From IMG/VR virus record IMGVR_UViG_3300005459_000006, positions 4,721-68,720 of that record: a stretch of 64,000 nucleotides of DNA; one strand, given 5' to 3'. How positions within the stretch are numbered: the stretch's first letter is position 1; each line of letters starts with the position of its first letter. The notes under the pieces were generated by a model. The model did no database searches. It was not told the DNA's origin and was given only the letters and a program-made list of their open reading frames with translations. Position numbers and translations under genes: made by a program. Positions 1 to 64,000 of the stretch are shown one piece after another. The stretch comes from a virus. Taxonomy: Duplodnaviria; Caudoviricetes.

Positions 1-98
1 GAGTCCCGAGAAAGCCGAGGTATTCAGGACCAGATCGTCGGCAATCAGATCGTCGTTCGCTGGTCACTGATAAGAATCTTCCCGTATGGGCTAGGATT

Positions 99-329
99 AT
101 GGCGCTGGTAGGAATTCCAGGTACTATCGCCTTCTTCCTGGTCTGGACAACATCACAGACTCTTCCATCTCTTCAGTCAGAACTTTACTCAATGAGGGTA
201 GAGAATCAAAGATTAAGCCAGCTGATCAGTTTGAACCAATCCAGGACGGAAGAGAACCATCGCCTTCTCATTCGAATTTGTTCAGCAGTAACGAAAGGGG
301 ATGAACGAGCGCGCTGCTTTGATCCTTAG
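99..329 (+). CDS. small membrane-anchored protein (N-terminal hydrophobic helix plus coiled coil), function unknown
   Basis: ORF track; LVGIPGTIAFFLVW hydrophobic stretch; AGGA upstream of the ATG. Confidence 0.55.
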   Translation: MALVGIPGTIAFFLVWTTSQTLPSLQSELYSMRVENQRLSQLISLNQSRTEENHRLLIRICSAVTKGDERARCFDP

Positions 330-331
330 AT

Positions 332-517
332 ATGCCAAGTGGAGTTCTACGATTTCCTTGTATTGATAGCCGTGGACTATCCTATAAGACACATCGCTAT
401 CTAGGAGATTCTACGGTGTGTTGTCGTTGTGGAAAAGAGCTAAGCGAATCAGGGCATTGGCATCGTCGACAGAAGTTAAATGCTAAATATCTTCGATCTA
501 CTCGATCCTCCTCCTAG
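332..517 (+). CDS. small Cys/His-rich protein, possibly Zn-binding
   Basis: CCRC and HWH residues; starts 2 nt after the previous stop. Confidence 0.4.
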   Translation: MPSGVLRFPCIDSRGLSYKTHRYLGDSTVCCRCGKELSESGHWHRRQKLNAKYLRSTRSSS

Positions 518-2375
518 GCAGTTCGACTGGAAGCCAGAGCCTCCACCGAGTTCCCTCGATGGTGTGGATGAAATTTTTCTCAACTTCGAGACCACTGGAT
601 TTCGGTGGTGGGCTGGCGACAAACCTATTAGCGCATCTATCACGTATGGCGACCCAGCTAACGGATACAAGACTCACTTCATGCCGTGGGGCTTCACTGG
701 TGGAAATCTAGACGAAGCTCAAGTCAAACGATTCTTCAAGGAGCAAATTCGAGGAAAGAAAATAACGAACACGAATACCAAGTTCGAAGTCCATATGGCC
801 CGCGTCTGGGGTATAGACTTAGAAGAACAGGGAAATCGTGTTGCAGACGTTGCTCACTATGCAGCCCTCCTTGATGACCACCGGCAGCGTTTCAAGCTAG
901 ACCTTCTCATTCCAGATTTCCTCGGTCATCCTCCCGAAGTCCCTCGATTAGACGAATCGCGCATGGCCTCGTACGATGCGGCGCAAGCCGCTCCGAGAGC
1001 AATGTATCAGACATCTGTCATTCGTGAGCTCAAGGATGTAATGTGGCCTGAGCTCCAGCGACAGAATCTGGATCGTGTGCGCCTACTCGAAGAAGAACTC
1101 ATCTTTGCTACTGCCGACATGGAGTATCAAGGTGAGAAAATAGATGTTGAGAAGCTTGAGTTGTGGATCAAACAGGCCACTCAAGCTATGCAAGACATCT
1201 ACATGGAGATCTATAAGGAGACTGGACTGAAAGTTGAGTTCGGCTCCTCCGATGATAAGACCGCTCTGTTCCAGAAGCTTGGCATTCCGTTCGGTGGGAC
1301 TACTGCGACGGGTAAGGCCAGCTTCACCGATCTCATCCTGAAGCAGATTGAACATCCCACGGTTAAGAAACTCCGGCGAGGCATTCGGCTTAAGAGCCTC
1401 CTCTCGAAATATCTCCTGAAATATCGCAGAAACGTGGACAGCAATGGCATCCTTCGATATGCACTACATCAGTTGAAGGAGGCCCGGGAGGGCGAATTCG
1501 AGGAGGGCGAGGCTGGAACAGGGTTCGGTCGATTCTCTAGCACTGGCCTGTCGCGGACAGAAGGCACGAACATCCAGCAGACGATTAAGGTAGCGAAGCA
1601 GCTATCTTCGTATGGCGATGAGTTCATCATTCGCGAGCTTCACATTCCAGGAACACCTGGATATGACTATCTCTCTGCTGATGCTATGCAGATTGAGTAT
1701 AGGCTATTCGCGAATGAGGCTGGCAACCCGAAGACAATTCAGGCATACAAAGAGAATCCTGAGCTGAGCTTTCACAAGTTCATGCACGGACTTGTCAAGG
1801 AATATCAGCCCAACTTTCAGTATCGACAGCAGAAGGATCTGAACTTCGCCAAGCTCTACAACGCTGGCCTCAAGAAGATGGCGTTGATGCTGGAGTTCAT
1901 TTCCAAGGAGCAGTATCTTCAACTCGTACGAGATCAGGCAACTTCCAATCATCCTCTGCTCCAATCCACGGTTGCCATCAACAGCCTCTACAACAAGCTA
2001 GTTCCTGAGGTCAAGCCAGTCAACGACAAGGCAATGGAGATTGCCAAGACTCGAGGATACATCAAGACTATTCTCGGTCGTCGTGGCCGGTTCCCCGATG
2101 GCGTAGAGATTCATAAGGCTCTCAATCGGCGCATTCAAGGCAGTGGCGCCGATATCATGAAGGCAAAAATTGTTGAGCTTCGCAGGCATCGTAAGGAAAC
2201 TGGATTCGTGCTTCGTTATCCAGTTCATGACTCTGTTAACGGCGATATTCCTGATGCACATCACGCAGACAAAGTTCGAGAGATCCTCAATCGACAGACG
2301 TTTCCATCGCTGAAAATTCCCATTCTATGGGATCTAAAGATTGGAAAGAACTGGCGTGAATGCGGAGACGAATAG
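480..2375 (+). CDS. polA: family A DNA polymerase with a degenerate 3'-5' exonuclease domain
   Basis: Motif A SADAMQIEYR, motif B KDLNFAKLY, motif C PVHDS, GRFSS, TILGRRGRF, RRIQGSGADIMK. Confidence 0.95.
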   Translation: MLNIFDLLDPPPRQFDWKPEPPPSSLDGVDEIFLNFETTGFRWWAGDKPISASITYGDPANGYKTHFMPWGFTGGNLDEAQVKRFFKEQIRGKKITNTNTKFEVHMARVWGIDLEEQGNRVADVAHYAALLDDHRQRFKLDLLIPDFLGHPPEVPRLDESRMASYDAAQAAPRAMYQTSVIRELKDVMWPELQRQNLDRVRLLEEELIFATADMEYQGEKIDVEKLELWIKQATQAMQDIYMEIYKETGLKVEFGSSDDKTALFQKLGIPFGGTTATGKASFTDLILKQIEHPTVKKLRRGIRLKSLLSKYLLKYRRNVDSNGILRYALHQLKEAREGEFEEGEAGTGFGRFSSTGLSRTEGTNIQQTIKVAKQLSSYGDEFIIRELHIPGTPGYDYLSADAMQIEYRLFANEAGNPKTIQAYKENPELSFHKFMHGLVKEYQPNFQYRQQKDLNFAKLYNAGLKKMALMLEFISKEQYLQLVRDQATSNHPLLQSTVAINSLYNKLVPEVKPVNDKAMEIAKTRGYIKTILGRRGRFPDGVEIHKALNRRIQGSGADIMKAKIVELRRHRKETGFVLRYPVHDSVNGDIPDAHHADKVREILNRQTFPSLKIPILWDLKIGKNWRECGDE

Positions 2376-2384
2376 GAGAACAGC

Positions 2385-3335
2385 ATGGCTGACGTCACAA
2401 TTCCTCCACCTCCCTCGACTGTTGAAGAAGCGGTGAGGTTGTCCAACCTGATGGCCTACGGCTTCGAGAAACATCAGGACATCGGGTACTGGAATCGCTA
2501 CACCGAGGATCCCGTCTACTTCTGGAAGCGGATGCTTGGCTGGCAGGCAGGTCAAGAGGATGCTCCACGATTTGGGTTCTACGCAAATCCCAGGACACCG
2601 TGGAATGGAGGCAGAATGCAGGACTACAGAAGAATCTTCACAGAGACACTGGCCGATTTCGAATCGCCGATCGTTCCGAAGGATCAAGCCGACGCTGGAA
2701 AGGGTCAGCTCCTCGTCCGTGCAGGTTTCAAGATCTACACCGCCGGGGATACCAACGTCGGCTACATCAAGAAGAATCCCGGCCAGACGCAATACCTCGG
2801 TGTCTCTGTTGACTCGCTCAAGGACAAGAGAGACGGATCCTGGGACGACTATATCACCGACGTGGCAGTCGAGGGAGACCCGAACTCGCGCGAAATCAGG
2901 GTCACCCGTACCGCTCATCCCGCCGAGGGAACGCCGCCGTATGCTGACTGGGTTGAGCCGACGGTGATGTATACGCAGCAGTCCGGGCCGATGAAGCTCA
3001 AGGACCGGCCGTCGCCAAACCCGGAACCGTCGGACGCCATCGTCATCAAGAAGCTCGACGAGATCCAGCTTGCCCTGTCCGCGATGGACCAGAAGCTGAA
3101 CCAGTTGGCCCTTCAGGCCGACCAGAACACCGAGAAGATCCAGACCCAGATCCACGATCTGGTTGAGGACGTCGAGGACAGCATGAAGCAGGTGCTCCCG
3201 CTCATCACCTGCCGTTATCAGGCAGATCCCTCGACTGGTCCTTCCGGTGGTCTGGCGGGGACAATCGGCTCAACGGTCGGTACGATTCTGGGTGGCTTGT
3301 TTGCGAGAACGAGAGCGCGAAGGGCGAAGCAGTAG
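2385..3335 (+). CDS. hypothetical protein with C-terminal coiled coil and Gly-rich hydrophobic/basic tail
   Basis: 316-aa ORF with AGGAG RBS; no family recognised. Confidence 0.7.
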   Translation: MADVTIPPPPSTVEEAVRLSNLMAYGFEKHQDIGYWNRYTEDPVYFWKRMLGWQAGQEDAPRFGFYANPRTPWNGGRMQDYRRIFTETLADFESPIVPKDQADAGKGQLLVRAGFKIYTAGDTNVGYIKKNPGQTQYLGVSVDSLKDKRDGSWDDYITDVAVEGDPNSREIRVTRTAHPAEGTPPYADWVEPTVMYTQQSGPMKLKDRPSPNPEPSDAIVIKKLDEIQLALSAMDQKLNQLALQADQNTEKIQTQIHDLVEDVEDSMKQVLPLITCRYQADPSTGPSGGLAGTIGSTVGTILGGLFARTRARRAKQ

Positions 3336-3400
3336 GCATAGGAGTCGGGCGTGAGCAGCGCCCGACTCAACTTTTATCTGGACTATGTACGAATTTGGAT

Positions 3401-3429
3401 TTGCTTTTTTAACCGTTTTGTGCTATACT
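3401..3429 (+). promoter_or_regulatory. sigma70-type promoter for the VRR-NUC/DNA-modification operon
   Basis: TTGCTT-17 nt-TATACT with extended -10 TG. Confidence 0.7.
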
Positions 3430-3443
3430 GTATTGGTGGTCTA

Positions 3444-3824
3444 ATGAATGAAGCGTTTGTGAAGGCAAACCTCACGACGTATCTGCGAGCTAACTTATTG
3501 CGCGCAGTCATTCTTAGACACGAAGATCGTTCAACATATGGCATACCAGATCTTAGCGTCACGATGTGTGGATCCACATCGTGGTGGGAGGTCAAGTTTG
3601 CCAATCCTGATTGCAGATCGCGAGGCGCTCAGGATCTTACAATGCGACGTCTCGGAAATGTGGGAAAGGCGTACTACCTTATTTTCGAGATCGATAAAAC
3701 AAAGGAGAAACGAATGCACATAGTCACTCCCAATGACTATGTGAAGTGGGAACAGTCCGGGGATATGATGATTGGCTTTGACCACGCTTGGGTCACGGAC
3801 TTCATCAAGGCGGTTCACAAATGA
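3444..3824 (+). CDS. VRR-NUC (PD-(D/E)xK) nuclease
   Basis: YGIPDL...WWEVK...Q motif; start reassigned to ATG 3444, downstream of the promoter. Confidence 0.8.
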   Translation: MNEAFVKANLTTYLRANLLRAVILRHEDRSTYGIPDLSVTMCGSTSWWEVKFANPDCRSRGAQDLTMRRLGNVGKAYYLIFEIDKTKEKRMHIVTPNDYVKWEQSGDMMIGFDHAWVTDFIKAVHK

Positions 3825-4027
3825 TTATGTCAGATCGCGACGTCTTTGCAGGTGCCCATGTCACGCCGGAGGTGAAAGATGCACTCCGGCAACTATCGCT
3901 GAAGCAGAACAAGTCCATGTCGGCTTTGATCTACGAAGCCATCAAAGATAAACTGGCGAAGGAAGGTGTCGAGGTAACTCGTGCATCTTCCAACGAAGAA
4001 GACGTTCCGCTGCCGTTCGTGCATTAA
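3821..4027 (+). CDS. ribbon-helix-helix (CopG/Arc-like) DNA-binding protein
   Basis: beta strand VFAGAHV followed by PEVKDALRQLS and SMSALIYEAI helices. Confidence 0.65.
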   Translation: MIMSDRDVFAGAHVTPEVKDALRQLSLKQNKSMSALIYEAIKDKLAKEGVEVTRASSNEEDVPLPFVH

Positions 4028-4642
4028 ATGCCCGGCCCGGCGACCCAGACGCTCATCCGGACGTATTCCGGGCTTGAGCTAGACGTGTGCCGTCTCGAGC
4101 CTGACTTAATCCGCATTGAAGACATAGCTCACGCTCTCGCCCTTTGTAATCGTTTCGCTGGTCACACCAAGCGACCGATTTCTGTCGCGCAGCACTCCGT
4201 CTATGCTGCGCGAATTGTTGCTGAGCTTCTTGCTAGAGGCCCAGACTCTGCCGTTAATCATCATAGTATTATTCGTCAGGCTCTTCTACATGACGCCGCA
4301 GAAGCGTATGTCGGTGACGTCACTAAGTGGCTGAAGCAGACCAAGATCTTCGAGAATTATCGTATTCTTGAAGATATCATACAAGCCAAGATCTACAGAA
4401 AGTTCGGCTGCCCTGTTGACCAACACGAATTCGTTAGCTACGCAGACCGCATCCTAGTCCTATTCGAGGGAAGGAAAGGGTTCGGTCCTGGATTTGTCAT
4501 TGACCATCCTGACTATCCCAATCTCAGCCAATCAGAAATCGATCTAATCGGGCCGTGGTCTCCGTGGTCCTGGAAGTCAGCCGAAGAACTCTTCCTTGTT
4601 CACTATCGAATGTATGCTGAGGTGATGGGTGCTGGAACTTAA
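4028..4642 (+). CDS. HD-domain phosphohydrolase (YfbR/5'-deoxynucleotidase-like)
   Basis: EDIAHALALCNRFAGH, SVAQHS, LLHDAAEAYVGD, YADRI. Confidence 0.9.
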   Translation: MPGPATQTLIRTYSGLELDVCRLEPDLIRIEDIAHALALCNRFAGHTKRPISVAQHSVYAARIVAELLARGPDSAVNHHSIIRQALLHDAAEAYVGDVTKWLKQTKIFENYRILEDIIQAKIYRKFGCPVDQHEFVSYADRILVLFEGRKGFGPGFVIDHPDYPNLSQSEIDLIGPWSPWSWKSAEELFLVHYRMYAEVMGAGT

Positions 4643-5492
4643 ATACGCCACCGGCTTCTTCGAGACAGCTCGTGAACGCTACAATATCAAGCTGAAGCGT
4701 GAAGCCGGTGAGCCACCTCCATGGACTACTGACAAGCAATTCCGTCAGTGGCGGTTCTGTCACGTTCACAGAGAGCACGACAAGACAACTCGGTGGTTCC
4801 GTGAGACTGTCCGTAAGCATCTGGACGAGCTCGCAGCCACTCGTGCGACCGTGGCCTTTCGATGGTTCAACCGAATCGAGACCGGGGAGCTCATTGTAGA
4901 TCTGCTGGTTGACAAGTGGGATTCCCAAGAAGCTGAACGCCGTCTCCGAGGAGTTGCTCCGATAGTCACCGGCGCCTACATCATCAAAGGCTATGATGGA
5001 TACCCAAAACTAGAGGGTGTCCTCAAGTGCATCGATGAGGCTTTTCCACGACTTCCTCCGATGGTTGAAAAGTGGAAGGCCAAACCCTCCCTCGAAGCCG
5101 CGTGGCGGGATCTCACGACCCTGAACTATCTGGGCGGTTTCATGGCCTATGAGATCGTCTCTGATCTGCGCTGGACACCGTTCTTATCAGTCGCGCCCGA
5201 TATACTCACATGGGCGAACGCTGGTCCCGGCTGTGCTCGAGGACTCAGCTGGACTGTGGATGGGCATGTCGGTCGCTTTGGCACTGGTCCCAGCGATCAG
5301 AGAACCATGCTCAGCCTGATGCGTGAGATTCTCGCCATGAGCCGGGACGAACAGTACTGGCCGCAGAAATGGCACACGTGGGAAATGAGGGAGGTAGAGC
5401 ACTGGATGTGCGAGTGGGACAAGTATTGTCGCGCTCGCAGCGGTGAGTCGATGAAACGAAAGTTCGTAGCTCCTCGGACAGCGTATGCTTGA
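4629..5492 (+). CDS. 5-hmdU DNA kinase family (formerly alpha-glutamyl/putrescinylthymine pyrophosphorylase clade 1)
   Basis: WTTDKQFRQWRFCHVHREHDKTT, FRWFN, GGFMAYEIVSDL, NAGPGCARGL, EVEHWMCEWDKY; lies next to a dUMP-modifying TS homolog. Confidence 0.8.
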   Translation: MLELKYATGFFETARERYNIKLKREAGEPPPWTTDKQFRQWRFCHVHREHDKTTRWFRETVRKHLDELAATRATVAFRWFNRIETGELIVDLLVDKWDSQEAERRLRGVAPIVTGAYIIKGYDGYPKLEGVLKCIDEAFPRLPPMVEKWKAKPSLEAAWRDLTTLNYLGGFMAYEIVSDLRWTPFLSVAPDILTWANAGPGCARGLSWTVDGHVGRFGTGPSDQRTMLSLMREILAMSRDEQYWPQKWHTWEMREVEHWMCEWDKYCRARSGESMKRKFVAPRTAYA

Positions 5493-6225
5493 TACGGTTA
5501 TCTGCATTCCGTCCCGTCGCAAGCCTCCGCTGAAGAGCTTGATGAGCTACCAGACTGCTCCATTCGAGGTGATTATCGTCGCAGACCCTGAGTTCGTAGG
5601 CATACACGAGCAGTTCTATCATGCTATCCGTAATATTACCGTAGTCGAGGGAGGTCGTGGAAACGGTCCTCAGTGTGCGGCGTGCTATCGTGCCGCAGCG
5701 AAGGCTGGATTCCCCTATTTCTTCAAGATGGATGACGACCTCTTACCGAAGACCTTTGTTGGGATGGACGGCTTTATCGATTTACCCATCGCAATTCGTG
5801 TCGCTCGTGAATGCTTAGATGTCACCAAGACCACTCATGCGGGCTTCTGCAATACCTCCCGAAGAGATTGGCTCGGTGATGGCTACGCCAGAACTTGGGG
5901 GCTAATCCATGGCGGAGGAAACATCGGAATCAGCGCCGAAGACCCCTCGCGTTTCATCGACGAACGACTTGTACGAGCGGAAGATGTATATCGAACATGC
6001 GCTCACCGCGAACTCGACGGTGCCGTCGGACGGGTCAAGTTTATCGGATTTGATAAGAAAGGGTCTGCTGATACCTCTGCGGATTCTAGCTCCAGAACGA
6101 TACGACAAGAAGACTTTGATCGAACCCGCGACATCGTCCTCCAACGGTTCTCCCGATACGTCAGTTGTGAAGGAACCAGAAAAGTCAACGGAATAGATAT
6201 ACCGAACTGGAAGATGAAGCGATAG
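5485..6225 (+). CDS. GT-A fold glycosyltransferase (TET-associated/JGT-like), copy 1
   Basis: ICIPSR N-terminal strand, KMDDDL metal motif, RAEDVY catalytic region. Confidence 0.7.
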   Translation: MLDTVICIPSRRKPPLKSLMSYQTAPFEVIIVADPEFVGIHEQFYHAIRNITVVEGGRGNGPQCAACYRAAAKAGFPYFFKMDDDLLPKTFVGMDGFIDLPIAIRVARECLDVTKTTHAGFCNTSRRDWLGDGYARTWGLIHGGGNIGISAEDPSRFIDERLVRAEDVYRTCAHRELDGAVGRVKFIGFDKKGSADTSADSSSRTIRQEDFDRTRDIVLQRFSRYVSCEGTRKVNGIDIPNWKMKR

Positions 6226-6236
6226 AGGTTATCATA

Positions 6237-7085
6237 ATGGATCTAACTGTGTTCATCCCAACTCGGGGACGCAGTTCAATGGAACATATCACGATCAATG
6301 AGATGAAGAAGTTTTCATCTCGCAAGCCCATCGTGGTTTGTCCATCCAAAGAAGCCTTCCACTACAAGAACTACGCCAATTCCGAGGTGATGGAATGCCC
6401 GCACGACGGGATTGGCCCGACTCGTCAGTTCATTCTGGAGAACAGTCCAACCCGCGGTGTCGTCATGCTCGACGACGACATGTATTTTTCCTACCGACCC
6501 ATCCCTACGCTTGGAGGAGCGGGCTGCTTGGAGCGAGTTACTGATATCGATCCAATGTTCCAATGGATTAGTGACCAGCTTGACTCGGGCTTCATGCACG
6601 GCGGTATTTCAGCACGACAGGGCAATCAGAACATCGAGCTTCAATCCGCCGATTGCATTCGGGTCAACAATGCTCACTTCTTCGATGCACAGGTCTATCG
6701 TAATCTCGGTCTCCGATTCGATGTCCTCCCCGTCATGGAAGATTTCTACGTTACGCTTTCACTTCTCTGTATGGGTTATCCAAATCGCGTGGCATACCAC
6801 TATTGTTGGAGTCAACGAGGCAGTGGTGCAAAGGGTGGATGCTCACTGTATCGAACTGCAGACCTCCAAGCGACCGCAGCCGAGCAGCTCCGTACTCTCT
6901 TTCCATCATACGTCAAAGTGGTCGAAAAAGAAAGTGACTCGCAGGTTGGCGTCATGGCGAAAAGAAAAGATGTCAACATCGCGTGGCTCGAGGCATGGAA
7001 GCGCGAGGGAATCCCTAACCACATCAAACTGACAGCATCCGACAACGGCTACAAGCCGGGGACTCCAGACTTGAGGAGACGATGA
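6237..7085 (+). CDS. GT-A fold glycosyltransferase (TET-associated/JGT-like), copy 2
   Basis: VFIPTRGR, GIGPTRQFIL, MLDDDM, MEDFYVTLSLL..G, GGCSLYR. Confidence 0.8.
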   Translation: MDLTVFIPTRGRSSMEHITINEMKKFSSRKPIVVCPSKEAFHYKNYANSEVMECPHDGIGPTRQFILENSPTRGVVMLDDDMYFSYRPIPTLGGAGCLERVTDIDPMFQWISDQLDSGFMHGGISARQGNQNIELQSADCIRVNNAHFFDAQVYRNLGLRFDVLPVMEDFYVTLSLLCMGYPNRVAYHYCWSQRGSGAKGGCSLYRTADLQATAAEQLRTLFPSYVKVVEKESDSQVGVMAKRKDVNIAWLEAWKREGIPNHIKLTASDNGYKPGTPDLRRR

Positions 7086-8182
7086 AAGTTCTTGAGGTTA
7101 GGAACGTCCACGAAGCTCTTCCTCGAGCCTTGCGCTTACTGCGACAGGAAGCTGTGTATCGCGAGAGTCGCAATGGACCGGTCTACGTGACGCCCTATCC
7201 AGTCACTACGGTCTACAACAGGCCATCCGAGCGAGTCATGCTCTGGCCTCAGCGGGATGCCAACCCCTTCTTCCACCTCTATGAATCGTTGTGGATGCTG
7301 GCAGGCCGCAACGATGTCGCTTCGCTCATCAAGTATGCGAAGCAGATGGCACAGTATTCGGACGACGGTAAGATCTTGCACGGTGCTTACGGGAAGCGAT
7401 GGCGCGATTGGTTCTCCCTTGGCTCTTCGAGGGACCAACTCCAAGTCATCGCCGAGCGCTTGACCAAAGATCCCAATGATCGTCGCTGTGTCCTACAGAT
7501 GTGGGACTCGGAGAAAGATCTTGGGAAGCCGTTCAAGGATGTGCCATGTAATACCATCACCACCTTCCAGAGAAATCTGGATGGGTCCTTGGACCTGACA
7601 ATCTTCTGCCGTTCCAATGACATCATCTGGGGTGCCTACGGAGCGAACGCAGTCCATTTCTCGATGCTCCTCGAATACATGGCAAATTGGATTGAATGTC
7701 CAGTGGGCCGTATGTATCAAGTGAGTACGAACTGGCACGCATACGCTGATATCTTGAAGGGCGTCATCAGTCTTGCCGAGATGATGGAATACAGTGGTTT
7801 CATCCATCAGCCATATCAAGAGGGATCTAAAGTTGATGTGACTGATTCCAGTACGATTGGCAAGAAGTACATCGAGACACCACGACTTCGGGTCTATCCC
7901 ATTCAAGGCACGATCAAAGAGGTGGACCGCAACATCGAGCTGATTTTGAAAGCTGCCGATGCGGATGGGATGGATGAAGCACTTCATTTCCGATATCGTT
8001 ATGCTGTTAACTGGTATGTGATGCTCCAAGCACATCAGGCATACCGCCAACGATCATCGGATGGAAGTCATTATCGTAAGGCGCTGGAATGCTTGGAGAC
8101 GGGCGACCAAGATTGTGACTGGATCGTCGCTGGCCAGGAATGGATGTCACGGCGGCTCAGCGCACATCTTGCCAAGGCATGA
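7082..8182 (+). CDS. thymidylate synthase family protein, probably dUMP hydroxymethylase
   Basis: NPFFHLYESLWMLAG, GAYGKRW, RRCVLQMWD, catalytic PCN, RSNDIIWGAYGAN (Asn at the dUMP-specificity position). Confidence 0.85.
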   Translation: MKVLEVRNVHEALPRALRLLRQEAVYRESRNGPVYVTPYPVTTVYNRPSERVMLWPQRDANPFFHLYESLWMLAGRNDVASLIKYAKQMAQYSDDGKILHGAYGKRWRDWFSLGSSRDQLQVIAERLTKDPNDRRCVLQMWDSEKDLGKPFKDVPCNTITTFQRNLDGSLDLTIFCRSNDIIWGAYGANAVHFSMLLEYMANWIECPVGRMYQVSTNWHAYADILKGVISLAEMMEYSGFIHQPYQEGSKVDVTDSSTIGKKYIETPRLRVYPIQGTIKEVDRNIELILKAADADGMDEALHFRYRYAVNWYVMLQAHQAYRQRSSDGSHYRKALECLETGDQDCDWIVAGQEWMSRRLSAHLAKA

Positions 8183-8715
8183 AGATAAGCTCGAAGAGAG
8201 AGTTCTTCGAGAAGTGGAAACAAGGACTTCTCGGTAACGCGACGCGTCTATGGTGGGATCCAAATGAGGCATGGGCTTCAGACGCCAAAGAGTTCGGTTT
8301 CCGTGAACATCGTGCTGGCGGAGGGACATGGGAGCGTGTACCACGCGACAGTTTTTGGGAGACTGTCACGATATGGCGAATCGCGGGGCGCACTTTCACT
8401 ATGGACGACGTCTGTCCAGACGAGCATCAAACCATCCAGGGTGAAATTTGTAGAACTTTCCGTGGCCTCGAAGGATATATTGGAGCAAGTCATCTTCCTA
8501 TGCGAAAGGCGATGGCCGCGGGAATCCTTAGGCATCGTAGCTCTCTCGAGACCCTTGTGCTTATTAATGAATTCATGGACCCATCATCTCGAGATGATGT
8601 TGACGCCTTCTTCGAACTTTTCCCTGACGCTACCATTGAGTTTACCTGTTTCTCGGTCAACGTTGGGAACATCCCGAACCGCAACACACTCTTCTGGGAA
8701 GTGAGGAACTATTAA
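8179..8715 (+). CDS. hypothetical protein translationally coupled to the TS homolog
   Basis: ATGA overlap with the upstream stop; 178 aa ending FWEVRNY. Confidence 0.7.
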   Translation: MKISSKREFFEKWKQGLLGNATRLWWDPNEAWASDAKEFGFREHRAGGGTWERVPRDSFWETVTIWRIAGRTFTMDDVCPDEHQTIQGEICRTFRGLEGYIGASHLPMRKAMAAGILRHRSSLETLVLINEFMDPSSRDDVDAFFELFPDATIEFTCFSVNVGNIPNRNTLFWEVRNY

Positions 8716-8990
8716 TGGGCATCAATAGCGACCGTTGGCGTATCGAAGATGGAAAGATTGTTAAGGTTAGCAACGGTCAGCCCATCCCAGACGACGAGCC
8801 AATCTTCATCCTGCGCGCTCGAGATCGACTTGCCGTTGCTGCCCTCTCTCACTACATCGAGCTTGCGGAAGGAGATGGTTGCAATGACTATCTTCTGGAC
8901 AGTGTCCGTGAAATGCTTGGACGATTTCAGGACTTCGCTTGGAATAATCCGCAGAAGATGAAGCAGCCTGGAGTCACACGTGGAAAATAG
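8715..8990 (+). CDS. conserved-looking phage hypothetical protein (EPIFILRARD motif)
   Basis: TAATG coupling to the upstream gene; motif recalled from small phage proteins. Confidence 0.65.
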   Translation: MGINSDRWRIEDGKIVKVSNGQPIPDDEPIFILRARDRLAVAALSHYIELAEGDGCNDYLLDSVREMLGRFQDFAWNNPQKMKQPGVTRGK

Positions 8991-9255
8991 AATGAGAGCG
9001 GTGAAAGTTAGTTCCTGGGATGAGCTCTACGAGAAACCTGGGAACTATATGTTCAACGCCAACAACGAAGGGATAGTTGCGAATTGTCCCAACGGCTGTG
9101 GCGATATCATCGCTATCCCATTTGTCAAGGCAAATACAGTCTGGCAATGGGATGGCAACACTAACGAACCAACTATCACGCCGAGTATCCAAAGACGTGG
9201 TGAGAAATGCAACTGGCACGGATTTCTCACCAAAGGTGAATGGGTGACCGTCTAG
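8980..9255 (+). CDS. DUF6527-like Cys/His metal-binding protein
   Basis: CPNGCG...WDGN..PTITPSI....C.WHGFLTKGEW pattern. Confidence 0.65.
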   Translation: MENRMRAVKVSSWDELYEKPGNYMFNANNEGIVANCPNGCGDIIAIPFVKANTVWQWDGNTNEPTITPSIQRRGEKCNWHGFLTKGEWVTV

Positions 9256-9265
9256 GAGAAGCACC

Positions 9266-9451
9266 ATTACTGAATACTACTGCACACTCTGTCGCATCGT
9301 TGTCCAGGAGCGGGACGTATTGTTGAATCAGCATCTACTCATACGTCCGGATGGCGTAAAAGAATATCATTATCTTTTCCCGATTCCTGATGATCCTGAC
9401 GAGCGTCGGCTGTTCCTCATTGCTCGAGGAGTCATAAAGGAGAAGAGATGA
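9266..9451 (+). CDS. 61-aa CxxC protein, apparently starting at ATT
   Basis: AGGAG at 9254-9258, 7 nt before ATT; open to TGA 9449-9451, which overlaps the next ATG. Confidence 0.4.
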   Translation: MTEYYCTLCRIVVQERDVLLNQHLLIRPDGVKEYHYLFPIPDDPDERRLFLIARGVIKEKR

Positions 9452-9547
9452 AACGATTCATTCTGTGGATTTACCGGAAGATTCAGCACTACAACTATGT
9501 CAGGGATTCGGATTACGTAAGTGTCCGTCCGGAGTGGAAAGAATATC

Positions 9548-9796
9548 ATGCCAAACGGTAGAAGCAAGGGCGTCATCATCACCTTGTTACCGAACCGCGG
9601 GTTTGGTTTCATTCGTGGGGATGATTCGATGACGCGATTCTTCCATGTGGATGATGTTACGAACCGCCGGGACTTCGACCTGATGCATGAGGGTCAGCAA
9701 GTCTCCTTCGTGCCGGTCGACATGGGCGAGAAGAATCCGGCAATGCAAAAGGGTAATGGACTAAGAGCGAGTAGCGTCGAACCTCTTCAATCATGA
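9548..9796 (+). CDS. cold-shock-domain (OB-fold) nucleic-acid-binding protein
   Basis: RNP-1 RGFGFI and RNP-2 FFHV motifs, plus QQVSF. Confidence 0.85.
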   Translation: MPNGRSKGVIITLLPNRGFGFIRGDDSMTRFFHVDDVTNRRDFDLMHEGQQVSFVPVDMGEKNPAMQKGNGLRASSVEPLQS

Positions 9797-10563
9797 TCCA
9801 TGATCTCATCACTCTAGAACGTCCGCTGATTTCAGTGGACCTAGAGACAACTGGAATCTATCCAAACGTAGATCGGATCGTCCAGATCGGTCTGCTAAAG
9901 CTCTATCCAGACGGTGAGCTAAACGAATGGGAGACTCTGATTGATCCAGATATCCCCATTCCGGACAACGCCTCCGCCGTTCATCACATCACTGACGCTA
10001 CCGTAAAGGATGCGCCCTACTTTAAAGACATCGCTCCTGTCTTGTACAAGGGTTTCCAGGGTTGTGACTTCTGTGGCTACAACTGCAAGTCGTTCGACAT
10101 ACGCTTCTTTATCGAGGAGTTCCGCCGCTGCGGGATAAACTTCGTTCCAGGATGCATAATCGACTCGTTCCTTATCTTCAAGAAGTATAGTCCACGGAAT
10201 CTATCCGCCGCCCTGAAGCACTATACTGGTAAAGATCTTCTGGATGCCCACTCCGCCCTTGCAGATGCACGAGCATCGATGCAGGTCCTACGTGAGCAGC
10301 TTCTTCAGCACAAGGACCTCCCTCGGAACATCGCCGAGATCGAGCGGTGCTTCAAGGGAGGAGGCAACAACGTCGATGATGAAGGCAAGCTCGTCTGGAA
10401 AAATGGCGAGGTCGTCATAAACTTCGGCGCCAAGGCTGGCACGACTCTCAAACAATGTGATCCAGCCTATCTTCAATGGATACTTCGGTCGAACTTTTCG
10501 GCTGAAGTTAAAGCTATCATCACCAAAGCACTCGCTGGTAAATATCCGACGAGGAGTTCGTGA
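9793..10563 (+). CDS. DEDDh 3'-5' exonuclease (DnaQ/epsilon-like) with ExoX-like C-terminal domain
   Basis: VDLETTG, GYNCKSFD, AHSALADA; C-terminal INFGAKAG...YLQWI. Confidence 0.9.
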   Translation: MIHDLITLERPLISVDLETTGIYPNVDRIVQIGLLKLYPDGELNEWETLIDPDIPIPDNASAVHHITDATVKDAPYFKDIAPVLYKGFQGCDFCGYNCKSFDIRFFIEEFRRCGINFVPGCIIDSFLIFKKYSPRNLSAALKHYTGKDLLDAHSALADARASMQVLREQLLQHKDLPRNIAEIERCFKGGGNNVDDEGKLVWKNGEVVINFGAKAGTTLKQCDPAYLQWILRSNFSAEVKAIITKALAGKYPTRSS

Positions 10564-10745
10564 TGGCTGAAGTCCATTCTTACAAGGTCGACGATCAAAA
10601 AGGCGTGCCCGACCGCCTGATCAGGGAATTTCTGAACGAATGTGAAGAGAAACTGGGTCGCATCAACATCAACATGGTCCCAGTTGTGACTGGAACCGCT
10701 ACGCTTTTGACAATTATCGTGACGAAAAGTGGAGATGCAACCTAG
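10560..10745 (+). CDS. hypothetical protein
   Basis: coupled ORF with GAGGAG RBS. Confidence 0.55.
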   Translation: MMAEVHSYKVDDQKGVPDRLIREFLNECEEKLGRININMVPVVTGTATLLTIIVTKSGDAT

Positions 10746-11008
10746 TGGAACCAGTTGATCCCCGGATTAACCCGATCTATACACCGGCTGGCACCGTCCC
10801 GAAGATGTATGGACGGGGTCAGCCGGGAGTTAAGGAGCTTCCAACGATACTGACTCCTCGTGGCTACATGATCACGAGGTGGTCACCGACAGATGAAGAA
10901 CGGCAGCGCATACTCGAGGGCGAAGATATCTATGTCTCCATCCAAAATGGCGGCATAGTCAACCCAATGTTTGTCACGATAGGGCCAATTGATTGGAACA
11001 CGCGCTAA
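10745..11008 (+). CDS. hypothetical protein
   Basis: coupled ORF in the operon. Confidence 0.55.
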   Translation: MEPVDPRINPIYTPAGTVPKMYGRGQPGVKELPTILTPRGYMITRWSPTDEERQRILEGEDIYVSIQNGGIVNPMFVTIGPIDWNTR

Positions 11009-12591
11009 TTCGTGAGCAAATAAGGTCGGCGTTTCCACCTTTCGATCACCAGATCGTAGGAATCGATGCGCTTGTCAAGTGGGATGACCCGCACATTGGC
11101 CGAATCTTCGGTGGGTGTTTCGCACTCTTCGATGAGATGGGTGTGGGAAAGACTTATCAGGTGATCAATGCAGCCCAAATCCTATTTGAGGCTAATGCTT
11201 TGGATCGGGTTTTTGTTGTTGCTCCTGCCCCTATTCGCACTGTTTGGTTTCATCCTGAATTGGGTGAACTGAAGAACCACCTGTGGCCTGACCTCCCTGT
11301 CTGGGTCACAGAATACCACAGTCGTAGGCGGCAGTGGAAGCAGGGAAAGCCTCGTCCTGATGGTCGTGTTTTGAAGTGGGTTGTGACGAACTACGATTTT
11401 ATACGTGATCCTGATCGCCGTGCGGTGCTCCTCCAGCTAGCATCGAAGCGATCATGGATTATTTTGGATGAGTCAACGGCGATCAAGAATCCGTCTGCCA
11501 TCCAGACGAAGGCTTGCCTAGAAATTCGTAAAAAATGCGGACGTGCAAGCATCCTCAATGGCACGCCCTCGCCCAACGGACCCGGTGACCTCTTCTCTCA
11601 GGCATACTTCCTCGACCCGCGCATCTTCGGATGCAAGTCCTACTATCATTTCAAAGCTCGCTACGGAGTGATGGGAGGCTGGCAAGGTCGTCAGGTTGTC
11701 GCGTGGCGCGATATCCCAGATATCCAGCGACGATTTGCACCCTACATCCTTCGTAGACTCAAGGAACAGTGCGTAGATCTTCCAGAGAAGCTTCCTCCAG
11801 TTATCATGGAAGCGACAATGAAGCCCTCAACCTGGAATATCTACAAACAAATGCGCGACGACATGGTCGCGTGGCTCAGCGAGGATACTCTTGCCACGGC
11901 GCAACAAGCGATCGTTCGAATCCTACGTCTATCCCAGATTACGAGCGGCTTTCTTGGAGGCGTGCAACAGGGAGATGTCGATTATTGTGAAACGACTGAA
12001 GAACCAGAAGTTCAGAGTCAAGATCTCAAGACGAACATCACGAAAGAGATCGGCTCGGAGAAGCTAGATCTCTTCATGGAGCTTTTCAAGATCCTACTCG
12101 AGGGAGACGACGGTCTCAAGCTCCTCGTCTGGTGCAGGTTCCGTGCAGAGCTCAATAGACTTCATGCACGTCTGTCTACCATGTATCCTACGATCCCATT
12201 GGGCCGGATTCATGGCGGACAAAAGAGAGATGAACGTGATGCAGCACTTAGGCTATTGGATCCTCGAGTTTGTCCTTCTGGTCCCGTTGTGGTGGTTGGC
12301 ACTCCGGCTAGCGGAGCGATGGGGCTTAATCTCACTGCTTCCCATACAGTCGTCTACCTCTCCAACGACTATAATCTTAAAACCAGACTCCAATCAGAGG
12401 ATCGTGTGCATCGTCCAGGCCAAACCTCTCCAGTATCTTACTTTGATATTGTTGCAGAAGGTCCGAACGGCCAGAAGACAATCGACCACACGATCATGAA
12501 AGCACTGAAGGCGAAGGACGATCTTGCGAAATGGACAGCGAGTGCATGGCTGAGCGAACTCAAGGAAGAGCTAACAGTCGAGGTGACGTGA
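10993..12591 (+). CDS. SNF2-family (SF2) helicase
   Basis: DEMGVGKT, ILDEST, NGTP, GLNLT, QSEDRVHRPGQ. Confidence 0.93.
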   Translation: MEHALIREQIRSAFPPFDHQIVGIDALVKWDDPHIGRIFGGCFALFDEMGVGKTYQVINAAQILFEANALDRVFVVAPAPIRTVWFHPELGELKNHLWPDLPVWVTEYHSRRRQWKQGKPRPDGRVLKWVVTNYDFIRDPDRRAVLLQLASKRSWIILDESTAIKNPSAIQTKACLEIRKKCGRASILNGTPSPNGPGDLFSQAYFLDPRIFGCKSYYHFKARYGVMGGWQGRQVVAWRDIPDIQRRFAPYILRRLKEQCVDLPEKLPPVIMEATMKPSTWNIYKQMRDDMVAWLSEDTLATAQQAIVRILRLSQITSGFLGGVQQGDVDYCETTEEPEVQSQDLKTNITKEIGSEKLDLFMELFKILLEGDDGLKLLVWCRFRAELNRLHARLSTMYPTIPLGRIHGGQKRDERDAALRLLDPRVCPSGPVVVVGTPASGAMGLNLTASHTVVYLSNDYNLKTRLQSEDRVHRPGQTSPVSYFDIVAEGPNGQKTIDHTIMKALKAKDDLAKWTASAWLSELKEELTVEVT

Positions 12592-12842
12592 TGGCGATGC
12601 ATCGCTTCTGTGACCTGTGCAACCATGAGATTCCACCAGACGATATCTACTTTTATATCTCCCTCGAAGGGAGGGTCGGCACAGCGATGGTCGCCAAGGC
12701 TTTCTCGGAGTACTGTAAGGAATGCGTGATGGATGGGAAAGCGACGAAGGATCTCTACACCGCCTTCGATACATTTGTCACGGCCGAGAGGGATAAGAAG
12801 GACGGGAAGGTCAAGCCCAACGGTGATCAGAGAAATTCCTAA
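12591..12842 (+). CDS. Zn-finger protein (CDLC...CKEC)
   Basis: two CxxC pairs; GAGGTG RBS. Confidence 0.65.
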   Translation: MAMHRFCDLCNHEIPPDDIYFYISLEGRVGTAMVAKAFSEYCKECVMDGKATKDLYTAFDTFVTAERDKKDGKVKPNGDQRNS

Positions 12843-12902
12843 TGGGCTGATGACGTCTGCCAACGGTGGTCAAAAATTCGGGTTTTGGGCATTTAACCTA
12901 AT

Positions 12903-13280
12903 ATGAGTAAGCAAGCCGCGCAAATCGTTAATCTGATTCAAAACTGGGTGAACTACGAGCTATCATTGCGCGAGTTCTCGGTGTTGCGTGCCAGCGATGG
13001 CGCTGTCGTTCGAGACATCGCTCCGCAACTTGCGACGTATCTGGCTGAACACCTTGCCGCCTCGCCCTCTGTCGTCTCGGCGCCTGCAAGGCATCGTTAT
13101 GAGCCAGACGTTTACGTGGGAAGTCCCTGCAAAGTGTGTCGTCTAGAGCCGACGCATCACAGCCATGCCGTCGTCTCGGCGCCGCCAAAGAAGCGACACG
13201 ATCGTTCTTGTCCAGCATACGGCAATTACCAGCCACCGTACGAAGAATGTAATTGTGGCTACGAGTCCGCCAATGAATGA
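12903..13280 (+). CDS. hypothetical protein with Cys/His-rich C-terminus
   Basis: ORF track; CKVC, C...CNC. Confidence 0.5.
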   Translation: MSKQAAQIVNLIQNWVNYELSLREFSVLRASDGAVVRDIAPQLATYLAEHLAASPSVVSAPARHRYEPDVYVGSPCKVCRLEPTHHSHAVVSAPPKKRHDRSCPAYGNYQPPYEECNCGYESANE

Positions 13281-13485
13281 CGCACCTTGCTCCAACGGCC
13301 ATACCTGGACTCATCAGTGGGGTGACGACTGGACGCCCGACGTGGGCACGCCTTGCGATTGTGGCAAGAAGAAATGGGGAATCCCGCTGACAGTCACGCG
13401 AGAGCATCAGTGGGAATTCTACGCGAATGGCAGCTTCTGTAAGCGATGTGGGGCACAGATTGGATCTGGGACACCGTGTCGATAG
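13273..13485 (+). CDS. small Zn-binding protein
   Basis: C..H, CDC, HQW, CKRC; overlaps the previous stop. Confidence 0.5.
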   Translation: MNDAPCSNGHTWTHQWGDDWTPDVGTPCDCGKKKWGIPLTVTREHQWEFYANGSFCKRCGAQIGSGTPCR

Positions 13486-13494
13486 GAGGATTTC

Positions 13495-13641
13495 ATGAAA
13501 CCGACTGATGAGGACGTGACCAAGTCCAACCAGGATCTGGATGAATCCAGTGAAGATCCAGACACCGACGAATTCGATGACGACGAGGACGAAGACAGCG
13601 AGTATGACGAATCGGACATGGAGGATGAAGAGGACGAATGA
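13495..13641 (+). CDS. 48-aa extremely acidic peptide (not in ORF track)
   Basis: AGGAGG RBS; MKPTDEDVTKSNQDLDESSEDPDTDEFDDDEDEDSEYDESDMEDEEDE; stop overlaps the next ATG. Confidence 0.75.
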   Translation: MKPTDEDVTKSNQDLDESSEDPDTDEFDDDEDEDSEYDESDMEDEEDE

Positions 13642-13844
13642 CTAGACTGGTCGCTCGTAACGGCAGAATCGAGAAGGAGTCAACCGTGGAATCAAAGGAA
13701 CCCGTCCCTCACAGTCTTACTCCCGCCCTCGAAGCGGTGCTGGCGGAGCTGAAAAAGCAGACTGAACTGATGGAGAAGATCAGCTCGGTCCTGAGCAGAC
13801 TGGCTGACATCCTCGACAAGGTCAGCGATGTCAAGGGACAGTAA
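13638..13844 (+). CDS. hypothetical coiled-coil protein
   Basis: ATGA coupling; amphipathic C-terminal helix. Confidence 0.55.
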   Translation: MTRLVARNGRIEKESTVESKEPVPHSLTPALEAVLAELKKQTELMEKISSVLSRLADILDKVSDVKGQ

Positions 13845-14025
13845 CGCGAAGCCCGACACGTTCATCGTCGTGCTCCGCTACGCGCGTGGCTCCGAGGAGA
13901 TATCCAAGGTCGTCTCGCTCGACATCAGTCTAGAACCGAACAACGCGGTCGCTCGTTTAGCCTTTACTGATGGTCACTCCGAGTGCTATCAAGGCTTTAA
14001 GGGCGTCAAGGTGCGAAATCCATAA
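13828..14025 (+). CDS. hypothetical protein
   Basis: overlapping, coupled ORF. Confidence 0.5.
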   Translation: MSRDSNAKPDTFIVVLRYARGSEEISKVVSLDISLEPNNAVARLAFTDGHSECYQGFKGVKVRNP

Positions 14026-14285
14026 TGGGACGCCGATACACTTATAGTCCATCCAATGTATGGGAGTGGACTCGTCAACGTAACTTCCGTTTTGCGTGCT
14101 GTGATTGTGGACTGGTCCATGTATTGGACTTCAAGATTGAACATACGCCCTTCTTCGCAAAGCTCTTCATGAAGGCGCGGCGAGATAATCGCGCGACCGG
14201 CCAGATACGCCGATGGGATCGCGCCAAGAAAAAGCGTGCAATAAATGATGTGCCACGATCTTCCAAACGCCGTCGTTTACCCTAA
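14025..14285 (+). CDS. small basic protein with CCDCGLVH motif
   Basis: TAATG coupling; metal-binding motif. Confidence 0.6.
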   Translation: MGRRYTYSPSNVWEWTRQRNFRFACCDCGLVHVLDFKIEHTPFFAKLFMKARRDNRATGQIRRWDRAKKKRAINDVPRSSKRRRLP

Positions 14286-14311
14286 TACTCTGTACGGAAC
14301 AGACAAAACAC

Positions 14312-14340
14312 TTGCAAAAGGTTAAAAAACGTGGTATAAT
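14312..14340 (+). promoter_or_regulatory. sigma70-type promoter of the primase gene
   Basis: TTGCAA-17 nt-TATAAT preceded by GTGG. Confidence 0.85.
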
Positions 14341-14374
14341 ATAAGTTTCCTCTGTCTACTCCGCATACTAGCGT

Positions 14375-16462
14375 ATGGCCGCCCTTCCAGTCTGGCTAGC
14401 CGACTATTATAAACGTGGATTTCGGCTTATCTTTTATCCCCCTCAGCAAAAAGGCCCAAGTGGTCTTGAAGCGAAAGATTGGCAGAAGCAGAGTCACACC
14501 ACCGAAGATTACGAAAAGTGGCTCGCAAAAGGAGTTCAACCGAATGTAGGCGTTTTCCTTGGAGTCGAGATTCAGCCAGGGAAATATTTAGCTGACGTGG
14601 ATTTCGACTGGTCGGAGGGACTCCGCCTTCATCGAACGATCTTACCACCCACCGGATTCGGCTTCGGTCGTGACTCCCGCCGTATCTCCCATGTTTTCTA
14701 TACGACTCCTGAACCGATCATCAATGAAGCTTTCAAAGATATCGATGAGAAGACGACTTTCGTCGAAATCCGAGGAGCTACGAAGGACGGCGATATCGGT
14801 CAGCAAACGATGGTCCCTCCCTCGATTCATCCCTCCGGGGAGAAGGTTGAAATTCGTTCTGATGACGAGATAGGCCACGCGACTAATCTTCGCAGAGCTA
14901 TTGTCCTTTACGCCGTCGCCTGTATCTTATTCAAGCATCTGGGCGATCGAGGTCTCCTCCACGACACAAGACTTGGCACCGCAGGTTTCCTTCTCAAAGA
15001 AGGCGTCTCAGAAGCTGAGGTCATCAGTATCTGTACTGCCGTAGCAGAGGTCACTAGGAACGATGTAACGGACGTCGCCACAGCCGTCAAATCCACCGCC
15101 AACCGCCTCAAAGCGCACGAACCGGTCAAAGGTCGCAGCGAGCTGATCAAGGCCATCGGTAAGCAGGGTCAGCAAGTCCTCAACCGAATCATGCGATGGC
15201 TCGGCCGCGAGGATTTCGTCTACAACGATAAGGGCAAGATCCTTCCAGACAACGAATCGAACATAACCATCGCCCTAGACAAGATGGATGTCCGACTCGC
15301 CTACGATGAGTTCAACAACCATCAATATATCAAGTATAACGGCTACGAGGGACAGAACAAGGGCATCATCAACAACCAAGTCTGGCTTGATATCCAGTCT
15401 AATTTCCACTTCAAGCCCGGCCTGGAGTTCTACTATATCGTCACTGACTCGATCGCCTATAAGCGGAAATTCCACCCAGTCCGCGACTACTTGGATAGCC
15501 TGAAGTGGGATGGGATCCCCCGGCTCGAGGAGTGGCTAATCAAATACGGACAGGCCGCCGATTCGCCCTATACGCGCGCAGTGAGCGCGATCGTTCTGAT
15601 TGCGGCCGTTCGACGAATCCGTCAACCGGGATGCAAGTTCGACGAGCTCATGGTCCTTGAGAGCGAGCAGGGGATGTTCAAATCTTCTGCCCTGCGAGCC
15701 TTGTGCCCGAGGGAGGAATGGTTTTCCGATGATTTGCCACTGTATGCTGATGCGAAGGAAATCATCGAGAGGACGACTGGGAAATGGATCATCGAGGCTT
15801 CTGAGTTGAGCGGAATGAGCGCACGAAATATAGATCACCTGAAGTCTATGTTGAGCCGTGAGAAAGACGAAAGCAGACTGGCCTATGGCCGAACGAGGGA
15901 ATCGTATCCACGTCAATTTATCATCATTGGGACCACGAATTCCCATAAATATCTGCAGGATGAGACCGGGAACCGCCGATTCTGGCCCATCCGTCTGCAA
16001 CAATTCAACATACCCGGTTTGAAAGCCGAGCGGGATCAGCTCTGGGCCGAGGCCGCTTCGAGGGAGGCTCAGGGCGAATCAATTCGCCTTGATCCCGGGC
16101 TGTATGGACAAGCTACCGTCCAGCAAGAGCGACGACGAATCGAAGATCCTTGGGAGATCACCCTCCGAACTCAGTTCGGCCAGCCCTGCCCCGATGAAGG
16201 ATGCGAATACGATCCCGTCAAAGATCGTCGTCATAAGCGAATTTGTAAGATCTGTGGTTACATCGATACGGGTGGCTGTCAGGTATCTGTGGACGCCGTC
16301 TACTCCGCCCTAGCTCTCCCCGTATCTCACCGAACGCCTGCCATGAGCAAGCGAATCAGCGCTATCATGCAAGGCCTCGGCTTCGTGTATGGCGTGTATA
16401 AAGATGCATCCACAAAGGGAATTAGCACGCGAGCCTGGATCAAGAAGCCGCCTGAATCTTGA
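14375..16462 (+). CDS. bifunctional primase-polymerase fused to a VapE/VirE-like helicase
   Basis: N-terminal NVGVFLG..LADVDFD, RISH..Y, MVPPSIHPSG; C-terminal EQGMFKS, IIEASE, FIIIGTTN, DETGNRRFWP. Confidence 0.9.
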   Translation: MAALPVWLADYYKRGFRLIFYPPQQKGPSGLEAKDWQKQSHTTEDYEKWLAKGVQPNVGVFLGVEIQPGKYLADVDFDWSEGLRLHRTILPPTGFGFGRDSRRISHVFYTTPEPIINEAFKDIDEKTTFVEIRGATKDGDIGQQTMVPPSIHPSGEKVEIRSDDEIGHATNLRRAIVLYAVACILFKHLGDRGLLHDTRLGTAGFLLKEGVSEAEVISICTAVAEVTRNDVTDVATAVKSTANRLKAHEPVKGRSELIKAIGKQGQQVLNRIMRWLGREDFVYNDKGKILPDNESNITIALDKMDVRLAYDEFNNHQYIKYNGYEGQNKGIINNQVWLDIQSNFHFKPGLEFYYIVTDSIAYKRKFHPVRDYLDSLKWDGIPRLEEWLIKYGQAADSPYTRAVSAIVLIAAVRRIRQPGCKFDELMVLESEQGMFKSSALRALCPREEWFSDDLPLYADAKEIIERTTGKWIIEASELSGMSARNIDHLKSMLSREKDESRLAYGRTRESYPRQFIIIGTTNSHKYLQDETGNRRFWPIRLQQFNIPGLKAERDQLWAEAASREAQGESIRLDPGLYGQATVQQERRRIEDPWEITLRTQFGQPCPDEGCEYDPVKDRRHKRICKICGYIDTGGCQVSVDAVYSALALPVSHRTPAMSKRISAIMQGLGFVYGVYKDASTKGISTRAWIKKPPES

Positions 16463-16554
16463 TGGAATGCGCGAACCGGCAAATTATGTTACCTAGTTTG
16501 GTCGTAGATACGACCAGTTCATCACGATCGACGAAATGCACGAGGAGGTCAACA

Positions 16555-16890
16555 ATGGAACGCCGACTGTTTCTACAAGGACTCGTCACGAGCGTTGTTG
16601 GGACTTCAGTAGGAGTGGAACTCGCCACTCCGAGGGAGGTCGCCGCGGTCGTTTCTGGCGACAAGCTCGCGATGACCAAGCTCGAGGAAGGGCCGATACC
16701 TGTCCCGTTCTTCGGTGACGGGAAAGTATACTCGAGGGATAGTGACGGGAATTACGTCATGATCGGCGTGATGACCGAGCTTCGTGTTGAGTCGCAGGTA
16801 ATGGATGCGACATCTGGCTGGGATGGCGAGGTTCGTCTGGTCCCAGGACTTCTGAGGAACCCGAAATTGTTGTTTAGCGGGCCTTTCTGA
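16555..16890 (+). CDS. protein with a twin-arginine (Tat)-like signal peptide
   Basis: GAGGAGG RBS; begins MERRLFLQGLVTSVVG. Confidence 0.65.
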   Translation: MERRLFLQGLVTSVVGTSVGVELATPREVAAVVSGDKLAMTKLEEGPIPVPFFGDGKVYSRDSDGNYVMIGVMTELRVESQVMDATSGWDGEVRLVPGLLRNPKLLFSGPF

Positions 16891-17044
16891 GGAATTCACG
16901 ACCAACGAAACGATGAAAGGTGGGAACGACCAACGAAACATGAGCCGAGTGGAGGTCTGTTTAGCCGCTAGAATCGAGGGAACTGGCACGGCCTCGCGCG
17001 GTTTGGATGGCTTATCGTGTAATTCTTACGCTCTTTCAGTGGTT

Positions 17045-17398
17045 GGGTTACATATGGGTTACGTCGGGTTACGCGCGTTTTTTGCCTTCCGAGAGGGCTC
17101 TAAGTGCTCTAGATGCAACAGGTTAGCGTCTTTGAACTTGCAATAGGTATACAGGTTACACTGCGGTTCTCAACAGTTGCCAGAAATATGCCCGGTCATG
17201 TATCGCCCTATACTGTGCCACGTAACCTAGTAACCTATGTAACATATATAAGAATAGGGAAATAGGGATAAATCCTCGATGGCTGTAAGTGGCTGCAAAC
17301 AAAGCACTTACGGCCGTTCAGCAAGCGTCCCAATCGCAAAATATTGGGTTACATCAGCACTTGTAACCCAATTTTAAATCACTAAACCGGCGTAACCC
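17045..17398. repeat. GGTTAC/GTAACC iteron-like repeats in a non-coding stretch; candidate replication origin
   Basis: GGGTTAC at 17045, 17056, 17066, 17346; GGTTAC at 17154; GTAACC at 17222, 17230, 17363, 17392; directly downstream of the primase-helicase. Confidence 0.5.
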
Positions 17399-17853
17399 TT
17401 CTCTTGATAGCAAGAATATGCGATTCACGATTTCGCCGTTGACCTCCCTCGACCCGCCTGCCGCATCCCGAGGTCCGCCTCCCTCGAACCGATGCCCAGA
17501 TGGACGATTGGACAGAATTCAAAAATGGAAAAGATTGGAAACGCGGATATCAACCGAACTTTAAGAGCGTCCAACGTTGAAACTCAGTGTAATAAAACGA
17601 TGCAGATTGCACAAAATTGCACACTTCTGCACATCTTACATATCTGTAATTAGAGGCCCTTGACCTTTCCTACGTTCCCTCGATTAGTTGGGAGGATGGG
17701 ATAGGAAGTCGGGGATTTCGGTGACCTCAATGCCCCAATATCGGGCAGGGCGATGTCGGGCTCCTATCCAATTGGCACGATCTATGCTAGGAGCCTCCCA
17801 CTTACAATATTGGTAGTTGCAAACGGTTTAAAACTGTGGTATCATGCTTTCCT

Positions 17854-18591
17854 ATGGCAATCGAAGCTGGTCAACGGTATACGGCAGGGCATAGCGGCTG
17901 CCGGAAGTTTCCCCTTCCGGTGCAAGTAGTGTGCCTGAACCCTGTCAAACCGTGGGTCACGGTCAGGGACGAGCTCGGCGTGCGAAGTGTACGACTTAGC
18001 ACGATGTTGCACTGCATTGCCCACGGTTGCATTGCGCTCCTGGATAGCAAGAATCGTGCCACCAATTCTTACAAAATTGGTGCTTGCAATCCAGCAAAAA
18101 CTGTGGTAGAATGCTCTCATGCTGGCGCACGGGACGCGTCGGCAAACAACGGCAGGCCAATAACGGCCGAAAAGGAGATTAGCATGGCGGAAAACAACGG
18201 CGTTCAGACCCTCACGTTCTACAAGAACCACAAGGGCATCTACAGCTCGTTCAGGCTCGCGGGCGTTCGCGGCTCGGTCAACATCACCAACAAGATGTTC
18301 GTCGACGGGGTCATCCCGCAGACCATCCAGGTCAGCGGCCTCGTGCCGGAGGGCAGCGGCGAGGTCCCGGCGGACGTCGACCGCGCGGCGGCAGCGGCGG
18401 CGAAGGCGCAGGAGCGCGCGGAAAAGGCCAAGGCGAAAGCCGAGGCGCGGGCGGCGAAGGCGCAGGCCATCGCCGACAAGGCCAAGGCAGCGGCCGAAGC
18501 GGCTCTGGCTCGGGCGGCCAAGGCGCAGGAGGCGGCAAGCAAGTCCGGTGCCACGTCCGGCGAGCAGACCGGCGAGACGGCGGGCATGTAG
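17854..18591 (+). CDS. possible N-terminally extended form of the Ala/Lys-rich protein, from a near-leaderless start
   Basis: ATG 8 nt after the -10 box at 17840-17845; frame stays open through the next promoter into the 18184 ORF. Confidence 0.3.
   Translation: MAIEAGQRYTAGHSGCRKFPLPVQVVCLNPVKPWVTVRDELGVRSVRLSTMLHCIAHGCIALLDSKNRATNSYKIGACNPAKTVVECSHAGARDASANNGRPITAEKEISMAENNGVQTLTFYKNHKGIYSSFRLAGVRGSVNITNKMFVDGVIPQTIQVSGLVPEGSGEVPADVDRAAAAAAKAQERAEKAKAKAEARAAKAQAIADKAKAAAEAALARAAKAQEAASKSGATSGEQTGETAGM
18184..18591 (+). CDS. Ala/Lys-rich helical-tail protein, paralog A
   Basis: AAGGAG RBS; N-terminal beta domain QTLTFYKNHKGIYSSFRL plus AAAAKAQERAEKAKAK tail. Confidence 0.85.
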   Translation: MAENNGVQTLTFYKNHKGIYSSFRLAGVRGSVNITNKMFVDGVIPQTIQVSGLVPEGSGEVPADVDRAAAAAAKAQERAEKAKAKAEARAAKAQAIADKAKAAAEAALARAAKAQEAASKSGATSGEQTGETAGM

Positions 18592-18601
18592 TTTGCAGGG
18601 A

Positions 18602-18627
18602 CCGGGCTGACCTTCGGGTTGGCCCGG
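18602..18627 (+). terminator. GC hairpin with C(UUCG)G loop after paralog A
   Basis: CCGGGCTGACC-TTCG-GGTTGGCCCGG. Confidence 0.6.
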
Positions 18628-18967
18628 TCCTTGCAGACGAGGATTTCGGGCACGGAGCTTGCAGGGACGGCCTGAGCGTATGCAAGTTCCGTGCCACTGA
18701 TTTCCGTTAGTCGCAAGGCGACTTCCTACGATCTTCGCGACGACCGCGAGGATGCGATGGGAGGTCGGGTTCTTCCCTCCTCGGATATTGGGGCTATCGG
18801 CTCCTGGACCTCGGCAAATCTGCACGATTCTGCACAGACCTGCACACATTCTAGCATCTTACAATTTTGGTACTTGCATTCTGGCGGGCACCGTGCTAGA
18901 ATGGTCTTACGTTGGGCGCACGGTTCGCGACCTAACAAACAAGCGGCAAGGCCGCTGAAAGGTGTGT

Positions 18968-19339
18968 ATGGATACCATTCTGCAGACGCTGACGTTCCAC
19001 AAGACCCACAAGGGCATCTACAGCTCGTTCCGCCTGCCCGGAAACCGCGGGTCGGTCAACATCACCAACAGCCTGTTCATCGGCGGCGTGGTCCCCGCCA
19101 CGATCCAGGTGTCCTGCCTTGTGCCGGAGGGCTTCGGGCAGGTGCCCGATGACGCGGAAAAGGCCGCCGTGGCGGCTGCGCGGGCACAGGAAAAGGCCGA
19201 CAAGGCGCGCGAGAAGGCCGAAGCGCGGGTGGCGCGCGCGAACGCCATCGCCGAGAAGGCGCAGGCGGCTGCGGCCGCTGCGCTCGCTCGGGCGCAGGCT
19301 GCGGCGGAGCGGGTCAGCGGCGACGAAGCTGGCGCGTAG
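18968..19339 (+). CDS. Ala/Lys-rich helical-tail protein, paralog B
   Basis: QTLTFHKTHKGIYSSFRL..RGSVNITN, clearly homologous to 18184-18591; followed by a similar hairpin. Confidence 0.85.
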   Translation: MDTILQTLTFHKTHKGIYSSFRLPGNRGSVNITNSLFIGGVVPATIQVSCLVPEGFGQVPDDAEKAAVAAARAQEKADKAREKAEARVARANAIAEKAQAAAAAALARAQAAAERVSGDEAGA

Positions 19340-19557
19340 TTTGCAAGGGACGGGTCAGCCTCCGGGCTGGCCCGTTTCCTACGTTCCTCGCCTGAGGTCG
19401 TAGGATGGGATAGAAATCACGATCATCGATACCACGGATACTAGGGCTATTGGCGATCCTCCTGCACAATCCTGCACAGAGAACTCCCGGATTACAAAGA
19501 TAGTAGTTGCATCCAGTTTAAAACTGTGGTATCATGCTCTTACATTGGAGGTGGGCA

Positions 19558-19884
19558 TTGAACGCGATTAACTTCATCGAGGCCATCAAGTCGGTTCGGA
19601 CGCTCGGTCACAACCGTTACGAGGTCCGTCAAGGCATCAACGGTCAGGTCATCCTCGAGCCGGTCCCGTCGGTTGGCCTGAAGGAGGCCAAGGACTTCAT
19701 CGAGGAGGTCATGGCGATGGGCGTCCGTCGTTATCTGCAAGAGCAGATCAACGACTCCGACCGGAAGCTGGCTGATCGCATCCGCGAGCGGGACTATCAG
19801 GCACGGCGGGAGCAGCAGTCGTCGGCTTTTATCTCGGCTGATGATGCGGCTCCGCATCGCTACGACGACGACATCAAGTTCTAG
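19558..19884 (+). CDS. hypothetical protein with a ribosomal L7/L12 C-terminal-like motif (VGLKEAKDFIE)
   Basis: GGAGG RBS then TTG start; motif similarity only. Confidence 0.55.
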   Translation: MNAINFIEAIKSVRTLGHNRYEVRQGINGQVILEPVPSVGLKEAKDFIEEVMAMGVRRYLQEQINDSDRKLADRIRERDYQARREQQSSAFISADDAAPHRYDDDIKF

Positions 19885-19955
19885 CAAGAATCGTGCCGGA
19901 TGCGATTACAATCTTTGTAGTTGCATCCGGCAGAATTCTGTGGTAGAATGTTCTC

Positions 19956-20063
19956 ATGGTTAAGCACTGCGCCGCCTGTCACGCCGAAACGGAATTCGTG
20001 GTTACGCCGAACGGGCTCCGGTGCCTGATCTGCAAACTGATGAGAATGAGGTGGATCCGATGA
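19956..20063 (+). CDS. 35-aa leaderless Zn-finger peptide (not in ORF track)
   Basis: ATG 6 nt after TAGAAT; MVKHCAACHAETEFVVTPNGLRCLICKLMRMRWIR. Confidence 0.6.
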   Translation: MVKHCAACHAETEFVVTPNGLRCLICKLMRMRWIR

Positions 20064-20260
20064 GTGATGACCGCTCGATCAAGATGCACTGCGACGAGGA
20101 GATGCGCTCGCAGATCGAGTTCTGTGTCCGTCGCTATCGCTGGGAGGTCGAGCGATGGATTGAGCGGAAGCGAGCTGCGGGGCAGCCGATTGGCGACCTC
20201 CAGCGTGAGCTCGAGCTCACCGACAAATGCCTGAAGGAGGCACAGGAGGCGGGGACCTAG
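20060..20260 (+). CDS. small helical hypothetical protein
   Basis: ATGA coupling and GAGGTGG RBS. Confidence 0.65.
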   Translation: MSDDRSIKMHCDEEMRSQIEFCVRRYRWEVERWIERKRAAGQPIGDLQRELELTDKCLKEAQEAGT

Positions 20261-20475
20261 CATGAAACATGCCATCGCCTACGGGCTGACGCTCCGGAAA
20301 GACGGAGTAATTTCTTAGATTCCCTCTGGGCGAGCTGAGGACTCGCCCAGAGGCGTCGTGCAATGAACTCCTCGATGCCCCAGTCCGCAAGGCTCTTTTC
20401 CTCTTCAATTACAAAATTAGTGGTTGCAAACCGTTTAAAACTGTGGTATAATGCTTTCATGATGAGGGAGGTCAA

Positions 20476-20814
20476 ATGGACGGACTCGTAACGGTGGAGG
20501 TCAAGCTGCGGGCGGTGATTCGGATCCCGCGCAACATCAACTTCCGGCTGAAGCAGGGCAACGACGCCACGTTCCAGCTCTGGGAGACAGACCTCGGGAA
20601 TCGGCTCGGGGGACAGGCGGTCGTCGACGAGGTGAACGAGGTCATCGCCCTCGCCGTGGGACAGCGAAATCACGCTCAGGGCGAGCGGGCCAACGAAACG
20701 CCTGTCGAGAACCTCGGCGACGTGACGCGCGAGACGCTGGCGGAGCATCTCGCCGACCGCGTGGTCGAGATGACGATCGCCGGTCGTCGCGGGCAGAAGC
20801 GGAGGAAGAAGTAG
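20476..20814 (+). CDS. hypothetical protein with basic C-terminus
   Basis: own promoter and GGAGG RBS. Confidence 0.75.
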   Translation: MDGLVTVEVKLRAVIRIPRNINFRLKQGNDATFQLWETDLGNRLGGQAVVDEVNEVIALAVGQRNHAQGERANETPVENLGDVTRETLAEHLADRVVEMTIAGRRGQKRRKK

Positions 20815-20885
20815 CACGAAATATGCCAGATGCAATTACAATCTTTGTAGTTGCATCTGGCGATGTTCTGTGGTAGAATGCTCTT

Positions 20886-21122
20886 ATGCCAAACAACGTT
20901 CCGACCGCACGCTTCAACATCGCCGTCGACGAATACGAACTCGAAATTGTTCGTCAGGCTCTTCGCGCCTACCGCAGCAAGCTCCTTGCTGAGCTCGATG
21001 AACTCATCGAAACGAGCAAGGACCTCTGCCCGACGGACAATCCGGAGAACAATCCGGACGTCTCGACGACTCGTGAATGGCTGGACCGTCTCGCTGTGCT
21101 TCGCGAGCGCGTCGCTGCCTAA
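20886..21122 (+). CDS. leaderless hypothetical protein
   Basis: ATG 6 nt after TAGAAT. Confidence 0.75.
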   Translation: MPNNVPTARFNIAVDEYELEIVRQALRAYRSKLLAELDELIETSKDLCPTDNPENNPDVSTTREWLDRLAVLRERVAA

Positions 21123-21317
21123 AGCAAGAATCGGGCCAGTTCTGCAAACGGACTGGCCCGACCTCTTTCCCTCTTCCTCGAGGGAGTCGGGAGGATTGGA
21201 CAGAAATCGGTCTGGGCGATTCTGGAAATGCCCCAATACGAACAACGAAATATGAACAACGAAAAACGAAACATGAAATGGCTTGCATTTCCCGGGAACC
21301 TGTGGTAGAATGCTCTT

Positions 21318-21533
21318 ATGCCGAAAACGAAACTCGTTTCATGGGTTGTGTACCACGTTCACGTCAAGATCAAGGCGGACACGAAGGAGCGCATCGAGGA
21401 GGTCGCCAAGAAGACTCGCCGGGACATCGGCTTCGATATTCGAGGCCGCGGCATTTGCTTGGAGGTGGAAGATGATTCGCTAATCGTCAATCTCGAGAAG
21501 ATCTGCGACGCCGAGGAAGTCCGGGTGGACTGA
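21318..21533 (+). CDS. leaderless hypothetical protein
   Basis: ATG 6 nt after TAGAAT. Confidence 0.75.
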   Translation: MPKTKLVSWVVYHVHVKIKADTKERIEEVAKKTRRDIGFDIRGRGICLEVEDDSLIVNLEKICDAEEVRVD

Positions 21534-21600
21534 ACACTTACAGAATTGGTAGTTGTCAATTACCACGTTCTGTGTTACAATGCTCTGCATGGAGGTCAGC

Positions 21601-21807
21601 ATGGCATACGTCAGGCCGAATTTCAAGTCGAAGAAAGAGCTGAAGGACGCGGTCGCCGCCGGTCGCACGGTCACGGTCTTCCAGCCTGGACTGGGCTCGG
21701 TTCCAGTCAACGGTGAGATTGACGTCGAGGGACCTCACTTCCCTCAGCCTCATCGTTGGTATGGATACGTGACGCTGGAGGCGGGTCGGGTCGTCAAGGT
21801 CCGCTAA
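21601..21807 (+). CDS. small phage protein (RPNFKSKKELKDAV...EGPHFP.PHRWY)
   Basis: GGAGG RBS and own promoter; motif recalled from small early phage proteins. Confidence 0.8.
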   Translation: MAYVRPNFKSKKELKDAVAAGRTVTVFQPGLGSVPVNGEIDVEGPHFPQPHRWYGYVTLEAGRVVKVR

Positions 21808-22228
21808 GGGACCGGAGTGAGGTTGGCCGAGCGCTGACCTCACTCTGCTCAGTTTTCGTTTTGATTGGAAATCGCCCGCAAATCCCGCCTTTAGAGCGCA
21901 TCACGATGGCTCCCCGGCTCAACTTGAGCCAGATCGTGCAATTCCGTCCGCCCATCCGTTAACGCCCATCGCCACCAATCCCGCCAGAACTCGCCAAAAG
22001 GGGATAGGAACGTCCAGCCGAAGTATGCCCGATACTCGGGGTATCGGTCCTATCCCATCCCCGATATGCAACGGTCGTGCCAGACCGTGTTCTACCAAAA
22101 TGTAACACGAAGTACGGAAATGGCACACTTTCCTTTACGGAAGTGCACATCGTTGCACGATTTCGCGCTGGCATCGGCCATGCACTCTTAGTCGGCGGCA
22201 ATTACGCCAGCTTCGAGGTAAAACTTAC

Positions 22229-22429
22229 ATGACCAAATTTGTTATCCAGGCGCATACCAACGGCACGAAGATTGCAATCCCCGCTCCGGGCCATACGGCC
22301 GAACGCGCCCTGCATAACGTGCGCCGGAACCGCTGGGTCCGCCACGCCGCCGTGCTTACCGTTTTTGAACGCAAAACCGGAAATTTGGTTTTGGCGGTCA
22401 ACGGTCCGCGCCGCGCGGCTTCCTACTAG
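22229..22429 (+). CDS. small basic hypothetical protein
   Basis: GAGGT RBS; sigma54-like motif at 22169 upstream. Confidence 0.55.
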   Translation: MTKFVIQAHTNGTKIAIPAPGHTAERALHNVRRNRWVRHAAVLTVFERKTGNLVLAVNGPRRAASY

Positions 22430-22437
22430 CAAAATCC

Positions 22438-22463
22438 GGGCCAGCCTTCGGGCTGGCCCTTTT
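22438..22463 (+). terminator. hairpin with C(UUCG)G loop and short U tract
   Basis: GGGCCAGCC-TTCG-GGCTGGCCC-TTTT. Confidence 0.7.
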
Positions 22464-22480
22464 CTGCAAGGGATGTACCA

Positions 22481-22738
22481 ATGACGAATAACCAATTTGA
22501 CATTTACGATACTGCCCTCCTCGAGATGGCATGTGATTTGTATCAGTCTATCGGCCACGACCTCCAGGCCGCGGCCGGTCTTGGCACGGAAGATGCATAC
22601 GTCGAGGATGAGGAAGTGGCATCCATCTTGCAGGACCGGATGCGCGATTATCTGCTGGAACATGGCACGAATCTTGTTCCGCTCTGGGATGCCCTGTCCG
22701 ACGACAAGCGCTTTCGCTTGTGCCTGATGGCACTATAG
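22481..22738 (+). CDS. acidic hypothetical protein
   Basis: AAGGGA upstream; 85 aa. Confidence 0.55.
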   Translation: MTNNQFDIYDTALLEMACDLYQSIGHDLQAAAGLGTEDAYVEDEEVASILQDRMRDYLLEHGTNLVPLWDALSDDKRFRLCLMAL

Positions 22739-22950
22739 GTTAGAATCCCGCTGGAAGTCGCCAAACGGCGATATCCAGTGGGTTGATTTTAAGCTGCAGA
22801 CTCGGGGTATCGGGTCCAGGCCATGCGCCGTTCCTGTCTGTGTTCACCCAAGATGTAACACAGGCGCCAGAATTGTACACAGCTCGTGCACGATCTTGCG
22901 CGGACCTGCACACTTCTATACGTGGCACGACCCATGCTTATCTATAGGGC

Positions 22951-23064
22951 ATGGCAAACAAGGCATCGACCAAAATCGTAATCACCCAGTATTACAAAAT
23001 CGGTAACGACATCTATGCTCCGATTCAGTACATCCCGCTTGTGCTGGTCGCTAGCAAGAACTAG
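22951..23064 (+). CDS. 37-aa peptide (not in ORF track)
   Basis: ATG about 2 nt after the start site predicted from the sigma54 motif at 22923. Confidence 0.35.
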   Translation: MANKASTKIVITQYYKIGNDIYAPIQYIPLVLVASKN

Positions 23065-23068
23065 GCCA

Positions 23069-23185
23069 ATGGCAAAATACACAATCGTAATGACGCGGTC
23101 CGAGTTTAGCAAAAAGCCTGCCAAAAAGCGTATCAAATCTATGCTCAAGGCAGGCGGCGGCGTCCGTGTAATTTTTACTCGGTAA
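23069..23185 (+). CDS. 38-aa basic peptide (not in ORF track)
   Basis: MAKYTIVMTRSEFSKKPAKKRIKSMLKAGGGVRVIFTR, starts 4 nt after the previous stop. Confidence 0.35.
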   Translation: MAKYTIVMTRSEFSKKPAKKRIKSMLKAGGGVRVIFTR

Positions 23186-23212
23186 ACACGTAACCCTAGC
23201 AAAGGATGTGCC

Positions 23213-23401
23213 ATGAAGGATACCATTATTGTAATCATCGTCTTGGCGTGCCTCTGGCTCGCTTCTTGCAGTTCGCCCGTCGCGCCTGCACACATCTGCA
23301 CGACCCAGCCGAGGGCATATGCCCTACCTGACGGAAGTGTAAGTATGGAGGTGGACACGTATGCAAGTCCCGTGCCGTGTCCTGCTGTGCCCATCCTGTA
23401 A
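23213..23401 (+). CDS. small lipoprotein
   Basis: MKD plus hydrophobic core plus lipobox LAS-C; AAGGA RBS. Confidence 0.6.
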   Translation: MKDTIIVIIVLACLWLASCSSPVAPAHICTTQPRAYALPDGSVSMEVDTYASPVPCPAVPIL

Positions 23402-23629
23402 CACATACGGTAAACCCTTGATACGCAATGGTTTACCGTGCTCCGTTTTGGTAGGCACGGGAACCAAAATGCAACATGGTCCTACACGAAGTAGCACAGG
23501 GTTGCACACCTCTACACATGGTACGGATGGTGCAGTAGTCAATGGCATGGCATACGGTAAACAGCATCCTAACCCACGCGTCCCTTACAAGGTTGTAAGT
23601 GCGCTCAAGCGCACAAAGGCAGGTAAATA

Positions 23630-23896
23630 ATGACTCTTGGCACCGTTCTTGCTCGTGGTTGGCAGGCTCCCTCCGGTTTGGCCGCATACCCGCAGGTCCC
23701 CGTTGGCACGGACATTGCAGCGGCTACCTACCGCTACAATGCCTCCTTGGCACGGTTCCTGCGGCTTACAGAAATGGCAGTGGCACGGCGCAGCAAGATT
23801 CGTGCCGCCCATCGCCGCTACCTGCGCCGCATTGGCATGCCTCTTGCTCCCCTGCCCAAGGGTAGCAAGTATCGTGCCAAGGGTCGTAAACCCTAG
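23630..23896 (+). CDS. basic hypothetical protein; may be secondary to the RpoN-motif array it overlaps
   Basis: ORF track; six sigma54-like motifs inside. Confidence 0.35.
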   Translation: MTLGTVLARGWQAPSGLAAYPQVPVGTDIAAATYRYNASLARFLRLTEMAVARRSKIRAAHRRYLRRIGMPLAPLPKGSKYRAKGRKP

Positions 23897-24242
23897 CACT
23901 AGCAAGGGCCGTGCCATCACCTCCGGTGGCACGGCTTATTTCCACGTACTAATTCTGTAATACATATCTGTAAGTACCATCCTGTAATTACAATCCTGTT
24001 CTTACAATTTCGTTCGGCGGGTTCCGGGTTTCGCGTCGCTCGTCCATCGCGCATCCCCAATCCCGCTCCCCAAATTGACTTCACCTATTCCCGGAAACCG
24101 AAACCCGCCAGCTAAATCACGGAATTCCCAACCCGCCTCCCAAAGCCAACCGGAACAGCCCTTGACATTATTATTCGCGCGGGCGCGAGCGCGTAGCAAG
24201 GAACATGCCAAGCACCGTTCACCGTGTAACTCTTACATGGGC

Positions 24243-24271
24243 TTGCAATCGAAGACGTCTTGTGGTATACT
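24243..24271 (+). promoter_or_regulatory. sigma70-type promoter upstream of the packaging genes
   Basis: TTGCAA-17 nt-TATACT preceded by TGTGG. Confidence 0.75.
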
Positions 24272-24492
24272 GAATTTTTCCGTAGGGTTGAGCACGCTCC
24301 AAGGGTGAATTCGGTGACAAACACCTTCCCTCGAATAGCGGCGATTCTGGTATTCCTTCTGCTTGCGTGGCAGATCTATATCAGTATCTGGGATTGTCGT
24401 AACGCTGGCTCACTCGTAGCGTGCAAAGCGATTACGATTGGCAACCACACTTTCGCCGCCGAGTTCACGAGTCGAAGGCACTAGGTATAGGA

Positions 24493-24906
24493 ATGACCAA
24501 CATTTTTGACGAGCACCTGCCTCCTCTTCCCTCGAAGGAGGAGTCCGCGACGGAGGAACGGTCACGTTCCAACAAGCGAGATGTGGAAGGGGTGGGAGTG
24601 CTCGCGCTGCGACGTGGGCAGATCCGGCTGCAAGAACTCAGTGGTGAGGCGTTTGATACTCTGCGGGAAGCTATGAGATTCGCGGAGTATCCGGTGGCTG
24701 TATCCGCGGCCAAGGCTGTGCTGGATCGGTCGGGGTTTGGGCCGACATCGACGCTCAAGATTCAGGAAGGCGATCTGGAAGAACTGTCGACTTCGGAGCT
24801 TGCCGCTCTGGCGATCAAGCTCGCTTCTCGTTTAGCACCAAATCATCAATCCGAATCGAACGTATCAGTTGAAACGCCGGGACCGACTCTGAAACGAGTC
24901 CATTAG
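24493..24906 (+). CDS. putative terminase small subunit
   Basis: helical protein directly upstream of TerL; AAKAVLDRSG motif typical of TerS-like proteins. Confidence 0.6.
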   Translation: MTNIFDEHLPPLPSKEESATEERSRSNKRDVEGVGVLALRRGQIRLQELSGEAFDTLREAMRFAEYPVAVSAAKAVLDRSGFGPTSTLKIQEGDLEELSTSELAALAIKLASRLAPNHQSESNVSVETPGPTLKRVH

Positions 24907-24993
24907 GACTTGTCGGTCTAGGACACAACGATACCCTCCTCCTCTGCACTTCTGGCGGACCAGAATCCGCGCGCAGCCGCGCGGCTGGAAGAG

Positions 24994-26487
24994 TTGCCGC
25001 CGGAAGATGCACTGATCTTAATCACAAGAGAACTGGAACGACGGCGATTTTTGGAACGGCCCGACGAGTGGGTACGGGAACGTCTGCGCGAACATATGTG
25101 GTCGTTCCAGAAACAAGTTATTCTGGCTGTGCAGCAGCATCGTTTGGTGCTGGTAAAGACTTGTCATGGGGTGGGCAAATCGTGGACGGCGGCTCGGACA
25201 GCCGGTCACTGGTTGGATGTTCATCCGCGGGGTAAGGCTTTCGTAGTGACGAGCGCTCCATCTGCGCCGCAGATCAAGGCGATTCTGTGGAGGGAGATCG
25301 GGCGGGTTCACGACATTGGAGGGCTAGACGGACGGGTCAATCAGTTGGAGTGGTACATGACGGTTGCGTCGGGGAGGGAGGAACTCGTCGCATTCGGTCG
25401 TAAACCTGATGACTATGATCCGGCGGCTTTTCAGGGTATCCATGCACGATTCGTTTTAGTCATCCTCGATGAGGCTAACGGGATTCGAGGAGCTTTGCAT
25501 GAAGCCGCGTCGTCGCTCATTGCGAACGACTATGGGCGCATGCTCATGATCGGGAATCCGGACGATCCTCAGGGGGAATACTTTGAAGCGTCGAAGCCAG
25601 GATCAGGATGGTTCGTCCTCCAAGTCGGGGCATTCGACTCGCCGAACTTTACGGGCGAAGAAATCCCAGCTGAGCTTCGGCATGACCTTATCGGCAGACT
25701 CTACGTTGAAGAGAAAAGGCGGAAATGGGCGCCGAAATGGGTCTGGGTTGACAAAGAAGGTCAGCCTTCGAGTCCTGAAGAAGGAGTTAGGGTAGTCCCA
25801 CCGGCAGACATCAGGCCAGAAGAGATCAATCCGTTCTGGTCGTCAAAAATACTCGGCGAATTCCCAGCCGTCTCCCTCGAGCAGTCCCTCATTCCTCTTT
25901 CCTGGATCCTTGCAGCTCAAAAACGGACTCTGATGAGGCGCGGAGGCGGCACCATCGGGTTAGACGTTGGGGCGGGCGGGGATGCATCGTGCGGAGCACA
26001 CAACGATTCGGGTGTTTGCCGGATTCTTTGGGAGGACAACAACCCTGACACGATGCAGACGTGTGGTAAGGCCGTGGAGGCGTTGCATGAAGTCGGGGCG
26101 GAGAAGGTTCATGTAGACGTAATCGGAATCGGTCGGGGAGTGGTGGATCGGGGGAAGGAACTTGGTGAGCCTTTCTTTGAAGTCAACGTTTCTGATGCAC
26201 CAGATGACCCGAAGCGATTCCTCAACCACCGATCCGAGATTTGGTGGGATGTACGGACTGCTTTTGAGCGTGGTCAGATCGATTTGGACCCTGAAGACGA
26301 GGATACTGCGGCGGAACTCGTTGAAATTAGGTATAAGAGGTCCTCCGTTGGCAAAATCCAGATTGAATCAAAGCAGGAGGCCAAAAATCGAGGTGTGAAG
26401 TCGCCGAATCGCGCAGAATCTATCATGCTGTCGTATGCGAAGATTCGGAAAAAGTATACTGAAGCAACATGGGGAGCTAAGAACTAA
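24994..26487 (+). CDS. terL: terminase large subunit
   Basis: Walker A HGVGKS, Walker B VILDEA, GNP, nuclease GLDVG and VDVIG, SPNRAES. Confidence 0.93.
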   Translation: MPPEDALILITRELERRRFLERPDEWVRERLREHMWSFQKQVILAVQQHRLVLVKTCHGVGKSWTAARTAGHWLDVHPRGKAFVVTSAPSAPQIKAILWREIGRVHDIGGLDGRVNQLEWYMTVASGREELVAFGRKPDDYDPAAFQGIHARFVLVILDEANGIRGALHEAASSLIANDYGRMLMIGNPDDPQGEYFEASKPGSGWFVLQVGAFDSPNFTGEEIPAELRHDLIGRLYVEEKRRKWAPKWVWVDKEGQPSSPEEGVRVVPPADIRPEEINPFWSSKILGEFPAVSLEQSLIPLSWILAAQKRTLMRRGGGTIGLDVGAGGDASCGAHNDSGVCRILWEDNNPDTMQTCGKAVEALHEVGAEKVHVDVIGIGRGVVDRGKELGEPFFEVNVSDAPDDPKRFLNHRSEIWWDVRTAFERGQIDLDPEDEDTAAELVEIRYKRSSVGKIQIESKQEAKNRGVKSPNRAESIMLSYAKIRKKYTEATWGAKN

Positions 26488-26489
26488 TC

Positions 26490-27896
26490 ATGGGATCAGG
26501 AATGGAGGCACTCCGTACGTTGGCGTCCATTATTGGCCCACGAGCGGCTCTCTCAGCTGCTTTAGGAAAGACTTTCGGTGGAATGCGGGACCTCGCACGG
26601 GTCCTGGGCTACAAATCAAGTCTCGATATCAACGACTATCGCCTATGTGCGCGACGGAATCCTTTGGGCAGTCGCATCATTCGGGCATTCCCTCAAGGGA
26701 CATGGAGGGGTGGCGGGGAGCTGATCGAGGACGATGAGAAGCAGGATTACACGCCGTTCGAGAAGCAGTGGCACGATCTTGCTGTGCGCCTCAGGTTGTG
26801 GCGCGTGTTTTATCGTGCTGATGTCCTTGCTGGCCTGGATCGCTATTCTTGCATTCTCCTCGGAGCACCCGGTGCGCTGAACACTCCGCTACAAGATGCT
26901 CGCGGACCTGAAGATTTGGTCTACGCGAAGCCTTACGCGGACGATATCCTCACAATTGAGGAGTTGGAGTCCAATTCCAACGATATTCGGTTCGGCAAGC
27001 CGAAAATGTATCGTCTGAAGCCTCCAAAGCTCGATAAAGAAGTCAAAGTCGTGAAATTTCCGACTTTGGAAGACAAGATGGTCCATTGGACCCGCGTAAT
27101 CCACGTTTGCGACGACTTGGAAGACGATTTATACGGTTCTCCTCGACTGGAATGCGTTTGGAACCGACTGGATGACCTGGATAAGGTCACTGGTGGAGGC
27201 GCAGAGGCGTTCTGGTTGAGGGCGAATCAGGGGATTCAGGTTGACGTTGAGAAAGAGATCGATCTCTCCACTGAGGCGGAAAAGAGACTCGATGAAGAGG
27301 TCGATCGCTATATCCACGAAATTTCGCGAGTTTTGCGAACTCGTGGCACAACGGTCAACACGTTGGGAAGCGAAGTTGCGGACTTTAAGAACCCGGTAGC
27401 CGCGATTATCGCTCAAATTTGCAGCGGAACTGGAATTCCGCAGCGAATTTTGATGGGTTCGGAGCGTGGTGAGCTCGCATCGACTCAGGATCGAGACAAT
27501 TGGTTCGATCAGATCGGTGATAGGCGCTTACAGTTCGCGGAACCGAATCTTATCAACGTTTTGACCGACCGTTTGATTGAATTTAAGTTCCTCGGAAAGC
27601 CCGCACAGTACGAAACTCGCTGGTCGCAGCTGAAAAGTCTGGATGACGGACAAAAAGCCGACTTGGCGATCAAAATCGCGACCGTTAACAAGTATCAGGG
27701 CGAAACGGTCGTTACGGCGGACGAAATTCGGGACCGCGTGTTTGGTTATCCGAAGTTGACCGAGGAACAGAAGAAAGAAGAGGCGGCTAAGGCCGCGGCG
27801 AAGAAGCCAGCTTTCGGTCAACCTCCAGGACAGCCCGGTTCTCGTAAGAATCCGGCTCTTCCGGAGGATGCAAATCAGGTGCGGGCACAGCAATGA
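26490..27896 (+). CDS. portal protein (DUF1073-like)
   Basis: position after TerL; YGSPRLE, TGIPQRILMG..GELASTQDRDNW. Confidence 0.85.
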   Translation: MGSGMEALRTLASIIGPRAALSAALGKTFGGMRDLARVLGYKSSLDINDYRLCARRNPLGSRIIRAFPQGTWRGGGELIEDDEKQDYTPFEKQWHDLAVRLRLWRVFYRADVLAGLDRYSCILLGAPGALNTPLQDARGPEDLVYAKPYADDILTIEELESNSNDIRFGKPKMYRLKPPKLDKEVKVVKFPTLEDKMVHWTRVIHVCDDLEDDLYGSPRLECVWNRLDDLDKVTGGGAEAFWLRANQGIQVDVEKEIDLSTEAEKRLDEEVDRYIHEISRVLRTRGTTVNTLGSEVADFKNPVAAIIAQICSGTGIPQRILMGSERGELASTQDRDNWFDQIGDRRLQFAEPNLINVLTDRLIEFKFLGKPAQYETRWSQLKSLDDGQKADLAIKIATVNKYQGETVVTADEIRDRVFGYPKLTEEQKKEEAAKAAAKKPAFGQPPGQPGSRKNPALPEDANQVRAQQ

Positions 27897-28273
27897 TTCA
27901 TCAATATGTGTCAACGGCGTGTCAGCATGGTTTGCATGCTCGGTGCAGACAGAAGTGCAAATTCTGCGATGTGGACTGTTTGTGTCTCTGTCATCGCAGC
28001 AACATCCAGAACTCATTGAATCGTATCGAGGCGGCGCTCACAGCAGTTCAAAAACAAGGAGTCGTAGTCATGCAGGAATTGGATGATCTCAAGGCACAGG
28101 TCGAGGAGACGACGACGGTCGAACAGTCGGCGATCGAGCTCCTCAACGGACTCAGTTCACAGATCGAATCACTGAAAACCGATCCCACCGCCTTACAGGG
28201 CCTCGCCGATCAGCTCAGGTCGAAATCGGGCGAGCTCGCGGCTGCGGTCGCCGCCAACACGCCGAGCGCGTAG
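27893..28273 (+). CDS. hypothetical protein: Cys/His-rich N-terminus plus helical domain, with probable internal start at 28070
   Basis: AAGGAG 8 nt before the in-frame ATG 28070. Confidence 0.65.
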   Translation: MIHQYVSTACQHGLHARCRQKCKFCDVDCLCLCHRSNIQNSLNRIEAALTAVQKQGVVVMQELDDLKAQVEETTTVEQSAIELLNGLSSQIESLKTDPTALQGLADQLRSKSGELAAAVAANTPSA

Positions 28274-28286
28274 CGCCGGATCGACA

Positions 28287-29786
28287 ATGAGCACGGCTGG
28301 GACCATAAAATTTCCGTTCACGACGGATTTTCCAAACAATCCGGCGTACGACATTTCCGCTGATGTCGTCAATGAAGGAACGTTTAAGGTCGCTGGTGGT
28401 CCTGACGGGGAAGTGCTCGTTGTCGATTCGACCCATCCGAGCGGATTCGGAACTATCCCACAGCCAATCGGGGAACAGGGAGAACAGGGTATCCAAGGCC
28501 CGCAGGGAGAACAGGGTATCCAAGGGATTCAGGGGCCTCAAGGACCAGCTGGAGCGGATGGGGCTGATGGAGCCGATGGAGCGGATGGCGCAACTGGACC
28601 TCAAGGCCCACAGGGTCCTCAGGGTGTTCAAGGTCCGCAGGGCATACAGGGAATTCCCGGACCAGTTGCTGACCCACTGACAACGTCAACGCTGATCGGT
28701 GGGACGGGAACTACTTCCACTCTTACTCTGAAACCAACGAGTGGAGTTGGCGCTGCCGGTGCGGATATCATTCTGAAGGTCGGCAACAACGGTGCGACCG
28801 AAGCGTTACGGCTTCAAAATGACGGTAGCCTGCTTCTCCAGAAAGACGCGTGGATCTACGGACTGCATACGAACGGATCCACACAGCGTCAAGTCATTCG
28901 ATATTCGAACGATCGCACTGAAATCGGCTCAGCGACTGGACGAGGAGTAACAGGTCCATCCGGTGCTGCGCTGATTGTTGACCGTCTGTACATGGACAAT
29001 GAAATTCTCCATGGACAGGACAGCTATGGAGGTTTCACCAATCGACTGACATGGCGGGCACCTGCGAATGGTGTCCTGACTTTACTGAATTGGAATGAAA
29101 CTACTTTTGATCGACTCCAGTTCGGTGGCACGTCCGCTTCGTTCCCAGCGCTGAAACGATCTGGCGCAGATCTTAAGATCCGTTTAGCCGATGATTCTGC
29201 TGCCGCTATTCTCTTTGCAAAAGCTCTGCGGATTGATTACAATCAATACATAACCGGTCGCAATTCTACCGATACCGCTGACATCAATATGTTCCGCACC
29301 AATTCGAGCAATCGGATTGATGTTGGGGCAGGATTGGATTGCAGCACGATTACAGCCTCTGGTGCGATCACAGGCACACAGTTCAACGGCAGCGTCAGTG
29401 CGGCGGCGTCAGGATTTCTCAGCATTGGCACACGCGGCTATTTCGATGCGACGGCTGATGGTGTTTGGCGTCTTCAGAACGCAGCAGGAACAAGTTTTGG
29501 CAGACTTGGATTCGGTGGGCTGACTTCATCATTCCCTGCGCTCAAACGCTCTGGTGCAAATCTCCAGGTCCGACTTGGGGATGACACTGGTTTCACTGAA
29601 ATTGGTGCCTTGGCAGTCGGGGATGCTTCGATCGCCTTCCGTATTCGTACTTCCCTCGGAACGCCGTCCAGTCTGGCGGAGGGCGACGTCTGGGTCGAGG
29701 GATCTGGCACCTCGCCTGCGCGGGTTTTAGCAGTGAAAGCGTATGATGGAGGAGCGACGCGAACCATTGCGTCGATCACATACTGA
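28287..29786 (+). CDS. collagen-repeat virion fibre protein
   Basis: Gly-X-Y run (GEQGIQGPQ...), duplicated FGG..SSFPALKRSGA.L..RL.DD motif. Confidence 0.8.
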   Translation: MSTAGTIKFPFTTDFPNNPAYDISADVVNEGTFKVAGGPDGEVLVVDSTHPSGFGTIPQPIGEQGEQGIQGPQGEQGIQGIQGPQGPAGADGADGADGADGATGPQGPQGPQGVQGPQGIQGIPGPVADPLTTSTLIGGTGTTSTLTLKPTSGVGAAGADIILKVGNNGATEALRLQNDGSLLLQKDAWIYGLHTNGSTQRQVIRYSNDRTEIGSATGRGVTGPSGAALIVDRLYMDNEILHGQDSYGGFTNRLTWRAPANGVLTLLNWNETTFDRLQFGGTSASFPALKRSGADLKIRLADDSAAAILFAKALRIDYNQYITGRNSTDTADINMFRTNSSNRIDVGAGLDCSTITASGAITGTQFNGSVSAAASGFLSIGTRGYFDATADGVWRLQNAAGTSFGRLGFGGLTSSFPALKRSGANLQVRLGDDTGFTEIGALAVGDASIAFRIRTSLGTPSSLAEGDVWVEGSGTSPARVLAVKAYDGGATRTIASITY

Positions 29787-31426
29787 TGAAGAGATTCCTC
29801 GGCGTCATTTCGGTGGTTCTGCTTGGCACGATCGGGTTGGCGCAAGAACGCCAGATCATGCCACATGGCGATGTTCTTCCAGCGAATTGTGCCGTCGGTG
29901 AGATCTTTATCTTGGGTTCCGGCCCTGTAATTGGTCTCCATGAGTGCATCAGTCCGAACGTGTGGCGTCCTGTTCGGACCGATCCAGCGACAATTCCAGG
30001 TGCTTCTGCGCCGGTATGGGGCGACATCACTGGAACTGTTGCCAATCAGACCGATCTTCAATCTGCTCTGGACGCAAAGGTCGCGACCAACGATGCACGG
30101 TTATCAGATTCTCGTAGTCCAACGGCTCACACTCATCCACAGTCGGATATTACCAATCTCGTCACGGCATTATCAGGTAAAGTTGATACGAGTGATGCGC
30201 GACTTACCGATGCGCGAACTCCAGTCGCCCACACCCATCTTCAGCCAGAAATTACTGGACTTTCTGCTACACTTTTAACGAAGTCCAACACTGGTCACAC
30301 TCATACTCAAGGTGAAATTACAGGACTTGCTGCTGCGCTTTTAACGAAGATAGACACCAATGATGCTCGTCTCACGGATGCACGCACTCCGTTATCACAT
30401 ACCCATGTGGATGCGGATATTCCTAATACCATCACGATTGATTTGGCGGCTACGGCGACGGCTCTAGCGGCTAATCCAGCAGACTGTGCAGCAAATCAGT
30501 TTGCGACAGCAATTGGCGCTAATGGCGACTTGACGTGTGTCGCGCTGACCGATGCTGCTATCCCAGACACCATTACGGTCAATAATGCAACTCTAGCGGC
30601 CACCGCGACGGCTCTAGCGGCCAACCCGACAGATTGTGCTGCGAATCAGTTTGCGACGACGATTGCGGCTAATGGAAATCTTACCTGTGCTGCAATCACC
30701 GACGCAGATGTCCCAGATAACATCACCGTCAGTTTAGCAGCGGCTGCGACTGCACTGGCCGCGAATCCAACAGATTGTGCCGCGAATCAATTCGCAACGA
30801 CGATTGGCGCTAACGGGAATCTAACCTGCGCCGCGTTGACAGACGCTGATATCCCTGATACGATCACGGTCAATTCCGCTACTACAGCAGCGACAGCGAC
30901 AGCCTTAGCTTCTGATCCTGCGGATTGTACTGGTGGGCAGTTTGCGGTAGGAATCACTGCAAACGGCACCGCGACGTGTCAGACGCCATCTGCTGGAACA
31001 GCACCGACTTTCCTGCGCGTAACAGCTGATGTCAGTAACAGCACGGTCAATTTCTCCAACGTAACCGGACTCACTCTTGCGGTTGGGTCTGGAGTCACAG
31101 TAAATTTCAGCTGCAATTTGATCGCATTTGCAGCAGCGACTACGACGGCACCACAGTTCGGCATCAATGGACCTACGGCCTCTGCTATCGATCTTGCAAC
31201 GACGCAAGCGACGACATCTACTGCTGTTTTCAATTCTGTGGTGACAGCCTACGATACGAATGTGAATCCGGTCTCTGGTATCACAACTCCGGGAGGCCCT
31301 GTTCAATTGTATGGCTCGATAGTCACCACAGCTTCGGGCACATTCGCAGTCCGTATTCGTTCTGAAGTTGCGGCCAGTGCAGTCACGGTCAAACGTGGAT
31401 CGTGGTGTATGGTCAACTTGCAGTAG
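29786..31426 (+). CDS. repeat-rich fibre/spike-like protein with N-terminal signal-like peptide
   Basis: DARLTDARTP.AHTH repeats; four ATALA.NP.DC..NQFA..I.ANG..TC repeats. Confidence 0.8.
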   Translation: MKRFLGVISVVLLGTIGLAQERQIMPHGDVLPANCAVGEIFILGSGPVIGLHECISPNVWRPVRTDPATIPGASAPVWGDITGTVANQTDLQSALDAKVATNDARLSDSRSPTAHTHPQSDITNLVTALSGKVDTSDARLTDARTPVAHTHLQPEITGLSATLLTKSNTGHTHTQGEITGLAAALLTKIDTNDARLTDARTPLSHTHVDADIPNTITIDLAATATALAANPADCAANQFATAIGANGDLTCVALTDAAIPDTITVNNATLAATATALAANPTDCAANQFATTIAANGNLTCAAITDADVPDNITVSLAAAATALAANPTDCAANQFATTIGANGNLTCAALTDADIPDTITVNSATTAATATALASDPADCTGGQFAVGITANGTATCQTPSAGTAPTFLRVTADVSNSTVNFSNVTGLTLAVGSGVTVNFSCNLIAFAAATTTAPQFGINGPTASAIDLATTQATTSTAVFNSVVTAYDTNVNPVSGITTPGGPVQLYGSIVTTASGTFAVRIRSEVAASAVTVKRGSWCMVNLQ

Positions 31427-31432
31427 GCTACG

Positions 31433-31717
31433 ATGGCAGAAAAATTTACGCTTCAAGCGCCGATCGCAACATCTCGCACTTCTTACAGTCTGAACTTCTT
31501 GACAATGGACTGGAAGAATGCTGCGGTCCGTGCTGCTGTTGAAGGTGATGATGGCGTCATAGTTCCAATCGAATATGATGGGCCACCTGCAATCGCCGTG
31601 ATGCAATTTATCAACACTGCTGATTTCAGAACACAGTCGATGCATCGACGAGCTATGCTGCGATTCGCGCAAGACGGCAAACTTCCTGCTGGAACGGTTA
31701 GCGGGACTCCGGACTAA
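31433..31717 (+). CDS. hypothetical structural-region protein
   Basis: ORF in the operon. Confidence 0.6.
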   Translation: MAEKFTLQAPIATSRTSYSLNFLTMDWKNAAVRAAVEGDDGVIVPIEYDGPPAIAVMQFINTADFRTQSMHRRAMLRFAQDGKLPAGTVSGTPD

Positions 31718-31896
31718 TGGTCTTCGAAGATCACGTCCGGTTGGAGCTTGGTGAACTTCATTTTCGCATTGCGAAGATTAGGCAAGAAACTGAGCTTTTA
31801 GTGGAAGAAAACGCGAAACTCAGGGACGAAAATCGTAAACTGAAGGAAGAGCTTTCAAAGGAGATCAGGCTACCGATTGAGCTGGAGTCGAAGTGA
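31717..31896 (+). CDS. 59-aa coiled-coil protein, fibre-chaperone-like (not in ORF track)
   Basis: TAATG coupling; heptads LVEENAKLRDENRKLKEEL. Confidence 0.5.
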   Translation: MVFEDHVRLELGELHFRIAKIRQETELLVEENAKLRDENRKLKEELSKEIRLPIELESK

Positions 31897-32119
31897 CGAT
31901 TGGCATCTTTGATCCAGCAATTTTTGATCCAGCAATTTTTGACTCTGGGTTACTCCCATTTCCAGAGCCAACTATTATCGATATCAATGGAAGCGCGGCG
32001 AATCCAGTTTTTGATATTCTAGTTCGTACAACGGTCTCGATCGCAATCCAGGGTTCATCAAGTAATACGATCGATATCATGGCAGGAGTTGCTCCTCTCG
32101 AGTTAGCTGAAGTGTAACG

Positions 32120-32503
32120 ATGGCTACCGAGTTCAACATAACAGACGCGCATCGATTCTTCTTAGGCGAAGATAAGGTCCTTCGTCTGCAAGTCTTCGAG
32201 GAAGATCTCACTACTCCGTTGGACGTGAGTGGCTGGAATCTCGCATTCTATGTTCGCAAGAAAGACAAAGACGCTGACCCAGCACTTATCACAAAAACGC
32301 TCGGCGCTGGCATTCAAGTTGAGGGTACTTTTTCTTCGACTCCTAGTGAGAATCTCCAGAGAGTGCTTATCGATATCGAGAGCGACGATACGAATGGCCT
32401 TAAAGCATCTTCATACCGATACTCAGTGAAGCGCGTTGATGTCGGTAGCGAGACAATTCTGGTCTTCGGTTCGATCGTGTTTCTTCAAGCGACTGCACAC
32501 TGA
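32120..32503 (+). CDS. BppU-like beta-sandwich structural protein
   Basis: PLDVSGWNLAFYVRK...ALITKT motif. Confidence 0.55.
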   Translation: MATEFNITDAHRFFLGEDKVLRLQVFEEDLTTPLDVSGWNLAFYVRKKDKDADPALITKTLGAGIQVEGTFSSTPSENLQRVLIDIESDDTNGLKASSYRYSVKRVDVGSETILVFGSIVFLQATAH

Positions 32504-32504
32504 T

Positions 32505-34127
32505 ATGGCTAAAGAACATCGCTTCCTACGGCTCAAGGGACAAACCGGACAGGTTCGCGTCGCGAAGTATTGCGGGCGTGATCATGTCGTGGTACCTGTC
32601 GTCGGCCTAGTCGAGGGAGTGGTGAAATCGGCCAACTCCAAGCGATGGGAATACATCCCGGGATCTGAAATTTCAGCGATGGTCGCCAATGGCTGGAATG
32701 GACGACCGGTTCTGCCGGATCACCCACAAGTGGACGGCAACTATGTCTTGGCGAATAATCCCGACATTCTCGAGAAGTATCGATTCGGTGAACTCTTCAA
32801 TACGTCTACGTCGGACGAGAAGCTCACCTTCGAAGCGTGGCTGGATGCAGATCGTGCCAGTGTCGTCGGCCCAGACGCGGTTAGCGTCGTTGAGCGAGCG
32901 AAAGCTGGTCAACCGATCGAAATCTCTATCGGCGCTTTGATGGAAGCGGAAGAAAAGTCCGGCACTTTCGACGGCAAGCCGTACGATGCGATCTGGCGCA
33001 ACATCGTTGGCGATCATCTCGCCATGTTACAGGAAGGAAGGCGTGGAGCGTGCAACAACGATATGGGGTGTGGAGCTCCGCGCTTTGCAGCGGAGGAGTT
33101 CCAGATGGCTGACACGAATGAGACCGACGACAAGAAGAAGACCCTCCGCGAACGACTGATGTCACTCATCACTTTCAAGAGTGGCAAGGCCGAAGCGGAC
33201 ACGAGCGACTCCGATCTCCGGAGCATGCTCAGTCAGGCACTACGCGCCGTCGAGCCGGGATACATGGGAATCGATTCCGTGTTTCCCAACGAGAAGCTCG
33301 TCGTCTACGCCGTGATGCCCAAAGACGAATTCCAACTTTTCCGCCGTAGCTACGAAGTCAACAGCGGGGAAGTCAAGCTGGCGAAAGAGAAAGAGGAAGT
33401 CAAGCCAGTCACCAGATACGAACCACTCAGTGAGGCAGCGCCCGCTCCGTGCGGATGTCGCAACAATGCAGAAGGAGAACAAAACATGAAAACGAAGGCG
33501 GAGCGTGTCAAGGCACTCATCGACAACCCCAAGATGAAGCTTGCCAAGGAAAGTCAGGCCGCGCTGGAAGCATCGCCGGACACCGTCATCGATTCCCTCG
33601 AACAGGCGGCGGTCGTTCTCGAGGCAGGCGGCGGAACTGCTCGCGAACCCGAGGGCGAGAAGGGCGGCGACAAGAGCGGGCAGTCGTCTGTTTCGTCCAA
33701 TCCTGCCCAGCAGGGTGACAAGAGCGGGCAGACCGGTTCGCAGACTGGATCCGAAACCGACGCGACCCGTCACAACTCCTCGAGGGTGCTCTCGATGGAG
33801 GAGTTCCTCGCATCGGCGCCACCGGAGTTGCGCGACGGATTCCGTGCGACGGCGGCGTTCGCCAAGGAGCACAAGGCCGCGGCGATCAAGGTGCTCAAGG
33901 AATCCAAGCGGTGTGACTACAGCGACGCCGAGCTCGAGGCGATGGACGTCGTCGCGCTCGAGAAGATGGCGAAGCTCGTCGGCGCCACCGTTCCGGCAAC
34001 CGGTCGCGTGGATTACATGCCTCAGGGCGTGCGGTCCAACGTCGGCGAGACCCAGGAAGAGACCGTCCCCGATCCGCCGGATTTCTACCAGGACATCCGG
34101 GTCGCTGCGGCAGGCACCAAGAAGTAG
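32505..34127 (+). CDS. capsid maturation protease/scaffold (DUF2213-like), with probable internal scaffold starts at 33105 and 33486
   Basis: WNGRPVLPDHP, DHLAML..GRRGAC; in-frame ATGs preceded by GGAGGAG and AAGGAG. Confidence 0.85.
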   Translation: MAKEHRFLRLKGQTGQVRVAKYCGRDHVVVPVVGLVEGVVKSANSKRWEYIPGSEISAMVANGWNGRPVLPDHPQVDGNYVLANNPDILEKYRFGELFNTSTSDEKLTFEAWLDADRASVVGPDAVSVVERAKAGQPIEISIGALMEAEEKSGTFDGKPYDAIWRNIVGDHLAMLQEGRRGACNNDMGCGAPRFAAEEFQMADTNETDDKKKTLRERLMSLITFKSGKAEADTSDSDLRSMLSQALRAVEPGYMGIDSVFPNEKLVVYAVMPKDEFQLFRRSYEVNSGEVKLAKEKEEVKPVTRYEPLSEAAPAPCGCRNNAEGEQNMKTKAERVKALIDNPKMKLAKESQAALEASPDTVIDSLEQAAVVLEAGGGTAREPEGEKGGDKSGQSSVSSNPAQQGDKSGQTGSQTGSETDATRHNSSRVLSMEEFLASAPPELRDGFRATAAFAKEHKAAAIKVLKESKRCDYSDAELEAMDVVALEKMAKLVGATVPATGRVDYMPQGVRSNVGETQEETVPDPPDFYQDIRVAAAGTKK

Positions 34128-34178
34128 CTCAGTCCCACTGGTCGTCGTGAAGTAAACGTAGAGAACAAAGGAGCAGAC

Positions 34179-34601
34179 ATGGCAAAGCGAGTAATCGCTC
34201 TGCTCGGTGAGCCGATCCAGACCGAGGACTGGGCTGCCGCAGAAGCGATCACCCCTGGGATGCTCGTCAATATCAACGGAAGCGGCCTCCTGATCAAGCA
34301 GGCGACTGCTGCCGCGGATTGCGCTCACATGTATGCCATGGAGCGTGACGAGATGGGCGACGATATCGATGTCGCCTACGCGATCGGCGATACGGTCAAA
34401 GTCGGTTGCTTCCACGCCGGGATGCGAGTGAATGCGTTCATCGCTTCCGGTCAGAACATCGCGCTCGGCGCGTATCTCGAATCCGCTGGCGGCGGAGCAT
34501 TTCGTGTTCTGGCCGCGGGCAAGGTCAAGCTCCAGGCCCTGGAAGCGGTGAACAACGCCGCGGGACCTGGACCTGCTCGGATTCGCGGGCTCGTAGTCTA
34601 A
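34179..34601 (+). CDS. capsid decoration/cement protein
   Basis: AAEAITPGMLV, position between scaffold and MCP. Confidence 0.7.
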   Translation: MAKRVIALLGEPIQTEDWAAAEAITPGMLVNINGSGLLIKQATAAADCAHMYAMERDEMGDDIDVAYAIGDTVKVGCFHAGMRVNAFIASGQNIALGAYLESAGGGAFRVLAAGKVKLQALEAVNNAAGPGPARIRGLVV

Positions 34602-34659
34602 CGAACGAGTCATCTCGTCACCAGCAGTTCTCGAGATTGTCTGACAAGGAGTGATGCAA

Positions 34660-35667
34660 ATGGCGGAAACTGCAAGGGTCGACGGTGGCCGAGCTTTCTG
34701 GGGATCCGGAAAGTGGGCAACCGAGCGCATGTTGCGCGCGATGAAGGAAGGGCGGTCGTTGACGCCGAAGGAGCTTCGGACAAACGACACCCTTCGGAAC
34801 GAGGAGTGGAAGGCGTTCGACACCGCTCTGGTGGAAGGTATTCGGACTCGGCTCCGCGCAGTTGCGGATCTCATCGGAGCCGGGCTGACGATCCCTCTGC
34901 CGAATGCGATGGCAAAAACGGTTCTGTCGTACGACAAGATCGGCGACATGGATCCGGCGACCGTATCGATGGACGGCATGGCTCGCTCCGAGAACGACCG
35001 GGTCGAGTTCGAAGCTGGCGCGCTGCCCATCCCGATCACCCACAAGGACTTCTTCATCAACATCCGGAAGCTGATGGCTTCTCGGCTGGGTGTCGAAGCC
35101 CTCGACACGATTCAGATTCGAATCGCCGGTCGCCTCGTGGGTGAGGAGATCGAACGGATGCTTTTGATCGGTGGCAAGCAGTTCCAGAGCCTTCCGATCT
35201 ACGGCTACACCACGCATCCCAATCGCAACACCATTGGCTTCAGCGGAAGCAAGCCGTGGTCAGATCTCACCAAGGACGGCGCTGGCATCCTCACCGACGT
35301 CCAGGCCATGATGTCGGCGGCTGAAGCGGACGGATTCTACGGCCCGTACTGGATCTACTTCAGCAAGAACGCTTCGGTCCGCATGGAAGGCGACTACAGT
35401 GCGACGTCGGATCTCACGATCCGTCAACGCATCGAGGCGGTCGACGGCATCTCTCGTTTCACGTCGCTGGACATGCTGCCGACCAACAGCGCGATCCTGA
35501 TCCAGCCGACGTCGGATGTCGTGCAGCTTGTTGACGGCGAGCGGCCGCAGAACGTTCAGTGGGATGTCAACGGCGGCTTCGGCGTCAACTTCAAGGTCTT
35601 CGCGATTCAGGTGCCTCTGATTCGCGCGGACGCGGACGGGAACAGCGGCATCGTTCACATGTCGTAA
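34660..35667 (+). CDS. major capsid protein (HK97 fold, encapsulin/linocin-like branch)
   Basis: LPIPITHKDF.INIR.L.ASR, IYGYTTHPNR, GPYWIY; strong RBS. Confidence 0.9.
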   Translation: MAETARVDGGRAFWGSGKWATERMLRAMKEGRSLTPKELRTNDTLRNEEWKAFDTALVEGIRTRLRAVADLIGAGLTIPLPNAMAKTVLSYDKIGDMDPATVSMDGMARSENDRVEFEAGALPIPITHKDFFINIRKLMASRLGVEALDTIQIRIAGRLVGEEIERMLLIGGKQFQSLPIYGYTTHPNRNTIGFSGSKPWSDLTKDGAGILTDVQAMMSAAEADGFYGPYWIYFSKNASVRMEGDYSATSDLTIRQRIEAVDGISRFTSLDMLPTNSAILIQPTSDVVQLVDGERPQNVQWDVNGGFGVNFKVFAIQVPLIRADADGNSGIVHMS

Positions 35668-35691
35668 GGAGGTGGGGCGTGGCCCCATGTA

Positions 35692-35705
35692 GAGCCTTCG
35701 GGCTC
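35692..35705 (+). terminator. C(UUCG)G hairpin after the MCP gene
   Basis: GAGCC-TTCG-GGCTC. Confidence 0.45.
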
Positions 35706-35761
35706 ATCTTAGCGTTGTCTGAACTCTGGACAACGCAGATCCTTACCAACGGAGGAAGCAG

Positions 35762-36274
35762 ATGAGAGTGAAAGAGTTCAAGCTGCGTGACGATGCCGTG
35801 CATTATCACGATGGTGAGCAGGTCCAGCCCGGTGACACCGTGCATCTCACCGAGGCTCAGTCGCGCGCGTGGCAGGACAAGTTCGTTCCTGTCGGTGACG
35901 GTGACTTCGAGGAGATGGATGAAGTCCCCAAGTACGATCCCAAGAAGAGCTCCAAGTCCAAGGGCGCCAAATCCAAGGACGAAGGGAACGACAAGGGACC
36001 GACCAAAGAGGCTCCTCAGGGCCAGCCGGTCGCGGCACCGGCGATTCACGTCGAGGGCACCGGCGGATTCAGTGGTCCGGTCGATCCGCACGTCATGGAC
36101 CCGGCTCGTCAGGGACAGCAGTCCCGCGAGCAGCGGCAGATCATCGATTCCGGCAAAGCGCCGGTTCCTGCCGTGTTCAGTGGCAAACAGGCCGAAACCG
36201 GAAAACCGGCTCCGGCTCAGGCTGCCAGCGGCGCGCGTCCGTCCGGCACTGCGCCTGCCGAAGAGAAGAAGTAG
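35762..36274 (+). CDS. hypothetical head-associated protein with low-complexity tail
   Basis: position after MCP; GGAGG RBS. Confidence 0.7.
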   Translation: MRVKEFKLRDDAVHYHDGEQVQPGDTVHLTEAQSRAWQDKFVPVGDGDFEEMDEVPKYDPKKSSKSKGAKSKDEGNDKGPTKEAPQGQPVAAPAIHVEGTGGFSGPVDPHVMDPARQGQQSREQRQIIDSGKAPVPAVFSGKQAETGKPAPAQAASGARPSGTAPAEEKK

Positions 36275-36289
36275 CGAGGAGAAGGGACG

Positions 36290-36628
36290 ATGTCTGCAAG
36301 CTATGATCCGTCACTCGAGGAAGAAAAGGACTGGGTCCGTCTCCTTGTTGGCGATCGAGATGTAGCTCGTCCCTTCTTTCAGGATGAAGAGCTAGAAGCG
36401 ATTCTCGCGTCAGAGGGGAATCGCTATCTTGCTGCTGCTCGTGCAGCAGAAGTGATCCTTGCTAAGGATCGTGGGCTCGTCGAGAAGGCCGTCGATGATC
36501 TTCGTCTCCGCTGGTCAGATAATGCGAAGTCCGCATACCACGAATACATCAACAGCCTCCGCGCCAAAGGGATGGCGATGGCAGCTGGTACGAGTTTCGT
36601 GTTTCGGGTCGCAGGAACCCAGCCATGA
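36290..36628 (+). CDS. head-tail adaptor
   Basis: VRLLVGD....FQDEEL motif. Confidence 0.75.
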   Translation: MSASYDPSLEEEKDWVRLLVGDRDVARPFFQDEELEAILASEGNRYLAAARAAEVILAKDRGLVEKAVDDLRLRWSDNAKSAYHEYINSLRAKGMAMAAGTSFVFRVAGTQP

Positions 36629-36972
36629 GCGACTTCATCGAACACATGATGGAGATGTTTCCTGATACGGTTACTGTCGTCATAAATAGTCCTCCTGATG
36701 CGTTCGGTGCGGTGACGCCAATTTCACAAATCGATTATCCTGCTCGTGTAGATGGTAAAGTCAGACAGATTAAGGACGCTGGTGGACAGACGGTAATGAG
36801 CTCGGTGATGGCAATCTTCCCAACGGCAAAGGGACTTTCGATCGACTATACGTATATTCTTCCGGCACATTTCGTTCCTCGAGATCCCAAGCCGATCGCT
36901 GTCGGCCATGCAAGTGACGAGACTGGTGAGTCGCACGAACGGGTCTACTTCTTCTGGACACAGACGGGCTGA
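36625..36972 (+). CDS. head closure/stopper protein
   Basis: synteny; DAGGQTVMSS motif. Confidence 0.65.
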   Translation: MSDFIEHMMEMFPDTVTVVINSPPDAFGAVTPISQIDYPARVDGKVRQIKDAGGQTVMSSVMAIFPTAKGLSIDYTYILPAHFVPRDPKPIAVGHASDETGESHERVYFFWTQTG

Positions 36973-37358
36973 TGGGTAGACCTAGAGCGACACTGAAAGG
37001 CTTGGCGGAGATGCAGCGCAAGATTTTGAATATTGCGCGTAGATTCCCCAAGCAGGTTGGAAAGGCACTGTATGATGAACTGGATAAAGTCGAGAAGCCT
37101 GAAAGCATGGCACGGACTCCAGTTCGCTATGGCGATCTTCGAGATTCTCATACGACGCGCGGCCCGGTCATTCGAATGAATAAGATCAGCGCGTGGATTG
37201 AAGTCGGGGAAGGGCTCGACTATGCAGTTCGGGTTCATGAAGATTTGGAGGCATTTCATCCAGTAGGTCAGGCGAAATTTCTCGAATCTACTATGAATGA
37301 GAGTGCGCCATACATTCTTCGTCGTGTGGCGGCTCGTATCAAGCTTGGGCAAGAATAA
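36972..37358 (+). CDS. HK97 gp10-like tail completion protein
   Basis: PVRYGDLRDS, YAVRVHE, GQAKFLES. Confidence 0.8.
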   Translation: MGRPRATLKGLAEMQRKILNIARRFPKQVGKALYDELDKVEKPESMARTPVRYGDLRDSHTTRGPVIRMNKISAWIEVGEGLDYAVRVHEDLEAFHPVGQAKFLESTMNESAPYILRRVAARIKLGQE

Positions 37359-37774
37359 TGCCGTTCATGGAAGATGTTGCATTTCTGCTAGTCGCCAATG
37401 GATTTGGCACTGTAGGAACAAATATTTTCTATTCTACTCGTGCAAAGATTCCGGTTGGAAACGGGCCATATGTTAGTCTAATCGAGACAGGAGGGTTAGC
37501 GCCAGAGAAAACACAGAATCGCAAAACCAAACCGGCTTATCAGAGACCTGGACTCCAGGTTATCGTCCGTGCGACAGATTATATTGTTGCACGAAACCGT
37601 GCAGTTGAAGTCTATAACACAATTTCAGCTGTAAGAAATCAATTTGTAGGCAATGCGCCAGGAACATGGTATTTGAATATGGCCCCTCAACAGGAGCCAT
37701 TTGATGGTGGCAGTGATGAGCAGGGCCGACCGAAGGTTCTATTCAATATCATTGCCTACAAGAGAGCAGCATGA
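37358..37774 (+). CDS. tail terminator/minor capsid-like protein
   Basis: QRPGLQVIVRA, DEQGR..VLFN; synteny. Confidence 0.75.
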   Translation: MPFMEDVAFLLVANGFGTVGTNIFYSTRAKIPVGNGPYVSLIETGGLAPEKTQNRKTKPAYQRPGLQVIVRATDYIVARNRAVEVYNTISAVRNQFVGNAPGTWYLNMAPQQEPFDGGSDEQGRPKVLFNIIAYKRAA

Positions 37775-38964
37775 AAAAACTTTTGTGGATCGGTGACGCA
37801 GCCTGTGATAGTGGCTTCTCCAATGTCACTCACAGTGTCCTTTCCTTTCTGCACAACTCGTGGGACGTCAGTGTTCTTGGCGTCAATTATCGCGGCGATC
37901 CGCACAACTATCCGTATCGCATTTATCCAGCCTTTGTGGTTGGATGTCGCAATTTTCTTGGAACCTCTCGGGTAAAGGACGTCCTCGAGGCCGAGAAGCC
38001 AGACGTGGTCGTTCTTCAGACGGATCCATGGAATGTGCCAACCTACGATGCTTTGATTGGATGTGGAATTCCAGTCATTGGTATTATTCCGGTCGATGGT
38101 CGGAACTGCGCTGGTGATCAGCTCAACACCTTGGATCGAGTCATCTTCTGGACGCACTTCGGCAGGAATGAAGCGATCAAGGGTGGCCTGAAAAAGCCGT
38201 CAACGGTCATTCCGCTCGGCGTCGATACAACGATTTTCGTTCCTGGCTTTCAACAAGCGGCTCGACAATTTCTTGGTCTGCCACAAGAGATGGTCGATGG
38301 CTTTATCGTTGGCTGTGTCAATCGCAACCAACCTCGCAAGCGATTCGATCTTTTGATCCGCTATTTCTGCATGTGGGTCAAGAGCCACAACATCGAGAAC
38401 GCGTATCTGTTTCTCCACATCGGACCAACTGGTGAGAACGGATACGATTGCGTCCGCTTGATGAAATATTACGGCATCGAGCGACGTCTATTCCTGGCCT
38501 TACCCGAGGTCTGGAAAGGCGTACCGATACCAGAGCTCGTTGCCACATATCAGGCTTTCGATGTTCAAATGACCACCACTCAGGGTGAAGGGTGGGGTCT
38601 GACGACGATGGAAGGGATGGCCTGTGGCATTCCACAGATTGTTCCTGACTGGGCTGCTCTTGGGGAATGGACCGAAGACGCAGCCTGGAAGATCAGCTGC
38701 CCAACCACTATCGCCACTCCTGGTCACGCAAATCCGATTGGCGGCATTGCGGATCAGTATCGCTGTATTTCTGCTTTGGATCGGCTCTATCGTCTTCAAG
38801 ATCTACGACAGGAGTATGGGGCACGAGGCCTTGCTCTTGTCAATCAAGAACGGTTCCGTTGGTGGAAGATCGCGTCACAAATCGAAGCCGAGCTAGCGAT
38901 TGCTTACTCCTCGGAGGACTCACACCTGCCTGATTTGCAGGTCGTAGGAGGGACAGATGCCTAG
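37771..38964 (+). CDS. GT-B (GT4-like) glycosyltransferase
   Basis: SGFSNVT, GCVNRNQPRKRFD, TTQGEGWGLTTMEGMACGIPQIVPD. Confidence 0.9.
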   Translation: MKKLLWIGDAACDSGFSNVTHSVLSFLHNSWDVSVLGVNYRGDPHNYPYRIYPAFVVGCRNFLGTSRVKDVLEAEKPDVVVLQTDPWNVPTYDALIGCGIPVIGIIPVDGRNCAGDQLNTLDRVIFWTHFGRNEAIKGGLKKPSTVIPLGVDTTIFVPGFQQAARQFLGLPQEMVDGFIVGCVNRNQPRKRFDLLIRYFCMWVKSHNIENAYLFLHIGPTGENGYDCVRLMKYYGIERRLFLALPEVWKGVPIPELVATYQAFDVQMTTTQGEGWGLTTMEGMACGIPQIVPDWAALGEWTEDAAWKISCPTTIATPGHANPIGGIADQYRCISALDRLYRLQDLRQEYGARGLALVNQERFRWWKIASQIEAELAIAYSSEDSHLPDLQVVGGTDA

Positions 38965-39385
38965 TGTTACCACAGGTCTCGAGAGCAATGCCATATCCGC
39001 ACATGGCACTCTCATCTCGCGGAACGGTACGGAAATTGCCGAGCTCCGCGACATCACGCCGCCAACGCTTACCCGCAACACGATCGAGACGACTTCGCAG
39101 AACTCCAGCGATGACAGCTACGTCGTCGGCGTTCGGCGAAAGGGCGAGTTGTCCATGACGATGGGCTTCTTGCCGAGCGGCGAGAGCACCCACGATTCGT
39201 TGACCGGCCTCGTCAAGGCGTGGCACGACGGATCCAAGGATCTCTATCTTCTGACGTTCCCGGATGGCGCCACATGGCAGTTCTCCGGATTCGTCACCAA
39301 TATCGCACCGACGGCTCCGGTGGACGGCGGCCTCGAGGCGACGGTCAACATTCGGCCGAGCGGCGGACACATCCTGTTGCCGTAG
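38957..39385 (+). CDS. major tail (tube) protein
   Basis: IETT....SYVVG.RR.GE, FPDG..W.FSGFVT, TVNIRPSG. Confidence 0.85.
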   Translation: MPSVTTGLESNAISAHGTLISRNGTEIAELRDITPPTLTRNTIETTSQNSSDDSYVVGVRRKGELSMTMGFLPSGESTHDSLTGLVKAWHDGSKDLYLLTFPDGATWQFSGFVTNIAPTAPVDGGLEATVNIRPSGGHILLP

Positions 39386-39417
39386 CGTCGGCTTTCACCG
39401 AGAGGACGAGCGAGCTT

Positions 39418-40133
39418 ATGAGCGAAACTAAATATCTCACGCCAGAGGATGTCGAAACGGTCAATGACATCCGTTATATCGATGCGACCGCTTGGGGCGG
39501 CACGCTTCGCTTCGGCTCCCTGCCAGCCGAGGACATGATCGAGTTCCTGGAATCCAACGAAGGCCCAGCGAAAAAGACGGCTGCGATTCGCATCATCGTC
39601 AAAAGCTGGGTCGACGCGGATGGAAAGCGCATCGGAACCGAGAAACACATCCAGATGCTCAAGAAGAAGGACTCGGCTACGATTTCCGAGCTCGTCGGCG
39701 TGATTCTCAAGCTGAACAAGCTGGGACAGAAAGGACAGCTCGAAGAAATAAAAAACGAATCCGGCGAAGCGATTACCGACGCTTCGCGTACCGTCTTGCA
39801 CTGAAGACAGGCCAGACTGACGTACGGCGGATGCTTCGAGGGATGTCCTGGGAAGGCTTCCTCGGATGGTTTGCCTACGACCAGATTGAGCCATTTAGTG
39901 AGAAGCGTGCAGATCTTCGGGCGGCTTCTATCTGCTCTCTTCTCGCTAACATCCATCGTGATGCTCGTAGAAAACCACGGCCTTTCACGATAGATGATTT
40001 CGTACTCGTATTCGGTGACGAGGTAAAGAAGGAAGCGCCCAAACAGACATGGCAACAACAGAAGGCCGTCGCCCATCTTTGGGTTGCTGCTCTGTCTGGT
40101 AGCAAAGCAAAGTCCAAGAAAGAAGCAGCATGA
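39418..40133 (+). CDS. tail assembly chaperone G (39418-39804) and -1 frameshift product GT (to 40133)
   Basis: in-frame slippery heptamer A AAA AAC at 39750-39756; the -1 frame is open to 40133; lies between tube and tape measure genes. Confidence 0.8.
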
Positions 40134-43100
40134 GTATCAATGTCGGTAATCTGGCCGGTGGCATTGAACTAAATGATGCTCTGTCTTCTGCACTCGAAAA
40201 GATCCATGCCCGCTTGACCTTAACTGGTGTTGATTTCCAGGAACTGGACAAGAAAGTTCAAGCTTCCAGCACCGTCTTTGGTCAAGCGGCAAACGTTCAA
40301 ACACAACTTCAGGCTGAACTCGCCAAAAGCCAAATCCTTGTAGCCGGTTATACGAAAAGTTTGGACGACGCGACCAAGGTTGCAATGACGGGAGCTCGTG
40401 CAGCGAAAGAGTTGCAGCCCGTCATTCAAGCTGAAGCTCAAGCACTCCTACAGGCTAAATCCCAAGCCGATGCACTTCGCGCTTCAATGAAACTCCTCGA
40501 TAAGGAGTTCAACACCGTTAAGGAATCTGCACAGATTACCAGCCAGCAGATCGTGGCCTTTGGTCGCGGTATGCAGGAAGCTGGAGTTGTAGTTAGCACG
40601 GCATTTTCAATTCCTATGGCTGCCGCTGGAGCAGCTTCTCTCAGCTTTGCTGGCGATTTTGAAAAAGCGATGACCAAGGCTTCTATCTTGGGCGGCTTGA
40701 CCGCCAACGAGATGAAAGCCTTTGAGTCCACTGTCATTAGCACTGCTGAAACGATGGGCAAAGCCCCGGCTGAAGTTGCGCTGGGTCTTGACGTTATCGG
40801 CTCAGCAATGTATAAAGGAGCGGAGGCTGCTGGCATTCTCGAGAAGGCGACCAAAATGTCAGCCCTCGGAATGGGCACAGTCGAGGAGACAACGCGAGCA
40901 GTCGTTGGCGCGATGCTCGCATATAAGAATGAAAATTTGGATGCCGCGGCAGCTAGTGATATCTTGCTGAAAACGGTTCAGCTTGGTAACATGAAGATTG
41001 GTGACTTGGTTGGTGCGCTGGCTAAGATCAATCCTCTTGCTGCTGCGATGGGCGTCAAATTTGCAGATGTGAATGCCGCTATTGCGACTTTCACCCATCT
41101 TGGAGCTCCTGCAGAAGTCGCTGCTACTGGTGTTCGAGCGGTTCTTTCCAATATCCTGAACGACAGTGCAAAGACCGAGAAAGGCCTGAAGGCACTCAAC
41201 ATTTCTATGGTTGATCTGCAGGCCGCGATGCGGGATAACTTCGCAAAAGCCTTGACAGATCTAGTTGCCGCCGCTGAGAAAGTTCCAGGCGGAATGGCGA
41301 AACTAAATGATGTCTTCCCGAACATCCGCGCTCTGACTCTTGTCTTGGCTGATGCCAAGGCACAAGGAGAATCTTTCTTAGATACAGCCAACGCAATTCG
41401 TAATTCAGCTGGAACACTGGATACCGCTTTCACGCAAGTTCAGCAAACTTGGACACAGCAGTGGAATGAGTTCAAGGCCAGTCTGGAGGCAGTAGGAATC
41501 CAGTTTGGTCAAGCTCTCCTGCCAATGATGAAAACTCTAATCAGTTTCATCACTGACTATGCCCTGCCAGCCGTGAAAAAGCTCATCGATCTTTTCACGT
41601 CGTTGCCACAGCCTCTACAAATCGCTGGAGTTGCTTTCGGTGGTTTCATGATTGCTGCTGGGCCGACATTGATTTTTGTTGGCGAGATGATTCGCGCTTG
41701 GGGACATCTCAGTGCCGCGATGAAAACTGAGACCTTCAAGAATGCGATTGCTGGATTGATAGCATTCGGCGAACGTATAGCTGAGACAACTACGTTCGCA
41801 TGGGCATTGAATACTGCATTACTCGCTGTTGGAGCGACTGCGGTTGCTGGTGGGGTCTACGGAATTTTCAAGATCGTCGAACAGTTTACGTTGCTACAAG
41901 CTGAAAATGCCAATCGTGCATCAGCGGCTGCAAGACAGGCAACTGTCGATGAATCCAATCTGATTCGGATTCAGGAACAAGCAAACAAGGTGCTTGGTGA
42001 CAAAGCAACCAAGTTTAAGGATCTCAACGAGGCAGTGAAGTGGGCCAACGAGAACTCTGCGAAGTTAAGAACTGATGATGAAATTTTGAACTTCGTGATG
42101 AACGAGTTAGCGGATTCCCAGAATAGAGTCTCAGAGACCTCAAAGATCTGGGCCGCTGAAGCTGATATCGCCAAATTCTCTACATCAAATCTCTCGGTAT
42201 CCATGCAGGATCTCGTCAAGAAGCTCTTTGACGTAGGCATGAGCTCAGCAGAAGCAGTAACGTTCCTCAAGGAGCATAATCTCTTCAACGATGAGATGAA
42301 GGTCGGTATCGAGAACCTCCACGAAGCTTACACTAAAGAACAGAAAGCCCTTAAAGACGTGGCCGATGCTGAGCTTGCTGCTCACATGGCTTCTGTCCCA
42401 TTGTATGAAGCACAGGAGAAGGAAGTTAGACGGCTCCTCGATTTGGGGTTGGGACACAAACAAATCGCTGACTATCTTGGTGTTCATATCGCTCAAGTAA
42501 ATGCACTTGTCAAAGTTAAAGCTGACGAGGAAAAATCCCTCAAGGCTGAACTGAAAGCTATTGATGACCTCGAGAAAGAGTGGAATTCGTACTACAAGGA
42601 CAAAGACCTTCTTGGGGCAACCGACAGCGAAAAGATCCGTATCAAAGCCGATGCAGACTACGCGAAAATCGTTGAGAAACTTCAAGACGCTGGAGTTGCT
42701 CAAGTTGAGTACTACAATCAAGCTTGGGCTCTGCGTGAGCTCGACATTAAGAAAGAGGAGGAGTCTCGCATCCTGAAAGATACCAAGTCCAAGGCTCATC
42801 TTGACCAAGAGCTGAGGGAAGCTAAGGACAAGTACGATTTCATGCGGATGCATTCTGATCAGTATCATGCTGCTGACATTGAGAATCAGAAAAAGTCCGT
42901 TGAGCACCTCAAGAGCATGAGAGACCATTGGTATGATGTCGGTCATGCGATTGACAAGAATATCGAGAAGGTTCGCACTCTTTCCGGTGAAATTCTTACC
43001 CTCAAGGAATACGAGGCCCGCCAGCTCGCAGGTGGCACTTTCGACGTCACGTCTCAGAACTTTGAACAGACCGCACGTGGTCTGAATCTTGGTATACGAC

Positions 43101-43444
43101 GTGCAACGGAGTTGGCTCACAAGGGCTACTCGTTGCAAGAGATCGTTCAAATCCTGAACAGCAAAGCTACTGGTCCAGTCCCTCCACCACAGGGGCCAAA
43201 GATCCCCGGCTTCATCGAGGGAGGTGTCGGAGACTTCAAGGCTGGCACTTTAGCGATGCTACACGGTCGCGAGGCAATCGTCCCTCTCGATAGGGCGGGA
43301 TATGGAGGCAAGGTCAACATCGAGGCGGGTGCCTTCGTTTTCCAATACCCGATTATGAAAGATCGTCGGTCAATGGAGGAATTTGCCAGCGTAATCGACG
43401 AAGTGCTCTCTAATCGCTTGATGAATATGGGGGCTCGTAACTAA
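40130..43444 (+). CDS. tape measure protein
   Basis: 1104 aa, Ala-rich helical, TP901-like core, C-terminal MLHGREAIVPL. Confidence 0.95.
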   Translation: MSINVGNLAGGIELNDALSSALEKIHARLTLTGVDFQELDKKVQASSTVFGQAANVQTQLQAELAKSQILVAGYTKSLDDATKVAMTGARAAKELQPVIQAEAQALLQAKSQADALRASMKLLDKEFNTVKESAQITSQQIVAFGRGMQEAGVVVSTAFSIPMAAAGAASLSFAGDFEKAMTKASILGGLTANEMKAFESTVISTAETMGKAPAEVALGLDVIGSAMYKGAEAAGILEKATKMSALGMGTVEETTRAVVGAMLAYKNENLDAAAASDILLKTVQLGNMKIGDLVGALAKINPLAAAMGVKFADVNAAIATFTHLGAPAEVAATGVRAVLSNILNDSAKTEKGLKALNISMVDLQAAMRDNFAKALTDLVAAAEKVPGGMAKLNDVFPNIRALTLVLADAKAQGESFLDTANAIRNSAGTLDTAFTQVQQTWTQQWNEFKASLEAVGIQFGQALLPMMKTLISFITDYALPAVKKLIDLFTSLPQPLQIAGVAFGGFMIAAGPTLIFVGEMIRAWGHLSAAMKTETFKNAIAGLIAFGERIAETTTFAWALNTALLAVGATAVAGGVYGIFKIVEQFTLLQAENANRASAAARQATVDESNLIRIQEQANKVLGDKATKFKDLNEAVKWANENSAKLRTDDEILNFVMNELADSQNRVSETSKIWAAEADIAKFSTSNLSVSMQDLVKKLFDVGMSSAEAVTFLKEHNLFNDEMKVGIENLHEAYTKEQKALKDVADAELAAHMASVPLYEAQEKEVRRLLDLGLGHKQIADYLGVHIAQVNALVKVKADEEKSLKAELKAIDDLEKEWNSYYKDKDLLGATDSEKIRIKADADYAKIVEKLQDAGVAQVEYYNQAWALRELDIKKEEESRILKDTKSKAHLDQELREAKDKYDFMRMHSDQYHAADIENQKKSVEHLKSMRDHWYDVGHAIDKNIEKVRTLSGEILTLKEYEARQLAGGTFDVTSQNFEQTARGLNLGIRRATELAHKGYSLQEIVQILNSKATGPVPPPQGPKIPGFIEGGVGDFKAGTLAMLHGREAIVPLDRAGYGGKVNIEAGAFVFQYPIMKDRRSMEEFASVIDEVLSNRLMNMGARN

Positions 43445-44289
43445 TGCCTTCATTAACAGCATCGGCTAGCCCAAGCGAAGAATTCTATCTCTCTGTCGAT
43501 GAGAGCGATCTTGCAGTTTATTTTCTAGCTGAGGTAGCCGGTGATCATGTTGCTGAAGCTGGAGCATCTCTTCAGGTCTTTCCTAGTACAGGGGCATTCT
43601 CTGATGATTGGATAGACGATACTCTTACGTTCGCTTGCTTCATCTATAAATTCGGTCCAAACTATGACGCCGAAGGAAACCCTGTCACTGGTATCGGCCA
43701 TGACGGTAACGAGTACGATACCGGATATGCTAGCACGACAGGTATCTTCTTCTGGGGCACTTTCGCAATCCAGCCATTTCGCGTTCAAGCCAGTGTTCCT
43801 GCTCCTCGAGATGCAACGATTACTTACGAGGTCACGAGCCCTTCAGATGATTTTCCTATCGTTGAGAATCCTGAACCTCCCAGCGTTAACGACCCTGATC
43901 CTTTCCTCGCTGCTCCGAGCAACCTAAGAGCGATCTATTCGATCAATGCTTCTGGAGTGGCCCATGTTCGTTTAACATGGATTGATAATTCCGATTCAGA
44001 AGACGGTTTTGTTATTGAATTCGGTAATGGAACATGGCAGGAGCTTGTTCGTGTTGATGCTGGCATCGAGCTCTACGATGATACCTATGCGGTCAGCATC
44101 GCCAATGCGCTCAGTCATCTCGGCATGAGCAACGTCTATTCGATCTTTTCATACCGTGGCTCTAAACGCTCTGCTAAAGTTTTCACTACTTGTGAACGAC
44201 CTGAATTCACACCAGATCCAGTTAGCGGATTGACCACTGGTGGTGAAACGATTGTCTTGACGATGTCCTATCCCGTCTTCGGTGTATAG
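43444..44289 (+). CDS. tail protein with fibronectin type III-like domain
   Basis: APSNLRA...VRLTWIDNSDSEDGFVIE. Confidence 0.7.
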   Translation: MPSLTASASPSEEFYLSVDESDLAVYFLAEVAGDHVAEAGASLQVFPSTGAFSDDWIDDTLTFACFIYKFGPNYDAEGNPVTGIGHDGNEYDTGYASTTGIFFWGTFAIQPFRVQASVPAPRDATITYEVTSPSDDFPIVENPEPPSVNDPDPFLAAPSNLRAIYSINASGVAHVRLTWIDNSDSEDGFVIEFGNGTWQELVRVDAGIELYDDTYAVSIANALSHLGMSNVYSIFSYRGSKRSAKVFTTCERPEFTPDPVSGLTTGGETIVLTMSYPVFGV

Positions 44290-45989
44290 TGCCAACTATC
44301 GATTGTGATGCAGCTGGAATTGGCGATTACTTTAGCGCCACGGAGGTAATGGTAGATCCAGTTGATCCTGGTGTCGAGAGGAATGCTATCTACACTGTTC
44401 GACTCCAGGTCTTTGTTGACACTGCAATTACAGCAACTCCTGGCGATGGAAGCCACTACGCATTCGGGGATGTTGCTCCTCCTTTTACTGCGATTGGCAC
44501 GATTCGCTCTCCTGCCAGCGGACCTTGGCCTGATAATCGATCTAGTTACTACTATGTTGAAAGTCATTTCGTAGGGGATTGGCAAGAAACAAAGGATCGT
44601 TTCGACGCTGGCGCTGTCTCCATTGGAACTGTTGGTGCTAGGATTATCGATAGTCTTGGCGATCCAACGACTACCATGGATGTTACGGTTTCAGGAGTTG
44701 AAACCGTCAGCTATGTTCTTGCCAGTCCAGAAGTTATTAGTGTAGATCCTCCTGTTGGCCCACCGGACGAAGTCACCTCAGTTACCATTCATGGTCATCA
44801 TTTCGACGAAAGTGCCACTGTAGATTTTAACGGTATCGCTGCGACAAGCGTCGTCGTAGTTGATTCTGATACTATCACGTGCGATACGCCTGCTCTCAGT
44901 CAAGGCTTGGCTGCAGTCAAAGTCACGATTGATAATGAAGGCCTGAAAAGCGGCACTCTTGATCCGGGTTTTGATTTCACTACTCTCACGGTTAAATTCG
45001 GTTCTACCTTTGGTATCGGTGCGACCGTCATCGATTCCACCCATATGTCCGTCATTGCTCCAGCACACGCTGCTGGAACTGTGCGGATGGAAGTTCTCAA
45101 AGACGGCGACGTATTCGCTTTCCTCGATGATGCCTACGAATTCATTCAAGCTGGCATCTCGATCAGTCCAACAATCGGTTCATCCTTTGGCGACACTCTA
45201 ATCACGCTTACTGGTGAAGACCTTGTTCCAGGTGCCACAATCACTATCGATGGCGAGCCTGCTGTTGACGTCACCTATGTAGACGCTGAAACGTATACGT
45301 TCAAGACATTCCCTCATTCGCCGGGAATGGTAGACATCGTCTATACGCCAGCTATAGGCGATCCCGAAACACGTCAGTTCCAATATCACGTCTTCCCGTC
45401 TTTCACACCTCCTGGCAGTTCTCCTGATGGTGGCGAACTAATCACAATCAAACGATGGTTCTCGGAAGAAGAGGATGGCACTGAATTTATCCCCGGTGCC
45501 AGTGTCACCATTGGCGGAACTCCTGCTACCGACGTCACATTTATCGATGTGGACACTTACACTTGTATTGCTCCTCCTCATGCTGCAGGTCTCGTTGATG
45601 TCGTAATTGAGGACATCAGCAGCCTTGGGCTGACGATGCTCTATGAGGATAGCTTTGCATACGGATCGTCTGTTGGTTCTGCAACGATTGATGCTGGTCC
45701 GGATAAAGTCGCACATGGCCCAGCTCCCAGTGTTGTTTCGGTTCTAGCGAAGACGTCGGATCCCTCGATGACCTTCTTGTGGGAACAGACTGGAGGTCCG
45801 CAAGCTGCTGTGATTTCTTCGCCAACGACTCTGGGAACTAATCTTACTTTCAATGAATACATCCCCGGAGTCTATACGTTTCGCATTACTGGCAGTTTCG
45901 TTGACATGCCATCTGTCGCGGATAGTATGGCGGTGACGATTCAACCGCCTGAAGTCCCTCGGATTAGGATCACGGTGGCAACGCCATGA
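44289..45989 (+). CDS. tail protein with IPT/TIG repeats and a PKD-like domain
   Basis: VISVDPPVGP..VTIHG, ISPTIGSSFGDTLITLTG; DAGPD..W.QTGGP. Confidence 0.75.
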   Translation: MPTIDCDAAGIGDYFSATEVMVDPVDPGVERNAIYTVRLQVFVDTAITATPGDGSHYAFGDVAPPFTAIGTIRSPASGPWPDNRSSYYYVESHFVGDWQETKDRFDAGAVSIGTVGARIIDSLGDPTTTMDVTVSGVETVSYVLASPEVISVDPPVGPPDEVTSVTIHGHHFDESATVDFNGIAATSVVVVDSDTITCDTPALSQGLAAVKVTIDNEGLKSGTLDPGFDFTTLTVKFGSTFGIGATVIDSTHMSVIAPAHAAGTVRMEVLKDGDVFAFLDDAYEFIQAGISISPTIGSSFGDTLITLTGEDLVPGATITIDGEPAVDVTYVDAETYTFKTFPHSPGMVDIVYTPAIGDPETRQFQYHVFPSFTPPGSSPDGGELITIKRWFSEEEDGTEFIPGASVTIGGTPATDVTFIDVDTYTCIAPPHAAGLVDVVIEDISSLGLTMLYEDSFAYGSSVGSATIDAGPDKVAHGPAPSVVSVLAKTSDPSMTFLWEQTGGPQAAVISSPTTLGTNLTFNEYIPGVYTFRITGSFVDMPSVADSMAVTIQPPEVPRIRITVATP

Positions 45990-48235
45990 TCATCACTTGG
46001 CCGGGGACAGCAACGCTGACAGCTAGTATCCCAGATGATCCGGGCTGGGTTCCGTTTGCTTACGAGTGGACGCAAATATCTGGGCCTGATACCGCCATAA
46101 TCGCTTCTCCTAACAGTCTTGTCACAAGCGTTACTTTTCCTGAAGTCCAAGGATACTACGCTTTTCAATTCACGGCCTTTGCGGATAGTTTCCCAGCAGA
46201 TTACGAGAGCTATCTGCTAACGGAAACCAACGAGCAGATCTTAACCGAGGATGGTCTGCCGCTTATCATCGATGAAGCGGAGACTGAAATTCTCGGTAGT
46301 GCTATTACGAGGGTCTTTCTTTTCACTGGAGCTCTTGTCTCAGACTACGGCCCGACTGCCATTGGTGGAGATCTGCACATTCTAATCAATGGCGTTGAAT
46401 ACGTGACTGGGGCACTTGATCCTACGAAGTATGTGCGGGCGGAAACCCTCTCGATACAGGAAAGTCAGGACGCAAATCCAAATCGAGCTTCATTCAATGT
46501 TCGTGGTTTCATACCAGAAATTGGTGATGAAGTTATAATCTTACTCGATGATGAGAGAATCTTTGCTGGCAATTTCTTTAGCGATTCGCATGATGCTGAA
46601 GAGAAGCTCAGTATCGATTACGATCAGATCACAGTAGTAGACTACAACTGGCATCTGAAGCGCCGGAAAATTAGCCGGAAATATGAGAATGTCTCCGGCA
46701 CTACTATTGTGAATGAAATCATCGGTATGGCTCCTGGCTTCACTAATTCGAGGGTGCAGGCCGGACTGGCGATGATCAGCATAGACTTCTCCAACGGCGT
46801 AGATCTTGCTACTGCCTTGGATCAGGTTGCCGCTCTTCTTCCAGGAACCTCATGGAAAGTCAATTACTATAAGGATCTCTTCTTTGGTGTGTTCGATGCT
46901 TCGGTCACGCCACCTAATCCTATCACGACGTCTCACCCAACCGTTCGGAATTTTGGCGTAGATCGCAATCTTGGTTCGTGGGTTACGCGTGTTCGAGTGA
47001 ATGGGCCAACGACGAATACAACCAAAGATCGTAACAGCGTAGGCTTCCTCTATGTAGACGAGATCAAGGGCTTCGAGGGAGGCGGTGACGTTAACGTTGA
47101 TGGCGTTGATACGACGTATACCGCGGCGAATCGTCGCCTAGTAACACCTGACACAGAAACGAACGAAGACGACATTGCACCGCCAGATATCGAGTGCGGC
47201 TCGTTCGAAGACATGCGTAAGCAGAAGCTACTAAAGATCAGTGCAAGACCAATTCGCACTGGCCTTGGAATTAATACCGGACTAACTTCCCAGTCCTATA
47301 AATACTACACGACCTATGTAACTTCCAAAGGCGAATCGAAGTGGCAGGAAGAGATTACAGTCTCTTTACCTAATATTCCGGTTATCTACGGAGGGTTCAC
47401 CTCCTCGATAGGCGGGGCCGTCGCGAGTGATTGGCAGACTCATCCAAAATACAATGCTGTGGAATTTGTCGCTGAAGCTATTCCGATGTCGATTTCTCGG
47501 ATTAATATCTATCGCTATAAGTCAGGTCCTATCGTCGCTGGGAAGAACGGCTATTTCATTGGTAGCCTTTCTGCGAAAGGTAAGTTCGGACGTATCGGTA
47601 ACAACTGGTCTTCTACGTATTCGGCGAGTTCAACTCCGTGGGACATCGGCTCGGTAATCACTCCGAGTAGTAACAGCCTCGTTGATGAAAAGAACGATGC
47701 TGAGATCGAGAAAGATCTTGAGAAGATTCCTGAAGAGGAGAAGGGCGCAGATCCTATTTGCGATGAGGAAGAACAGGACTACGAAGAGTGGCTCGAAGGA
47801 GTTCCGCACTACGGCAAGATCGATGCCCGCTCTCGAGCTCAACGTTTTACTATAGTAAATGATACTGAAGCGCAAGCAATTTTAGGTGCGAAGTTCGGCG
47901 ACGATGGCGTAATCGAGGATGTCTACACGGATACGGAGTTAGACAGCCTTGATAAGATGATTCGTGCAGGCCAAGATTATATGGCCGAGCGAAATCAGCT
48001 GGACGTTGGAATTCATTACGAAAGCCGTGACCGCAATACTCATCCTGGCAGATACGTGACCGTTGATCTTCCTGCTCCAACGAATTGCTCTGGCGAGTTC
48101 TTGATTCAAACCGTGACTATCAGCGGTTTCGGCTACGTAACTGAAGGCGGACCAATGAAGTCTTGGCCGCTTTATTCCGTCTCCAAAGCCGCACCGAGAC
48201 GGTTTAGTGCGATTAATCGTTTAGCGAATCGGTGA
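45986..48235 (+). CDS. large tail/baseplate hub protein
   Basis: N-terminal PKD-like WTQISGP; hub-like central region; synteny. Confidence 0.7.
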   Translation: MIITWPGTATLTASIPDDPGWVPFAYEWTQISGPDTAIIASPNSLVTSVTFPEVQGYYAFQFTAFADSFPADYESYLLTETNEQILTEDGLPLIIDEAETEILGSAITRVFLFTGALVSDYGPTAIGGDLHILINGVEYVTGALDPTKYVRAETLSIQESQDANPNRASFNVRGFIPEIGDEVIILLDDERIFAGNFFSDSHDAEEKLSIDYDQITVVDYNWHLKRRKISRKYENVSGTTIVNEIIGMAPGFTNSRVQAGLAMISIDFSNGVDLATALDQVAALLPGTSWKVNYYKDLFFGVFDASVTPPNPITTSHPTVRNFGVDRNLGSWVTRVRVNGPTTNTTKDRNSVGFLYVDEIKGFEGGGDVNVDGVDTTYTAANRRLVTPDTETNEDDIAPPDIECGSFEDMRKQKLLKISARPIRTGLGINTGLTSQSYKYYTTYVTSKGESKWQEEITVSLPNIPVIYGGFTSSIGGAVASDWQTHPKYNAVEFVAEAIPMSISRINIYRYKSGPIVAGKNGYFIGSLSAKGKFGRIGNNWSSTYSASSTPWDIGSVITPSSNSLVDEKNDAEIEKDLEKIPEEEKGADPICDEEEQDYEEWLEGVPHYGKIDARSRAQRFTIVNDTEAQAILGAKFGDDGVIEDVYTDTELDSLDKMIRAGQDYMAERNQLDVGIHYESRDRNTHPGRYVTVDLPAPTNCSGEFLIQTVTISGFGYVTEGGPMKSWPLYSVSKAAPRRFSAINRLANR

Positions 48236-48238
48236 TCC

Positions 48239-48997
48239 ATGCCAAAGATCCATTCATTGCCAGAGGTCACTGATCCAGATCCTGATGATGAACTTGCAAT
48301 AGTTCGTGACCCTGCTGGCACTCCAGTCACTAGTCGTATCACTGTTGCCAATCTGGCAGCACAGGGTCCAGTCGGTCCTACTGGACCTGCTGGCCCGACG
48401 GGTCCTGCTGGACCTACTGGACCAACAGGGGCGACGGGAGCAACTGGAGCGACTGGGGCCACTGGTCCTGCTGGGCCTGAAGGACCTGAAGGACCAGAAG
48501 GTCCCACAGGTCCAACGGGAGCAACCGGAGCTACAGGAGCGACTGGAGCAACTGGTGCAACTGGACCACAGGGTCCTCAGGGTGATCCAGGGACGACCTA
48601 CACCTCTTCATCAGTTGTTGAGCTTCTCCGCCTCGGACTGGGAACTCCAGCTGATTCTACTGCCAAGCTCAAGATCAATGGACAATACTATTCCCCTCTA
48701 ATCGATGATGGGAATAGCGGCACGGCCAAGACCATTGATTGGGATGCTGGAAACGAGCACTACCTTACGCTCACTGGAAACGTGACTCTCACTTTTGATC
48801 ACCCGAAGTCTGGTGGTCGTTACGTTCTATTGGTGAACACAGGCGCCGGTGGATTCACCATCACGTGGCCTGGAACTGTCGCGTGGAGTGGCTCAGCTCC
48901 TGTCAGCACGGCAGCAGCGGGTAAGCACGACCTCTACACTTTCATCTACGTCTCCGGTATCCCCAAGTATTTCGCGGCGTATCAGCAGAACTATTAG
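48239..48997 (+). CDS. collagen-repeat tail fibre
   Basis: long GPT/GAT Gly-X-Y run; C-terminal TIDWDAGN...TITWP.TV.W tip domain. Confidence 0.85.
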
Positions 48998-49008
48998 CCG
49001 GAGGAACA

Positions 49009-49890
49009 ATGGCTTCCCCTCTGTTAGTAACGACAACCCTCACCCCGGATAACACCAGCGACGCTTCTTTCCGGGCATGGGGAAGCGCAGTGAGTGCGAA
49101 ATTTGGCACCGCTGGAATGGTCCAGACTGGCGACACTGGTCAGATCAATTGGTCCACTGTCACAACGCCGGGTGCCGCTGCAACTGCACAAGGATATGAG
49201 ATTTGGCGGTTCAACGATTCGCTTCAAGGAACGGCTCCGGTCTTCTTCAAGATTGAATACGGCAGCGCCTCCGGCAGCGCGCTACGTCCTGGAATGTGGA
49301 TCACCTTTGGATCTGGATCCAATGGCTCCGGCACACTGACCGGTAATACCAGTGTTCGTCAGGCGTTTGGATCTTCTACGAACTCTGCTAGCGCTGGAAC
49401 CTGCTATTTCTGCGGCGACAACAATCGCTTCGTTGCTGCTCTGTGGGTAGCAGGAACGGGTTCTTCAGCGCTGCTCGCGACCATGCTTTCTTTCGAGCGC
49501 ACGGTCGATTCGAGCGGAGCAGTGACATCTGAGGGAGTGATGATCCTCGTCAAAACAGGATCATCCTCATACAGCCAAGTCCACTGGAACTGTACAACCG
49601 GCCCGACGTCTACGTGGGAAACAACCATTGGTGCGATGGGACCAGCACAGGGCACTGGAATATCGGGTTCACAGATTGCTGTCTACCCGATCTTTTTCAC
49701 GAAAGGCGTGTTTCTCAATCCAGGATTGAATCTACTCGCATACGTGGGATCAGATTTTTCGACTGGTTCTTCACTTTCTGTATCACACTACGCAACCAGT
49801 CACACATATATGCCGCTTGGAACGACAACAATTGCTGGTAGCCTTTCACGGACAATTGCTTCATCGTCACTGATGATGCGTTACGACTGA
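49009..49890 (+). CDS. Gly/Ser/Thr-rich virion structural protein
   Basis: beta-rich composition; GGAGG RBS. Confidence 0.7.
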   Translation: MASPLLVTTTLTPDNTSDASFRAWGSAVSAKFGTAGMVQTGDTGQINWSTVTTPGAAATAQGYEIWRFNDSLQGTAPVFFKIEYGSASGSALRPGMWITFGSGSNGSGTLTGNTSVRQAFGSSTNSASAGTCYFCGDNNRFVAALWVAGTGSSALLATMLSFERTVDSSGAVTSEGVMILVKTGSSSYSQVHWNCTTGPTSTWETTIGAMGPAQGTGISGSQIAVYPIFFTKGVFLNPGLNLLAYVGSDFSTGSSLSVSHYATSHTYMPLGTTTIAGSLSRTIASSSLMMRYD

Positions 49891-50498
49891 TGGCTGCTGA
49901 AGTCCAATTTGTCACTGTCAAGCCGGGGATAGTCGGCGCCCAAACAAGTGTCGCTGTCCCTCCGTTCGGCTTCTTCGTCACTCTCGAACATGGCGTTCCA
50001 GGAAATCCAGCCTCTTTTGTCCTGCCGTACAATGGTTCCCTCGGCGCACCGACGAGCCAAGAAATGGTTCAGGTCGCTGATGGACTTGGAAGTTTTACCG
50101 GATTTGCCCATGCCGTAATCACAGCTATCATCGCCGGAGTCGAAGGGCCAGCTAGCCCATCCGTTTCCAACGCAGTATCCGGAACAGATTCCTCTCGAGT
50201 TGCTTGGAACGCCGTTACCGGAGCGGATAGTTATCGGGTCTATTTCTTCGATGGGTCCACTTTCGATCCTCATTCAGGCTGGGGAACATCAACCAAAGCT
50301 CGTTTCGTTACCCATGATAATTCAACGTTTGACGGAATAGATGGTCGTGATTTTAGCGTACTTCTTCACGGATATACTCAAGGGACCGATTACAAGGAAG
50401 TATTATCCCAAATGAGAGTTCCTACAGCCGCGGGAGGTGGCGGCGGTGGTGGAGGTGGAGGCACACAGTCTGTCGTCGCTTTAATGCTCGCACCATGA
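49890..50498 (+). CDS. virion structural protein with FN3-like segment and poly-Gly linker
   Basis: VAWNAVTGADSYRVY; GGGGGGGGG. Confidence 0.65.
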   Translation: MAAEVQFVTVKPGIVGAQTSVAVPPFGFFVTLEHGVPGNPASFVLPYNGSLGAPTSQEMVQVADGLGSFTGFAHAVITAIIAGVEGPASPSVSNAVSGTDSSRVAWNAVTGADSYRVYFFDGSTFDPHSGWGTSTKARFVTHDNSTFDGIDGRDFSVLLHGYTQGTDYKEVLSQMRVPTAAGGGGGGGGGGTQSVVALMLAP

Positions 50499-50510
50499 TA
50501 GGACAATGCG

Positions 50511-51179
50511 ATGCAAGATCCCACACAGGGAACGAATACACCCCTGTACTTTTTCCTGGGAACGCTTGTCACAAACATCGCCGCCCTGATAACATTGTGG
50601 CTACGCGATCGCTCCGCCGTCCGCAGAGAAGAACGACGTCGGCAATATGAACTTGAGGACAGGGCCAGACTTGTCCGTGAAGTTCAAGAAAAAACTGATA
50701 AGGTGATACAGCCAATGGCAGCACAAATCAGTCAGGCAGCCGAAGACCGCGCCCGTCTTACGGAGCTCCTCGAAAGAAACAACCGCTTGACTGAAGAAAC
50801 GGCCAACAACGTGAAGCGGCAGAATCAGCCACGTGATAAAAGTGCTCGAGAAAGGGCAACCGATAAGATCCCTCCTTCGGAAGGTGATCAGCGACGAGTG
50901 ACGAGGCGTGCGGCTGACTCACACATCGTTGCCACCTCCAAGCTCGCTGATGCTACTACTCAAGCGGCAGCAGCGACCGAGAATCTCGCAAATACTATCG
51001 AGGAAACCGCTGAGGAACAAGCCGCGACAGCACGAGAAATCGCAATGGCAACCGCCAAGGTCGCCATACAAGCCGCTGAGCAAACGGAAAAAATTGCTGA
51101 CGGCACGGAAAAGGCCGTCCAGCGGTTGGATGAAATCGCTGGCACGGTAAAGAAGATGGAACAAAAGAAAAATGATTGA
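50511..51179 (+). CDS. membrane-anchored coiled-coil protein, holin-like by position
   Basis: one N-terminal TM helix; immediately upstream of the endolysin. Confidence 0.55.
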   Translation: MQDPTQGTNTPLYFFLGTLVTNIAALITLWLRDRSAVRREERRRQYELEDRARLVREVQEKTDKVIQPMAAQISQAAEDRARLTELLERNNRLTEETANNVKRQNQPRDKSARERATDKIPPSEGDQRRVTRRAADSHIVATSKLADATTQAAAATENLANTIEETAEEQAATAREIAMATAKVAIQAAEQTEKIADGTEKAVQRLDEIAGTVKKMEQKKND

Positions 51180-51702
51180 ACGACCGCTCATTCAAATCAT
51201 CTCATCCATCGCAGAGAGCTACGAACTAGATCCCCAGCTAGTTCTTGGCTTGGTGGATGTAGAATCCAGTGGGGATCGCTGGGCCTGGAATCCAGAGCCA
51301 CGCTATCGGTATTTCTGGAACGTCCGGGCCAATCTTCCCTTCCGCTCGGTCTCAGCCGCGGAGATCGCGACGGAGATCCCTCCCTCGGATTTCCCGTCGC
51401 TCGCTGGTGATAGGGATCAGGAGTGGTGGGCTCAGCAGGCGTCGTGGGGCTTGATGCAGATCATGGGCGCCACGGCTCGAGAGAACGGATTCAGCGGACG
51501 ATACCTCACTCAGCTATGCGAGATAGATCTCAATCTGCGGATTGGATGTACCATCCTGAAGAACTTGAAAGGATGGGCAAAGGGTGACATGGCCCGCATG
51601 CTCGCGGCCTACAATGGCGGACGTCGTGGCAATATTGTTCCGCCGTATCGCAATGTCGCTTACGCTACGAAGGTGATCAATCGGTCGATTCGCTATGCCT
51701 AG
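51172..51702 (+). CDS. lytic transglycosylase (SLT-like) endolysin
   Basis: VESSG, SWGLMQIM, NLRIG, LAAYNGG. Confidence 0.9.
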   Translation: MIERPLIQIISSIAESYELDPQLVLGLVDVESSGDRWAWNPEPRYRYFWNVRANLPFRSVSAAEIATEIPPSDFPSLAGDRDQEWWAQQASWGLMQIMGATARENGFSGRYLTQLCEIDLNLRIGCTILKNLKGWAKGDMARMLAAYNGGRRGNIVPPYRNVAYATKVINRSIRYA

Positions 51703-52282
51703 CAAATCACAATTAGATGCATATGAAACATCGCTCCGTGATGCAGAACTCAGCACGGATTGCTTTACCGAGCTCCTCGCACTCCTCCCCAACAGGCCCA
51801 AGACTTTCTTGGATATCGGTTGCGGGTGTGGGCATCTTCCTGTTGTTGCTGCTTCCATGCGTATTGATTCGATGGGCATCGATCTATGCCTACCACTGGC
51901 TGATGAGACCAAGATATTCGATGGAATCACCGCCAGACTGGTTCGAGCAGATCTCACTTCTGCCCTTTCCGTTGAGCCTGCCGATCTTGTTGTTTGTTGG
52001 GAAGTAGCGGAGCATCTGCCTGAATCTGCGGCTGATGATTTCTGCAAACTCTTGGTTCGTTCTACCGGTGAGTTTCTGGCTTTCACGGCGGCTGTTCCTG
52101 GCCAAGGAGGAATGGGCCATCTCAATGAACAGCCGAAACATTACTGGAGAGAAAAGCTGTTGGCTTCCGAGGAACTCTCCTATTTTCCTCACCTGACCAA
52201 ACAGGTGTCAGAGCGATTCTTACACGTTGCGCCACGAGCTCCGTGGTACGGCAATAACCTCCAAATCTTCAGGCGAATCTAA
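51695..52282 (+). CDS. class I SAM-dependent methyltransferase
   Basis: FLDIGCGCG, DLVVCWEVAEHL, PGQGGMGHLNEQ. Confidence 0.9.
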   Translation: MPSKSQLDAYETSLRDAELSTDCFTELLALLPNRPKTFLDIGCGCGHLPVVAASMRIDSMGIDLCLPLADETKIFDGITARLVRADLTSALSVEPADLVVCWEVAEHLPESAADDFCKLLVRSTGEFLAFTAAVPGQGGMGHLNEQPKHYWREKLLASEELSYFPHLTKQVSERFLHVAPRAPWYGNNLQIFRRI

Positions 52283-53031
52283 TGCGCGACATCGCATTAA
52301 CGATGATCACAATTGATCGTTCTCCGGGGACGAACTACCTCTACGATACATTGCGAAACTTACGTCGTGGTGGCGTCTGGGATGCTGAACGTTTCCACTC
52401 TCTTCATCTATGCAATTCTACTATTGAGTCACGATGGGCCAGACAGCAGTCCTACACTTTCGCTCTTAGTTTCCATCGGCCAAACAAGGATCTGCTACCG
52501 AGTTTGAATGTGGCAGCGGCTCTGCGAGCAGGTCATTCCACTAGCTGTAAGTGGATAGTCTTTCTCGAAGATGATATCGATGTCTGTGATTTCTTCATAG
52601 AATCTGTCAGTAAATGGCTGGATCTGCATCAGGCAGATCACTTCCGTGTCTACTCGTTCGGAGCCAACTACGATGCAGTGAAAATTACTGCTGCATCGGG
52701 TGGAACCTATTGGCAGTATCCAGTCACCGCTTTCTACGGAACTCAGTGCTTTGCCATTCGCCGGGACGATGCTCTCAGCTTGTCGCACTATCTTGAAGCC
52801 AATCCGCTCTATAAAGGGACATCAGCTGGAGCGTATGATCTAATCCTGCAAGAGTGGTCCAAGTACGAATATCCACAGCTGAAGAATTTCCTCGCCTCTG
52901 CACCTTCATTTGTTCAGCATATTGGTCGGCACAGTATCATCAATCCACGTCAGGATGTCCATTCATTTCCGTCGTGGCCCGGAAGGAATTGGACATTCAC
53001 CGGTCACAAGTCCGCGATGAACCGAACTTAG
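52282..53031 (+). CDS. GT-A fold glycosyltransferase
   Basis: VFLEDDI, YGTQCFAI, SFVQHIG. Confidence 0.75.
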   Translation: MRDIALTMITIDRSPGTNYLYDTLRNLRRGGVWDAERFHSLHLCNSTIESRWARQQSYTFALSFHRPNKDLLPSLNVAAALRAGHSTSCKWIVFLEDDIDVCDFFIESVSKWLDLHQADHFRVYSFGANYDAVKITAASGGTYWQYPVTAFYGTQCFAIRRDDALSLSHYLEANPLYKGTSAGAYDLILQEWSKYEYPQLKNFLASAPSFVQHIGRHSIINPRQDVHSFPSWPGRNWTFTGHKSAMNRT

Positions 53032-53042
53032 AAGGAGACCAC

Positions 53043-54401
53043 ATGAAGTTACTAATTGGAATGCTATTCTTTCTTGCCCTCGCACCATTTGGGCAGGATG
53101 TAACCAAGGCCATCAAACTCCTCGAAGAGGCCCTCGAGGCGCTGAAACCTCCGCCGACTCCAGTCGAGATTTCAACACCAGAAGCATTTGATCAAGCAAT
53201 TGCCGCTGGAAATCCAGTCATCTCTCTGACAACTTCGTTTGTTTACACCAAGTCTCTGACCTTGACAAAGCCTGTGACGATCCAGAGCAAGGTGCCAGAG
53301 GGACGGATGAAGCCGGATACTCCGCTGCCAAAGTTTACTGGCTCCATTCGAGTGGAAGCAAACGATGTCATTCTGCAGGGTATCGAGGTCACGAACGTCG
53401 GCAGTACCGCGGACATCTTGCTTCTCCTCGGAGCAAGGAATACCGTCGATCGTATTCGGGTTCGAGGGAACGATACTACCGGCTCTAAGCGATGCATCGC
53501 CGCCAACACGGAGGGCGCCGGGAAGATTGTTCAATCGCATATTTCGAATTGCTTCCTCCCATCGCCTGGAGCTGATTCGCAGGCAATCGGTGGGTGGAGC
53601 ATGCGTCCGGGTCTACTGATCGAAGACAACTATCTCGAGGGCGGCTCAGAGACCATCCTGTTCGGCGGAGCGGATAGTGCCATCGATCGTACACCAACCG
53701 ACATCACGATCCGTGGCAACACGATCACCAAGAACCCCGCGTGGTTCGGCCAGCCTATCGGCGTGAAGAACCTCGTCGAATTCAAGAATGCCAAGAATGT
53801 CCTCTTTGAGAACAACGATTGTTCCTATAGCTGGGTTCAGGGACAGGTCGGCTACCTGCTCGTATTGACCATACGAAACCAGGACGGCCGAGCTCCGTGG
53901 GCGACGCTTCAGGACTTGGTGTTTCGAGGGAACACTTGGCGGGATGGAGTCGGTGCCGTCAACATCCTTGGCCGGGATGATATCAAGGAATCAATTGTTG
54001 GTCGGCCAGTTCCGATAGGCACCGTTCGAGAAAGCATCCCGATGGCGCGGGTCAGCATCCAGAACGACACGTTCCTCCTGGACCCTGTGAAATACAATGG
54101 TGGAACGAACACCAAATCGATTATGATTAGCGGAGGTCCATCTGATCTGACGATCACCAACGTCACGATCAAGAGCGCATCCAAAGTTGGATCGTCGATG
54201 TATCTGTCTTCTTCTCCCTCGAATGCGCCGGTCACGAATTTTACGTTCACGACGAATACAGTTCCAGTCTCGACCTATGGACTGTTCGGCGCTGGCACGA
54301 CTGCAACGCCGACGAACTGGACATCGACGAATCCATCCTGGATTAGATGGACTCGTGATAGCACGATCTCAGGCGTTACCGTCGTACCGCTGACTCCCTA
54401 G
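53043..54401 (+). CDS. right-handed beta-helix (pectin-lyase-like) protein with signal-like N-terminus
   Basis: LLIEDNYLEGGSETILFGG, ITIRGNTITK, VLFENN; AAGGAG RBS. Confidence 0.75.
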   Translation: MKLLIGMLFFLALAPFGQDVTKAIKLLEEALEALKPPPTPVEISTPEAFDQAIAAGNPVISLTTSFVYTKSLTLTKPVTIQSKVPEGRMKPDTPLPKFTGSIRVEANDVILQGIEVTNVGSTADILLLLGARNTVDRIRVRGNDTTGSKRCIAANTEGAGKIVQSHISNCFLPSPGADSQAIGGWSMRPGLLIEDNYLEGGSETILFGGADSAIDRTPTDITIRGNTITKNPAWFGQPIGVKNLVEFKNAKNVLFENNDCSYSWVQGQVGYLLVLTIRNQDGRAPWATLQDLVFRGNTWRDGVGAVNILGRDDIKESIVGRPVPIGTVRESIPMARVSIQNDTFLLDPVKYNGGTNTKSIMISGGPSDLTITNVTIKSASKVGSSMYLSSSPSNAPVTNFTFTTNTVPVSTYGLFGAGTTATPTNWTSTNPSWIRWTRDSTISGVTVVPLTP

Positions 54402-54666
54402 CGGGAGATCCCTCGAAGGCCGCGGCCAAACACGCCAGGATGGATGTAGACGGAGCAGCAATTCAAAGGCCGCTGCACCGGATATCCTGGAAATGAACCA
54501 AATGGACCACTCGAGGAGTCGCCCCAGAGATAGACCACCTTCGGTCCCTCTGGGAGCGGCGCATGATAGACGTACTGGCCTGGAGCGAGGATCTTCGCTG
54601 CATCAGCCGGTGATGGCGCAGGCGCCGTGAGAAGGCAGCTTACGATCTTGCCGACGATCAAACACT

Positions 54667-54861
54667 TCATAGCATGTCCTCCGATACCTCGCTGATGACC
54701 CGCATTCCGCCGTCTGGTGTCCGTTCGATGCGTTGCGAATTGATCTTGCCGCGAAAGAATTTGCCAACGATAGCGAGTTTGGCGAACATCTTAACCGCCT
54801 CCTCCACCTGCTCGGCAGAGAATTCGTGAAGCTCGGTCCGGTCCTTGTATCGTGATGCCAT
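54667..54861 (-). CDS. hypothetical protein
   Basis: AAAGGTG RBS; last genes of the leftward operon. Confidence 0.5.
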   Translation of the reverse strand: MASRYKDRTELHEFSAEQVEEAVKMFAKLAIVGKFFRGKINSQRIERTPDGGMRVISEVSEDML

Positions 54862-54951
54862 TTAGAATTCACCTTTCGAAAAAATTGGGAACGCGCGTCT
54901 AATCCTTACTTTATGCTGCTCCTACGATGACCATTTTTGTAAACAAACTAC

Positions 54952-55167
54952 TCAGGCTCCTGGCATGGATTTTGCTGGGACTGGTGGCGGTGAAGTCTTT
55001 GCGATCCATTTGCTTGCCTGATACGGACTGAACCATCCCTTCGCTCCATCTCTCCATTCTACGAGGATGTAACCATGGAAGCCCACGCGGGCGACAATCC
55101 CTCGGATACCGACATCCGGCACCTGGAAATTGTCGCCCGTAAGAATTACGTGGTCGCCGACCTTCAT
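54952..55167 (-). CDS. SH3/KOW-like small protein
   Basis: MKVGDHV...GIRGIV...ILVEW. Confidence 0.6.
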   Translation of the reverse strand: MKVGDHVILTGDNFQVPDVGIRGIVARVGFHGYILVEWRDGAKGWFSPYQASKWIAKTSPPPVPAKSMPGA

Positions 55168-55550
55168 TCAGGTTCGACAGGAAGCTGCTCGAGGACGGTG
55201 GAGTAGTCAGGATCGTTGAACTCTTCCACCTCCATATCCAGGTCGTCCGGCTCCTCGAACTGGTCCTCTTCTTCCCATTTGCCGACGAACTCTTCGTCAC
55301 TGGGATCCGGGTTCTTCTTGGCATCCAGCTCGCCCCGCAGTCGCTTCGCCACCTCGTCGCGGAAGGAGTTCACCTCTTCGCAGATGCCGCCGTAGTCCTC
55401 GAGCGCGGTATTGTAGTCCGCCACTGCAGATTTCACTGCAGATTCGAACTTCCTGTAGGCGTTCTCGAGCTCGTTCTCACCCTGTCGGAGCTTCGCCTGA
55501 AGCTCGCTCTGTGTCTTCATCTCACCGTCGGTCAGTTTGATCTGTCCCAT
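55164..55550 (-). CDS. acidic coiled-coil protein
   Basis: AGGAGG RBS; D/E-rich C-terminal third. Confidence 0.75.
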   Translation of the reverse strand: MGQIKLTDGEMKTQSELQAKLRQGENELENAYRKFESAVKSAVADYNTALEDYGGICEEVNSFRDEVAKRLRGELDAKKNPDPSDEEFVGKWEEEDQFEEPDDLDMEVEEFNDPDYSTVLEQLPVEPE

Positions 55551-55860
55551 TCGCTGCCTCCTTCTGATAGATGCCTTTGAATCCGCCGCCCTGAATCCAT
55601 GCCTGAAACTTTTCTGGTGATCCGAAACACGCCGCCGGAGCATAGTTGTAGAGAAAAAAGATGTAGTCGTACAGCCGATAGCGGTTTTCTTCGTCAGCCC
55701 TGTTGCACGCTTCTTTGAGGTCGTTGGAGTAGATGGCGTTGAGGAAGTGCCCACACGGACGTCCTTGAAGGATGTATCGGACGATACCCTCGTGCGTGTG
55801 CGAAGGAATGTTACACTCTGACAATCGTGCGTGGAGCTCTTCATGCGTTATTGTCGCCAT
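55522..55860 (-). CDS. conserved-looking phage protein (CGHFL.AI..NDL..A..RAD..N)
   Basis: GGAGG RBS; motif recalled from phage hypotheticals. Confidence 0.7.
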   Translation of the reverse strand: MATITHEELHARLSECNIPSHTHEGIVRYILQGRPCGHFLNAIYSNDLKEACNRADEENRYRLYDYIFFLYNYAPAACFGSPEKFQAWIQGGGFKGIYQKEAANGTDQTDRR

Positions 55861-56107
55861 ACGTCCTCCAAGTGTATCCGCTCATATTGCGAGCGGCGAT
55901 TTCTGCTGGCACGGCAGACAGGATGAACGGTGCAGCTTCGGTCAAGCTGACTGCAATGCCAACGCCGATTTCATCCGCGAGCCGGTCGAAGTTCCATTCG
56001 ATACCGAGGTAATCGAGGAGTTCCCGCTGGGCGTCCAGCTCTGGGCTACTCGGAATCCCATCGGTCCCATCGGGGCTCTCGATAAGAGTGGTCAGGAGTT
56101 CGTTCAT
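55841..56107 (-). CDS. hypothetical protein
   Basis: start reassigned to ATG 56107. Confidence 0.5.
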   Translation of the reverse strand: MNELLTTLIESPDGTDGIPSSPELDAQRELLDYLGIEWNFDRLADEIGVGIAVSLTEAAPFILSAVPAEIAARNMSGYTWRTYGDNNA

Positions 56108-56897
56108 TGTATTCAATCCACAGCTTTCTGCCGATAAACGGCGGTTGTCCAGTTCGTTGTGCCTCCGCTTCTGCCTTGGCAATTTCAGCGTCGTTCCGGG
56201 TCTTGACTGTGGTATGAACGCCATCATCCCCACGAAGAAGGACTGTGGCATATTTACCACGGTAGTTCTTTTCGCCCTTGCTTTCGATCCAGCCAACCAC
56301 CGTCATCAACGCTGGCTGCTTCTTCTTGATCTTGATGAGATCCTTGCTGCGCTTTCCGATCTGATATAGACCGGTGCGCCGCTTTAGGATCAAACCCTCG
56401 CCGTCCCGTGCCCACACCTCGTCACGGACTCGGCAGACATCAATCATCGAATCCACCGGCCATGACGGAGCCAACGTGATTGGCCCTTTGAGATGCCCGA
56501 AATAACATTCCAGGCAGTGACGTCGTGTATCGTATTCCAACACAGTGTAGTCGTCCTCCTCGATACGTATGGCATCGAAGATGACGTATTGAAGGTCTGG
56601 TCCGTTTCCTAGTTCAGTGACCCCATACGACCGTTTGCCGGGGACCACTAACTCGCCATCCAGCAGCGAGTTCGGCAGTTCTGCGAACGCTTCGAGGAGG
56701 TGCGTCGGCAGCTTGCGCTCGATTCCGTATCTGGACCAAGCCATCACTCCTTTCTGTACGAATAAGGTTGGTTGTTGACCGTCGGAGATTTCGACCTCCA
56801 GACGGTGGCCGTCGTACTTTTCTTCCGCGCAAAACTCGCCCGGCTTCATGACAAAATTATCCGGTTTCGGCCGGGCGAGCATTGGGCTGACGAACAC
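56046..56897 (-). CDS. ATP-dependent DNA ligase
   Basis: motif I EEKYDGHR, LLDGEL, IFD, GEGLILK, IKIK. Confidence 0.92.
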   Translation of the reverse strand: MFVSPMLARPKPDNFVMKPGEFCAEEKYDGHRLEVEISDGQQPTLFVQKGVMAWSRYGIERKLPTHLLEAFAELPNSLLDGELVVPGKRSYGVTELGNGPDLQYVIFDAIRIEEDDYTVLEYDTRRHCLECYFGHLKGPITLAPSWPVDSMIDVCRVRDEVWARDGEGLILKRRTGLYQIGKRSKDLIKIKKKQPALMTVVGWIESKGEKNYRGKYATVLLRGDDGVHTTVKTRNDAEIAKAEAEAQRTGQPPFIGRKLWIEYNERTPDHSYREPRWDRWDSE

Positions 56898-57053
56898 TAG
56901 TCCTGCTCCTTCGACCGGACAACTACCTGTCCCATCAGTTCCTGCACGTTCTGGATTTCGTGGACGTCGCCGCCCTCGATGCCGCCCGCCTCCTCGTCGA
57001 TGACGATCTTGACCATCATGTCGTTTTCGTAATTTTTCAGCTCATCAATGAGC

Positions 57054-58154
57054 TCACCGACTGTCTTGACCATCCGTCACCTCCGGTTTGTGAACGTTGT
57101 AGTCCGACTTGACTTCCCCTTTCTGTCTGGTCCCTCGGACATGGGAGTCCCAGAAGAATGTCCCGACGGCCCGCCCGAGCAGTGGCTTCTCTTCCGTATA
57201 CGTCTTGAAATGCCCGCGGCATCGGTGCAGCGCCATCTTGATTCCGCTTTCTCCCGGCTGCTTCGCCGCCTCCAGCATTCGTTTGATCGGCCCAACTTCG
57301 ATGGTCCGGTAGCTGGATGTAATCTTGCCCGATGCCTGCCGTTTCTTCTTCCACTTCGCATCGGGATGCCGTGTCTTCATGACCACGTTCTTGCAGTGCA
57401 TGAAGCTGATTGCAAGCAAGAACGGATGAAGATAACCGTGGGCCTCGCCACGATGCTCGTCGTACTTTACTACTCCATCATCCCAATCTTGCGCCGCTTT
57501 CACTTTCGGCAAAGCCGCAGGCATTCCAGGCTGATTGAGAACTTTGAATAGATCCTCAATTTCCTTAGTTATTTCGCGGCGTGCCCTGACTGGATCAACT
57601 AGCTTCTTCACGTCAGGAATCAATGAGTACGATAATCCCGCCACGCGCTTGTTCAGCACGGTGTCATGCTTCGGCCAGATGGCTCCCTCTTTCGTCACCG
57701 GGATGGACCACGCCCAGATAGGCGTAATCGCATATCCCGGCCGCTGTACGAACATGACCACTTCGAGGAGCCATTCGAACTGCATCAGGTCCCATTGCGT
57801 AAACAGAACACCGCCCTTTTCAGGGTTGGTCAGGTGCTCCTTGGGGACTGTATAGAACAGCGCGCCCCATCGTGTCGGTCGAAGATTGCCGTCTGACTCC
57901 CATGCGAGTTCGCCAAACTCTTCGCTCTGAATCTTGCTCGGTCGGCTGGTCTCAATCCAGAACGACTCGAATGGAGGAGCCACATTGGGGAAGTCCGTGA
58001 TGTCCCAAACTTCCTTGTCGCTCAACGCATAGTAGTATTCCGTCACCTCGTCGCATACAATGATGGGTGCCTTCTTGAACTGCGCCGAAATGTTTGGGCC
58101 AAGCTGGACGACACGATTGTTCATGATGTCATCAAACAGTCTGGGTCTTGTCAT
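57054..58154 (-). CDS. hypothetical protein with C-terminal HxCRGH...W..HxRG motif
   Basis: 366-aa ORF; HRCRGHFKTY, FFWDSHVRG. Confidence 0.75.
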   Translation of the reverse strand: MTRPRLFDDIMNNRVVQLGPNISAQFKKAPIIVCDEVTEYYYALSDKEVWDITDFPNVAPPFESFWIETSRPSKIQSEEFGELAWESDGNLRPTRWGALFYTVPKEHLTNPEKGGVLFTQWDLMQFEWLLEVVMFVQRPGYAITPIWAWSIPVTKEGAIWPKHDTVLNKRVAGLSYSLIPDVKKLVDPVRARREITKEIEDLFKVLNQPGMPAALPKVKAAQDWDDGVVKYDEHRGEAHGYLHPFLLAISFMHCKNVVMKTRHPDAKWKKKRQASGKITSSYRTIEVGPIKRMLEAAKQPGESGIKMALHRCRGHFKTYTEEKPLLGRAVGTFFWDSHVRGTRQKGEVKSDYNVHKPEVTDGQDSR

Positions 58155-58339
58155 GACCGCCCCAACATCACGAGAAGAATGAAACCGAGAATCATGGACA
58201 TCAGCACACCGGCGAAGCCCACGATAAACAGAGTTCCACCGTTGCCATACACCAAGTCCGCATCGATTCGTTCACCGCGACGCCACAGCCAGCCGTGGCC
58301 GAGCGCTTTGAGCACGAGGATGCCATATAACTCAAACAT
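58151..58339 (-). CDS. small membrane protein
   Basis: GGAGG RBS; hydrophobic C-terminal helix. Confidence 0.55.
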   Translation of the reverse strand: MFELYGILVLKALGHGWLWRRGERIDADLVYGNGGTLFIVGFAGVLMSMILGFILLVMLGRS

Positions 58340-58403
58340 CTAGATCTCCCTCCTTGACGCACTTGTGGCAGAACCACGAGCCATCGATCACTGAGCCGTA
58401 GCT

Positions 58404-58838
58404 TCACCTTTGCCTCCTTTCATAGTATGCCAAAGCACATTCCAGGCAATGGCCCTTCGGCGTAACCCGTGGCCGGTCCGGATGACACCGTGCCATTGGC
58501 TGATTCACCGGCGCGAGCTCCTCCCTCGATTGCGGCCTGTCCCGCAGGTTGAGCTCCGCTGAGACGTTGAAGGTCTCGAGGGACTTCAGCATTATCGGGT
58601 TGTTCTTGGAAGTGAAGGCCATCTGTGCATGTGGCCCTTTCCGCTGCTCCGATAATATCTTTTCCGTCCCCGGCCCTGTGTAGAGTTCCGGTGCTGTCTT
58701 GTGGTGCCACAGCATGACGCCACGAATTCGCTCGACGTCTCCTGCTGCCTCGATGCAGGCAACGCACCATTTTTCTTCTGGCGCTGCGGCCATCCGGGCG
58801 GCGCTTAGCGGTTGTCCACAGTTCTCGCAGGTCCTCAT
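58404..58838 (-). CDS. TraR/DksA-like C4 zinc-finger protein with C-terminal extension
   Basis: CENCGQPLSAARMAAAPEEKWCVAC matches the C4 TraR/DksA pattern. Confidence 0.65.
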   Translation of the reverse strand: MRTCENCGQPLSAARMAAAPEEKWCVACIEAAGDVERIRGVMLWHHKTAPELYTGPGTEKILSEQRKGPHAQMAFTSKNNPIMLKSLETFNVSAELNLRDRPQSREELAPVNQPMARCHPDRPRVTPKGHCLECALAYYERRQR

Positions 58839-58848
58839 ACTTGGAACC

Positions 58849-58968
58849 ATTCTACCACAAGACGGGCCGGATTGCAACAATTATTTTAAACTTCAATGCT
58901 GTCGGATGCAGTGAACTAAAAACTTTTTGTTGTATTCACCAACGTCTTGTGGTATACTTGCTCTACGT
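58849..58968. promoter_or_regulatory. divergent sigma70-type promoters
   Basis: minus strand TTGCAA(58877)-17 nt-TAGAAT(58854); plus strand extended -10 TGTGGTATACT ending at 58968. Confidence 0.75.
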
Positions 58969-59021
58969 GGCAGCCCAATACGGACGCTTGTGTCCAACCA
59001 ATTACGCCACGTGGAGTTGAA

Positions 59022-60566
59022 ATGCAGAAACAGATTACGACGTGGTCGCCGCAGCAGGAAGCAATCTTCAGCTGGTTCGAGAACTCCGCTCCTCAGCCGT
59101 GGACGGTTGGGTCGGAAGTCTACGACAAAGTCGTGGCTCCCGCCGTTCGCACCAAGAACCTCATCGTCCGTGCCCGCGCTGGCACCGGCAAGACGACGAC
59201 CATCATCGAGGGAATCAATCGTGCGCCGGAACGGAACATCCTGCTCGCCGCGTTCAACAAGCGGATCGCGGATGAACTGAAGACGCGCATTACTAACCCG
59301 CGCGCACGTGCGAGCACGCTCCACGCCGTAGGTCTGGCCTGCGTCCGCAAGCAGCTCGGGCGGGTCATGGTCGAGGACACGCGTGACCGCGACAAGATCT
59401 CTCGCGCCGACAAGCTCGCGATGCAGGCGTGCCCGAGGGATACGCCACAGACCATCGTGCGCCTTGTTTCGAAGCTGCACACGAAGGGCCGCGAGATCGT
59501 ACCGCACGCTCGTGTTCAGGAAGACCTGATGGACATCGCGGTCAACTTCGAGTGCGAGCCCGACGAGGAGTTCCTCGGTACGGAGTGGGACACGGAGTTC
59601 GTCGTCGAGCACGCGCTGAAGGCGATGGAACTGGCGTCCAAGGTTCAGCCCGGTGATGAGATTGACTTCGCCGACATGATCTTCCTGCCGGTTCGTAACC
59701 GCTGGATGCAGAAGATCTACGACTTGGTCGTTGTCGACGAAGCGCAGGACATGACCACGGCCCAGCTCGAGCTCGGTCAGGGCGTTTGTAGCGGACGCAT
59801 CTGCGTCGTGGGCGATGACCGTCAGGCCATCTACGCCTTCCGCGGAGCGGACAGCGGTTCCCTCGACCGGCTCAAGCGCGAGCTTGGTGCTGCTGAGCTT
59901 GGCCTCACCGTGACGCGTCGCTGCGCCAAGGTGATCGTCACCCGCGCGCAGGTGCTCGTGGAAGATTTCGAAGCGCACGAGGAGAACGGCGAAGGCGAGA
60001 TGCTCAACATCCTTATGGGTGACTTGATTCCCTGTGCGGCTCCCGGCGACTACATCGTGTCGCGCCTGAACGCGCCGCTCGTGGGAGTTGCCCTCGGATT
60101 GCTGCGCCAGAACAAGCGCGCTCGCATCGCGGGTCGGGATATCGGCTCCGGTCTTATCCGTCTGGTTCGCAAGCTCGCCAAGGGCAAGGCGGGGAGCTCC
60201 ATGGTCGTGTTCATGGAGCGCATCAAGACTTGGGAAGAGAAAGAGCGGGAGCGTCTCCTCGCCGCTGGCAAAGAAGCGAAGGCCAGCGAGGTGAGCGATC
60301 AGGCGGCGATGCTGATCGAACTGTCTGAGGACGTGGACACGGTCCAGCAGGTCATCGACCGCATCGAGGGATTGTTCACCGATGACGGTTTGGGTCAGGC
60401 TGGCGTCATCACCTGCTCCTCGGTCCATAAGGCCAAGGGCATGGAAGCGCGCCGTGTCTTCGTGCTGTGGGACACGATGCGGAAGCACAGCCAGGAAGAG
60501 CTGAACATCCAGTACGTCGCTATCACTCGCGCCATCGAGTCGCTGGTCATGGTCAAAGGGCTGTGA
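59022..60566 (+). CDS. UvrD/Rep-like SF1 helicase
   Basis: ARAGTGKT, VDEAQD, GDDRQAIYAFRGA, SVHKAKGME, YVAITRA. Confidence 0.93.
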   Translation: MQKQITTWSPQQEAIFSWFENSAPQPWTVGSEVYDKVVAPAVRTKNLIVRARAGTGKTTTIIEGINRAPERNILLAAFNKRIADELKTRITNPRARASTLHAVGLACVRKQLGRVMVEDTRDRDKISRADKLAMQACPRDTPQTIVRLVSKLHTKGREIVPHARVQEDLMDIAVNFECEPDEEFLGTEWDTEFVVEHALKAMELASKVQPGDEIDFADMIFLPVRNRWMQKIYDLVVVDEAQDMTTAQLELGQGVCSGRICVVGDDRQAIYAFRGADSGSLDRLKRELGAAELGLTVTRRCAKVIVTRAQVLVEDFEAHEENGEGEMLNILMGDLIPCAAPGDYIVSRLNAPLVGVALGLLRQNKRARIAGRDIGSGLIRLVRKLAKGKAGSSMVVFMERIKTWEEKERERLLAAGKEAKASEVSDQAAMLIELSEDVDTVQQVIDRIEGLFTDDGLGQAGVITCSSVHKAKGMEARRVFVLWDTMRKHSQEELNIQYVAITRAIESLVMVKGL

Positions 60567-60880
60567 TGAAGATCACTCGGTATTGCCCGATCTGCAAGCA
60601 CACGACGAAACACGAGTACGACGGGAAGGGCACGTTTACGTGCCTTTCCCGCACGCATGGGAAACATGCGAAGGAGCAGAAGAAGTGACATCACCTACAC
60701 TCCGGTCCAGCAGTCGCGCTGAGGCAATCCGACTGCTGGATCACTACATCACGTTGTTGATGGAAAGATCGGGATGTAAGGTCGACAGCGACACACATGC
60801 CGAGATCGAGCAACTCGTGGATGCCCTGATCGTGGCATCCTTCACCGAAATGGCGGAGGTCATCAAAAAGGCAGGAGAGC

Positions 60881-61108
60881 ATGGATGAGAGATTCAGTGT
60901 GTATCAGTTCTTTCCGGACGGTTCCTACGAGCAGGTCTGTAATCATGTGGGACCGATGGAAGCCTCGCGGCGAGCGGTTAACCTCACTATGAGTGTCGGC
61001 GCACAGGTCGGGACAACGGTGCGTGTCATTATCACGGACAGTGGTGACAGCATCAATTGGGAATGGGAATTCGGCAAGGGCGTGGTTTACCCGCCGAAGG
61101 AGAGCTGA
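60881..61108 (+). CDS. small phage protein (RVIITDSGD...EW..GKG)
   Basis: AGGAG RBS. Confidence 0.65.
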   Translation: MDERFSVYQFFPDGSYEQVCNHVGPMEASRRAVNLTMSVGAQVGTTVRVIITDSGDSINWEWEFGKGVVYPPKES

Positions 61109-61409
61109 GATGGGATTCGTAACGAAAGACAAGTATCCCACGCTGTTCAAAGCGATGGAAGAAGTTGGCTTCGACAACGGGATGCATCGTGAGATGGAGG
61201 CAAAGGGCGAACTTTTCGTCCTGGCCTCGCCTGATGAACTTCAAGAAGCGGAAGATGCGCTGAAGTCGCTCAGTCGGGAAGATCTTGAAAGCCTCACTAT
61301 CGGCGACGAAGACGAGGTCGAGGAAGTCGCAAGTAGGACGGCAGCCCTGAGGACGGCGTCTAACATCCTGCAGGACTTCTTCGACTACGAAGGAGACGTG
61401 CATAGCTGA
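61109..61409 (+). CDS. acidic hypothetical protein (start approximate)
   Basis: GGAG RBS; MGFVTKDKYP... Confidence 0.55.
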
Positions 61410-61422
61410 ATTGACAAACAGC

Positions 61423-61451
61423 TTGCAATTTTAACTGTTTTGTGCTATACT
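61423..61451 (+). promoter_or_regulatory. sigma70-type promoter
   Basis: TTGCAA-17 nt-TATACT with TGTGC extension. Confidence 0.8.
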
Positions 61452-61522
61452 AGCTCTTGCTGGTGACCGGTCTTAAGACCGGCGCCTTAGCCGAGTGGCC
61501 CAAGGCCACGGAAAGGAACTAG

Positions 61523-61876
61523 ATGACACCGATTCTACCGCGCAATCTCGAGAATATCTGGAACGGCGCAACCGACGCCCAGAAGCTCACGGCCCGAACA
61601 GAGGCCCGAGTCATGTTGGACAATCTTGTCCACTACTCGGGTCGCGCCAGCTACGAGAACGATATCGTGCTGGCAGCGGCCACCCTCCTCTGGTTTCGCA
61701 AGCTCTCAAGCGACAACCTCAACGACCAGTCCAACATCATGTCCGAGGAGCAGGTTGCCAAGCTCGCTCGCCAGTTGAACGACATCGTTCAGAAGTTCCA
61801 TCTTGGCATCACCGAGCCGAACGAGATGCTTGGCGACCTCGTTATCAGGCTCCAAGAAGCCGGAGTGAGGTTCTAA
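61523..61876 (+). CDS. hypothetical helical protein
   Basis: AAAGGA RBS. Confidence 0.65.
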   Translation: MTPILPRNLENIWNGATDAQKLTARTEARVMLDNLVHYSGRASYENDIVLAAATLLWFRKLSSDNLNDQSNIMSEEQVAKLARQLNDIVQKFHLGITEPNEMLGDLVIRLQEAGVRF

Positions 61877-62373
61877 TGCCACGCGGCAAATACGCCCACA
61901 TCATCGCTGCGCTGCCGAAGTTCAATGGTAACGAGCCGGACCATCAGGCCAAGATCAACGCGGTGAAGAAGGCCATGTTGGACGAGGAGCCAGCGCTCCG
62001 CAAGGCATCGGTCATCGCCGAGAAGTACGTCGAGATGCGTATGGAAGAGGACGCATACGCCGCCATCATGAAGGAGTTCGAACTTCGCAAGCAGGCCATT
62101 TGCGAACTCCTCGAGGAGGCCTACGAGGTCGAGGGAACGACCAGCCTCGGCCTACTGGACGGACAGACCGTTCGTGTCCAGTACGAGCCTCACGCCGTCG
62201 TGGTGGACCGGATCAAGAATCGCCTCTGGGCCATCAAGAACGGCTTCGAGGATACCCTCATGATGCCGTGGCAGACCCTGAATAAGGTCATGAAGGATGG
62301 TCTCCTCGAAGGCCAGCCTGAGCCGGACGGCGTCATTGCCCACGCGAAGTGGAAGATTGTGATGACGAAGTAA
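61876..62373 (+). CDS. replication-module protein of the type usually found next to phage SSB/PolA genes
   Basis: TAATG coupling; PWQTLNKVMKDGLLEG.P.PDG. Confidence 0.65.
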   Translation: MPRGKYAHIIAALPKFNGNEPDHQAKINAVKKAMLDEEPALRKASVIAEKYVEMRMEEDAYAAIMKEFELRKQAICELLEEAYEVEGTTSLGLLDGQTVRVQYEPHAVVVDRIKNRLWAIKNGFEDTLMMPWQTLNKVMKDGLLEGQPEPDGVIAHAKWKIVMTK

Positions 62374-62765
62374 TGCCACACAATCATTCGTTTAGCGATG
62401 ATGTAGAGGCAACTGATATCTACATCGTTACTGCCGGTGACTACAGCAACTACTCTGTTGTGGCTGCTTTCTCTACGGAAGAAGCAGCCAAAGCCTATGC
62501 TGATGAAATGAATCAGCGGAAAGAGGAGTGGGCTTCGTCCTACAAGTGTGAGCGAGTAGACTTCAATCCTCCGCTCCCGACGCTAGTCGAGGAGATCGTA
62601 CGGCCCAAGACCGTTCACGTTGCACGAATCGAGGAAGACAAGATCGTCGACGGACGACAGTTCTATCGAATTCACTGCACTTGCAATTTCGTCTCGGGTC
62701 CATTGTGGAGCAAGAAATCCGCTGAGGAATACAAGGACACGCACGAGAGAGGAAGTGTGTGGTGA
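62373..62765 (+). CDS. hypothetical protein (start approximate)
   Basis: IYIVTAGDYSNYSVVAAFST motif. Confidence 0.5.
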   Translation: MPHNHSFSDDVEATDIYIVTAGDYSNYSVVAAFSTEEAAKAYADEMNQRKEEWASSYKCERVDFNPPLPTLVEEIVRPKTVHVARIEEDKIVDGRQFYRIHCTCNFVSGPLWSKKSAEEYKDTHERGSVW

Positions 62766-62965
62766 ACTTCAAGGTCGGCGACAGGGTCTGGTATTGGCAG
62801 CGTCGTGTTGGCAGCGGCCTGTCACGTCGCGTCTACGGCACGATTCGGCAGACCGATGGAACTCACGCTCGGGTCCGCCGTGATGATCTGGACAGTGCTA
62901 TCCCGGTCATCACGGTGGAGGTGAAACGGTTGAACCACGCCGATGACACGGTGGGCCAGCAGTGA
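62759..62965 (+). CDS. SH3/KOW-like small protein
   Basis: FKVGDRVWY...VYGTI. Confidence 0.55.
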   Translation: MVNFKVGDRVWYWQRRVGSGLSRRVYGTIRQTDGTHARVRRDDLDSAIPVITVEVKRLNHADDTVGQQ

Positions 62966-63150
62966 GCCTGTTTGATTCCCTCGATGAGCCACCTATCAAG
63001 GTGACATCTGGGGCTCGGGTTTTCTCGTTCAAGCCTGAGAACTGTCCACACAAGAACGAGGAGAAGACAGAGACGGATTGGGGCAAGCCGTATGGCGTCC
63101 GCATGACGTGGACGTGTCGAGATTGCGGAAAAATAAGAGGGAGATGCTAA
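62962..63150 (+). CDS. small Zn-finger protein
   Basis: CPH...CRDC. Confidence 0.5.
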   Translation: MSLFDSLDEPPIKVTSGARVFSFKPENCPHKNEEKTETDWGKPYGVRMTWTCRDCGKIRGRC

Positions 63151-63935
63151 TGGCAGAGAATTCACTCGAGAAGACGCTCAAGGGTCCGCAAGGTTTGGCG
63201 GTGCCGGACTACTTGAAAGACATGGAGATGGAGGGTCTCGAGCACGTCACCGAGCAAGACATCGCCATGCCGCGTCTGCTGATCGCGCAGCAGATGTCGC
63301 CACAGCTGAATCCGGCGAAGCCCGAATACCTCGAAGACCTCCACAGCGGGGACTTCTTCAATAGCCTGACCGGTCAGGTCTACGGCCGCGGGCCACTGGT
63401 CTTCTCCGTTCTGCGCGGTGATCCGCCTCGCTGGGTGGAGTTCATTCCGAGGGATCAGGGCGGCGGCATCAAGGATCCCAACGTCAAGCACGGTGACCCT
63501 CGCACGGAGTGGCAGGCCGACGGCAAGCCGCCGATCGCGACGAAGTTCTACGACTTCATCATCATGCTACATGGCTTCAGCGGTCAGCTCGTCGCCCTCT
63601 CGTTCAAGTCCACCGGCTTGAAGGTGGCTCGTCAGCTGAACGGACTGATGCAGGCCCGGATGAAGCCGATCTACACCGGGACCTACGCCATCGACGCGCC
63701 GTCGGCGACGAACGCGAAGGGGACGTGGTTCATCCCGCGGGTCAAGAACCACGGCTGGATTCCGCCGGAGATGGCCAAGGACCTGAAGAAGATGTACGAA
63801 AACTTCAAGAACCGGGTCATCGAGATCGATCGACCGGAAGCGACGGGCGGGACCGCCGACGAGGGCGACCCCAGCTTCGATCCGGAAGAACTCGAGCGGC
63901 AGGCGCAGCAGGCCGGGAACGTCGAGCAGATGTAA
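63150..63935 (+). CDS. putative single-stranded DNA-binding protein
   Basis: EGLE.....DI.MPRL.IAQ.MSPQ, FFNS.T..VYG, aromatic C-terminal strand GTWF, acidic tail. Confidence 0.65.
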   Translation: MAENSLEKTLKGPQGLAVPDYLKDMEMEGLEHVTEQDIAMPRLLIAQQMSPQLNPAKPEYLEDLHSGDFFNSLTGQVYGRGPLVFSVLRGDPPRWVEFIPRDQGGGIKDPNVKHGDPRTEWQADGKPPIATKFYDFIIMLHGFSGQLVALSFKSTGLKVARQLNGLMQARMKPIYTGTYAIDAPSATNAKGTWFIPRVKNHGWIPPEMAKDLKKMYENFKNRVIEIDRPEATGGTADEGDPSFDPEELERQAQQAGNVEQM

Positions 63936-64000
63936 GGGTTCTGGTGGAGCAGTTATCGGCAGCTTCGTAATTGGAAGAAGGGACGCGTCGTAATACACTC

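Follow-up and report, generated by a model that had tools for sequence, protein, structure and literature searches.

To judge from its conservation, the gene for a basic protein of 88 amino acids that lies directly before the terminase genes of an uncultured phage is a genuine protein-coding gene and, within one clade of phages, it carries DNA sites that are selected on top of the protein. These sites have the form of the sigma-54 (RpoN) -24/-12 promoter element, and the seven that were found in and just behind the gene are the densest node of an array of about 30 sites, which extends over ~6.5 kb (17.8-24.2 kb) just upstream of the packaging genes and which, on sequence comparison, is restricted to a single clade of uncultured phages from soil and rhizosphere. 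The reading that we favor, with modest confidence, is that a conserved phage gene has been overwritten with sites read by the host sigma-54 holoenzyme, a subclass of which would act as promoters and the others as capture sites.

The window, i.e., the whole 64-kb stretch of DNA that was analyzed, belongs to a 68.7-kb linear IMG/VR viral contig with an estimated completeness of 85%. Its plus strand carries a replication and nucleotide module comprising a family A polymerase, an HD hydrolase, a 5-hmdU DNA kinase, a TAGT-like glycosyltransferase, a thymidylate-synthase homologue, a SNF2 helicase and a primase/VapE protein; the 5-hmdU kinase cluster (4028-8182) suggests that the phage DNA probably carries hypermodified thymidine. 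After this module, small ORFan genes fill the region of ~17.8-24.3 kb (most of the early genes are ORFans), and the order of genes at its end is the following:

Positions 23630-23896, plus strand: gene of the 88-aa basic protein, the last gene before the TerS-like gene and TerL.
Positions 24493-24906: TerS-like gene, followed by TerL.
Positions 24994-26487: TerL, followed by the portal protein and by structural and lysis genes.

Almost identical contigs are known from rhizosphere metagenomes, including those of Miscanthus, and no DNA match to a cultured phage was obtained. Likewise, no close cultured relative was found with TerL, the portal protein or PolA, whose hits did not exceed 40% identity and were scattered across many different phyla (PolA has ~25% identity to any cultured phage); the nearest cultured relatives of TerL, at ~35% identity, include phages of Actinobacteria, which to our knowledge is a phylum without sigma-54. 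Searches of IMG/VR for close relatives with the 88-aa protein, TerL, the family alignment and the promoter word returned nothing, the family alignment of the 88-aa protein found no relatives in GTDB genomes, and the tail-operon glycosyltransferase, compared with the ESM Atlas for a clue to the host, matched viral clusters only. Neither a sigma-54 domain (Sigma54_DBD, Sigma54_CBD) nor a Sigma54_activat ATPase was found in the 68.7-kb record; Pfam detected no other sigma factor, integrase, repressor or HTH protein in the window and the first 4.8 kb of the contig, and within the window there were no tRNA or Rfam elements.

A first, sequence-only reading of this DNA had reported seven RpoN motifs, four of them perfect, in or just after the 88-aa ORF, and had taken the peptides LGTVLA, VGTDIA, LARFLR and IGMPLA to be translations of the motif. 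We scored sites against the consensus TGGCACG-N4-TTGCW, which has 12 specified positions, and counted as a match any site scoring at least 10/12 with GG and GC fixed. All seven motifs were found where they had been placed, four of them being exact matches to TGGCAC-N5-TTGC, and the four peptides proved to be those encoded by the four plus-strand sites:

Site 1, 23638-23653, plus strand: TGGCACCGTTCTTGCT, 11/12, encodes LGTVLA, sense.
Site 2, 23704-23719, plus strand: TGGCACGGACATTGCA, 12/12, encodes VGTDIA, sense.
Site 3, 23748-23763, plus strand: TGGCACGGTTCCTGCG, 10/12, encodes LARFLR, sense, with a weaker -12 element.
Site 4, 23792-23807, minus strand: CGGCACGAATCTTGCT, 11/12, codons AGC AAG ATT CGT GCC (SKIRA), antisense.
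Site 5, 23833-23848, plus strand: TGGCATGCCTCTTGCT, 11/12, encodes IGMPLA, sense, face to face with site 6.
Site 6, 23864-23879, minus strand: TGGCACGATACTTGCT, 12/12, codons AGC AAG TAT CGT GCC (SKYRA), antisense.
Site 7, 23901-23916, minus strand: TGGCACGGCCCTTGCT, 12/12, begins 5 nt past the stop codon.

Sites 1 to 6 are inside the ORF, and site 7 is outside it, in the terminator. For these 287 bp, 100 dinucleotide-preserving shuffles gave a mean of 0.08 and a maximum of 2 matches, compared with the 7 observed. Neighboring sites are 31-66 bp apart, and the pairs 3/4 and 5/6 face each other, so that their predicted starts cross.

The array is not confined to the 88-aa ORF, which is merely its densest part. 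Between 17.7 and 24.3 kb we counted 32 matches against 0.56 expected from shuffles, whereas the remaining 57 kb holds 4 matches against 3.7 expected, i.e., chance level; the exact TGGCAC-N5-TTGC occurs 9 times in the window, where 0.13 would be expected, and all 9 copies lie within 18047-23916. Both strands are used without orientation bias (15 plus and 17 minus), many sites are located within genes, sites are also found at stop codons, at gene boundaries and in intergenic DNA, and the array ends ~580 bp before the TerS-like gene. The region also holds families of TGCAC and CTGTAA repeats.

As to its identity, the motif agrees with the sigma-54 -24/-12 element in all specified positions, the G behind CAC and the W behind GC among them, and the GG and GC doublets are exactly 10 bp apart, as in that element. 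GGCAC and TTGC are paired at a spacing of 5 in 15 cases and at every other spacing from 0 to 15 in none or one, and the same limitation to N5 was observed in six related loci. A logo built from 117 sites of seven loci showed information in the 16-bp consensus only and not in the flanks; this logo is partly circular, since its sites were picked by the consensus, while the spacing test is not circular. Terminase pac/cos repeats and replication iterons were considered as alternative identities and rejected, because the motif is spread over 6.5 kb on both strands.

The suggestion that the ORF is incidental or secondary was not supported by the comparison with its homologues. Ten of these were found, with 98-47% identity, and an exhaustive profile search extended the family to 19 representative clusters of 66-88 aa, all metagenomic. 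Frame +0 alone is open in all 8 aligned homologues, and, with the motif columns excluded, most pairs have a dN/dS of 0.04-0.45 at a dS of ~1 or more. Residues outside the motifs (AAHRRYLRR, PLP, KGR) are conserved with varying codons, and A60, H61, R62, L65, R66, P71, P74, L75, G85 and R86 are conserved with free codons and encode no motif. The gene is the last before TerS/TerL also in loci L001 and L007. Furthermore, four distant homologues (L016, L020, L021 and L022) reside on contigs with 0-0.2 motif matches per kb and spell the equivalent xLRAA as AGG GCG, CGA GCC, CGG ACG and CGG GCC; since these array-free homologues use other codons for it, the protein is independent of the motifs. A conserved protein with homologues lacking the motifs, together with a lack of RpoN binding, had been proposed as the outcome that would refute the sequence-only reading, and the four array-free homologues supply the first half of that test.

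For the 88-aa protein there was no Pfam match, no PHROG match and no significant PDB match. Its best PDB profile hits have E-values of 0.04 or worse and are unrelated (spectrin, dsRBD), and an AF2 model is helical, with low confidence (pLDDT 65). A mimic of the RpoN box was considered, ARRSKIRAAHRRYLRRIGMP recalling by eye ARRTVAKYRE...IP, and was rejected, as no sigma-54 chain appeared in the PDB profile search (E up to 10) and Pfam gave no Sigma54_DBD hit for the protein. A dsRBD-like fold, to which a weak TARBP2 hit (E 0.28) had pointed, was also rejected, the AF2 model being all-helical at low confidence.

That selection may act on the DNA, as had been supposed, is borne out by the array clade, which comprises 10 loci including the window; the codon alignment covers 8 homologues. 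The 10 loci have 3.6-16.6 matches per kb (the densest, L019, having 16.6 sites per kb), compared with ~0.1-0.2 expected in the eight loci that were shuffled. The positions of the seven sites are shared among the lineages as follows:

Site 4 position, residue 55, minus strand: site in 9/10 array-clade lineages.
Site 7 position, at or just after the stop codon, minus strand: site in 9/10 array-clade lineages.
Site 6 position, residue 79, minus strand: site in 7/10 array-clade lineages.
Site 5 position, residue 68, plus strand: site in 6/10 array-clade lineages.
Site 3 position, residue 40, plus strand: site in 4/10 array-clade lineages.
Positions of sites 1 and 2, residues 3 and 25, plus strand: sites in 3/10 (the window, L001 and L007).

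Site 4 is absent from the four array-free homologues, and four of the seven sites were added recently within a single sub-lineage. At sites 4 and 6, arginine is encoded by CGT in 16/16 cases, compared with 18/73 elsewhere in the gene (Fisher's exact p 1e-8), alanine by GCC in 13/13 compared with 27/104 (Fisher's exact p 2e-7) and serine by AGC in 14/14 compared with 3/14 (Fisher's exact p 3e-5). The N4 spacer of the same two sites varies in the 8-sequence codon alignment while the motif codons stay fixed. The codons of sites 4 and 6 stay unchanged among homologues that have nearly saturated synonymous sites (dS ~1 or more).

When the codons of the window's own protein sequence were resampled synonymously with the codon usage of the phage, a mean of 1.0 site and a maximum of 4 were obtained in 5000 trials, compared with the 6 observed. 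Because this mean of 1.0 is well above the 0.08 of shuffled DNA, the amino-acid sequence, too, appears to be bent toward the motif, and the likeliest place for this is the N-terminal half, which is poorly conserved and contains sites 1-3. The sites also turn over: L018 and L019 have gene sites at other positions, the 66-aa gene at 22229-22429 and its homologue in L001 carry sites at different places, and many sites are gained and lost between lineages while the density is maintained. By their fixed codons and by the resampling, these are intragenic sites conserved beyond the needs of the protein, of the type described by Bonocora et al. (2015).

The gene is preceded by another site, of a different kind, and is followed by a hairpin:

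Positions 23503-23534, plus strand: putative promoter module of the operon, with a TGCAC box (23503) and a TACAC box (23513), 10 bp apart.
Positions 23519-23534, plus strand: sense sigma-54-like site of this upstream module, TGGTACGGATGGTGCA.
Positions 23547-23630, plus strand: tiny ORF of 27 aa (MAYGKQHP...), whose stop overlaps the ATG of the 88-aa gene (TAATG).
Positions 23906-23937, plus strand: terminator-like hairpin with a 13-bp stem, GCCGTGCCA / TGGCACGGC, followed by TTATTT.

A sense site lies 55-111 nt before the gene in 10/10 array-clade homologues, 9 of them scoring at least 10/12 and the one in L004 scoring 9/12. The -12 element of these upstream sites is weaker (xTGCW), and direct repeats of TGCAC are found 8-10 nt in front of them; sites with abutting TGCAC repeats are, with one exception, sense-oriented. 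None of the seven sites carries such repeats, and the closest matches to the consensus are sites without TGCAC boxes. In the window, the ATG of the tiny ORF comes 14 nt past the GC of the upstream site, so that its mRNA would be leaderless. A MAYGKQ[YH]P ORF located 13-14 nt past the GC of a sense site is found in the window, L001, L007, L006, L018 and L019, while in L015 the MAYGKQ ORF is present and such a sense site is absent. With the C of the GC set to -12, the conserved ATG falls at +2/+3, and a gap of 13-14 nt to the ATG is the one expected from the distance between the -12 element and the transcription start of -24/-12 promoters, which is located about 12 nt downstream of the GC. Because the conserved ATG stands at a fixed distance from -12, as a real start would place it, the motif would seem to be read by RNA polymerase; this distance is the best indirect evidence here for such a reading, and it concerns the upstream module, not the seven array sites. 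Some sites, at the level of sequence, look like true promoters.

The RNA of the terminator-like hairpin folds with -25.1 kcal/mol (z -4.4). The stop codon is followed by the -12 half of site 7, whose -24 half forms the left arm of this stem. By eye, a hairpin with GTGCCA/TGGCAC or GGCCA/TGGCC arms follows the gene in L001, L007, L005, L006, L004 and L009, and a composite of stop codon, GCAA, GTGCC arm, loop and GGCAC arm could be recognized, also by eye, in six relatives. The stop/hairpin composite is found after several other genes of the region as well.

In the reading that we favor, the sites would be read by the host sigma-54 holoenzyme, because of the identity of the motif, the promoter-like subclass, the absence of a sigma-54 or an activator from the phage record and the precedent of phage YuA. 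The promoter subclass would consist of sense sites that have TGCAC boxes directly upstream, are weaker in the -12 element and set a conserved ATG at +2/+3, and one site of this subclass would drive the operon containing the 88-aa gene. The seven gene sites cannot all be promoters, because they are only 31-66 bp apart and the pairs 3/4 and 5/6 are opposed with crossing starts; therefore, we read the sites without activator boxes as binding sites that would hold the holoenzyme. Such "naked" sites of consensus strength, located in genes, stop codons and terminator stems, would keep the scarce holoenzyme as closed complexes, and it is probably not possible for all seven sites to be occupied by holoenzyme at once. 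The three old sites at the 3' end (4, 6 and 7) are all antisense, so that firing by an activator would lead to antisense transcription into the gene. Sigma-54 and its activator would both be borrowed from the host, a host activator being assumed because the phage record encodes no Sigma54_activat ATPase. As a net result, the passage from early to late expression would be placed under a sigma-54-dependent layer of control.

Several points speak against this reading. The TGCAC boxes lie right beside the -24 element and not 80-150 bp upstream, where sigma-54 enhancers are typically located; the phage record supplies no activator, so that one has to be assumed; seven sites at such short distances, with two pairs face to face, cannot all fire; hypermodification of thymidine could bear on the TTGC element; and the nearest cultured relatives of TerL include phages of the sigma-54-lacking Actinobacteria.

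It is conceivable, and in our opinion doubtful, that the array as a whole is a DNA capture device, or sponge, that would draw the scarce sigma-54 holoenzyme away from the host chromosome and keep it bound to phage DNA. If this were true, the host would have its sigma-54 regulon silenced, the few true sigma-54 promoters of the phage would be fed, and the phage would possess a virus-encoded sigma-factor sponge made of DNA and written over protein-coding sequence, with up to one consensus site per 60 bp and its own genes recoded. Between capture for the promoters of the phage itself, titration of the host regulon and antisense shut-off the sequence does not decide, and the RpoN landing pad of the sequence-only reading appears plausible.

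The sites could also act as a pure decoy with no promoters among them, the array titrating host sigma-54, alone or with core enzyme, onto the replicating phage DNA; the host sigma-54 regulon would be shut down and core polymerase shifted to sigma-70 promoters of the phage. A host cell contains roughly one hundred sigma-54 molecules. The unbiased orientation (15 plus, 17 minus), the density of up to 16.6 sites per kb in L019, the turnover of many sites between lineages at a kept density, the better consensus matches of sites without TGCAC boxes and the lack of a phage-encoded activator would all suit this explanation, which has been raised for intragenic sigma-54 sites before (PMC4591121). We nevertheless consider it unlikely: three sites have stayed at the same place and in the same orientation in deeply diverged lineages, the geometry of a sense subclass is that of promoters, the array is limited to 10% of the genome while a sponge could sit anywhere, and captured holoenzyme would sequester the core enzyme too. 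Quite unlikely, in our estimate, is an explanation in which the 16-mer is a sigma-54 look-alike, namely the stoperator-like operator of a DNA-binding protein of the phage or of another one of the host. Here the 12 specified positions and the exact spacing fit the sigma-54 consensus with nothing conserved beyond it, the distance to the conserved ATG suits a transcription start and not an operator, and Pfam found no repressor, HTH or integrase in the window and the first 4.8 kb of the contig. The ORFan early genes could encode the binder, and the 88-aa family is unlikely to be a dedicated one because it occurs also in array-free phages. The location of sites at stop codons and gene boundaries would agree with operators, as would the TGCAC and CTGTAA repeat families, by which other protein-binding motifs abound in the region. 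This explanation keeps some weight mainly because the host might be without sigma-54 and because actinobacterial phages are among the nearest cultured relatives of TerL.

Selection of the inverted copies for RNA structure, with sense/antisense pairing that controls mRNA stability or translation, would find some support in the transcript of 23620-23950, which folds with -145 kcal/mol (z -3.8) and in which sites 1 and 6 pair with each other, as do sites 4 and 5. As a selected feature, however, this structure was largely rejected and we regard it as very unlikely, because minus-strand sites are conserved in L005, L004 and L015 without plus-strand partners; in addition, the sequence is conserved and not covarying, the spacers form internal loops, and the motif is also enriched in intergenic DNA and across 6.5 kb. 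Finally, the protein is basic and has repeated short peptides, and the sites might simply follow from these peptides (SKxRA, xGTxxA) or from base composition, the DNA itself having no function. This is hardly credible, being already contradicted by the synonymous codons fixed precisely at the motif positions and by the codon resampling of the same protein (1.0 site against 6), and array-free homologues use other codons for xLRAA while shuffles yield 0.08 matches.

Sigma-54 is usually viewed as a regulator of stress and nitrogen responses of the host, and the only cultured phage group that we know to use it, YuA/M6, does so with three ordinary promoters. Here, a soil phage lineage retains dozens of consensus sites in one region at the cost of constraining the codons of its own genes and probably their amino acids too, which would provide measurable evidence that binding of the factor to phage DNA itself, as predicted from the motif, is under strong selection. 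Protein coding and DNA-site coding overlap here in a clean natural example, for which the array-bearing and array-free clades are built-in controls, and the question of decoy versus promoter for "silent" sigma-54 sites becomes directly testable.

In the literature searched, no paper describing a sigma-54 site array in a phage genome was found. Pseudomonas phage YuA is reported to have three experimentally active -24/-12 promoters (Ceyssens et al., 2008, cited in PMC10914365), which are also recorded in the annotation of NC_010116. YuA resembles the phage studied here in being a tailed phage with a thymidylate-synthase-like enzyme and a family A polymerase and in encoding neither sigma-54 nor an activator, host sigma-54 acting at some of its promoters; it differs in that these are three isolated promoters in the structural region and not an array. 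Our scan of YuA yielded 5 matches of at least 10/12 in 50 kb, which is chance level, and the two phages are not close relatives, given the ~25% identity of PolA to that of any cultured phage.

The stoperators of cluster A mycobacteriophages (L5 gp71) are asymmetric sites of 13-16 bp at gene boundaries, which are bound by the repressor and block transcription. The array has in common with them the many copies of an asymmetric site at gene boundaries of a phage genome; stoperators, however, are distributed genome-wide and in one orientation to transcription, whereas the present sites are on both strands of one region and Pfam found no repressor gene in the window and the first 4.8 kb of the contig. 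Xp10 P7 (PMC5053324) and T7 Ocr (PMC7064336) are phage proteins that inhibit RNA polymerase, and they share with the array a phage strategy touching sigma-54-dependent transcription, the agent here being, if our reading is correct, DNA sites. In E. coli, 135 sigma-54 sites have been mapped genome-wide, 62% of them intragenic (Bonocora et al., 2015, PMC4591121); the intragenic sites known from E. coli and Salmonella are often conserved and most of them hold holoenzyme that stays transcriptionally silent, while some drive mRNAs of downstream genes (PMC4591121). Those sites are like the ones described here in that they match the consensus within coding sequence and are conserved beyond the requirement of the protein. 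The E. coli sites, however, are mostly single and sense-biased, whereas here they are stacked in one small gene without sense bias and reach a density of 4.8 per kb (24 per kb in the 88-aa ORF), ~100-fold that of the E. coli chromosome.

A sigma-70-type promoter module is predicted in about nine copies between 17800 and 21600 of the window, each followed immediately 3′ by a small gene on the + strand, and these modules look like duplicates of each other. In three of them, a minus-strand sigma-54-like site overlaps the stop codon of the preceding gene and lies 22 nt 5′ of the -35 element. In the block from 22 to 24 kb, the sigma-70 modules are replaced by a second predicted promoter class, in which two to three TGCAC direct repeats with a period of 10-11 bp are followed by a sense sigma-54-like site and then by the ATG. 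The -12 element of these sense sites is weak, and the distance of 13-14 nt from the GC to the ATG corresponds to a leaderless geometry.

Predicted promoters and a conserved small ORF in the window and in metagenomic loci (L-handles) carrying homologues of the 88-aa gene
17800-21600, sigma-70-type modules: TTACAA, about 10 nt, TTGCA, 17 nt, TGnTAGAAT
22169-22184, 22923-22951, 23503-23547: TGCAC-repeat class
L001 3026 and 4071; L005 1802; L006 453; L015 701: TGCAC-repeat class in relatives
23547-23630; L001 4099; L007 407; L006 481; L018 412; L019 505; L015 1030: MAYGKQ[YH]P ORF

The tiny ORF, MAYGKQ[YH]P.P..., carries no annotation and is conserved, recurring across diverged relatives (the window and six loci); it has a lysine-rich tail and is 24-33 aa long in five of the seven loci. 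The densest relative, L019 (1024 bp, logan SRR29078262), contains 17 sigma-54-like sites in 1 kb, distributed on both strands at approximately one per 60 bp. In P0004 (116 aa), the homologue from one near-identical relative, the counterpart of the upstream frame 23361-23630 is fused with the 88-aa protein's C-terminal two-thirds, probably as a frameshift or assembly variant.

CTGTAA(T) direct repeats, also with a period of 10-11 bp, occur at 17630-17650 and at 23952-24010, the latter set lying 3′ of the 88-aa gene's terminator and 5′ of a predicted sigma-70-like promoter (24243-24271) heading the packaging operon. The repeats, which may be bound by a further regulator, are likewise found 3′ of the 88-aa gene homologue in L001 and L007; TTACAA/TTGTAA is enriched 13.5-fold in the region.

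Elsewhere, two paralogous early genes (18186-18591 and 18968-19339) share a conserved domain at the N terminus (LTF.K.HKGIYSSFRL...) and have a tail rich in Ala, Lys and Glu, and a cold-shock-domain gene lies at 9521-9796 (Pfam CSD, E 2e-7). A weak match to DksA/TraR-type zinc fingers, under the curated cut-off, was observed at 58404-58880 (-), whose product could be an RNA-polymerase-binding protein. A thymidine hypermodification cluster at 4028-8182 comprises an HD hydrolase, a 5-hmdU DNA kinase, a TAGT-like glycosyltransferase and a thymidylate-synthase homologue; the T residues in TTGC elements may be modified in virion DNA.
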